Assembly (NCBI GenBank): GCA_964016885.1
Contig: OZ024740.1
Location: 68,634,001-68,698,000 of the forward strand
DNA from: Eledone cirrhosa
Lineage: Eukaryota
Reading direction: 5' to 3'
DNA: 64,000 nucleotides
This document shows, piece by piece, positions 1 to 64,000 of this stretch. The position numbers and the translations under genes were made by a program. The first letter of the stretch is position 1, and each line of letters opens with the position of its first letter. The notes under the pieces were generated by a model. That model was not told the DNA's origin, made no database searches, and saw only the letters and a list, made by a program, of their open reading frames with translations.

Positions 1-1200
1 TATAATTGTTGCTTTTGTCTGAATGAAGCGGTTGTATTCATCGTATCCACAGTGTCTCTAAGACCAGAGAGACTAAACATATCTAAAATGTGTGCAAGGA
101 GAACACCTTACTTGAAGTGATTATTTTGATGCTGTAGATGGATTTGGATATCATAGAAATGACAGACACAAGGGAGTTGTCTCACCGAAGTAATGTAGGA
201 AATACCAAGGTGTTATACAATGTACCCTGACAAGGATATAATGAATAGCATAGAAATAGAGATGATGCTTGTTAAAGAGCTTTCTAATTTAGAAGTTCGT
301 TGTATTTTGTAAGATATATTGTATGATGGCTTATCAGATTTCATCGCATTATCTATGTTTCTGGCTGGTCCAAATGTCTTCGACAAACTGGTTATTGTTT
401 TTAAATTGAATGGATTGTTAATAATGTTTCTCGTATTTCATTGCAATCTACTCGTTGTAGAAGTTATATATATGATTGCTCAAAAACATAAGAGACTCTA
501 ACGATGTGGTTGGCTGTCTGTATAATTATGTGGAGTGGAAATATCCCTGATATATATGTAGATTCTCATTAAATATTTTCGAATTTCTTTTTTAAGAAAC
601 ATTAAAATATGAACCACTTTGTATATCATAGATTTATTGAGTTATCATATTTTTTCCTTTTACTAAAAATATATGTAAAGGTAATAATTAGGAAATGTTC
701 AATTTATTCATAAAAATATCTTCCGAAATCTATTATAATCAATTATTAAAAATGTTAATGGATTAAATTACTTTTTGATTCGGGATAAATATCCCTGTTT
801 TTCATAGAATGGAACGCAGAAAAAATATTTTCTACTTGAAATATTGAAATGTTTGATCTAGAAATTTATCTTATTAAAGTATGCTGTTCGTAGTAAAAAT
901 ATCTTCTTATGAAAATTAATAAATATCTATTTGATCCATTGGAAAATGTTATATTGAAAATGCATATATATCACAGTAATAATCAGGATATATATTTTAA
1001 ATTTACATTAAAATTATTTGTTTACTGCATGTTAGATTTAGTAAAACATAAAAACCAACGTAATCAAACAGATTTCTCATCCACTATATGATTTCTTTTT
1101 ATTTTAGTATTATGGCATTATACATCAAATCTATGGTTAATGATGGATCTAGGATGAAGTAATATACTTCTGATAAACATGATATTATATAATGGTATTA
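1..1200 (-). pseudogene. Possible highly decayed PLE remnant
   Basis: The minus strand near 25-70 reads LVLETLWIR*IQP, resembling a GIY-YIG C-terminal helix. The rest is not decodable. Confidence 0.25.
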
Positions 1201-1347
1201 GGATTCCCTAAAGAATAAACAACCTACGAAATGGTAAAATGTATATATTTGAATTTGTGTTGTTTTATATTACTTCATTACTTTTTATCTCATTTAATTT
1301 CCAATCTGCTCCCCATGATTCCAGCAACGTACATTTAGATCTCTCTG

Positions 1348-1463
<116 letters not shown>

Positions 1464-1924
1464 CACACAGAGTGTGAGAGAGGGAGAGAGATGTGTGTGT
1501 GTGTGCATGTGCGTGTGTGTGTGTGTGTGCGTATGCGTGTGTGTCTGTGCGTTTGGAATAGGAGCATTAAACAGCCGAAGATTGCGATAACGCTATATAT
1601 GTATATATAAAGAGTGCGTAACCGAGACTGCGTCAATATTCACATTTGTAATATGTAGGCTTGTAAACATGAGAGTCAATACAAATTTCCTAGTAAATCG
1701 AAAAAAAGGGGAAAAACCAGTTTAATCGATTGTCGTGCCTAGTTGAGTCATCATCTGGAGATGTATATATCATCTAAACAACGATAAGGAAACATGTGTT
1801 TGGTAAGCTTATATACCCATTCACTCTGAGTAGTATTCTGAATTAGACGAACTAATTTGCAAAAGTATTTCAGATCGTGTTGGTAGTTAATTAGCCCATA
1901 CCCACGCACAAATACACACACAAA

Positions 1925-2065
<141 letters not shown>

Positions 2066-2255
2066 TTATATACATATATATAGCAGTGAAAGTGTGAAGA
2101 ATAACATGGTCGGCTGTACAGAAAGGGTTTTATTTACAGTATTAACAATTGTTTCATTGATCAGGTGAGTCTAAAGGCCACTAATCACTCGAAATTGCGT
2201 CAGTCGACCTTAAATACAATGTGTGTATCTGATCAAATCATCGGAATATATATAT

Positions 2256-2846
<591 letters not shown>

Positions 2847-2877
2847 AAATGTGTGAGATCCTTGGTACAGTTAGGTA

Positions 2878-3150
2878 TATTTAAAAAAAAGAAGAAGAAT
2901 GGCTTCACTTGCAGTGTTAAACATTTTGGGGATTTTATTTTATAATATTATAATATTATGAGTTGGTAAATCCAGTAAGTTCTTTGTTAACTTCGGTGGG
3001 AAGAAATTTAGAGATTCCTAAAATTCTTCCCACCGTAGTTAACAAAGAACTTACTGGATCCACCAACTCATAATAGTATATTATAAAATTAAATCCCCAA
3101 AATTGTTTAACATTACAAGTGAAGTCATTCTTTTCCTTTTTTCAAAATAT
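2878..3150. repeat. ~270-bp imperfect palindrome between TA tracts
   Basis: gaatggcttcacttg..cggtgggaagaa pairs with ttcttcccaccg..caagtgaagtcattc; centre ~3012. Confidence 0.8.
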
Positions 3151-3151
3151 T

Positions 3152-3197
<46 letters not shown>

Positions 3198-3199
3198 CA

Positions 3200-3420
3200 A
3201 TGATATTAAATAAATGGAAACTATAGTAATAAAACCATATTTATTCTATTAAATATATTTCAAGGGTACCAAAGCCTTAGTATCATCAGATAAATTACAA
3301 AGTGTGTTTTATAAATTGTTTTATCTGATGAAAGCGTACCAAAGTTGTTGGTACCCTTGAAATATATATAATAGAATAAATATGGTTTTATAAATATAGT
3401 TTCCATTAATGTAATATCAT
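3200..3420. mobile_element. Fold-back element with a plus-strand HHR at 3319-3376 and a deleted minus-strand copy at 3244-3294
   Basis: ttttat CTGATGA aagcgtaccaa-agttg-ttggtaccctt GAAA tatata TA| atagaa. Confidence 0.78.
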
Positions 3421-3786
3421 TGAATATTATACTCCAGAAATGTGACGAGTGCTCTGAATCAGTTATAAACATTTATATTTGTTGAATTACCAACAAATTG
3501 ATATCCCTTCTGCTTATATATATATATAGGTAAATAGATATATTAAGCCATGCTCTAAGCAACTCAAGTGTACGATAAAACGATAGCTGTATGCGCTAAT
3601 GTGCATTTAACTATAAATATATAAAACTATTAAGACAGGTAAACTTGACAGATAATACGAATCCCTGTAAATTGAAAGGAACGATATATATTTTAAGTGA
3701 TTTTCGTGTCTACTTTGGTCCTTGTCAGAAATTGAATATATCATCTAATTAACCAAAAATAAGCCTGTATTTGATGGTCTTACACC

Positions 3787-3817
<31 letters not shown>

Positions 3818-3868
3818 TTATGTCTGTATGTATGTGTGTGAGTGTGTGTGTATATATGACAGACCGTC

Positions 3869-4458
3869 TGGTACAGCTCGACAAATTTTGTAGCAGTTTA
3901 ATATTAGGAAAGATTAATTAGTCACTAATACCCAAACAGTTCAATGAACGAAATATCAGAGAAATGTTATATTATATATTAACATTAAATGATAAAAAAA
4001 AGTCTACGGGAGTATAAACAAGACGTTTCAGAGCAATTTAAACTGCTCTGAAATTTGGCGAGCTGTACTAAACAGTATTTAAGCTGCTATTTCTAGGGAC
4101 ATTGTAAGCCTGTTAGGTGGTCATAATATCTTAGGAGATTTGAGAACGCATCACTACACGTGGTATTATATTACCTGCTGCGTTGGCTTTATACTTCAAA
4201 TATTCTAACTCCTCGGAAGAATATAGCAGTTCTTTAATTATTAGTAATTCCATTCCAATAATGGCTCAGCCCCATACGAAACCATGGTTGGGAGATCTAT
4301 ATATAAGCGAAGTTAAAGGAAAAATGTTTCCGTCTAGCTTGTCTATACTCCCGTAGTGTTTTTTTCTCTCCTTTAATTTTAATAGAAAATATTGCTTCTC
4401 TGAGAGATTTCGTTCATTAAAATGTTTGGACATTAGTTTCTAATTAACCTTTATCCTC
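3869..4458. repeat. Diverged overlapping inverted repeats (3905-4025 vs 4335-4458; 3869-3901 vs 4038-4070)
   Basis: ctacgggagtataaacaag pairs with cttgtctatactcccgtag; gtacagctcgacaaattt pairs with aaatttggcgagctgtac. Confidence 0.6.
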
Positions 4459-4835
4459 TATATATATACATATGTATATTTGATATACGATTTAACTTAT
4501 TTTCCTCTCTCTATCATTTGATCCTTTCTCCCTTCTCTTGTTCCTACGATCAAACCTCCTTTTTTTCTCTCTTTCCTCATGATTTGATATCTCGATCTAT
4601 CACTTCCGCTATCAACAATAATGAGGTATGAATATATTATTATTATTTACATTTTTAACAGTTATAGAAGTTTATGTATTATATATTATTAATTGTTTAT
4701 ATAACTTTTTACACATTCTCATACACACCCTCTTTATTATATGTAATTGTTCATATTTCAACTTAAAATATCGAGTGTTGTCATAACTAATCATGCCATG
4801 ACTAAATTATAACCATCAACATAGTCAAGGTATGT

Positions 4836-5439
4836 CAAACAAACCAAGCATTATAATAAATGCTCGGTAAATCCATACGTACATAAATATATCTGTGCAC
4901 GTATGTATATATATACATACTACTGTACGTCTGTATACATATTTATATTTAAATAACAGCCGTACTAAGAGTGAGAAATGAAATGAAATTTCGTTTCATT
5001 TGTTCCATTTATTGTTTTCGGTGCGCCCGGACGATAAACTCACTCGATATGCAAATTAGGCTACTGAGCCGTTAATATGCATAGGGAAAGTATATAGTTT
5101 CAGACGTTCAAACATCTGGCAGGAAGGTATACGGTGCTGACGATAGCTAATAAGATTGAAACTAGTACAGCGTTCCTTTGTCAGTGTTGAACAAATGAGC
5201 AACGATGGTTGCTAAACACTGTACGGCTTAATTCGGGATGTTTGTTTACAAACAAACTGAGCATTATAATAAATGCTCGGTAAACCCATACGTACATATA
5301 TATATGTGTGCATGTATTTATATATATATATATATATACATACTACTGTAAGTCTGTATACATATATGTATGTACGTATACATACTTATATTTAAGTAAC
5401 AGCCGTAGTAAGAGTGATAAATTTCGTTTCATTTTTTCC

Positions 5440-5445
<6 letters not shown>
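4836..5445 (+). mobile_element. Partial tandem (period ~413 bp) non-coding element with an HHR at 5131-5173
   Basis: Direct repeats 4836-5012 and 5249-5445. HHR reads acggtg CTGACGA tagctaataagatt GAAA ctag TA| cagcgt (palindrome ACTAGT; weak stem II). Ends at (TA)n. Confidence 0.7.
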
Positions 5446-5476
<31 letters not shown>

Positions 5477-5478
<2 letters not shown>

Positions 5479-5696
5479 AGATGGGAACATGAATTGACCT
5501 GTTATTTTTATCTAAAGGTGATTGTTCCAGTCCCCCCCCCCCCACCATCCATTCAATCCATCTAATTTCTCAATATTTCTTTTGATGAAGGACTAGCGTC
5601 TGAAACGTTAAGACCATCTTCCTGCTATTTCAACTATTAACTTAATATATTCCTTCCATATACTCTGCCGATTGTGTTGTTATTTCTGTTTACCTT

Positions 5697-5701
<5 letters not shown>
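5477..5701 (+). mobile_element. Solo 3' terminus related to the 26786-29455 PLE, with an HHR-like motif at ~5580-5612
   Basis: tgatgaaggactagcgtctgaaacgtt..tcttcctgctat..gttgttatttctgtttacctttttc aligns with the reverse complement of 26786-26906. It is flanked by (TA)n on both sides. Confidence 0.75.
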
Positions 5702-5739
<38 letters not shown>

Positions 5740-5740
5740 A

Positions 5741-6071
5741 TACAAGGACGATTTGCTAAGCCTTCATTACGTTTATTGGTTGGTTATTCGCGTTTCGCTA
5801 TTGATCAGATCAGGGTTTGATCTGTATCGATCTGGCCCGATTCTGGAATCAAAGGCACGTCGGACCTTTGCTGTCATTACAGCAGGAGAGATCCGACGAG
5901 CTTTTGATTCCAGTGTCGGGCCAGATCGATAAAGATCGAACTTTGAGCTGATCAATAGCTAAACGCGTATCACCAATCAATAAACGTAATGAAGGCTTAA
6001 CAAATCGTCCCTGTATTATTATATTTACACTCTGTTTAGCTCTACACAGTAACTTCACGTTACACTCCCTG

Positions 6072-6073
<2 letters not shown>
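5741..6073. mobile_element. Family B fold-back element (hairpin 5741-6016 plus tail)
   Basis: ~130-bp inverted arms, each carrying the CCGACG(A/T)..60 nt..(G/T)AAAcgcg motif. (TA)n on both sides. Confidence 0.78.
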
Positions 6074-6108
<35 letters not shown>

Positions 6109-6822
6109 GTATGTGTGCGTGTGTGTATGTATGTATGTATGTATGTATGCATGTATGTATATATGTGTGTTTATGTTTGTGTGTAATTTTGTAATTATCC
6201 ATTCTAAGTACGAACAGATGAATCGATGAATAAATTGCACAATTTAAATGTGTTAAGTCAACGATTTAACAGCGTTTTCCAACCCTATCTCCGCAAATAA
6301 AATTTTACGTGAAACAGCCTTTTAGCATCTTCTATAAACAATATCTTAAAGCCACGGAAAATCTTCCGCTGAGATTTTCCATGATGAGTTTTGAATGATT
6401 AGAACTTGTTAAGTTATTCGATTAATAGTAAAAATTGCATAGAGTACGACATGATATATTATAAACTACATAATTGTTTCTATTTGTGGCCCAAGGCCAG
6501 CAATTAACTCGATGCTTCAATGCATGGTGTCCGACTCTCTACCGATACTGCCAATCCAATGAAACATAATCATGGTTGCTTTAAAGTGAATTACATTGTA
6601 TCAGTTAAACTAGCAGATTCCAGAATAAGGTTTAGATATAAGCACTTATAGCACGATCTTAGGTGAAATAGAGCATAGCTCTTGTGTTTGTACATATTTA
6701 TATATTTGATACATACACACACATACAAACACACATACACACACATACATACACACACATACGCATACACACACGCACACACACACACATACACACACGT
6801 ACACACACACACATATATATAT

Positions 6823-7625
<803 letters not shown>

Positions 7626-10600
7626 CATGTGTGTATGTGTATGAGTGTGTGTATGTGTATTTGTATATATATATATATATTTATGGTAATTTCACCCTTT
7701 GTACTGATTCACTCTGCTGTCTTTTAAGATAAAAATAAACAAACTAACACTTGACATGTTAACTTAGTGTCGAAATACAGACATTAACATTGCCGAAGTA
7801 TCTGGATTATCCATAAAGAGATTTGGTGTGGAGATTTTATAACAAGAAATATACACAAGCAAAGATTCCAAAGCAATGTACTATCGGTATTCTGGAAACG
7901 AATTTCCAGCATATAGCAAAATCTAATGAGAAATCCTGGTCACTTTTTTGTTATCATACTACAAAATGTTTTGTCCGTTTGGCATCTGTGAACGCAATAA
8001 TAGCATTACGGAAATCGCTTTCTTTCATGATTCAACTGATTTTAACAGATATAAGATATCGGTTTACCATTTTCTGTTAGAGCTTATGTTCAAATAGCAT
8101 TTTATAAACGATCAGGATCTCACTCGCATGTACGGATCTTAAAGTTCTCCATTTATCACATCATTCTGCTATTGCACAAGTCATTATGCATTTTGTAATA
8201 TATGATGTCAGGAAATGCCTGAGAGAAATAGATAAGAAATAACTATATTTTGAACGAAATGCTTGTAGAAAAATATCAACCTTAAAGGAGCAAACTATTC
8301 CATTTTATATCTCAGCTTATTTGATTTTCTTCTTTCTACAAGCGATGTAAGCTCCTGGTCATTTGATATCACCTTCCGTGTTTCTATATCTGCTCTATGT
8401 TTCCATGAGTAGCATTCAGGAACGTTAATTTGAAATAAACACATGCACATTGAAATACATTGATACTAGACTTCGTTACACTATTGCTATGGCGTGTTAA
8501 GGGAACACAACCGTCCATTAGCGAAGTCAATGTTACTGATGCTCGATTTGTAGAGACAATATAATTTGAGTGGGGATCGAATATCGGATCATATACAATT
8601 TTAATCAGGACACTAGTATCATAGAACGTATTCTATTATTTACATAACTAGTATACATAATTGATTTAACATTGGCTCCTTATATAGATCACAGTGTTAT
8701 CTTTAAAAGGAAGGTGAATATTCCCGTCTCTGCTTTAAATAGAAACATTATCACTATTAGTATAGGAAAATGGTGGAAAATACGATGCTAAAAACGAGGC
8801 CACAATTTCAACACAAGCATTATTCTTTTATATAGAAGTTTATGAAACATTAGTACAGGGTTGCAGGTTTGGAGCGGTGGAGAAGTAGAGCCGACTGGGT
8901 TGCTGGGTTGTCATTGGCACTTGCTTTTATCAAATTCATGAAATTGGAACCCGTACTGTAGAGGGACAAAAATAATGAATTGATGGCATTCTGCCTTTAA
9001 CACCATCACCCCGTAATTACGTTGTATTGATTTATCTTGAGAAGGCAGAGCCTATATAATTGACCATAATAATAATAGTTTGCTATCGATCATGTTGTAG
9101 TACAAGTTTCTACTTCGCTCCATATGCTGGGTAAGTGACCAAATGTTAAACATGATACTGGCCACTACATCTAGCACATCGAAACACTACGCAGCAGATC
9201 GCTAGTTGGCTTATAAAATCATTGGAATATTCATTTATTCTCTTACTTGTTTCTGACATTAGAAATCATCCATGCTTCGTCACCGCCTTCCAGAGGTATA
9301 GTCGATTATCTGAGGCCCCGCTATATTTTCTCAAGTCTGGTACCTTTTTTAGCGGACTCGTCATGTCTTAAAATGTATGGGATATAAATAACAATAAAAT
9401 GTAATTATATAAATATTTATTAATTTGCGACGGGAATCCACACACATGTCTATAAAATGTTGCTTACAAGACTAAAATGCCCAATGTTCCACGGTGGGAC
9501 AGAATCCAAAAGAATGTGGTTCGAAGCGATCTCTTTATAGCTTATATCGTTATAGACATAGAAGAATTTGGTCTAATGATTATATTTCTAATATAAAGTT
9601 AGAGGCAAATGATCGATTCTCATTGACACTTTATATTTAATTTTAGCTTAGCTATTTCCTACCAATTAGAAGATATAATCTGAAATTGCATTAATGTTGT
9701 GAAATTAATTACGCTATTGTTTGATTTCTCATTAATAGCTTGTAGTTGAATACATCATCCTGCTATTGTTAAAGATAGATGATACGCCACATATAAAGCA
9801 TACATTTTTAGCTATATATTTATATATATTATTTATGTGTATTATAGTAACAATCAGCACCATTACAGATGTGGCTTTTTGCCGGCTCTCTAAATCAATA
9901 GCCTAAATAGATTTTTTTCAAAAAGTAATAAATGGACCTCCATTGGTTTCGAGGGTCTGTGTTATTTATAATCGTCAATGGAACGGCATGCCTGCAAAAG
10001 TAACTTGTAAATGGATGAATAAAAATAACAGTCATATGTATATAATTATATATATATGTGAAAGTACTAATGCGAGCGCACAACCTAAGCGCTCACACAT
10101 ATTTAAAAACAGTAAAGTAAACATATATATCCAACCATCTAATTCACACCAAATACATACATACACACACAAATACATTCAACGAGACCCTCATGGAAAT
10201 GTACATATACGCAAATGTGGGTATATGAATATACAAATATATTACTATTTTAAGTGCAGAAAAGCATACATAAAAATGAAAACCATTTTCAGCGGAATCA
10301 TCTTAACATTCATAGAAACAATACAATAGATAATGTTTTTGCTTTTGGCATATGGTCTGTATTTTGAAGAGAAGAGGCAATTCGACTAAATCGACATTAA
10401 TGCACCTCATGGTACATTAGTTTATCAACTCAACTCCGTAAAGATGAAAGGAAAGACTAATTTCAACTGTGTTTTAACTCAGAAAATTAAGGGCCGGAAT
10501 TCTCTATGGCAAAGAATGCTGCCCGCCTCCTTGCCGTTATTGCCAATCTAACGACCTCAGCTTGTGATAAATATTAATAAATCTAAATATCAAAATGATT

Positions 10601-11002
10601 GTCACTAGAGAAAAGAAAAAAAGTATAATAGGATGTAGAGATGAGGGAGTGGGAATAAATAAAGAATTAGGTAAGATTGATGAGGATGTGGTAAGAAGAA
10701 AAAACAGCAAAATAAAGAGAATGAAGAGATGTTTAAAGAAGTAAATTTATAGATATTGCCTTTATAGCTATGGATGATTTTTTTGTATTTCGGAAATATA
10801 TTCAAAGAATTGGCAAAGTGGTTCTTGGAAATTGAAATATATATCAAACCCTGATAAATAATCTTGAATTAATCCAAGAATATAGAAAGGATTCAAACGA
10901 AAATGAACATATATACTTACACACACACACACACATACACACACACATACACACATACACCCATATATATATACATACAGATATATATATATATGTATAT
11001 AT

Positions 11003-11042
<40 letters not shown>

Positions 11043-11666
11043 AAAAAGGGATGAAATCGAAAATGCAACTGCAGTCTTATTTTTTTTTTAAATATATATA
11101 TTTATTTGGTTCCTTTACCGGTTTCGCAGTTCTTCTGCTTTTCAAAAGGTGAGTTGAGATGGAGGGTCTGTGGTTTTTCTCACATCTGGTTGGTCTCTAA
11201 ATGTTACTTGTTTTATATGGAAAAACTGGCTCGAAAACCAGGTTTTTCGAGAAGTAATTTGATTGGTTTGTCAATAATTATAATAAATTTCGCGCCAGTT
11301 CGCGTTACAATAGCTCTTCAAATAAGAGAGGGGGAGGGGGGGTTGTCACAGGTTGTTTTTTCATATATGAGTGTTTGAATTTCTTTTTACTTGAAAAAAA
11401 TGAGGCTCACGAAGGCTTTTTTTTGGTTGGTTATAAATGAAATTTGGCTGTCACGTGAACAAGTTTTCATTACATTTTTGCGCCCTTATTTGGAAAACTA
11501 TTCTGTAGTCTTTATAGTGAATGTTATGACAATGGAGAGATAGTGTTCAAGGGAAAAGGGATTTGGAGAAATGTTCTGGTTCAGTGAATATGGCCAGCTG
11601 TCAGAGTTCAGGTGTCAGAGTTCAGATTTTCTATTGAGACTGGAGATATGTGTTTATTTGTGTGCT

Positions 11667-11701
<35 letters not shown>

Positions 11702-12246
11702 ATGTGTGTATTGGAAGATGATTCTATTAGTAGAGATGGGGGAGGGAGTTGTGTGTTATGTGTGTGTGTGCGAGTATGTTAGATAGAGAGAATATATATT
11801 TTGTGTGTGTGTATATATATATGTGTGTAGGAAAGTGGTTCTATTAGTAGAAATGGGGAGGGTGTTGTAGGTGTGGGGGTTGTTATGTGTGTGTATGGGT
11901 GTTATGTGTGTGGCAGTATGGTTAGCATGTTAAGATGAAGAGAATATATATATATATATATATTGTGTGTGTGTGTATGTGTGTGTGTAGGACAATGATT
12001 CCTTTAGTAGGAATATTTTTGAATGAACATATTTTCCTGACTTTTTCGTGTTTGCTATTGTATTGCCAGTGCAAACGTATGTTTAAGGTTTATTTAGTTC
12101 GGGTTTTTATTTTCTAAAGTAGAAGGTGTTATGTGTGTGTGTGTATGTCATATTGTGGTGTTGACATAATGTATATTAAACCTTATTTAATGTTGGTCTA
12201 TATTTTTGAATAAACATATTTTCCTTATTTATTCGCATTTGTTCTG

Positions 12247-13316
12247 TTGTATTGGAAACGCTACTTGGATGATTGCCTCATTCTTTGGTCCCACACACTC
12301 GACCAACTGAAGGATTTCAAAAACTTAATAAACGGCATCAATAACCACATCCAATTCACAATGGAATACAGCCAAGATCAACTCCCATTTCTGGACATCT
12401 TAATCACAAAAAAAGACACAAATATCGAAACTGACATACACTACAAACCAACAGATTCCAAACAATATCTGCTATTCACCTCCAACCATCCAAAGCAGAC
12501 GAAGACGAACATTCCTTTTAACCTAGCAAGAAGAATTTGCACAATTGTCTCCAATTATGAAACGCGAAATAAAAGACTTGAAGAATTAAAGGAAATTCTA
12601 CTTGAGAGAGAGTACCCACTATTACTAATAAATAATGGAATAGAAAGGGCTAAAGCAATAGGCATTGATGAATTACGGAAACAGAAACAAATTCAAGGTA
12701 CGTCCAATATTCTATCATATATCTCAACACACAACCCAAGAAATGCGGAAGCTTACAACACTATTCACAATAACATCCCACTACTAAAACAAAACCCAAG
12801 AATGAAAAAAGCCCTTGAAACACACAAAATAATCAAAAGCAAAAGACAACCAAAATCACTGAAAACATTACTCACCAATGCCAAATTACCTACCACAAAC
12901 CCACAACCAAGTATCAAAAAATGTGGTCGCTCTAATTGTGGAACCTGCACTCACCTCATTGAAGGCAACACGTATACATTTAAATCAGGACAAAATTTTA
13001 CTGTAAAAAATCACTACACTTGCTCATCAAAAAATCTAATTTATGCCATTAAATGTAAAGGATGCAATGAAGATTATATAGGACAAACTAAACTCACACT
13101 CAGAAACAGAATGACAGTTCATCGCCAACAATTACGAGATCCAACCACGAGACAGATACCACTAAGTGCATATCTAGACTTTGCGCAAGTAATAAGACAC
13201 CCAAATTCCAAGTCTTCCCATTTTACCTTTGCGCTAACAATACAACAGAACAAATGCGAATAAATAAGGACAATATGTTTATTCAAAAATATAGACCAAC
13301 ATTAAATAAAGTTTAA
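12247..13316 (+). pseudogene. PLE RT C-terminus, Cys-rich linker and GIY-YIG endonuclease (Neptune-like architecture), frameshifted near 13180
   Basis: Motifs WKRYLDD, LPFLDILI, YKPTDSKQYL, CGRSNCGTC and NLIYAIKCKGCNEDYIGQT. The shifted frame continues CASNKTPKFQVFPF...FIQKYRPTLNKV* to 13316. Confidence 0.88.
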
Positions 13317-14331
13317 TATACATTATGTCAACAACACAATATGACATACACACACACACATAACACCTTCTACTTTAGAAAATAAAAACCCGAACTAAAT
13401 AAACCTTAAACATACGTTTGCACTGGCAATACAATAGCAAACACGAAAAAGTAAGGAAAATATGTTCATTCAAAAATATTCCTACTAAAGGAATCATTTT
13501 CCTACACACTCACATACACACACACACAATATATATATATATATATATTCTCTTCATCTTAACATGCTAACCATACTCCCACACACATAACACCCATACA
13601 CACACATAACAACCCCCACACCTACAACACCCTCCCCATTTCTACTAATAGAACCACTTTCCTACACACATATATATATACACACACACAAAATATATAT
13701 TCTCTCTATCTAACATACTCGCACACACACACATAACACACAACTCCCTCCCCCATCTCTACTAATAGAATCATCTTCCAATACACACATACACACACAC
13801 ACACATATACACACACACAAGCACACAAATAAACACATATCTTCAGTCTCAATAGAAAATCTGAACTCTGACACCTGAACTCTGACAGCTGGCCATATTC
13901 ACTGAACCAGAACATTTCTCCCAATCCCTTTTCCCTTGACCACTATCTCTCCATTGTCATAACATTCACTATAAAGACTACAGAATAGTTTTCCAAATAG
14001 GGCGCAAAAATGTAATGAAAACTTGTTCACGTGACAGACAAATTTCATTTATAACCAACCCAAAAAAAGCCTTCGTGAGCCTCATTTTTTCAAGTAAAAA
14101 GAAATTCAAACACTCATATATGAAAAAACAACCTGTGACAACCCCCCCCCCTCTCTTATTTGAAGAACTATTTAAACGCGAACTGGCGCGAAATTTATTA
14201 TAATTATTGACAAACCAATCAAATTACTTCTCGAAAAACCTGGTTTTCGAGCCACTTTTTCCATATAAAACAAGTAACATTTAGAGACCAACCAGATGTG
14301 AGAAAAACCACAGACACTCCATCTCAACTCA

Positions 14332-14369
14332 CCTTTTGAAAAGCAGAAGAACTGCGAAACCGGTATAGG
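14332..14369 (+). ncRNA. Minimal PLE-type hammerhead variant (inverted copy at 11112-11149, - strand)
   Basis: cctt TTGAAAA gcag-aagaa-ctgc GAAA ccgg TA| (t/a)agg. Stem III is the palindrome ACCGGT; the first core box is non-canonical. Confidence 0.65.
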
Positions 14370-14500
14370 AACCAAATAAATATATATATTTTTTAAAATA
14401 ATAAGACTTCAGTTGCATTTTCGATTTCATCCCTTTTTCTTTATACTTCCACTCGTGTAGGACACCTCGGTTATTTTTCATTTTGTAAAAAAAACCTCAC

Positions 14501-14549
<49 letters not shown>

Positions 14550-14567
14550 TATATATATATATATATA

Positions 14568-16545
14568 TAAGATCAAAAGATGGTTAAAAGAGTTCCATGT
14601 ATTTTATTATGCGCATTTCAAAAACAAATATCATCATGCGATAACATTTGTGTTTTCGTCGGATAAAATAGGAACACATTTCATATATAGTCTATTTTTA
14701 GGGGTGTAGAATTGCTATTTAGGGTAGAAAGATAGGTAGTGTTAAGATTTGGTTGAAGGTTTGAAGCGTGAGAATTTCGCTTTCAGTTTATGCTGGCAAA
14801 AAATTGACCTTTCAATGTTGTTGTTGAGTAGTTGGTGGCTTGAGCTTAGGATATGGAAGAGCTCATTATTACACAATGGGCACGTTTTCATCCCACTCCT
14901 GTATGGAGGAGCATGTGAGAGTTTGGTCCATTTAAGTGTGTATTGTTGGTTACTTCCTTTTAAGTGCCAAATTTTGTCGGCGAGAGTCGTTACGTAACGG
15001 TGTTGGCGGTGTTTTATTGCGTAACGATGCGTGTACCAACGAGTTTTGAAGGTGTTTGCAGTGCTGCCTATGTAGTGCCAGGTTTGGTTGCCCGACTCAA
15101 CCGCGCACCTGTACACTAGGTTTGAATGCAAACATTCGTTATTCAATGGACAAGTCTCTGGAAGGTGGCAATTACAATTTCTGTTATGGGCAGTGGTAGA
15201 GTTATAGGTGGGCTGGGATGTGTGTGTGAGTGTGTTTTGTGCATACTGATTGTTAGTGGGTGGTTGTGTATTAGGTGTATTATTGTGTTGAGTGATTGGC
15301 GTGTGTGTTACGGAGTTTTTTGGCGTTGAGCATCTTAATGTTAGCGTCTAGGTTTGGTGCAGTGGAATAAGATAGTCTAATTGTTTTGGTATTAAGTATA
15401 CTACTATATTTATGTGAATTTGGTAAGTGTTTTTTTATAATTTTGTAGAATGTGGAAGGTAAGTTAGAGCTAATAGAAGAGTTAAAATAGGATTATACCA
15501 AATGTAAGATCTACTCAGTGTTCTGTTTTGCTTTGATGTTGCTGTTGTATTTGTGGTGTGGTTAGTATTAGGGGGTCTAGGTGTGTGTGTGCGGGTGTTT
15601 GTGGGACGTTTGGCGTGTCTGTGGTTATGTGTTTTATGGTTTTGTCGGTCCATGTATTCTAGTTTGTCGGTGTGGCCAGCCCGTTCTAATGCAGTGTTGT
15701 AGTAATCAGCGTGTTGATCGAATATTTGTTGGTTAGATGAGAGGCGGGATATTCTAAGTGATATGCTATGTGGCACGGACCTTATAATAGATAGTGGATG
15801 GTTAGAGCTAGTGTGGATGTAGGTGAGGTTCTCATTGTTTTTGTGATAATTTGGGTGTTGAGGTTGAAGGTGGCATCTAGGAAGTTAACTACTTTGGTAC
15901 TATATTCGTAGGTGATTTTAAGGCCAAGGCTATCTAGGGTTCTTCTAATGCTCTTACGGGTTCGCTCTATGTTTTATTTATTCATGTTTTTAACTAATAG
16001 GAGAGCGTCATCTCTATATATTCCGCCTTGAAGGTAACTAACTTTATTACGTAAGGTGTGGGCTATGTATATACCAACAATATCCGTAACTTGTGTTGAG
16101 TCATTAGCACCCATAGTTATGTCAAAGTTATCTATTCTATCCTTACGTATCCAAAAGTTATTTTCAAATTTAATTATCGTCTTTCTTGCTGCTAGGATAA
16201 TGTTTATTTCGTCGTCGGTTAAGTCAGAGTTGGCTTTCGCAAATTCTAGTGCCTTGTTTAGAGTATCGGGTGATATGGATGAGTAATAGTCATTAATGTC
16301 GAATTGTATAAAGTTAGAGGTATTTTTATTATCTATACTATTAAACCATTTAATTGTGTCGCTAGTATTGTCCCAAAGTTTAATAACTAGTTTATTCCTT
16401 AATTGTATTATTATTCTATCTAAAATATGCTTGCTAATTTTACCTATGTCTGACTTAGATGGGCATATTAATCTAATAGTTGGTTTATCTAGGAAATCTA
16501 ATTTGTGGTCCTTAAGATTAAAGGTGGGGGTGCAAGTTGTCATGG
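14568..16545 (-). mobile_element. Decayed Naiad-like Penelope element (RT and C-terminal GIY-YIG) with a 3' HHR-bearing terminus
   Basis: ORF 15974-16543 has KDHK..KPTIRLICPSKSDIGKISK, FDINDYYSSI, FDITMGAND and GIYRDD. ORF 15435-15776 is the thumb/linker region. ORF 14742-15146 has LVYRC..YIGSTANTFKTRW..CPLC..FCQHK. Frames are disrupted, and the 3' end abuts (TA)n. Confidence 0.88.
14600..14670 (-). ncRNA. Type I hammerhead with a 16-bp stem II, in the 3' end of the Naiad-like element
   Basis: ttttat CCGACGA aaacacaaatgttatc-gcat-gatgatatttgttttt GAAA tgcgca TA| ataaaa. Confidence 0.75.
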
Positions 16546-16681
16546 GCTCAGTTCATGGTCTTTCTTGATTGCCTATTATAATATAGTGTAGCAATAATGG
16601 ACTGAAATTCTGATGAAACAATTGTTAATTCGTGGATTAAATTCTTTTGTAACTGTTTACCTTCGTCCTATTTCTCTTCTT

Positions 16682-17847
<1,166 letters not shown>

Positions 17848-17957
17848 TTAAACTAGAAACGCTTCTACAGGACTAGAACTATTTAATTCGTAAGAAATCA
17901 TCAGGTAGCCCCCGATTGAACCTGGAATGACTTATATATGTATATGTATATATATAT

Positions 17958-19001
17958 AGTATAACTGAACAAAAGCGAAAAACGAACATAGACATATCCA
18001 TATATTTGTTCAAATCGTAAAGGACCAGAATAGCTAAGGTGAAACGAATACTAACTACAGACAATAGGGTTTGCTAGACTCAATTTAAGAATAAATCAAG
18101 AAAAATAAATACAAACCAGAATTGTGGTAACCTCCGATCACCCGGACAGTTTTGATAGTACTGTTTCGCAATAATATTTGTGAAGAGGAATACCAAAATC
18201 CTAGCTCATCAGCGAGTGAAGAATTCTTAGTATCCTGATCACTTCTAAATATAATAAAAAAACTGGATAGTGTGTGAGCCGAATATAGCAAAGGCATGTT
18301 AAAAGCTCAAAATAGTCTCATTACAGTTAATTAGCTCTAGGGAAGAGGTTTTTTCCGAGCCGTATAGTATAACTGATCAAAAAAGAAAAACGAACACAGA
18401 CATATACATATATGTGTTCAAATCGTAATGGACCAGAATCAATAAGGTGATCACTAAGGGTGATCGGTAGTTAACACAATTCAGGTTTTCATACATTCGG
18501 CTCTTAATTCTTAGAGCTAATTCAAATCTCGAGTAAACCCGGCTGCTATTTTAAGTGGCGTGAGTCTGCGAGACACGCTATGTTCGGGAACCATGTGCGT
18601 TACACACACTATCCAGTTTTTATATCATATTTAGAAGTGATCAGGATACTAATAATTCTTCACCCGCTGATGAGCTAGGATTCTGGTATTCCTTTTCACA
18701 AATAATATTGCGAACAGTACTATCAAAACTGTCCGGGTGATTGGTAGTTACCACAATTCTGGTGTGTATTTATTTTTCTTGATTCATTCTTAAATTGAGT
18801 CTAGCAAACCCTATTGTCTGTAGTTAGTATTCGTTTCACCTTAGCGATTCTGGTCCATTACGATTTGAACACATATATGTATATGTCTGTGTGCGGTCTT
18901 CCTTTTTGTTCAGTTATACTATACGGCTCGGAAAAGCTTCTTCCCTAGAGCTAATTTACTGCAATGAGACTATTTTGAGTTTCTAACTCAATACATGCCT
19001 T

Positions 19002-19002
<1 letters not shown>
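17958..19002. mobile_element. Tandem-plus-inverted ~408-bp unit with HHRs at 18138-18219 (-) and 18660-18740 (+)
   Basis: tcacccg CTGATGA gc..(38-nt domain)..gc GAAA cagt-actatcaaa-actg TC| cgggtga; the plus copy lacks one A. The unit restarts at 18366. The right arm 18603-19002 is an inverted, circularly permuted copy. Confidence 0.82.
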
Positions 19003-19047
<45 letters not shown>

Positions 19048-19059
19048 TATATATATATA

Positions 19060-21890
<2,831 letters not shown>

Positions 21891-24800
21891 ATGAATAGCT
21901 TATGTTAACTTATAGCCATTCTGTTGAGAGCTTTATTCGATTTGTGATGTTTTGTATTCTTGCAATAATATAAACAACTGAATTCATTCGCCTAAAATAT
22001 GGGTTTCCTCCCTTGCCGAGGTCCACGTGGTGTCGGTAACAGTAATTCCTTAAATTAGCACTCGAAATAAAACCTGTTGAAAAAGTGGCTTCCTTGTTCA
22101 ATCATCTTACCAGAAGCCTCACATTATTTATGTAAGCGGACAGTACTTGATTTAGGAGTCGCAGAAACCCAAATGCTGGATTTTACGAACCATCCAGGGG
22201 TCCGGGTAAATTTTCAATCACATATATTTTTATTTGTTTGACCCGAATAACTTGGTCGTTTTTTTTGGCTGTGCGGATGATTGTTTAACCATCGTCTCAG
22301 TGTGTTTGTCCTTTAACGTATGTTGTAGCTCTGGTTCATCTGAATCATTGAGCGCTTACCACACATCTCGGAAGTTGTTTTTCGTTAATTCTTAAGCCGA
22401 AATATGATTCTCACTAATTTATATTTATATATATATATATAAATATGGGAATTTTCCCAACCAGTTGGGAAGTGTTGCTTATAAAATGATTACAGGAGCA
22501 GGATTACAGTAAGGATTGTATACATAACTCCGTATTGGAAAACATAAGAAATACGTAAGTGTTTCAGATTTTAATTGTGAAAAATGTTATATGTGTTTTG
22601 AAGACTAAAACTGTATTCCAAAGTAATATAAATTTCCACTCTAACACGTGTTTCATTACTGACCTTTAAAATCATCAACAAGAGCTTCATAGGAATAGCT
22701 TTTCTATACACTCACCCGCATTGTTAGTATTCGGTAATTTTTCAGAGATTAATGAAATAATAAACATTTTTTTGAAATTTGTGTAGAAAGAGATGGAAGA
22801 CAAAATGAAGGGGAGAGTATCCAAATGGCATCAAGTGGTACTGCCGGAGTAATAAATGTGATTAACTGAGAGTAAATTATTCTATTGTTCCAAACAGACC
22901 ATTTTAGAAAATGGTAGTGTCTGTTGTCATGAAAAATGCTGAACATAAAATCCATTTGGATCTAGCTGTTTGATTAATTGTCTAAGAAAAGAAAATAGGT
23001 GAACTTTAGATATAAAAAAACATATTAAAATACTAGATTTTGTGCCAGTCTTTTTTGTTGTCAAAATCAACCAGTCAAAAGAGATGTAGTTCATAGGAAA
23101 ATGGAAATGGAGATGTACGATTTAATCCAAGGTTAGCATGGATTATATCTAGAGAAAGATTTCAAGTATTTATATTTACAATTGATTATACTGTCTTTTT
23201 TTCCGGCCATGATTCCCAACCCTTCCGTTGCAGAAAGATCACAATCCTTTCTTTCGCGTCGATATGGGTGAGTGAAGCGTAGAATCCAGCACGACAGCTC
23301 GGATTTCACTTCTTTTTGCTTTAAACCCCATATTGTTTTATCCAGTGCGGTAGATATGCAAAGCTTAGGAATTATAAAGTAACGGGTGTGAACGTATCAT
23401 CTTTTCCTTAGAAAGTTTGATGTGGCTTCCACATATTTGTATACCTCTAGGCTTTAAAAAAAAAATGTTTGCACTGGAAAACGCTATTATTATTGATACA
23501 TTTACCCGATAGGGGGAATCTATTGGATTGTCTGCTGTTTCATTGTACCAGTGCACGTCAGTTAAGGTATTTTTTCGTCCTGATATTAAGGATAACGATA
23601 GATGTGCTAGAGAGCTGCCAGTGGTATGTACATTTGATATTCTAGCCGTTATTTCTTAAATATTATTTGTTTGGTAGAGTGCTGTAAGACGAGAGGAAGA
23701 TATAATTGTGCCTTGCGTTGATGTCTCTGTATAATTATAATGGTTCGAATTGGGTTTATTGTTTATTCCTGCAATGAGAAGTTCTAAGTTAGTTGTAGTA
23801 AATTATGTGTCATACAGTGTTAATATTTAGGATCGTATTTTACCTATATGTTAGCGGAAAGTTTTTATCTAATAATTTAAAGTTCACACAGTTTGACATT
23901 GACTATTATTCATCTATTTCACCTGTTTGCTATGCGTAACTCCGACTTAACAAAGGATGACGTTGACATAAGTATAGCTGCTAGACACTCTGTCATAATG
24001 TTTGATAACGAATATGGACACGTAGGTTTAGGACTAATAATTTTGATATAACTATGGATTCCAGTAACACGGCCCAGGTTACAGATTTAGAATCTACATA
24101 CCACATCATTCCAAATTGATTTTGCTGCACTTCAGGATGAAATACATAGAGACTCTTTTATTGGTTAAGAATTCCAATGGTGAATAGTTAGAACGAAGAA
24201 GGAAATCTGTAAGATCTTTTTTTCAAAATATCATTTTGGCAATATTTTCGAAGATTCGAGCAGTCTTGTAAGGCAAAAGACATTAAATAATATCGGCATT
24301 TCAACTTCATAACTATCATTCCTAATTATTTTCGAGTTTATCAATACGTATATAATCATACACTTTCCGTTTTTGATCTTCGCTTCCGATGGAATCGAAA
24401 GTTTCATTTCATGTATCTGACAGATAAACTATGTCTACAGAGGAATGTAACAATATTTATGAATATAATTAATTCAATATGCGCTCTCAACATGCATACA
24501 AACACATATAGTAAAGTAGGGGCTTAAAATACCAATGTATTTAAATATTCAAACGTTAACTAAAAGAGCAGAATGAGCAGACTGTAATTTGTATTATACA
24601 GAAAGGTGACAGATTGCCTCGGAAACGTAACCTTTTTATATAATGCTCCTATCGGATGACATCACGTGACGGGTTAAGTAAAGTCAAGAAGCGAAGATGG
24701 TCAATAAAATAGTTAACACATCCTTATCAATAAAGGATTCTTTAACATCTACAACAAACTGCGCTTTTCCCCCATTCTTAATAAACTCCGTCGTCCTTAT

Positions 24801-26571
24801 TTGGAAGAAGTAACATGAAGTTGAATGCTTGAATTGATTTGCATCAATATATAACGTATATATATATATAAACAAAATTGTTATCTCTCTAAAATGGAGG
24901 ATATCTAAATGTATTCCGGAGTGAATAATAATAATTGTTTCTACTTTTGACACAAGGCCAGCAATTATCCCAGTGTATTACTGGTACTTTATTGTATCGA
25001 CCCCGTAAGGATGAAATGCAAATTTAACAATTGGCGATATTTGAAATCAGACAATAATACTATCATTAATATTCGGTTCTTTTACAAGCAAACAGCCGCA
25101 TAACACGATGTGTGATATGTATATGATGACGCTATCTTTCCATTCCAGCGGTTGCTGAGGGAAAACAGTCGACAGATGTTTCGGAGTTATTGTCCTTATC
25201 GAGTCTGTGTATATTTATCGCTGTTACCCACTGCATGGATCTGCTGAGAATACATAGTACTCTCAAAGGTATTTATCGGCTGAATAGGAAGAGGTTTATT
25301 TCGCAATGGTCGCGGCCAACTGCCTCCCGTTGTGATGGGAAGCCGGCTGCGTTAAGGATGGATCTGCTTGATGATGTCGTTCAATCGCCCCTACATGTCT
25401 TATTCCTTGTTGCCCTTTTACATCACTGATAACGGGCCTCGTGCACCAACTGAACAGAGTCTGATTTGTCATCTTGAGCCCAGTTTCCTTAATGGATTCA
25501 AATCTCCACCCTAATGTCTTTAGTCTTGCACACATACGCTCGTTCTTTCTTCCCTACCCCTAGCCACTTTCACACCAATCTCATCCACTGGGTGTATAAT
25601 GACCAGAAACACCTATTCTTACAGCTTATACGGAACAATAACACACGCACACACACCTCTACACTTAGATTCACAACCCTATACGGACCAACAACTAACA
25701 CACACACACACACACATTTACTTTCTCTCTAAAACTTATTCTAACATACACACACACACACATTTGCTTTCTCTCTAAAACTTACATATACACACACATA
25801 CTCTTAGCTTCGTACAGATAAATAACAAACACACAATAAAGCGTACACGCATGCGTACAACCCTATATATAAAACGGTTTTTTTTCTTTTCAATATGACA
25901 CGTTCGATCACTGAATTTTTAAAACAAGATCATCTAATACAAAACGAGTGCATCAACAGTTTTCCAAGAGATAGCGACGTGAATAGACCTGATTTTTGTA
26001 ATAACATTTTCTTTTCGTTTCTGCCCAGGGCCAGTGTTCTAAATTTTTCTATTTTTTCTTTCATTTCTCATTCTATTTTCTGATGAAAGACAAGCATCCG
26101 AATCGTTTAGATTCTTTTCCAACTATATTAAGCGCAAAATTAATAATATACTTTTCAATCTACTGTGTCGTTTGCTTTAATATTTCAGCTTGCCTTTCGC
26201 ATACACAAACATTCACCCCACCCCCCACCCCACCCACACACACATATATATATATATATACAAAGAGAGAGGGTGGGGAGAGAAATGGACATAAATATAT
26301 ATTTATACATATATATGCGTGTACGTTTGCGCGTCTTTTACAACTTTTATGATTCACGCTGTTTAGTGATTTCATATAGAGTTGATGTAATCATTTTTAT
26401 TAACGCTGATTTAATGCCTCGAATCTTCTCTTTTCCGGGGTGGGGGGAAGAATAGACATTTTACGGTTCATTTTTCATCGACTCAGAGCTAATGAAACGT
26501 ACGTACCTGATATTGGGCCGCTGTTGTAACTGGCCTTAATAATTACACACATATATATATAAATATACAAC

Positions 26572-26773
26572 AAAGAATATGTGCTAAGAAACCAGGGGCC
26601 CCATAATGCACCAGAGTTCGCGATACTTAGGGCAGTAGAGTTGGTAATAGGAAAAGAGTCAGGACCCCGACAGCTGAGCTCCGGCCGTTTCGACAGCTAG
26701 ATCCGAACGCGATCTAGCTGTCGAAGCGGCCGGAGCTCAGCCCTCAGCCATCGGGGTCCTGACTTTTTCCCTA
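26572..26773. mobile_element. GC-rich fold-back element (hairpin 26648-26773), with a related copy at 57360-57520
   Basis: agtcaggaccccga..gacagctagatc pairs with gatctagctgtc..tcggggtcctgact. The tail actctactgccctaagtatcg matches 57476-57497 in the opposite orientation. Confidence 0.72.
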
Positions 26774-26785
26774 TATATATATATA

Positions 26786-29455
26786 TGAAAAAGGTAAGCA
26801 GAAATAACAACCCAATCGGTACAGTATATGTAACGGATATATTAGGTTAAAGCTTGATATAGCAGGAAGAGGGCCTAAACGTTTTAGACGTTAGTACTTC
26901 ATCATACGAAAGAATGAGAAATAAGAAAGATTGAGGGGACGGGCGGGTTGGAATTAGAAAACATGTCTTTAGATAAAAATAACAAGTCTATTGATGTTGC
27001 CATCTCTTGCAAAACTTTTGATGCTGGCGTTCTGTGTTTGATTTATTTTTTAGAAAAGTGGATGATGGAGCGCCTCTACCTGAAATGGAAAATAAGCATT
27101 TTGTAAAAACAGCTATACTTGTGCACGTGAGTAAGCACGTGTGTGCGTGTGTGTGTGCGCGCCCGCGCGTGTTATTATACGTCCGTACGTAGCTAAGAAG
27201 AAATGTGCGCGTGGGTATATGTGAGTAAAAGAGTGTGTGTGCATGTAAGTACGAAGCTATGAGCAAAAGTATGTTAATATAAGGGAGTGTATGTTCGTAT
27301 ACAGAGCAGTGAAGGTAAAAGTGGAGCGAGCATACATATTATGCAAGAGATGTTAATGATCAAGAGAAAGAGATAGGAATCTAGGGGGGTGATAATGGAC
27401 GGGCTATTAAAGAAATTGGGGAGGTGAGTTGAGTCCAAGAGGGGAATAGGACCCAAGGTGGTGAATCAGACTTTGTTCAGTCCTGGTGCGCGTGGCCTGT
27501 AATCCTTGATGTACAAGGACACCCAGGACTGAAACATGTAGGGAAGAATGACCAGGAGAACAGAAATGATGGGCGACAGGAGTATCCAAACCGAGTCGTA
27601 TGTACCTCAAATGTCCGGCAAAACGGTCCGCCACACGGCGTCATTTGACCGATATATAAAGACCCGCAAAGGGAAAACCGGATGTGGATGTGCAGGTAGA
27701 GAAATGGCTCATTCGGAAAGACCCCTTAGGCCCTGTAAGAGTGGTCAAAGCGAGCGCGCTTAAAAGCAGTAATGGGTGCATTTGGAAAAATGCGAGAAGT
27801 GACGAGGTCAGGAACGGAGGATATGTCGCCGGAGTTGTTGGGTGATAGGGTGGTAGGTGAGTGGGAAAGGAACCCGGGTGTTGGGAGGGCGGGGGTTAGA
27901 GAAGCTCGGAATAGGGTGGAGCGATATCCACGCTAGACGAAGCAGGAAGTCATGCGAAGGGAATGGGTTTCGAAATCGTCGTCCTAGCTACAGAGTCGAC
28001 GAAGACGAAAGAATTGGAAATAGGGTATGGAGTGTATGGTGTGTGTTGGATGGGAGGAGGTGAAGTCGAGGTAAGATTGGGAGTTTGTTGGTTTAATGAA
28101 GATGGAAGTAGAGATGGTGTGGTGATAGTGATTAATAGATAGAGAGATATCCAGAAAAGCGACAGAAGAATCGGTGACGGAGGCGGTGAAATTGAGAGCA
28201 GCATGGAAAGATTGGACACAAGAGAGAAATCAGTTGAGCTGTTCTCGTGATAGAGAGGTGGCACCGATGCAACCATCGATATAACGGCCATATAGTTCAG
28301 GAGTCGGTCGAGCGTACTGGGAGAAGATCTGGACAATCACGTAGCCAACAAACAAGTTGGCATAGTTTGAATACATTCTGGTTCCCATCGCTACCCGAGG
28401 GACCTGCTGATAAAATTCACCCGAAAAAGAAAATACATTGAGAGTGAGAACAATCTCATCCAGACGGAGAGGTGTGGTTGTGCTGAGGTAAGGGGTAGGT
28501 CATAAATCTAAAACATATTGGAGAGCGAGGAGTCTGTCATCATCAGGGATGACGGTATAGAGAGAGGGGATGCCCAGAGTAGAGAGAAGACGGGGGGGCA
28601 GAATGGAAGGTTAAAGAGTTGAAAGGTCTAAGGGCATGAGTTGTATCGTGGATGTAGGAGGGGAGATTGCCGAGCAACGGAGCGAAGATGGTGTCTAAAT
28701 ATTCAGAAATTATCTCCATGGGGCAGTTGCACGCAGAAATGATAGGACGGCCGGGATTATTTTGTTTGTGTATTTTGAGGAGGAAGTAGATGGTGGGGGT
28801 GCGAGAGGTGCGTACAATAAGGTTGGTAGGTGTGGGGCGAGGAGAGAGGAGGAGATGAGCTCGTGGATGGTGGAGGACACGAGTTGCTGGTTGCCAGGAG
28901 TGGGGTCGGAGGATAAAGGGCGGTAAAAAGGGTATTGTGAAGTTGACGGAGAGCCTCAGCCCTATAGAGGACAGAGCTCAAAACCACCACAGCGCCACCT
29001 TTGTCAGCGAGTTTGATGACAATGTCATCGCGACGCCGAAGGTTGCGAAGAGCGGAGAGCACAGTCCCCGTGATGTTAGAGCGACGAGAACGCTGGGGGA
29101 AATGGAACCGATTCACAGTATGCCGGCAAGTATCGACAAAGGAGTTGAGGGTGCTGAACTGGCGTCCAATGTGATTGCCGGCGACTGAGACGAGTGAAGT
29201 CATCCATCTGTGATGATGATGATGGCGTGTCGTGAAAAAAAGGTTTCCGCTTTAATCGACGGAAGAACCCTTCAATCTCGGCACGTGTGCGGAACTAGTC
29301 GCAGGTAGATGTGGTAGGTGTAAAACGCAAACCACAGGCGAGGAGGGAGCGCTCAGCTTCAGAGAGTTGTAGGTCCTAGGGTATGGAGACTACAGTGCAG
29401 GGACGTGAGGGAGTGAAATAGGCGGAGGCGGAGGGGTTAAGGTGGTTGGCAAAGC
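26786..29455 (-). mobile_element. Near full-length decayed Penelope-like element (RT and GIY-YIG)
   Basis: Minus-strand frames read DDIVIKLADKGGAVVVL, NPGRPIISACNCP, VAMGTRM and GRYIDG (catalytic DD mutated), then LYIGQ..ADRFAGHL..PVAHHF..SPLGLN. The 3' terminus with an HHR-like tgatgaag..gtctaaaacgtt ends at a TA tract. Confidence 0.88.
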
Positions 29456-29469
29456 GCGTGCAGATTCAA

Positions 29470-29926
29470 TGATATATATCATAAGTCAATTGCATGAACT
29501 CATAATCCTTTATTTATTGCTATATATATTTCGATGATAGCCATTGAATGGCTATGACCTCATCAGGCAGTTAGTCAGCTCTTAGATATGCCAGCTCTGT
29601 GTTTATAGTGTTGATGGTATCAGAGCCTTGGGACATATGAGCTTGTTAGGAATAATTTAATGTTGTCAGCAGGATTAGTCTTAATTCTCATTGGTCAGTT
29701 TGTAGATGCTAATAGGGTTGGTATTTGACCTCAAAGAGGCAGGTGGTGTTGTAAAGTTCAAACCGTCAGGCAAGATGACAATAGTTCCATATGACTGATT
29801 TTCACAAAAACCATTCCTGGTCAGATATATATTCAATTAAGGTTAATAGCATGAAATAGATACTACATGTCATTCTTAAATTGAGGAATGTATGTGGAGT
29901 GGTGCTACTGAAAATTATGGTTAGAG
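29470..29926 (-). mobile_element. PLE 3' remnant with a hammerhead at 29516-29571
   Basis: tgc CTGATGA ggtcatagcca-ttcaa-tggctatcatc GAAA tatata TA| gca. An upstream LPDGLN-like remnant resembles PLE endonuclease C-termini. Confidence 0.65.
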
Positions 29927-30180
29927 TATATATATATATAAAATATATATATATATATAAAATATATATATATATATGAAATATATATATATATATAAAA
30001 TATATATATATATATAAAATATATACACATATAAAACATACATACATATATATATATATAAAATACATATATATATATAAAATATATACATATATATATA
30101 TATATATAAAATACACATATATACACATATAAAATACATATATATATACATATAATACATATATATATATATATATATAT

Positions 30181-31200
30181 AAAATCATGTTCAATAAAAC
30201 GTGGTTTTGATGACTCCTAACCAGTAGAGTATCCGGTGGACCATCCACCATAGGGACCACAAACTATGTGTAGTTGTTGTTGTCCATTGGTCATTTGTAC
30301 GGGGTGTAGGGGACCTACAGAGGGAGGGCGTTGTGGGAGGCCTTAACCGGGGTTTATCCATATAGCTTGAGGAGAGTTCCCGTCCTTACCTGCCTGCAGG
30401 CACCGAATAAGTCGGCCCTTCTGTTTAATAGATGGGTTCCGCCATGAAGTATCTCGATTGGCTCACTAAGACAGAGGTTGCAAATACCAGACCCGCATCT
30501 GTTTGGGGGAACATTTCTAACCACGGACCAGCCCAGAGAGTGCGGGGTCTTTTCAAGTTTGAGCTTCTAGATCAATTCGGAAAGGGCCGTACAATTCCTC
30601 TTATCTATTCTGTTAAAGGTATGGCGATCGATAGTTATACCACCGATCTTTGAATCTCATCGCTGAGGATCCTATGTAGTGATGCACCTGGAGACTACAT
30701 TTTTCGTCATGCATTCATTACTGAGGGGGCATAGTGATGGGTCTCTGCAATTACATGACTTGTTAAGCCCCGCCACATGTACCGCGTGGTTACCATCACT
30801 CGGGGTTGGCTGGGTAGCCTCCGGAATCAGCACAGGGTCGTTGGGTTCCGGTGTGCTAGTCGAACCTGTTCGGGGTCCGGTGCATCCCGCGTGCTGGTTC
30901 TGTTGGGTGGCTCCGTGGTTCACGGTGGTATTAGAGGCAGTGAGCCTATTACTATTTATGCCAGCTATGTGCTGGGCTACGGAGCGTGTGGTTGAGTAGG
31001 AAAGTTTCACCGTGTGCCTGTTGAATATTTTATGGTACTTTTGGGCCCTAGGGAAACATTTATCCAGTACTCTAAAGAATGTTCTAGCCAGGCTGGTATG
31101 TAGACTCACCGAGTATGGAGGGTTATACCATGTGACCTTCCTGGTCCTATTCTTGCGGGGTTGTTAGGTGTCCGCCGTGGTCCATCGCGGGGTTGTGCAC
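30181..31200 (-). mobile_element. 3' fragment of a second Naiad-like PLE (GIY-YIG domain)
   Basis: VTWYNPPYS, HKIFNRHTVKLSYS and CNCRDPSLCPLSNEC, then in shifted frames YIGSSAMRFKDRW, CNLCLSE and LLNRRADLFGACRQ, with a stop at 30354. The 3' end abuts a TA-rich tract. Confidence 0.85.
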
Positions 31201-31589
31201 AGCTCAGGTCGAGCTCGGTTGGTGTCACTCAGGTGTGCGGAGCGGTCACTATGGTTTATGTGCGTGTGTGTACATATAAAAAATCGACTGGTTTTCCCTT
31301 GAAGTTCGGGAGATCACAATTATTCAGATTAATTATTACATCAAGGGTATACATAATTTATTTCAAATATATACATGCATTTCTTCAAAGTTTTGAAATA
31401 GTATTGAGTTTACTTTTCATCCACTGCTGATATATCGTGAAAATAAACACCATGTCGATTCAATCGATAATATACACCTCCTCTATTATAAACTTTGTAG
31501 TCTTATCCTGACGTAACAAATCATTATTATATTTCTACTGCGGCTGCTACTAGTAATACTATTACTGCTTTTACTCTTGCTGTCAGCAG

Positions 31590-31790
<201 letters not shown>

Positions 31791-32879
31791 TGATGTTCGT
31801 TTAATGTATAAAGTAATTAATTTGTATAAACTCTAAATGAATTATGAATAATGGACGAATACGAGATTGATAGTAGGAGGAGTGAATGTGTCTTTTACTT
31901 TTGCTTATTGACCACCATAAGAGAACATGGTTATTTTAAAGAAAGAGAAAGATATGGGGGTGGGGGCGAGTGTGACGTAGGAAGAGAGAGATTGAGAGAA
32001 AAATAGAAAAACGAATCGAAACTTATTTTAAAGAGGAAACCTTTAATTTGACAGGTAGCAGAGTCGGGCTTAATGAAGGAGAGGTGGTTTGGCACTGAGA
32101 GTAGTGTGGACATGAGAATGAGAGTTGTGTATGAGCACGAGGAAGAGAGCGAGAGAGAGTGAGAGAAAAAGAGAGGTAAAATAGTGTGTGTTAGTGCATG
32201 TGTGTAAAAGATAGAGAGAGAATGATTTGTGAAGGATTAATGGGGGAGTGTGTGTGTTTATGTGAATGTGAGAGAGAGAAAGAGAGAAAGTTGTGAATAA
32301 AGTACCGTGTGTGTGCTTGAGAGAGAGAGAGGAGGTGAGAGAGAGGGCGAGAGAGGGAGAGAGAATGAGGGAAAGTTGTGAAAGAGTGTCGTGTGTGTGT
32401 TTGTTTCTTTGTATTTGTTTCACAGTGGCAGAAAAAGAGAGAGAGAGGTAAAATGAATGAAATACACAAAGTAAATGAGATCTAGAAAATACAGTGAGTG
32501 AGAGAGAGAGAGAGAGAGAGAAAGAGACAGTGAGAGACTGAGAGAGAGATGCGTTGTGTTTTTATTGGAGAAAGAGAGAAGAATGTACAGGTGGATTGTA
32601 AACGTAGAAAATGGAAAGGTAGTAAGATAAACGCGTATAGTAAGATAGAGAGTAAGATGCGGTCGATTGAAATGGAGAGAAAATAAATGAATGAATAAAT
32701 AACTAAATGAATAAATAAATACCAACAGCAAACAACAAGAAGAAAATATATAGGTAAATAAATAAACAACTGATATTGCGAATCTATAAATAAGCTCTCA
32801 AAGACTAAAACGAAAAATAAATACAGATATAACAATGTCATGAAAAGTTTATGTAAATGAATGGCAAATGAGATGGAAG

Positions 32880-33250
<371 letters not shown>

Positions 33251-33299
33251 AGAGTTCAGTAGAGCAACAGATAGATTTAATGATTCAATTCAACCTTTC

Positions 33300-34757
33300 A
33301 ATATAGTGAGTGAATTCTAAAAGCGAGCGAGCGAGCAATTTTCGGAAAGACGGAAGAAATCAGGAACTACAATCGTCGACAAGTTGTGTTTTTACTAGGA
33401 GAGAGAGGCAGTTTAGTTAGTGAGATAGATAGAACTAGAAAAGCATGCAGTGGTGACGAGTGCACTGCAGTGCTGTTGCTTTCATAGTGGACAGATTACA
33501 ATGCAGGAAGCTTGTGAAAATTTGTGGCTGATGAAGAGGAAATACCGAGAGAATAACTAGATTTACGTGGGAAACAAAGTCATTTTTTATATCGAAATAT
33601 ACATATGTATGTAATCACACCCATTCAGGAGAAAAAACATTAACAACAACAATAATAACAAACGGAGCAGCAATAAAACAGTAATAACAACAAAAGGTAA
33701 CATGACTCGCTTTACATGCATCAATAATACGAGCAGCTGCAAAGGTACTTTGGCACATTTGGATGTTTTAATGTGAATTTAAAAGTTGAAAATAGACGAT
33801 ATATACACATTAATACGTTTTATAAATATATATACACATAAATACGTTTTATATGTGCACACGTAGAGAAACTATTTCACATACACATAACTATTTCCTC
33901 TCTCTCTCTCTTTCTCTTTCTCTCTCTCCCTCTCACTCCCTTTGTATATATAAACAGATATACAGAGGTCTCTCTCTCCTTACTCTCACTCATTCTATTC
34001 TCTACTCTCTCCCATCTTTCCCTATTTCCCCCTATATATATATTTTCCCTCGTATAAATATATATATATATGAGTGGGTGTGTGTGAGTGTGGGTGTGAT
34101 TACATACATATGTACATGCATACATACATAGAGACATACATACATACATTCATACATGTACAATTTCCAACATTTTGGTTATGCGCACCGTGCCGTGCAC
34201 GAAAAATAAACAGAAAAGAATTGAAAGTTTAACTACTACTACTACTACTACTACCATCAGTGACATTTGTTTTTGTTTTAGTTAATGTGTATATATGGAT
34301 TCATTGGTCGGATGCATTAATCAAAACGATTGTTATTATTTTTATACACAAATATTAATTCATTCTCGAAATTTAACATGATGTATGGGAAAGAGATAGG
34401 TCAAGACCGTCTTCAACTAATTGGTAATTAATTGTTATTGGATATATATATAGATATATATATATATATAAACAAACAAACAAAGAGATAGCCAACACTA
34501 AACACAACATTTGTTGTGAAGATAAGATTTTTGCAAAATGTGCGCTAATGAATTGCTGCCATCTACAGTATATATATATATATATACATATTAACTCATA
34601 TAATAATATTAATAATAACATTGATAATAAAAGAAGCAATAAAAAATAAATCGACCCACAATATGAGCGAGAAATCAAAAACTCTAAGACAAGAAAGGAG
34701 TATCATGAGAGGACTGTGATCGAACCGTGAAAGTGTTTAATATATATCTTCAGCAGG
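33300..34757 (+). other. Candidate 5' non-coding exon region of HS3ST, downstream of a long GA-rich tract
   Basis: TE-poor sequence after (GA)n at ~32.9-33.25 kb, ending in a donor-like cagcag|gtatgc at 34757/34758. The transcription start is unknown. Confidence 0.3.
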
Positions 34758-35149
34758 TATGCTTTGAATTTTTAAAAGAAAACTATAATGTTTTGTTAAC
34801 ACAGCTACGTACTTTATTGTGTATGTTCTTACCCTTTTTTTACTCCAGAGCCTTCTGTTGTTATAGAGTGAGTGAAGTGGGATTAATGAATGAGTAAACT
34901 ATGTGTATGTCCGAGAAGTAAACCTTATATATAAAACAATACTTTTAATTACTAAAGGAAACCATAGGAGGGGGCGAATGATTAATATAAAAAAATAACA
35001 CCCTGTTATATGCATACAAATAAAATAAAACGTCTGCATGTCCAACATATGATACAAGGGAACGAACCACCGGAAGTGCTTTTGTTATATCACATAACTG
35101 TGGGTTGTGGATTAGCACTATCGGTAAAACTTTGAACTTTATTCTTTGT

Positions 35150-35700
35150 GGCACATAGCTACGGCCCTATACCCTCTGAGATTAAATCTCGCCGAGGTCA
35201 GTTTTGTTTTTCATCCTTATACCGTCGATAAAATTAAGTACCAGTAACGCACTAAGGTATGTTTAATCGAATTTCTCCTCTCCAAAAATTGTTGGTATTG
35301 TGTCAAACTCAGTACCTATTACATTTCATAAACGAACGTTGAGGATTGGTAGTACCCGAGGTGAAATTTAGCTTTCATCCATACGAGGTCGATTACATAA
35401 TGTACCAGTAAGACACTGGGGTCGATTTAGCCTTCTTCATCCTTCCCGTCAAATATCTGAGCTTGTGCCGAAAGTAGCAACAATTATATCGTATAAATTT
35501 AACGTGTGTTTTTTCTGAATATAATAGGCACTGTAATGTTGGAGTTTTGGGGAATATATTAATATGCAGCTGTAATTATAAACGGATTGTTTATACTTTA
35601 CATATTTATTGTTATTATTATATTCATATTACGGGGTCGAAAAAATAAAGTACCAGTTATTCACTGGGTAATTGCTGGCCTTGTGCCTAAAGAAGAAACA
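35150..35700 (-). mobile_element. Cluster of diverged short interspersed repeats; related copies near 10.4, 24.95, 38.5, 40.0, 43.2, 47.9, 56.4, 61.0, 61.7 and 63.5 kb
   Basis: Recurrent motifs cacaaggccagcaatt, actggtactt..ttatcgac and gatgaaa..aaa..gacctcggcg.gatt. Confidence 0.65.
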
Positions 35701-36099
35701 ATTATTATATTCATACCTAATAATAAATAAAATAAATAATTGAAACAAAGATCAGTAAATAAAAATAATTCATTATTGTAATCATACTTTCCCCTTGTAT
35801 GCTCTAGGACTATAATGATATTTAGATTTGTGGGTAAAAAGTGTGTCTTAAACAGATAACAACAGTACTCCTGGTTTTCCTTTCGTTTCCTTTTTTCAAC
35901 TTTATTTATTTTAGACTGGAAACACAGAGGTGTAAACTTGTTAGGTAAACAAATTTCGATATGCCCAGACAAACCTATGGTATTTCCGAACGATATCCCT
36001 CAGCTATATAACAATTGTTAGGTGGTCATAACACGTCGTAGAATGAATCATGTCAATTTCTCTTTTCAAAACATGCTTGAATACGCTGCAATATGATAG

Positions 36100-36120
36100 C
36101 TTTTTTCCTTCTTTTTTAAG
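36100..36120 (+). other. Splice acceptor for the HS3ST coding exon (exon ~36121-37641)
   Basis: Polypyrimidine tract and AG: cttttttccttcttttttaag|gtatgg, 166 nt upstream of the start codon. Confidence 0.6.
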
Positions 36121-36283
36121 GTATGGCGTTACGTGATGGTCACATTGTGTATACATGTATAACATAATGATACTTAAAGAAGAATATATATGGATTTAGT
36201 AACGCTTTACTTCGATGGTGAACAGCGTGTACAGAATGGGCTATTAGCGCTTCAACAAATTGGACCCAGCAATCAACAATTAA

Positions 36284-37642
<1,359 letters not shown>

Positions 37643-37679
37643 TAAGTCCATCTTGAAACATGAATTTGCTGTGCTATAG

Positions 37680-38190
37680 TCATCTGCTCATCACCGTCAT
37701 AGTCATCCTCGGCATCATCGTATTAGTTGTCATCACCTCCGTCGTCAGTGTCATCGACATCATCATAATCATCATCAACATCTTCACCATGGTGATCCTG
37801 GTGGTGATGGTGGTCATGGTCGTCATCGTTTCCTTCGTGGTTGTTGTCATCATCACAATTACTATGATGATCATCATCATCATCAACATCGTCCCATTGG
37901 CATCAATTTCACCAAGGTCATCAAGGTCGTGAACATCACTAATGTCATCAACCTCATCAACGTCTTCAATGTCATCATCATAATCATCATCATCATCAAC
38001 ACCTCCACCACCAAACCACCAACGTCATCATAACCACCAGCATCCCTATCGTCCGCCTCCACTTCATCATCTTCATAACCACCACTATTACTTCCCTCCT
38101 CCTTCTCCCCATCATTAACATCATCACCATCATCACCATCAGCAGCAGCATGGTCTCTGTTATCACTATTAGAATTATCAACAGCAACAT
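37680..38190. repeat. Degenerate (CAT)n tract at the intron start
   Basis: Direct observation. Confidence 0.9.
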
Positions 38191-39475
38191 CTATCATACA
38201 TTTTCAATTGCATCACTTTTCGATGTTGACTCTTCATTGGTTTTTCTACATGCCTTGCTGTATTTAGCTCCATCCCTTTGCATTCTCATTTCAAATCCCA
38301 CCTTCACCAGCTTGTTATTTTCTTTTGCATGCTCTATCAAAATAATGTTGTGTGAAAAACTCGTATTTGATATCTATTTAATTATTGCGTATTTGATTTC
38401 GTATTTCAAAATATATTTTATTTATATAGTATGGTTGTAAATTGGCAGAATCAATGGAGTGTCGGATTAAATGCCTCGTGGTATTTGTCTGGATTTTCTT
38501 TGTCCTATGCTCACTACCCGACGAAGTAGATGTTGCCTCTTTTATTCTGTAAAATAATAGTTCCGAGGATTGTTTTGTAGAACTTTTAGAACGTGGAACA
38601 TTCTCTAATAATTCTTTGCAATCTCTCTTCCAGCATTTATGTTTTCAGCTCACTTTTAGTGACATTGTCTTTTCCTTCGACAACATCTGTGAACTAAAGA
38701 CATCAGACGTAAAACTCATTTAGCTTCAAAACTTATTAGAAACTGAGGTTCGAAGGAGAACATTTTTCTCTGTATATGTTTATACTCACACTAACCGGAC
38801 CCAGACAAAAATACATTTAAACATACACAAATATAGTCACATGCAAAACAAAAATAACATAAAAGAATCGAATTGCTTTTAAATGCATCTATGTTTTGGA
38901 CATCCATATGTTTAGCTAAACAAATTCCTAATTATAATATATGTTCAGGCTCTTTTGTTTCTGAGTTCTATTACACTCTGGCACAATTATATGGTAGCCT
39001 TAATTGCTCAGTTTAACATTCTATGTTGAGTTTTGCAGTGTTAACTTTGTTGCAATATTCGGACCTATTCTACACTTTGGGAATTCAATCCTCTCACTTC
39101 CATTAATCTGAGAATGGTCATGGAAACCGTCCTTCTTTGTCTAACTAAACACTATAAAATTACACTATAAAAATTTGGTTTCATGCTATACAATAAGACG
39201 AAACAAACTAATTACCGGTTGCTCAATATGTTATATGTTATGTTTTAGGCAGCGCCCACATGACCATTTTCATAGACTGTATGACTCATAATAAACAGTG
39301 AAGTTTTCCATTGACTGGAGACTGGACTCTTTTAGATCACATTAAACTTACAACGCTAACGTCTGAACTAACTTTATTACGGGCTTACACAAATTTTCTT
39401 TCTACAGAATTTCTTTCACAAATCTTGTCAAGTGATGACTAAGGTAGAAAACACGCGCCTAAGGTGCTGCGTAAA

Positions 39476-39735
39476 CTCCTCAAATACCGGTCGCTCTCCG
39501 ACAGGTTTGCGGTTGTGTAGTACCCTGGGCAGTAGAGACTTCTGCTGTCTTCAGCCCTAGGCTACCTCCCTACTCACCACCATAGGCGCTGAGCTGGCCA
39601 GCCGCAGGTGTGAGCGTCGCCAGTTGGAGTGGCATTTCCAGCGCGTCTCCGTTGCCGCCCTCCTGGGAAACGCCTTCTCCTTTCTATCCACCGGGGCTGT
39701 GGGGAGAGAGGAATTTGTTAAATTATTTCAATAGG
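39476..39735 (+). mobile_element. CRE-like non-LTR retrotransposon 3' end (restriction-like endonuclease tail)
   Basis: A GC-rich island translating across frameshifts as KYRSL / VPWAVETSAVFSP / LLTTIGAELA..WHFQRVSVAALLGNAFSFLSTG. This resembles the CRE C-terminal pattern KY..P.AVET.G..QR.S.A..RGNA. Confidence 0.6.
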
Positions 39736-40379
39736 CAGATAACCGGGTGACACCGCTTCCATAGGAAGTTTCCCTCCGAAGCACGAGCCCGGGCAAAGTT
39801 TGTTTGTGGAAAACCAGCAGTCGCTCATGTATGCCAGTCTCCATTAATAGTCACTAACTGTTTGTCAAATTCTAAAAGCTTCACTAGTAAAAGAGGTGCT
39901 GCGTTGTAGGATAGAAAAACATATTTTTAAAGCAAGCTTCTTGATTACATGCCCATGATTGTAGACACAGCGTAGATTGACAGATAAAAATCCCTTATGC
40001 CATTCTTGCAGATTTCTATACGTTCTGAGTTCAAAACCTCTTCCTGTCAATCTTACATTTAATTCTTCTTTGCTCTATGAATGATGTACAATTAACTACT
40101 GGACTAGAGGTAATCAAATATATATTTCAACATAATGAAGCCGTTAATATCATTATTGTCTCTATACAATGAGATTTCCTTTGCAAATATTTCATAAATC
40201 TTGAAAAAGTAAAAGCCACGACGCCAAAGTTACAAGGTTCCTACTTAATCAATTGTTTAACGTCTAGTTGATATGGCAACTGAATGATCATCGTAGAAAT
40301 CAAGGGAGGATCTATCGGTCTATGTAAATCTGAAAAATAAACTGTTGTTAAATTCACCTGCATTTCAGGCAGACACTGT

Positions 40380-41175
40380 TATCTCTCCTCTTCAGTATCT
40401 TCATGAACAGGATTACCATGCGCAGCTGGCTTGAAAGTGACATCATACCTGGCGAGAGCAGGACCAGTCAGCTGAAATTTGCTAGGTTTTCTCCCGGGTG
40501 TTACAGGAGAGGAATGATGTGAAGTCTGAGACATTCGACCTCCGAAGGAAGCCTGCTCAGTGTATCTTACACCAGAATAGAATTCCCCAGAAGCAGGTGG
40601 TGAAGTTCAAGCATATCGGGGATAAAACGTAGGAAGCTGAATTAAGTGCAAGACCTGAGAGAGCTTATGCAGTAATGCACCAGCTTCAGCAATCGATCAT
40701 CAGAATAAGGGAGGTGGGTGTAAAAGCCAAACTTAGTATCTTCAATTCGATATTTGTCAGGAAACTTGAGTAATGACCGATGGAATATGATCGTGAATAT
40801 CAGCGGACGGAATGGGTTTCCTATGAAATGTCATTCAGTAAAATTATTCGATGTAGTTCGAAGCTCGGATATCAGCGAGTGGTTCCAAATTAAGAGGTCA
40901 CAGATCCGATACTACGGACATGTGGTCAGTATGTTTAACATAAAAATCTCTGGACAGTTATTATGGGTAAAATCAATCAGCTTAGACCCAGAGGTTAGAC
41001 ACTGAGCAAGTTGGTTGGGTAATATCTATGAACTCGGCTGTTCTAAATTGAGGTCAAACCGGATTGTAGATCGTTGCTTCTGACCAGGCCCATTGTAATT
41101 CATGCTTTAAGATTCTGCCCCTATGACACTGCAAGGAATAAGTGCGCAAAGAAGAATAATAATAAGAAGAAGAAG
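40380..41175 (+). mobile_element. Second, more decayed RTE-clade LINE 3' fragment
   Basis: REVGVKAKLSIFNSIF and IKRSQIRYYGHVVSM, with an aag/aat tail; similar to 53300-54015. Confidence 0.7.
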
Positions 41176-41456
41176 GCTTCCGCGTAGATTAAATCTAACT
41201 TATTAACAAAACAGTCTATTTTAAACCTTAGACATTAATTATGTTATTATACTGTATATTGTTTCAATTCACAACGTCAATGTTCAATTTTTCGAAGAAC
41301 TGCAAGTTCATCGTAGAAACCGAGGAAGCATCTATTACTATTTATCCTTTGAGAGCATGGATCCCGTCTTTAATCTTATTACTCTACTCTGTATGTTTTC
41401 TTTTAATTTCTCGTAATGCTTCAATTATAGCAGTATTCACATTTCCTCTCAACATA

Positions 41457-41518
<62 letters not shown>

Positions 41519-44500
41519 CGAAATCTTCATATGTTCATAGTTACATAGTTTTCAATGTCCTACTCCAAATAGATCAATATAACATTAAAGAGACATAATC
41601 TATCCGTATTGTAGGTATGTTTATTTCTAATTTGTCTCTCCGTTTATATACGAATGTCTATTGTCATTAAGATAGTTTTTCCTAATTATTATATCTGTTT
41701 ATCTGTTATTCTTTGAGTCTAGGCGCATGTGTGTATGGTGCGGTGTTTGTGTATATGGGTTTATGTGGGTATTTGTCTGTGTATAATTATACATATTCTG
41801 GTTTCGCAAAATTTACATAACTTATAAAAATATTGTCAATTTCTTGTTATTTTTTTCGAGTTACAAATCAAGTTTTTTAATATTATTAAAATCTGAGGTG
41901 ATTTTTTCTGTAAAATCTGTTCATGGGCAATATTTCTCATTTACATAGACGACATGAAGCTATCCCATACTCCGTATTTCATACATACATTGTTAAACTG
42001 TTTTAAACTTCATATAACAGTTACATCAATCCTCTTTAATGTTGAGTATGTAGGGAATCTGCCTGAGTTTATCATCCAGTCTTTCTCTTAAGCTACAGTT
42101 CATTTTTCTTGCTTTTTACAGTTCCTGTGATGTTATTGGTATATTCACCTGTCAGTATATTTCAGATCTTTGTAATGATCATTTATATTACTGATGCAAC
42201 AGTGATTTTCCAGTGTCAGGTGTTCCAGGACATCTGATTATCTGGGTATCATTATGGAGGTACATTGGAATTTCCATGCGACTAATTAATTGAAGTGCAG
42301 ATGTTATTCTGTGACAGTAGAAATAATTTTCGTCACTTTTGTCTTAATTATTAAATTGTAAGGAAAGGAAGAGTGCTTCCGACTTTGTAATATGTTCCTA
42401 GTGACTTATTATATAGTCTAGAAACAGGCATATCTCTTTACCTGTTTCGAATCTAAGGTGCTAGAAAATCGGTGTTTGTTAATATTTTTTTTATTAATCT
42501 TGATCTTAGAAATAAATTAAACGTTTACTTCTTTTATTTCCCTCTTCGAAAAGGGAATTAAATTATTCAAGGTTAAACAATGTCGTACGATGATCCAATC
42601 AGGACCGGCTGGCTGAATCCTGATGGAGGAACATTCCCTCGTTAATCTCGACCGATTTCTGTTTGATTTCGGTAATATTAGGGATGTAGCGGTATTTACT
42701 ATGCTTGGCCAATTGCGGGTTGGTGAGGCTATTTAACCCAGAGTTCGGATGGAAGGCCGTTGAATCTGCTGAGAACATATGGTCTTTTTACAGCTCTTGT
42801 TTTTATGCTACTGGGGTTCCATTTACCCTCCTCACACGACCAGGGTCTGGTGGAGGAGCCGGTTTAGTCACTGACCACCGTTTGTACTGAAAATATTCAC
42901 AGATCATATTTTAATCTAATGATGCTCTTGCATGAGGCTCTGAGTATCCGAATGGATAATATGTCAATGTCTTTACAGTATAGGATGAGCACCATTTAAT
43001 TTGTTTATAGTTTCACAGAATATGTTATGTAAGCATTGCAAATCGTACAAAAGTATTATTTGTATTGACATATGCGGTTACTATATTGCTCACCACAGTG
43101 TGTTCTGTTGGAATTGGTTCAGTGACGGATGAAATGTCATTGAACTCTTTATTCTGGAACTGTACACCCTGAGTTCAAATCCCACTGCGGTTAAATTGGG
43201 CTTTCATAATTCTGATGTCTATAAAATAAAGTACTGGGACTGATTTGATCAATTTCGCTCTTCCCTCAAATGTGCTTGCATGGTGGCTAAATTGGAAATA
43301 TTATTGCCTATTGTTTTAATTTTAACTAAAGAAAAATAATTATAATAGGCCGGATTGCAAAGTTCATGTATTATTTCTCCCTCCTCTAAAGATCCTAACT
43401 CTCTCTCCCGACCGCCACTCTCCTTCGTTGCCTTGTCAGATTTGTTGGTCGCTAGCAATCAAAGATATTGTAATACCTTTACTAATTGCATGAAAATATG
43501 AAGTGTCCTTCAAGCTTGTTTTGTTCTCTTCCTTATTTTATACTCAAGACTAACAAGCATAGAATAGTTTGTAATATACACGTGGACATTTACAAAATAA
43601 TTATTCCATTGTTCTGGCAGAAGAACGACATTTTTCACAGGTCATATGAGACCACTAAGATCGACGTAGTTAGCTTTCTGCTAGAACACGATAAGCTGAT
43701 GCTTACGGACTTTGTATCGTATCATTCTGAGAGCTTTCTATCATTTTGTTTTTATAGTTTAAAGGAGATTGTCATGAAGTTGTTATAATTTTCATACTCC
43801 AACAAAATGAGAAAACAATTGTGTTATGGTAAATCAAATACAATGTTGATATACGCGAATTGCTATTGTTGATCTTTTTTGCGGTTAAATCACCATATTT
43901 AGTACCCCGTTCTTAATTATGTCTTGATTCGGAGGTACATAAAATAAACTAGGTTCTTGGAAACTTTCATTCGTCAGTAGCACAACAAGACACGTAAGGC
44001 CATTTTCCCTTCTAAAGCAGGAGGATAGTCTTGGTGGGTTCGATGATTGGAGTCATAGTGATCCGGGGGTTATTTTATGACAATATTATACAACTAGATT
44101 ATCTTTCTGTTATCAATATTTTCAGTCGCCTCATACGACAAACAAGGATACGTCCAATGCAACTTGTGCAATGACATTTTGCATTATTGACAGAGAAAGT
44201 ATAGGAAAGTAATTAGATCCGTCATATGTTTTTCTTCTCGTGAATATTATTATTCAAGTAAAAGTAAGTAACTAAGAAGTAATTTCGAATTATTCAAGTG
44301 GATGTTAAATTCTCGCGTTATTCAGCTAGGTAGTTTGTCAAACAGCTATCGTAAAACGTGCAAATGTTGGCAAGGCCAACATTTTTAATGTTTCTTTCTC
44401 AAACTGCTTAAGACAAATCTCTAATAAATTGCGATAATGCTTTGAGGAGATTGTACATCAATTTATTTTGTGATCGCATCAAAGTGTTATACTTGTTTAC

Positions 44501-46116
44501 TTATATTTGCCGTTAAATATGGGTTTCAACAATATTTTTATTATTTATTTTGCGAGTACTTTAACTATATCTATTTTGTTACTGCGTATTTTAGCGACAT
44601 ATTTGTGAAATGGCCGGCTTCATCTTTGTTAAAGTTCCCTCTTTTATCTATATGTATGGTTTTGATTCAGATATTCCAATGGTTTTAATGGTGTTTGTGC
44701 ATTGTTCATATTTATCGAAGAAGATGTATTATTCTTATCATTCTGTTATCTAGGTTATCTTACACCGTTCAGTATGTAAAATGAATATTCTGTAATTCAA
44801 TTTAACCTTCCGATCATCTATTATGTGATGGTGACATGTATTGTTTTTATTTATTTCATTTTTTAACAACACATTGCTTATTTACTCACGCAAGCGTATT
44901 GAAAATAGTTTAACTCACTTATACTACAGGTTGTTCACTTGAATTGATATCGAATTCTCCTATCTACATGTCACATCGCGTGTCTCAATCTATGTTTGCG
45001 TTTAATAGTGGGCTTTCTGAATCACTCTTTGTCATAGGTGTTTCTTTGTCCTGATCTTTATCCAGTTCTTAAGTCGTTGATATTATATAGGTCTATTCGT
45101 ATGTAATGTCAAATTTATGTCCAATATGTATCGTAATGCTGCATAAATCCAGATTATTTTCAACTATTTCATCGGAGCTGTGAACAATGAATTAGTAGAC
45201 CCAGCCAAATCGACGGCACGACGTTGTTGGTATTCGCATTGAACCGCTTAAGGCTGATGATCGCCTGGAAGAATTTGATGAGGAACTAATTTTCATAGGA
45301 CTAAGAGATTTGAAAGTGGAGACCACTCAATATGGATAATTATGAGACGATATAGAATTAAACAGATGAGACTCGATAGTCTTACATGAGAACAGCAAAT
45401 TTCAAGTATCAGAGCCGGCCCTAATAATAGCGTAATAAAGAAACTATGTGACGAGGTTTTAGTAGGATGGGCTTGATGTTTTGTCCTCAGTTTAATCTGA
45501 TACGTTTTCGTATTGTGTATAGTGTCTAGTATATTAATATTGCTATTGATATTATCGTTGGTAACATATATAATACATGATTACATATATTAAAGATCAT
45601 AATTAACGCTACCACAATTTACTGCATTCTTCAATAAATTGTAATATACTGTTTGTAGCCTTGATATCCAACTTCCTCAAATAATGCTTTCCATTGGTTA
45701 CTAATATAATCGTCTATGTAGCTGAATATTCGCTTTTCATGATCAGGCGTTCCTTCTTCCATACCGATGAACTCTGCATATAGTTGTTTCAGTATGAATA
45801 GATTCATCGCCTGTATAATATGGTATCATATATAACGGTCATCTATTAGCATCAGATAACGCTTAAATGTCTTTATTTTGTCCATCGCGTTTTCTACTTT
45901 GGCATCTATAGATTGCTCCGTTGTGTACTCCCTTGAACTAGCGTCAATGTTTCCTAGTAAAAATATATGTCTATTCAAAAACAGAAAATATTTGAGTATA
46001 GACATAGAATATTCGAAAATATTCTGTATGTTTATAATAAACATTTTGATGACCTAATCGCTATAGAATAGAATACGTCACGTATTACAATTAGATTCTC
46101 GATAAAAGCAAGGGAA

Positions 46117-46159
46117 GTAATCTACGCGTTTCATTCTTGTTAGAATTCATCAGGACTAC
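46117..46159 (-). ncRNA. Type I hammerhead ribozyme, antisense copies (also 46427-46469 and 46737-46779)
   Basis: Exact reverse complement of the 46943-46985 motif. Confidence 0.9.
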
Positions 46160-46942
46160 ATATCCAGTGCTTTTATCGAGAATGACACAGCTAGAGACTT
46201 ATAGAATACTTAGCTGTGTACTGGAACTGGTTTGAAAGAGCGGTTGCCGGTCCGGCAGAAATTAGAAATTGGAATAAATGCTCTGAAATAGCGATATATA
46301 TGTGAGTATAGACATAGAATATTCGAAAATATTCTGTATGTTTATAATAAACATTTTGATGACCTAATCGCTATAGAATAGAATACGTCACGTATTACAA
46401 TTAGATTCTCGATAAAAGCAAGGGAAGTAATCTACGCGTTTCATTCTTGTTAGAATTCATCAGGACTACATATCCAGTGCTTTTATCGAGAATGACACAG
46501 CTAGAGACTTATAGAATACTTAGCTGTGTACTGGAACTGGTTTGAAAGAGCGGTTGCCGGTCCGGCAGAAATTAGAAATTGGAATAAATGCTCTGAAATA
46601 GCGATATATATGTGAGTATAGACATAGAATATTCGAAAATATTCTGTATGTTTATAATAAACATTTTGATGACCTAATCGCTATAGAATAGAATACGTCA
46701 CGTATTACAATTAGATTCTCGATAAAAGCAAGGGAAGTAATCTACGCGTTTCATTCTTGTTAGAATTCATCAGGACTACATATCCAGTGCTTTTATCGAG
46801 AATGACACAGCTATTTCAGAGCATTTATTCCAATTTCTAATTTCTGCCGGACCGGCAACCGCTCTTTCAAACCAGTTCCAGTACACAGCTAAGTATTCTA
46901 TAAGTCTCTAGCTGTGTCATTCTCGATAAAAGCACTGGATAT

Positions 46943-46985
46943 GTAGTCCTGATGAATTCTAACAAGAATGAAACGCGTAGATTAC
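46943..46985 (+). ncRNA. Type I hammerhead ribozyme (further copies at 47253-47295 and 47563-47605)
   Basis: gtagtc CTGATGA attc-taacaa-gaat GAAA cgcg TA| gattac. Stem I is 6 bp, stem II 4 bp, stem III is the palindrome ACGCGT, and the cleavage triplet is GUA. Stem I extends through an internal loop into ttctcgataaaagca/tgcttttatcgagaa. Confidence 0.92.
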
Positions 46986-48279
46986 TTCCCTTGCTTTTAT
47001 CGAGAATCTAATTGTAATACGTGACGTATTCTATTCTATAGCGATTAGGTCATCAAAATGTTTATTATAAACATACAGAATATTTTCGAATATTCTATGT
47101 CTATACTCACATATATATCGCTATTTCAGAGCATTTATTCCAATTTCTAATTTCTGCCGGACCGGCAACCGCTCTTTCAAACCAGTTCCAGTACACAGCT
47201 AAGTATTCTATAAGTCTCTAGCTGTGTCATTCTCGATAAAAGCACTGGATATGTAGTCCTGATGAATTCTAACAAGAATGAAACGCGTAGATTACTTCCC
47301 TTGCTTTTATCGAGAATCTAATTGTAATACGTGACGTATTCTATTCTATAGCGATTAGGTCATCAAAATGTTTATTATAAACATACAGAATATTTTCGAA
47401 TATTCTATGTCTATACTCACATATATATCGCTATTTCAGAGCATTTATTCCAATTTCTAATTTCTGCCGGACCGGCAACCGCTCTTTCAAACCAGTTCCA
47501 GTACACAGCTAAGTATTCTATAAGTCTCTAGCTGTGTCATTCTCGATAAAAGCACTGGATATGTAGTCCTGATGAATTCTAACAAGAATGAAACGCGTAG
47601 ATTACTTCCCTTGCTTTTATCGAGAATCTAATTGTAATACGTGACGTATTCTATTCTATAGCGATTAGGTCATCAAAATGTTTATTATAAACATACAGAA
47701 TATTTTCGAATATTCTATGTCTATACTCACATATATATCGCTATTTCAGAGCAGAAAATATTTATTTGGAGAAATGTATATATTTGTCAAAGTTGCATAA
47801 ACACGTTCGTCTGAAAGAAATGTTACTTTATAAATAATTGATTCTACTTTTGGCACAAGGCCAGCAATTATCCCAGTACATTACTGGTACTTTATTTTAT
47901 TAACTCCGATAAAATAAACTACCAGTAATGCACTGAGATATAAATAATATTATGTCTACAGAAACTTATCAGAGTCGTCAAAGCGCCGGCTTATATGCTA
48001 CAGCATTTTTTCCATCGTTCTGCAATCTGAATTCGAATGCAGTGGCTAGGGATAGGGGAAATAGACAGGCGGGATGTTTTTCGATGCATGAACAGGTTTC
48101 TTGCGTTCTCAGTTCAGTTCCTGCCACACTCAGCAATGGGAAAACCAATGGAAATAAGACTGTCTTGGTCTGAGTGGACGATCTTCTACTGAACTTCTAA
48201 ATACAATTCGGAATATTCAGCATTATCTTAATTCAGTGTGCGTAGAACGCATCGCAATTGCATGTGTAGAATGTGAATG

Positions 48280-48720
48280 AAAAATGGTCGAATGTTTAAG
48301 ATGTTTGCTTCTCAATCATGAGATGCCTGGTTCCATCTCATTGCTTGGTATATTGGCCAAGTGTTATTTATCATAACCAATGTGGGTGGAATTAAATAAG
48401 GTGAGGATGTTTGAGTCTGCTCGGCTGCACTTTAATCCGAGGTGCTACTGGTCAGGCTGTATATCACTGAGAATAATACTCAGTTTCACCTGTCTGTGAA
48501 ATGATTCAGTCATTTATTAGATTTGCATCATAAGTTATTGTAGACGGAGGTCTGTGTCTTAATAGTTAAGATGTTAGGCACATCATCACCATGTCGTTAG
48601 TGTGATTTTCAGCCCGAATTATATATTGTGCCATTAAGCAAAACAATTTATTTAGCAAAGATTCAGTCCGCTCAGCTGAAAGTGAGTACCATTGACAACT
48701 GAAGCTTAAACCTGCAGGGA
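48280..48720 (+). mobile_element. Two decayed tRNA-head SINE-like copies
   Basis: A/B-box-like heads (..ttaagatgtttgcttctcaatcatgagatgcctggttccatctc..) followed by tggccaagtgtt or ttaagcaaaac-type cores. Confidence 0.4.
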
Positions 48721-50255
48721 TTGTGTATTAAACATCGCTTCACTTACAAAAGTACCAGCATGGATACAATGATATGATGCAAAATGTATGACTACAAGTT
48801 TGCGGCGAATTAACTGAGCCGTTGAAATATTGGCTAGCATAATTTGCAGTTTTCCTCACAGCTCTGCGCTCTAACTTCAACACTTACTGTGTCTCCTTTG
48901 CTTTTCATTGTTTTTAAGTTAATAAACACGAACAAGACCATTGCTGTTGTCAGTTTATCAACTATAACCTTTTCTCACTTCATCTGTAAACCTCTCACAC
49001 TCCTTATTTGTTACAAATCAGATGTTTCCTGACATGGAGAGTGATCGGGTCCACTGGGATTACGGCGCAACTATGATTCTATCAGAAGTTACGGATACAT
49101 GGATATGCATACATATACATACCTAGATACAAACATACATATATACATACATTCTAAAAATAGTGTATGTAATGCACACATGTACAGATATAAAGCACAT
49201 GCACATCCACACATATATCTCAAAACATCCACATCCACACGTACAATAATATTCATACGTTCCCACACATGTCCGCAGACAGGCATACATATCTAACTTG
49301 TTGATGGTGCATAAATTGCAATGAAACAGTCTTAGAAACCGACTTTCTCTCTCTATAGGTAAAAACACTATAAAACTATAAAACCAGAACATTCATAAAT
49401 ACATAGATGCCCACATCCAGATTGCATAGTACCTAATAGCTGCATCTTGGTTTTATATACATAAATATTTGCATACATCTCAGTTTCGGGAACTGCCTTC
49501 CCTTGAGCTCTTTCGCATATATGGATGGCATGATCAAAACATTTTAGTCCTGCCAGGACTTAGATTCCTTTCTTTATGTGCTGCACCGAAAAGAAAGGAA
49601 AACGACATGTTGACACAACACACGTTAGAGACATTTAGATCAGCGATGTGCAACATATTCCATTGTCGGGCCACTTTTGAACATTGGAACAACTATTAAG
49701 GCCATTTATATTTATTAAGTACTATTCCAAAGATTCACAACTTTTTTCCGTAGCATGTAACTGGAAAATTATAACACATAACCATATCAGTGATGCCCTT
49801 CAGTATATGTCAACTAGCAGACAATTGTATTACAGTTATGAACAAAATTGTAAATAAGCCTACAAGGTAAACATTAAAAACGGTCATCGCGGTCCACTCT
49901 GACTGTTCTGGCAAGCCGGATTGTAGCCTGCCGGTCGTCTGTTGCACGCCTCTGATTTAGATCATGTGATGCCTGTGCTTCAAGCTGTTTTGAATTGAAG
50001 AATGGCTTTTTACTGGCAATCCCACTCTCTGAACAACAGTGACAGGTAAAAAGAAGAGCAGGTTAACATCATTGGCTTCCATAGAGTCGCAAGACTTTAC
50101 ATAAGCGTTTTCCGTCTCCCTCCCAGAATGATATCCTAATAAGAACTGGGTTCTTTCACTCCCGTTTGTATAGCCACTTACTCAGGCACCAAACCGAATA
50201 TTTATGCGTCTTAACCTCACATGCACACACACACACACATGCATATATATACATA

Positions 50256-50800
<545 letters not shown>

Positions 50801-51547
50801 TTAATATTTTGTTAAGGCAACGCTTGTAATAACTCTAGTTAAACATGATATGTATTAATAATAAATTATCGTTGTAATGTAATTAGATTATATAATTGTT
50901 ATTTTATAAATGATCTTATAAATATTATTGTAAGATGTATAAAAATATTTTCAGACTTTTAATATAAACAACTACAAAAAACAATCAATATTAAATAAAT
51001 ATATTTTTCATAATATTTGTTATAGTTGAATTAATAAAAATTAAATATTACATACAAATAGTTTAACATAATAATAAAACAAATAATCTAACATAATAAT
51101 AATAAATAATCTAACATAACACGAACAATAATATGGACAAATATACAAGTAAATGTGATACAACCAATATTATAAGCATGTTATAACGAACTGAAAAGAA
51201 TTAGTTAATATAAATTCAAAAAATCATATATAAATTAACAATATAACTTACCAAAACGAGAAAAATATTTTAATGATAAACGACAAAATACAGGAGGAAG
51301 ATTCGAAAGCGAAAAGATAAATAAACGTGCAAAGAAAATGGCGGAGGCTTTTGAGCAACAATTACTCTCGTTGATTGATTAGTCAATAAGACGATGACAT
51401 TATCCAATAAGACGATACACTAGAAAACATGTTTGGCAGCGATCACCACGGCCAGTGACACCCCTTGAATGTTTTATTCACAAGCTAGGCATATATGTCA
51501 GACACGCAGACTTAAAACATTCTGTTGTTAGTCACTGCGTGTCTAAC

Positions 51548-51624
<77 letters not shown>

Positions 51625-51711
51625 GGAGGTGAGTTTTATTGTAGTACAATAGAGCAATGCAGATATCGGATAATAAGCACTCTACAGTTTGTAGGACTGG
51701 AGTATACATAA

Positions 51712-51970
51712 TATATAAGTACAAAAGATGGTTAAAAGAGTTCCATGTATTTTATTATGCGCATTTCAAAAACAAATATCATCATGCAATAATATTTGTG
51801 TTTTCATCAGATAAGTTGATTTAAATCTGAACTATCCACAAGTGCTTTTTAACCTTCATATCATGTCTTCATGTTTTATCTGATGAAAACACAAATATTA
51901 TTGCATGATGATATTTGTTTTTGAAAAGCCCATAATAAAATACATGGAACTCTTTTAACCATCTTTTGTA

Positions 51971-51977
<7 letters not shown>
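51712..51977. mobile_element. Fold-back built from the 3' terminus of the Naiad-like family at 14568; HHRs at 51748-51814 (-) and 51874-51945 (+)
   Basis: caaaagatggttaaaagagttccatgtattttattatgcgcatttc is identical to ~14575-14619. The core here is CTGATGA; the plus copy has a mutated stem III. Confidence 0.85.
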
Positions 51978-52047
<70 letters not shown>

Positions 52048-52496
52048 GTACATACATACATACATACATATACATACATACATAGATACAATTACTATGT
52101 GATTTATTAAAAAATGCTGGATTGTTATTGTGTAACGTAACTGGTCTGTGGGTCATATTATATTATTACTTCATCTGTAGAATATATGAAATGCGGAAAT
52201 AGTAGGTGGTATGCTTTGTAGATGGGTTTGTTATCGTATTGATTGTCGATTACGTAAAATCATGTGTTATGTTATTTTATTGTGTGTTGAGTATATGGTA
52301 TATGTTTGGTGTCGCTTGTGTTTCATTATTATTTGGTGATTATGTAAATCATGTGTTGTGTGAATCGTGCTGAAAGTATAACGTGTACATTATACTATTG
52401 AAATGAAGTCGTTTTGCATATGATGTGGGGGTGTAGCTAACCGAGCGATTTATCGCATTGTGCATACATTTGCGAGAGCTGGAACATCTTAGTTAT

Positions 52497-52497
52497 T

Positions 52498-52532
<35 letters not shown>

Positions 52533-52660
52533 TGTAGTAGTAGCAGCAGTAGTAGTAGTAGTATTATCATTATTATTATTATTATTATTAGTAGTAGTAG
52601 TAGTAGTAGTAGTAGCAGTAGTAGTAGTATTTGCTGTTTTTGTAGTAGTAGTGGTAGTCA
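52497..52660. repeat. (TAG)n/(ATT)n microsatellite
   Basis: Direct observation. Confidence 0.95.
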
Positions 52661-53299
52661 TGATGACATGGCGATTTGTATAGCATCGAACAAAATGCTT
52701 TACGATAATAATTTCATTTTCCCCCTCCCATATTCTCTAAAATCCAAATATCACAGGATTCGACTTTCATCAAATAAAGTGTTTAGTTGAGTTGGATTGG
52801 GAATCGATTTAATCGATTCTAATACTTCTTTTTTCTAATACCTGCCGGTGTGCTAATGCAAGCAATCAGTATTATGGCATTATGATTGGCGATAAAATGG
52901 CAGAATACGCTGTAGCCCAGTGCGGTCTAAGCTCAAATCCTACAAACGCAACTTTGGGTTTCATCAATTTGTGCTTCGTGGATATAGTATCAAGTCGGGG
53001 AGGTGGGTTAGCGGATTTTATAGAGTGCTGTACCAAGTGACGTACCTTATTTGTTCTAGTAATATTTGTTCACATGTAACCTACGTTTCGATCATGGGAA
53101 TAAACTCCTCACTTACCAACGTGGGGATGACTTGTCTAATTTGTAATTGGTCTGCGTAGATAGATAGGGCTACATGTATCATGTTATGGTTCCGTCATAG
53201 ATGACTAAATGAAAGTTAATTAAAAGGAAATAAAGTTATTATGTTTATTATTAATATTAAAGTGACTGAGTGCAATGGAAAGTCAGAAGTGTTACAAAG

Positions 53300-54015
53300 T
53301 GAGCCAAAATGCTTCAGATTTTGAAACAAGGGGAGTTGATCAAGCCTCTCACAGCGCTGTTCACGAGTCATAGAAGGCAGGAAGCTGAAATAACTGCAAG
53401 AATTGAAGGAGTAGGTGCAATAATACTCCAAGGTCAGCATTCGGTTATCCGAAGAAGGGAGATAGATACACAAACCAAACTCGCTATCTTCAAATCAGTA
53501 TTACTGCCAGCCCTTACTTATGGTCACTGATCTGTCTTCGGTAATTACCGAAGGCATACAATCGCAAATACAAGACACTTATAGGGGTTTCTTCAATGGA
53601 TATTTGGAGGAACGTATCTCAATAATTCATCTCTCGGAGATCAGAGATTTGCTCTAGATAGAGACGTTGCTTCTCCGAATTGAGAGATCACAACTATGGT
53701 ATTATGGACATGTGGTATGAATGTCTCAATACAGAATCGCTGGACAGATTGTACGAGCAAAACCAGCTGGCAGTAGAAAAAGGATTAGACCCTGAGTAAC
53801 ATGGTTGGATAAAATCCATGAGCTCGGCTGTCCTCACTTGGAGATTAGATCCTGCCAGATCAAATGCAAATAGTTTAATCTGACAGTGCACGCTGGAAGG
53901 TGTGCTTCAAGATTCCACCACGACGACCCCCAGGAATATAAGAGCAACGAAGAAGAAGAAGAAGAAGAAGAAGAAGAAGAAGAAGAAGAAGAAGAAGAAG
54001 AAGAAGAAGAAGAAG
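53300..54015 (+). mobile_element. RTE-clade (Rex3/Expander-like) LINE 3' fragment with (AAG)n tail
   Basis: EITARIEGVGAII..RREIDTQTKLAIFKSVLLPALTYGH and a downstream LLRIERSQLWYYGHV, followed by an (aag)n tail at ~53950-54015. Confidence 0.8.
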
Positions 54016-54996
54016 ACGACGACAGCTGTATGTAGATATATGTTAATATTCAGAAAGGTGCTGCTTGAAAATGAAATATTCGCATCTCAATTACATTCCT
54101 TGCGACAGGCCTCCACACCATTTCCGCAAAGGTAATTTCAATCATTAAAATGGATTAAGTTGATCAGATGTTTATTACATTTGCCCATTGTGTAGCCTAT
54201 TGGCATTCAAGAGGGATCATTTTGTTTCTGAAGAAGGGTTTTAAACCAGCATTTAAATAAAGAAGTATTATTGTACTGGTGACGTTCATTGCACTATCTA
54301 CCTATCAAATTCTCGTATGCTTTTTTTCTCTAAAATAACTTGGTCGTGTTCAAACATAGTAAGGGGTGGGGTCGAAATACCAAAACCATGCCCTAAGAAT
54401 CTATCAGCTATTCAAAGTATATGACCATGGCTTTGTTATTGCACCCAGCGTTATAACAATTCCTGCTCACTTTCGAAACAATATTAGTAATATTTGTATG
54501 ATTGACAACTTTTAGTAATACATATATCTATAATGTAAACATCAAATTAAAATTGATTTCAATATTCTGTATGATGCAGCGATAGTGTCATTCTCTTCTA
54601 ATCTTACGAACCGTTATGGCTAATGTATTTCCTTGTCTGTATTTTACTGGTTTTATTTCAATTGATGACTTTAGATATTTGCATTGGCTATCTTTTATCT
54701 TCTGCTACAAATGCAGCATGTAATATAAAATATCGATTTCTTACATTATTTAGGTATTGATTCCTTACACTTGAAAATATAATATCAAGAGTGGTTATGT
54801 GTTTATATCTAGAAGAGCTCCTACTTAATAACATTGACAATACATTACATCATGCTCGTTAACCCATTTGCCAACAACAGTTTGAACCTGTTATCTATAT
54901 GCCAGTGAATATCTGTGACTTTTGTTCCTTAATTTCATTAGTTATCACTGCAAGGTGTAGGTGTTGTGAGTAAAAATCGAAGCAGCATACAATTAC

Positions 54997-55118
<122 letters not shown>

Positions 55119-55130
55119 TGTGTGTGTGTG

Positions 55131-55230
<100 letters not shown>

Positions 55231-57238
55231 CTATTATAATATTAAACCATTTATTTTAATCATTTTTTTTTTGTCACACGTACATATTGTTCTGATTGGA
55301 ACTGGGTTCTTTGTTGCTTCACAAAACGTATGAGATTGATATTGTATTGCCATGTATTTTCCTCTCACATCGTATTTAAGGTATCAGATAGAAGCTAAAT
55401 GGAAGTGGAACGTTTATGCTTGTCTCATGGTCCATAGCTTTGTGAGAAGATAGAAGCAATTCAGTGAGACTTGAGATGTTAAAAAGTGCTGATGTATTTC
55501 GGAGATGTTGAAATGTATTGAATTACACACACCTGGTAAATATATTCACTTTAATACTGGAGTTCAAATAATCGTAGTCCTACATTTTACAATGTACGAG
55601 GTAACAATAGATTTAGGACTTGGAAACATACGAGTACTATTTTTTAATAGGCCAGAATGTATATACTGGCGTGTGATTGCTGAGAAGATACTTACTTCAG
55701 ATTGTGAGCAGGAGTTGTAGCAAAATGCTCTCAAAACATCTCAAAACATCTGGAGAATAGTCGTTATTTTCCGTTCATAATTTTTGGCAACGCCAAATTA
55801 AGCTCATTGCTCAAAGAATTAATCAGCCGCCCTGTGGGGAGGGGGTAGAAACCAAGACCGTAAATTTGTGAACCGAATACCCTAAGCACATAGTCATGCA
55901 TATTAAAATATGTTTTTCAGTGGATTGTTAGAATTGCGGCTAAGTTAAATCAATTAATTTGCGATAGTCATTTACAATGTTTTATGATCTCAATTTATAT
56001 CCCACCAATGTCAAATCTACACGTCGTTATATTGCGTTCAATAGAATAATGTACCAGTCATATAAACCGTTCAAATTCAATCTGTTCAATCTAAATTTCT
56101 CCACGTATCAACCATAAATTTACAGATATCAGTCTGTCTTGTTTTCTTCGTCTAACTCAACCGTGCTCCATGATGTTCATTACTCTGTCCATTTGTTATA
56201 ATGTATTAATATTCTGCGATTCTGAAATAGTCGCATGTCATTATTAGGGTCCGTAATATTTCCATTAATGAAGATAACATGCTCCAACTGCAAGTAGCTT
56301 CAGAATGAGAATTGAGGCAGCTTTAAAATGTTAACGCAAACCACATAGCTTTGCTACAATAATGCCTTCTAATTTAGCCACAAGGCGATCAATTTGCGGA
56401 AGAGAGAAGAGTCGATGAACTGGTTCTATATTTTATCGAGCCAAAAGAATGAGTAGCAAAGTTGATTTTGGTGGGATCCACAGAACGCAAAGAATCGAAA
56501 CAAAATCGAAAAGCAAACTACATTAAGTGAGAACCTTCTGAGTGAATTATGCTGTGATTCTGAGGACTGCTTTGTATCATATTCGTACCTATTTTCATTT
56601 GGTTAACTAACACACAACATTTAAGATGATATAAGACATCAGATCATTTTCGTTGTTTGATCATTTAAACTGTTTAGTGGAGAATGTTCAAATGAACCTT
56701 GTAGGCCTTCTGATATCGGTGAGATCGAGTGTAATAAACATTCATGTCGAACAGTCCTAAATCGACAGCTGCAGATAAAATACGTGTAAGGAGGAAATAG
56801 CAAAGAGCCTTATGTGAGAGATAGGTATGACATGGGTCACTGCAAGGGTCTGAGTCAAACAGATTCTGTGTGAAGGGAAGGCGAGAATGCTCTTTGGGTG
56901 ACTGATAGAAGGTGGCAATAGAAGAAATAACATTGAGGACCAGTCACCGGATTAATATCAGTAGACCATTTCCGCTAGACTCTGGAAATGGAAGAGCATT
57001 ATTTTTTATTCGTAATATGTCAAAAGCACAGCTGTGAGGCTGTAATAATAACGATAAATATAAAGAGTCAAATGATCCAATAACCTTAACACAAAATGAG
57101 TATGTATAGAATGAATATTTGCTGTTGCATGTAAATTATACTATGTTTTGTGGACTCTGGATTGGCTGTGACGTGAAGAAGATTGCATCACAGTTATGAG
57201 TTCTCGCCTTCCATGCAACGACGTGACATCATGGGAGA

Positions 57239-57269
<31 letters not shown>

Positions 57270-59349
57270 TTGAGGGGCGTGTATATGTATATATATTTAT
57301 TTATATGTATACAAACATATACACACATACATATAAATATACATATATATATGAACAATTGGCGATCCCGACGGCTGAGCACCAGCCGTTTCAACAGCTA
57401 GATCCAAACTGATCGGATCCAGCCTTTGAATCGTCAGGAACTCAGCCATCGGGTCCCGAACTTTTCATATTACTCACTCTACTACCCCAAGCATCGACTA
57501 CGGTGGTGAGTAATGCTCTAACTGTTTTTTACTGCATCGATTCTGATATATACACGTATATGTGTGTATATATGTGTGTGTGTGTATGTGTGTGCTTATA
57601 CACATACACATGCTCTTATTGAAACCTATTTGACTGAAATTCTCCGAAACACATATATTCAAATTTCTAAACACGAGACGTATATATGATTACAAAACTT
57701 TTTTATTCTATGAACTGGCAACGTCAATGTTTTAATATCAAGAAAAGCCTTATACAGCCAAGATATTCTACTTTAAAATAAAATAGAAAGAATAAAAGAA
57801 TCGATTATTGCAAGAGTAATTCTCCATGTTTATATAACCTAAACCTGCAATAAACTTTCCTATACGGACATAGAAACCAATAGATAATTCTACATTATTT
57901 TATTATTTAGCTATATATATATTCATTTAATTATTTATTTATTGTTTCTCAGATATTATTGAGTACGATTTGAAATTCGAAGATTTCAGAAACAGTAAAT
58001 TGGCACAGTTTGGACAAGCTGGCATTCGTTCAAAATATTTAATGAAATAAAATGCATATACTTTTTTCACTATAAACAAATTGCTTTGCTTCACATCTGC
58101 TTTGTTTTCATATTTTCACATTTTTCTTTAGTTTATTTACGTTAATATCGATCGATTGGATTCATCCAACTGAGGAATATTGCCGAGATATTAGCTGAAT
58201 TTCCTTATATTTGTGCTTCTCACCCAGTGCAGGCTATGGTATAGCTGTGTGTATGAATTGAGTCGGAGCATTTTATTCTTGAGTAAGAGACTATATTTCA
58301 CTTTGCTTTAATCCACATAGATTGGAAAATATAAGCTGCACATGTGGTTCAAATGGCCATGTCGCACACTGGACAAACATGAAACCTCTTAAAGAAATAA
58401 AGTAATGGTACGTGCCTCTGTTGAATGTTCAGCCACTTGCAACTTCATTTCATAGGCTGGCATTTCCGTTGCTTAAGCAACTGTAGTTTTGTTTCAATTG
58501 TAAGTGATACATGGACATAAGAATAATGTGAAAATATAAATGTAATATTGTGTATAAATAAAGGAGCCGAACCACTATGTATTCACGTGTGTTTCTGTTG
58601 CTGATACAATCATTATATTGCAACTCACAACAGAAGCCTCACTGCTTTTCCAGTGACACGATTTCAAATCAGAAGTAACATAAAGCATAACAACCGGTTC
58701 TTTAAATATTTCTGGACTTGGTGGAAGACGAAGCTACTCCTGGTGGAAGTTGAATCCGGATCGGAAAAAGCCGGAGCAAATTCCGAAACATTTAATCTGA
58801 CGCTCCAATGACTCTCAATTCGCAGTCTATGGTTTCGTTCTGTCATGTTTAACCTGATACACGAAGATCACATCAACAGTTCAATGGATGTAGTAATATT
58901 TTAATCTTAATATTTTAATCATAATATTTTAATTTTTCTTGAAGCACATTGGCAAACCTTCTAGATATAGCAGACAAAAAGGTATTTAAATTATAAATTT
59001 GCAGCTTAAAGTTTTGTAAAATGCCTTGAGTAACACAATCCTGCAGTACACAACGTTTGAACTACATACAAACTGGAGATGGTGAGAAAACTATACGCTA
59101 TACCTCATTGTCTTTAAGGCTACTCTGGAGCTAAGAGCTAAGCAACAACATTTTAAAATAGATTAGTGTGTACTTATGAATTGTGTGCTATAAGCCATGC
59201 ACATGATACTGTGGTTAAAACATTTACTTTGAAATGGCAAATTTCAGTTTCTATACAAGCTCGCGCCTTCGTGGGTAAGTGTCTTCAACCAATTTCGCAA
59301 TCTGGGAAGTAAATCACACACACACACGCATACATGTACACACACACAC

Positions 59350-59399
<50 letters not shown>

Positions 59400-59436
59400 A
59401 TAGTATATTATATTATATTATATTATATTAAGTATA

Positions 59437-59537
59437 CAGGTAAAATTCCGTTATAACGAATACCATTATAAGAAATAGTTCAGTATGTAACAATTTATTT
59501 TATACCCCGTGAATTTCGTTATAACGGAATTTCATTG
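59437..59537. mobile_element. ~100-bp Tc1/mariner(pogo)-type MITE
   Basis: TA-caggtaaaattccgttataacgaa ... ttcgttataacggaatttcattg-TA: terminal inverted repeats with TA flanks. Confidence 0.65.
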
Positions 59538-60337
59538 TATATATATATATATATAGTAGTTCTTTGTAAATTCGTAGAACTATTATATTTCTCATGTAAC
59601 TCTAATAAAATTATTTAGAGAACGAAAAACTCAGCCACTTGATAAACCGATCCATTAAATAAGTAATAGAGTAAGTACAGCAGCCGAGATGATTGACTAG
59701 AAGATTGAAAACGGTGCCTCAGAAAGATCGAGGTCCAAGGATGTGAAGCCAGTCAAAGAATAAAAGAATAAAACAATAATATAGAACACCTTCAATGTTA
59801 AATTACTTTCCCACATGCAACACATATTTCATTTATTTCCATTACTCTACATCACTACACAAAAATCTTAATATACTCCATTGCACACACAATAAGAAAT
59901 CGGCTCCACCTCAAAGCTGTCAGAAAGCAATAATCGATATGTACCTATTGAATAAGCCTCAGAAAAACGGGATATATATGTCATAATAGTATTATGTTAT
60001 ATGAGATAGTATCGTGTTAATCACTTTGACAAAATCAGATTACTTTTTTCGTTAGTCATATAGCCAGATTTCAATGTACTTTAAACGACATTACCGGGAA
60101 GGTTTCATACAATAAGAGAGCAAAACCTTTAATTCCATTCATATGAGTGTGTTTACATATATATACGCCTCTCTCTCTCTCTCTCAATCACCCACTATCT
60201 CTCTCCCCCCATATATATCTCTCTCTCTTTCTCTCGCTATATATATATATATATATATATATACATTATGAAGAGAGAAGAAACATTTAGATATAATTAG
60301 TAATAAAATGTATCATACCTAAACTGCTCCTAGATTC

Positions 60338-60390
<53 letters not shown>

Positions 60391-60955
60391 TTGGAGTTCG
60401 TTTAAATGTATCGCTTCTACAATCTGTCAGAGAATTGCGTATTTTCTGTGTATGGATATGAATCATAATTAAAGAGAAAAATTGTACAAGTACGTAATGG
60501 TTATGCACTTGTAATGGTGTTCCTGTCCAATTTATATGTCTCTAAAGGCACTTTACGCATTTTTCTTAGCTATTATCTACCGTGATCGACTGATATTGCA
60601 GGTATTCTTCAGACCTTAGCACACTCACTTATAGATATATATATATAATTATTGTGCTATCGAACAGAAAAATAATTATTAGCGTACTCTAAACGAAGAA
60701 CAGATCTGAAATATTATGGTTGTCTTCAACACGGGAATGTTGCTACCACCCGTACAGCTACATGGATCGATATAGTTCAGGCAGCTGTAAACAAAGATGG
60801 CCGCCGCTATTAACGTGAGATCACTTTAGGGATAAACTTATGTTTTAATTAATTTATTTTTGTTTTCCTAATGTAGTGAGGGGGGTAACTATTTTTAATA
60901 ATATAGTTAACCATAATATATATATATATACTACTACTACTACTACTACTACTAC

Positions 60956-60988
<33 letters not shown>

Positions 60989-63900
60989 TGACATGTAGTT
61001 TAAGGACAAGGCCAGCAAATTATTGGGGAGTAATTGACTAAGAGTTTATTACATTGACTTCGGAAGGATGAAATTCAAAGTTTACCGTGAGGAGATTTTA
61101 GCACAAAACGCATTCCGAAGATCTAACAATTCTGCCTAGCTATTGCTTTCCCACACGGCAACGGCTATTCAAGGCGGTGGATGGACAGAATTATCACTGT
61201 AGGTTAGAGTGCTTCAAAATATTCGTTGCTGCTCTTTGTGTACGAACTTCGCATGGTGCAAATTACTGAGGTTGCTTTCGTCTCTCATTTATTTTCTTTT
61301 TCCTTTCTATATGCCTGTGTGATTGCATATCTTTCCTTTGGTAAATCGTCTACGTTGCGCCATAAAAAGTGTTATTAGTTGTAACTCATGACGCTTAATT
61401 CCACAGCATTCAGACTGTTTGTGCGAGGGGATGTCAGAAACATCTTATATAAATAGAAATAATTGATATGTTCCTAGTATCAACCCAAAAAAACCGCACT
61501 TGTGTCGTATATATATATATATATATATAAGAATGTTTATATATATTTTGAATGTTTATTATCAAAGAATTATTCAATCAAATTCATTACACACCAATAC
61601 AACTGATTATTACTTATTGGACCGGGAGATGCGGCAGACAATATTTGGTGAATATTACAACTATTATTAAATTTACAAGGAATGCGTTGGACATCATGCT
61701 TTGCGGCTCTTTACATTCTGGGTTCAAATCCTCCAAGGTTAGTTTTGCCCTTCATCAAATATAAGTAACGCACTATAGTTGATTTAATCAACATTCCCAT
61801 ACTCTTCAAATTGTTGACCTTGTGCTAAATGTAGGAACAATTACTAGATTTACAAGGGCTCTTTTAAAAATGATAAACTTTAGAGATTTGATCATCTTTC
61901 TGCACTTAATTCTTCAACATTGATTTGTTGATTTCTACTTTCTGTATTCTTTCCAGATAAAGATGAAAGACAACAGACAATATTTTCAATTAATTGCACA
62001 TAAGCAAAAGTAACGAATCCTTCATTTTAATAACTGTGTATACAAATATGACATTTCTCTCAGATCTAAGAATTATGTATTCTAATTGATTGGACGCCAT
62101 TATCTAAATATAGCTGAAAAGCTTTCAACTCCATTCCATGGGGATCTACCGTCACATACTTCTAATAATTAAATCTTATTAGATATCTCGACATTAACTC
62201 ATTATTTGCTGGTACTGACTTAAATATGTCTTGTCAACATGTGCTGACTTACGAGAGTTTACCAAATGGTTACCTCTTGTAATAATTTCCTATGTTGAAA
62301 AATCTTTCATGATTAATCCGATATCAGTAAATTTTAAATTGTTGCTAACGTCTATACTACATGTTTCTGTCTGTGTAGATTTCATCATTTCTTATTTAAT
62401 TATTAACTCTACATATATCCCAATTATTATAATCCTAATCGTCAATAATTGACAATTTCCCTTCAGGTTATGTCGGAAAATCAATGCTAATATACAATTA
62501 TTACGGATAGATTTTTTGTATATGATTATTATATTTTGCCGTTAAAAGGCAAAAGGATTTGGCATACATGACCTAGGGGAAAACGACATTTTCTTGATGT
62601 GAATCAGGTATAATTATGATGAAAATCATTAGAATATGAAATGGCTCAATGAAATATTCACTGGTCCAAGTGCTGGAATCTGTCTGTATGTATGTATGTA
62701 TGTATGTATGTATGTATGTATGTATGTATGTATGTATGTATGTATGTATGTATGGTCGCATTTTCGGCGACTAAACCCGGCAAGCTCACCAAGTTTACTT
62801 GGTAATGAGGGTGATATTGAACATCCCGCAGGACAAAAAAAAAAAAACCTGACAAAAGAGGGAAAAACTCATGAGTCAACCGCCATCCAAATATATGTAA
62901 ATATGTATATCTGTATATACATGTATGCATGTGTATGTATACATACGGGACATATAAATAATTGGGTTGGATACCCAATCGCACGGTTAAGCCACTGGGA
63001 GTGAAGGGCCCCTAGCATTTGTCAGGGCATTCTTCTAGGAGAAGGCAACTCATGAAACTGGGATAATTCCGACATAAAACCTGCAGCTCAGTAGTTACTG
63101 ATAATGTTGATCTTATCTTCTTTTCGGGTTATAACTGCTGTCGCTCAGAGAGTGGGATTGGCTCAGTGCACAGTCTTTCCTCACTTTAAAAAACATCTTC
63201 ACGCACAGGCATTGTACGATTGAATTAATTAATAATTATTAATAATGGTATATCGTGCAATGGCCATACTCGATAACGAGGGCGCAGTCATCATGTATGT
63301 ATGTACCCGTAACTCCTGCTAGATCGGCGAGGCGCTAAAGTGTCATACGGTGTTTATTGGGCATTTTAAAATCTTGACTGAGCCCACCACCTCTCCTGGT
63401 CTAAACATAACAGATTTCATCCAGAGACGGAGGAGAGAAATATACAATGTGATAGAGAGAAAGTGCAGAGGAAATATACATGAAGTATCAACCTCTGTTA
63501 TGGACTGGTAATTATTTTATCGACTTCGAAATTATGAAAGGCGAAGATGATCTCGGCGAGATTGAACACGGTGGAGAGAGTCGGAACAAACAGAGTAAAT
63601 CTGTCAATCCGGCATTCTAAAAACTCTGCCAATTTGGCTTCTATTTCATAGTTAAGAGATTAGCAAAACAGGAAATTTTTCGTTAGATTTTCTTATTGCA
63701 TCATTCTGTACATATACAATTTCTTCTGTAATGTATAGAGAATTGGTGAAAGAGGACAAAATAAATTATTCTTAGACTGAGGACATGTACAAACGCCCAC
63801 AATATAATGAATTCTGCTAAGGACATTCAAAATTGTATATAATGGATACTGCTGAAGATGCCTATCAGCCATTGATCTTAAATCTGACAACAGCCGAATT

Positions 63901-64000
63901 ATATCACCTATCAATAGGTACATGGCAGCGGTTGAGTCTAGGTTAGACGCTATCTCATAAGCAGCCTGTACTTGTTCTCACGATCGGCAAAATCTAGTAT

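What the first reader, a model, noticed from the sequence alone, without database searches (positions are those of the whole stretch)
45982..47763. Young ambisense retrozyme: ~5.7 identical 310-bp hammerhead units inserted in one event with a 12-bp TSD
Seen: units of 310 bp with no differences I could detect by eye, and six intact type I HHR copies, three per strand. The arms join head-to-head at a 4-nt gcta microhomology, and cagaaaatattt is duplicated at both ends; there is no ORF. Known: metazoan non-LTR retrozymes (newt satellite 2, schistosome Sm-alpha) are tandem HHR units that self-process into monomers/circles and are thought to borrow PLE machinery. A palindromic stem III (ACGCGT) supports dimeric cleavage. 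Inference: identical concatemers within one TSD suggest reverse transcription going round a 310-nt circular RNA (monomer 46980-47289) several times, with a second priming event producing the inversion. I do not recall a bidirectional multimeric retrozyme described in a cephalopod.
Basis: partly seen in the sequence, partly recalled or inferred. Interest (0 to 1): 0.92.

Follow-up and report, generated by a model that had tools for sequence, protein, structure and literature searches.

The report
Octopus ribozyme circle copied both ways
This octopus DNA insert, one of over a thousand like it, holds two back-to-back runs of a 310-base self-cutting-RNA unit that were likely copied from a single RNA circle by a borrowed transposon enzyme working from both strands of a DNA cut, which would explain how such elements spread.

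Summary
Observation confirmed exactly: two divergent arms (2.65 and 3.05 units of 310 bp, zero mismatches), six type I hammerhead cores, 4-nt junction overlap, 12-bp target duplication; a public contig likely shows the empty site. It is one copy of a young, ORF-less retrozyme family (16,395 hammerhead units) in an octopod genome, and the inversion is the rule. In 66 of 67 complete two-armed insertions, one arm ends at monomer position ~130-139 and the other ~25-35 nt further on: the published Penelope-like element (PLE) 'tail' and two-start-site signature. Variants found nowhere else in the assembly are fixed in all units of both arms (A73 here; four A>G plus a deletion at another locus), and locus-wide substitutions are skewed to sense-strand A>G (11 versus 0 T>C), as expected from A-to-I editing. 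Best reading: a borrowed PLE reverse transcriptase primes from both strands of a cut on one RNA circle and rolls round it. Cleavage, circles and the partner PLE are not shown. Retrozymes and PLE inverted/tail structures are known; my searches found no report of this combination or this evidence.

The parts
45982..45993 (+). Left copy of the 12-bp target-site duplication
   Evidence: single copy inferred in the empty-site contig
45963..45981 (+). Pre-insertion flank resembling the element's tail region (13 of 19 nt match 47733-47751)
   Evidence: (D6), 52: 0 of 5081 flank 19-mers reach 13 matches
45993..46813 (-). Left (inverted) arm, 2.65 units; RNA-sense 3' end at monomer position 130 (untailed class), 5' end at position 240
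46810..46813 (.). 4-nt overlap joining the 5' ends of the two arms
46810..47753 (+). Right arm, 3.05 units; 5' end at position 141, 3' end at position 154 (tailed class)
47730..47753 (+). PLE-type tail (monomer positions 131-154), present only at this end; contains the motif conserved in sister families
47752..47763 (+). Right copy of the 12-bp target-site duplication
46980..47289 (+). Predicted 310-nt monomer (cleavage site to cleavage site); coordinate system used throughout
   Evidence: cleavage itself untested
46949..46979 (+). Type I hammerhead core (also 47259-47289, 47569-47599); stem III is two pairs with a palindromic ACGCGU
46743..46773 (-). Type I hammerhead core on the inverted arm (also 46433-46463, 46123-46153)
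46919..47007 (+). Extended stem I (46919-46939 pairs with 46987-47007) closing the ribozyme
   Evidence: (I14)
47052..47052 (+). Private A at monomer position 73, shared by all six covering units (47052, 47362, 47672 on plus; 46670, 46360, 46050 on minus); the family has T

Best explanation
This is one insertion of a young, protein-free hammerhead retrozyme family whose two divergent arms were likely reverse-transcribed from a single 310-nt RNA, probably a circle, by a borrowed Penelope-like element (PLE) enzyme that would prime once from each strand of a staggered DNA cut. Shown by sequence: family of ~16,000 units; divergent arms inside one target duplication; one arm ending at position ~130-139 and the other at ~154-172; random 5' ends joined by 0-5 nt overlaps; (AT)n targets; variants unique to a locus fixed across both arms. 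Inferred: (1) multimeric transcripts self-cleave after GUA through dimeric hammerheads and monomers are ligated into circles (by analogy with newt/axolotl retrozymes); (2) some circles are A-to-I edited; (3) a PLE RT-endonuclease, plausibly a dimer, binds the conserved tail motif, nicks both strands and extends both 3' ends from two start sites 25-35 nt apart; (4) each polymerase goes round up to ~17 times, stops at a random point, and host end-joining links the two cDNA ends. My split: retrozyme moved by a PLE 0.9; one template molecule for both arms 0.85; template covalently circular 0.8.
For: Paired ends: 66 of 67 complete two-armed elements have one short and one tailed end; 18 of 19 in the set picked by internal sequence (p 4e-5), and in sets fetched after the rule was noted 13 of 13 picked by the tailed end and 34 of 34 picked by the short end. 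This matches the PLE 30-40 bp tail at one end with an inverted 5'-truncated copy (PMC8557442 passages; PMC3846280 passages) and the purified PLE protein that cleaves and extends both strands from two adjacent internal start sites and is predicted to dimerise (PMC11167929). A coding PLE in this window shows the same layout (short end 11036, tailed end 14508). One template: A73 has 8 matches genome-wide, 6 in this locus and 2 single units on other haplotype backgrounds; the 188G+189G pair has 8 matches, all in locus L136, whose units on both arms share four A>G and a 1-nt deletion. RNA step: of 24 distinct locus-wide substitutions 11 are sense A>G and 0 T>C, against 4 and 7 among 39 single-unit changes (Fisher p 0.004); 20G, 259G and 276G recur on different backgrounds. 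No template end: 0 of 130 arm 5' ends within 2 nt of the cleavage site, 628 seamless crossings of it. Recent: 39 single-unit changes in 203 kb; likely empty-site contig.
Against: No driver PLE sharing the unit or tail motif was found in the four PLE sets examined. Cleavage and circles were not tested; the ribozyme lacks the usual G-C pair at the base of stem II (A-U here, U-U in the commonest subfamily), and 8 of 9 predicted Xenopus retrozyme dimers failed to cleave in vitro. In the PLE in vitro study ribozyme mutants did not change insertion and unprocessed RNA was the dominant substrate. A parent array carrying a 'private' variant could lie on the unassembled haplotype or be lost from this individual. 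Only about 2 of 130 5' ends were expected at the cleavage site by chance, and the first 31-nt bin is somewhat rich (23 against 13; overall p 0.10). Three of the 11 A>G (2, 68, 124) belong to an older subfamily, so their direction is uncertain (8 versus 0 remain, p 0.002). Arm-length correlation (rho 0.41, n 65) is not significant in the 19 internally picked loci (rho 0.18). The conserved tail region shows no compensatory base change. Two elements (L046, L048) are one-armed and one (L035) has two short ends.
Confidence: 0.75

Rival explanations
1. PLE machinery copies a linear RNA: an uncleaved multimeric transcript of a parent array, or a linear monomer re-used by repeated end-to-end jumps.
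For: Unprocessed RNA was the dominant substrate for a purified PLE and ribozyme mutants did not matter; weak ribozyme features; no RNA evidence for circles here. Explains the tail rule equally well.
Against: No parent array for A73 or the L136 haplotype in the assembly; independent editing of a multimer would give mosaic units, but only 4 mosaic variants were seen, each in 2 units; arms do not abut as in L1-type twin priming on one linear RNA (6 and 8 of 65, 8.6 expected); 628 seamless crossings of the cleavage site, though three loci carry a locus-wide 1-nt insertion within 4 nt of it.
Confidence: 0.13
2. One priming only; the inverted arm arises by self-priming or fold-back at a palindrome, as proposed for PLE head-to-head structures.
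For: Proposed in PMC3846280 from palindromes at inverted junctions; would also make both arms share variants; one junction (L091) has a 16-nt self-complementary overlap.
Against: Fold-back caps one arm at the length of the other, but the short-end arm is longer in 29 and the tailed arm in 36 of 65; the two 5' ends are within 10 nt of each other in 4 of 65 (4.4 expected); overlaps are 0-5 nt in 49 of 65.
Confidence: 0.05
3. A monomer or dimer was inserted and later expanded at the DNA level (slippage, unequal crossover), as suggested for vertebrate retrozymes.
For: Proposed in bioRxiv 10.64898/2026.07.22.740005; locus L101 is a higher-order array that does look DNA-amplified; a few variants occur in exactly 2 units.
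Against: Arrays of up to 17 units on both arms with about 2 changes per 10 kb, in loci young enough to have a likely empty allele; 39 single-unit variants against 4 shared by two units, so little copying after insertion.
Confidence: 0.05
4. The inversion or copy number is an assembly or long-read fold-back artefact.
For: Perfect repeats are hard to assemble; no read spanning the whole insertion was inspected.
Against: Flanks differ and carry a clean duplication; 67 loci have different junctions but obey one end rule; locus-specific variants; a contig likely spans the empty site without gaps.
Confidence: 0.01

Closest known systems
Metazoan non-LTR retrozymes (newt/axolotl satellite 2, coral and mussel retrozymes; PMC7229834)
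   Same: Tandem ~300-nt low-GC units with a type I hammerhead, no ORF, long target duplication, newt-type weak palindromic stem III; circle-templated, PLE-driven movement was proposed there as a hypothesis.
   Different: Described as head-to-tail arrays; the passages read do not describe divergent two-armed insertions, paired tail/no-tail ends, (AT)n targeting or frozen edits, and do not mention octopus (supplement not readable).
Endonuclease-containing Penelope-like elements (PMC8557442, PMC3846280, PMC11167929)
   Same: Inverted 5'-truncated copy joined head-to-head, 30-40 bp tail at one end, two internal RT start sites, (TA)n or AT-rich targets, hammerhead in the repeat.
   Different: No ORF; both arms are multimers of one small unit; no coding PLE with this unit as pseudo-LTR was found.
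Vertebrate non-LTR retrozymes as non-autonomous PLE derivatives (bioRxiv 10.64898/2026.07.22.740005)
   Same: Argues for PLE origin and mobilisation from co-occurrence and pseudo-LTR similarity.
   Different: No insertion-end or mechanism analysis in the parts read; suggests local DNA-level amplification, which fits this family poorly; no mollusc among the classes sampled.
L1 twin priming (recalled, no call)
   Same: Two primings from opposite strands give an inverted 5' part with a short overlap inside one target duplication.
   Different: In L1 the arms are adjacent parts of one linear RNA and the second site is variable; here both sites are fixed, both arms repeat the same unit, and they do not abut.

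Membership tests
Non-LTR retrozyme | Tandem units of about 150-400 nt, low GC, no ORF | tested here: met
   310 nt, 34.5% GC, longest open stretch 59 codons
Non-LTR retrozyme | Type I hammerhead in every unit | tested here: met
   Core and stems I-III in six of six units; no Rfam hit at gathering score
Non-LTR retrozyme | Dispersed copies with target duplications longer than 4 bp | tested here: met
   12 bp here; 1,067 exact tail-end junctions genome-wide; most duplications unreadable inside (AT)n
Non-LTR retrozyme | Self-cleavage in vitro or in vivo | not testable with these tools
   Only a folding estimate: dimer -25.1 versus two monomers -17.2 kcal/mol
Non-LTR retrozyme | Accumulates as circular RNA | not testable with these tools
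   Junction reads cannot separate circles from tandem transcripts; indirect genomic support only
PLE-mobilised element | Tail of about 30-40 nt at one end (two RT start sites) | tested here: met
   66 of 67; modal ends 130/139 and 165, tail 26-35 nt, 24 nt at this locus
PLE-mobilised element | Inverted 5'-truncated copy joined head-to-head | tested here: met
   67 of 74 elements readable to both ends; the other 7 are L046, L048 and five pieces of L101
PLE-mobilised element | AT-rich or (TA)n target preference | tested here: met
   (AT)n on both sides in 63 of 67, partly by selection; this locus is the exception among the 19 internally picked ones
PLE-mobilised element | Coding partner sharing the cis sequence | tested here: inconclusive
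   Not found in four PLE sets; the genome holds many more PLE candidates than were scored
Autonomous PLE | ORF with RT and GIY-YIG endonuclease | tested here: not met
   No ORF
Ambisense viroid-like RNA | Ribozymes in both polarities of one RNA | tested here: not met
   Each unit has one hammerhead, on one strand

The most novel reading that the evidence does not exclude
Each insertion is the product of double rolling-circle reverse transcription: a PLE protein dimer grips one 310-nt ribozyme circle at two sites 25-35 nt apart and copies it round and round into both strands of a DNA cut, writing that molecule's A-to-I edits into the germline genome, where they become heritable subfamily variants. 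The family would be a natural record of about two thousand single-molecule PLE reactions and would explain PLE tails and inverted copies in general.
Probability: 0.45. Interest if true: 0.9.

Novelty: new variant of a known kind. Interest (0 to 1): 0.76.

Why it matters
How PLEs make their tandem/inverted insertions and one-sided tails is called unresolved in the papers read, and retrozyme movement through RNA circles by PLE enzymes is stated as a hypothesis. This family gives countable genomic evidence on both: a near-perfect one-tail/one-no-tail rule, single-molecule origin of both arms, and an RNA-editing footprint. It supplies a 310-nt template and a short conserved motif for a direct in vitro test, and suggests a route by which RNA edits enter an octopus genome.

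Tried and rejected
Rfam scan: no match. Partner search: coding PLE family A (30 loci plus 6 longer stretches), family B (20 loci), family C (20 plus 3) and a fourth set (20 plus 16) showed no similarity to the unit or two sister units beyond AT-rich noise and one retrozyme copy inserted nearby; outputs were partly cut. Loci carrying the sister motif (30 plus 3) showed no attached PLE ORF. Clade names such as Neptune or Poseidon for these families are recalled from motifs, not tested. Sequencing runs: no RNA holder listed. Conserved structure in the tail region: 0 of 9 predicted pairs with a double change; editing sites are not clearly enriched in predicted stems (8 of 11 paired against 55 of 94 As). 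Collision of the two polymerases (near-equal 5' ends) and L1-type abutment: at chance level. Second exon of the neighbouring sulfotransferase gene: not found in the window or the next 60 kb and the genome search gave no answer, so intron location is unproven. Earlier scan findings: none. Protein atlas was uninformative on taxon. Two fetched regions (L118, L123) held under 150 bp of element and were dropped by the length filter; five elements were cut by N or by the fetch limit and left out of end counts.

Full report
OBSERVATION. The description is exact: minus-strand arm 45993-46813 and plus-strand arm 46810-47753 match a circular 310-nt monomer (46980-47289) with no mismatch, overlap by GCTA, and lie within a 12-bp duplication. 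In RNA terms the 5' ends meet in the middle and each 3' end touches a copy of the duplication. Six hammerhead cores, no ORF. The unit is highly structured (z -5.25). Stem III is two pairs around a palindrome and two cores co-fold better than alone, the arrangement known to need dimers (PMC4209133 passages). Rfam has no match.

HOST AND FAMILY. A sulfotransferase exon at 36284-37642 is 72% identical over its whole length to an Octopus bimaculoides protein, so the host is an octopod. The unit has 16,395 exact hammerhead-region matches and 1,067 exact tail-end/ATA junctions in the 3.0-Gb assembly; at the median of 8.7 units in my biased sample that is roughly 1,900 loci. I examined the window and 73 other regions: all 19 other loci among the 150 listed rows, 16 of the 1,067, 36 loci from the 69 matches, and the 2 other places. 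They held 79 elements of at least 150 bp: 67 complete and two-armed, 7 one-armed (2 simple, 5 pieces of one higher-order array), 5 cut off. Single-unit changes number 39 in 203 kb after removing 27 end artefacts at position 131. (AT)n flanks both sides in 63 of 67; this locus is unusual in having a readable duplication.

EMPTY SITE. In run X1 a 3,284-nt contig lies with its last 127 nt on 47733-47859, with 6 other letters and no gap. The left flank 45963-45993 differs from 47733-47763 at exactly 6 places, so this contig most likely runs left flank, one duplication copy, right flank. I did not see its letters, and X1 may be the assembled sample.

THE END RULE. Arm 3' ends fall in two classes, 105-139 (56 of 68 at 130/139) and 154-172 (46 of 66 at 165), with nothing between 140 and 153. 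In 66 of 67 elements there is one of each. The classes were noted from the first 19; later sets chosen on one end gave the other class in 13 of 13 and 34 of 34. Arm 5' ends are close to uniform round the circle, none of 130 within 2 nt of the cleavage site, and join with 0-5 nt overlap in 49 of 65, extra bases in 15, a 16-nt overlap in 1. PLE insertions are described with an inverted 5'-truncated copy and a 30-40 bp tail often at one end only (PMC8557442 passages; PMC3846280 passages). A purified Anolis PLE protein cleaves and extends both strands, starts at two adjacent internal RNA sites whose spacing is the tail, and is predicted to be a dimer (PMC11167929 main text). A coding PLE in this window (11036-14508; GIY-YIG; relatives with intact 775-aa RT-endonuclease frames) has the same short-end/tailed-end layout, with a 63-nt tail of different sequence. 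Sister retrozyme families (5,013 matches) with different ribozymes keep an 11-nt motif invariant in 11 of 11 aligned copies within the tail and often end just after it, so it is probably the enzyme-recognition site; no structure was supported by covariation.

ONE TEMPLATE, AND IT WAS RNA. All six covering units here have A at position 73; 8 matches exist genome-wide, the other 2 being single units on other backgrounds; raw reads of run X21 show T in 3,821 of 3,825. Locus L136 has four A>G and a deletion in every unit of both arms, and its 188G+189G pair occurs only there (8 of 8). Locus-wide substitutions are 11 A>G to 0 T>C on the ribozyme strand, single-unit ones 4 to 7 (p 0.004); three recur on different backgrounds. 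This is what inosines read as G would give. Uniformity along up to 17 units and across the inversion requires a one-unit bottleneck, most simply a circle copied repeatedly; an edited linear multimer would be mosaic. Caveats: missing parents on another haplotype; uncertain direction for three sites; a linear monomer re-used by precise jumps is not excluded, and three loci have a locus-wide extra base within 4 nt of the ligation point.

MECHANISM. Shown: anatomy, end rule, shared private variants, A>G skew, target bias, youth. Inferred: dimeric self-cleavage, ligation to circles, editing, two-strand priming by a PLE protein, rolling synthesis, end-joining. At the short end the primer can pair with the RNA's AU run (5 of 6 nt here); the tailed end has about 2 nt of homology. 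Rivals: linear template 0.13; fold-back self-priming 0.05 (either arm can be longer, 29 versus 36; no palindromic centre); later DNA expansion 0.05; artefact 0.01. Arm lengths correlate overall (rho 0.41) but not in the internally picked set, so simultaneity is weakly supported. The driver PLE was not found.

WHAT IS KNOWN. Non-LTR retrozymes, their circles and the circle-plus-PLE hypothesis: PMC7229834 (passages and Discussion; supplement unreadable), PMC7761336 (passages), PMC4209133 (passages), bioRxiv 10.64898/2026.07.22.740005 (parts 1-3 of 5; supplements closed). The 2026 Octopus vulgaris repeat annotation has no occurrence of ribozyme or retrozyme (PMC13282606, term search); PMC8490949 passages added nothing. 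Eight searches (listings seen) found no paper on two-armed retrozymes, paired tail ends in retrozymes, edits fixed in retrozyme arrays, or cephalopod retrozymes; subscription journals, repeat databases and the unread supplements may hold such reports. L1 twin priming is recalled.

VERDICT. Real; a new variant of a known kind. Each ingredient is known, but the combination gives unusually direct genomic evidence on two open mechanisms and a simple test. Interest 0.76.

Noticed in passing
window 11036-14508: 5'-truncated coding PLE (RT end plus GIY-YIG, 12214-13263) with an inverted arm, variant hammerheads at about 11116 and 14336, one short and one 63-nt-tailed end; its family has many near-identical copies with intact 409-aa and 775-aa frames.
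   Followed up: partly
window 14742-16552 (-), 28543-29251 (-), 30672-31163 (-): Fragments of other PLE families; the genome is very rich in PLEs (tens of thousands of first-look candidates per query).
   Followed up: partly
window 5137-5167 (+), 2629-2656 (-), 16857-16884 (-), 18159-18212 (-): Hammerhead-like motifs of other families; the 5137 type recurs in tandem at 466-502 bp spacing in L072 and L090, apparently another retrozyme family.
   Followed up: no
L141:340-1650, L140:520-900, L144-L176: Older sister retrozyme families (~316-322 nt) sharing the tail motif; many have a hammerhead core with U and A in place of the usual C3 and G8, as does the coding PLE in this window.
   Followed up: partly
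run X11 on window 47444-47753: This run (organism A, kind not on record) has A>G at 47512, 47585, 47588 and T>C at 47688 that are absent or near absent in X1 and X21, no depth on unique flank, and a very different repeat ratio; it looks like edited RNA but kind, strand and individual are unknown, so it is a lead only.
   Followed up: no
run X4 on window 47444-47753: A run labelled as another organism holds the whole unit as one 340-nt contig at depth 26 with only the family's common variants, plus traces of the neighbouring repeat; contamination, diet, a relative or transfer cannot be told apart.
   Followed up: no
window 47833-47910: Fragment of an extremely abundant short repeat, summed depth about 20 times the retrozyme's in X1.
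   Followed up: no
window 45963-45981: The target flank resembles the element's own tail region (13 of 19), which could reflect endonuclease preference for tail-like DNA; single case.
   Followed up: partly
window 36284-37642 (+): Heparan sulfate 3-O-sulfotransferase-like exon ending at a GT donor; if the insertion is intronic, the transcript would form an ~820-bp hairpin, with the antisense arm made first and able to mask the ribozymes (inference).
   Followed up: partly
L101 (G000:C14:25209500-25216500): Higher-order array of retrozyme multimers separated by short AT spacers, suggesting later DNA-level amplification into satellite.
   Followed up: no
L086, L094, L109: Locus-wide one-base insertions 2-4 nt after the predicted cleavage and ligation point; one of them is in 159 of 2,577 reads of X21.
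   Followed up: partly
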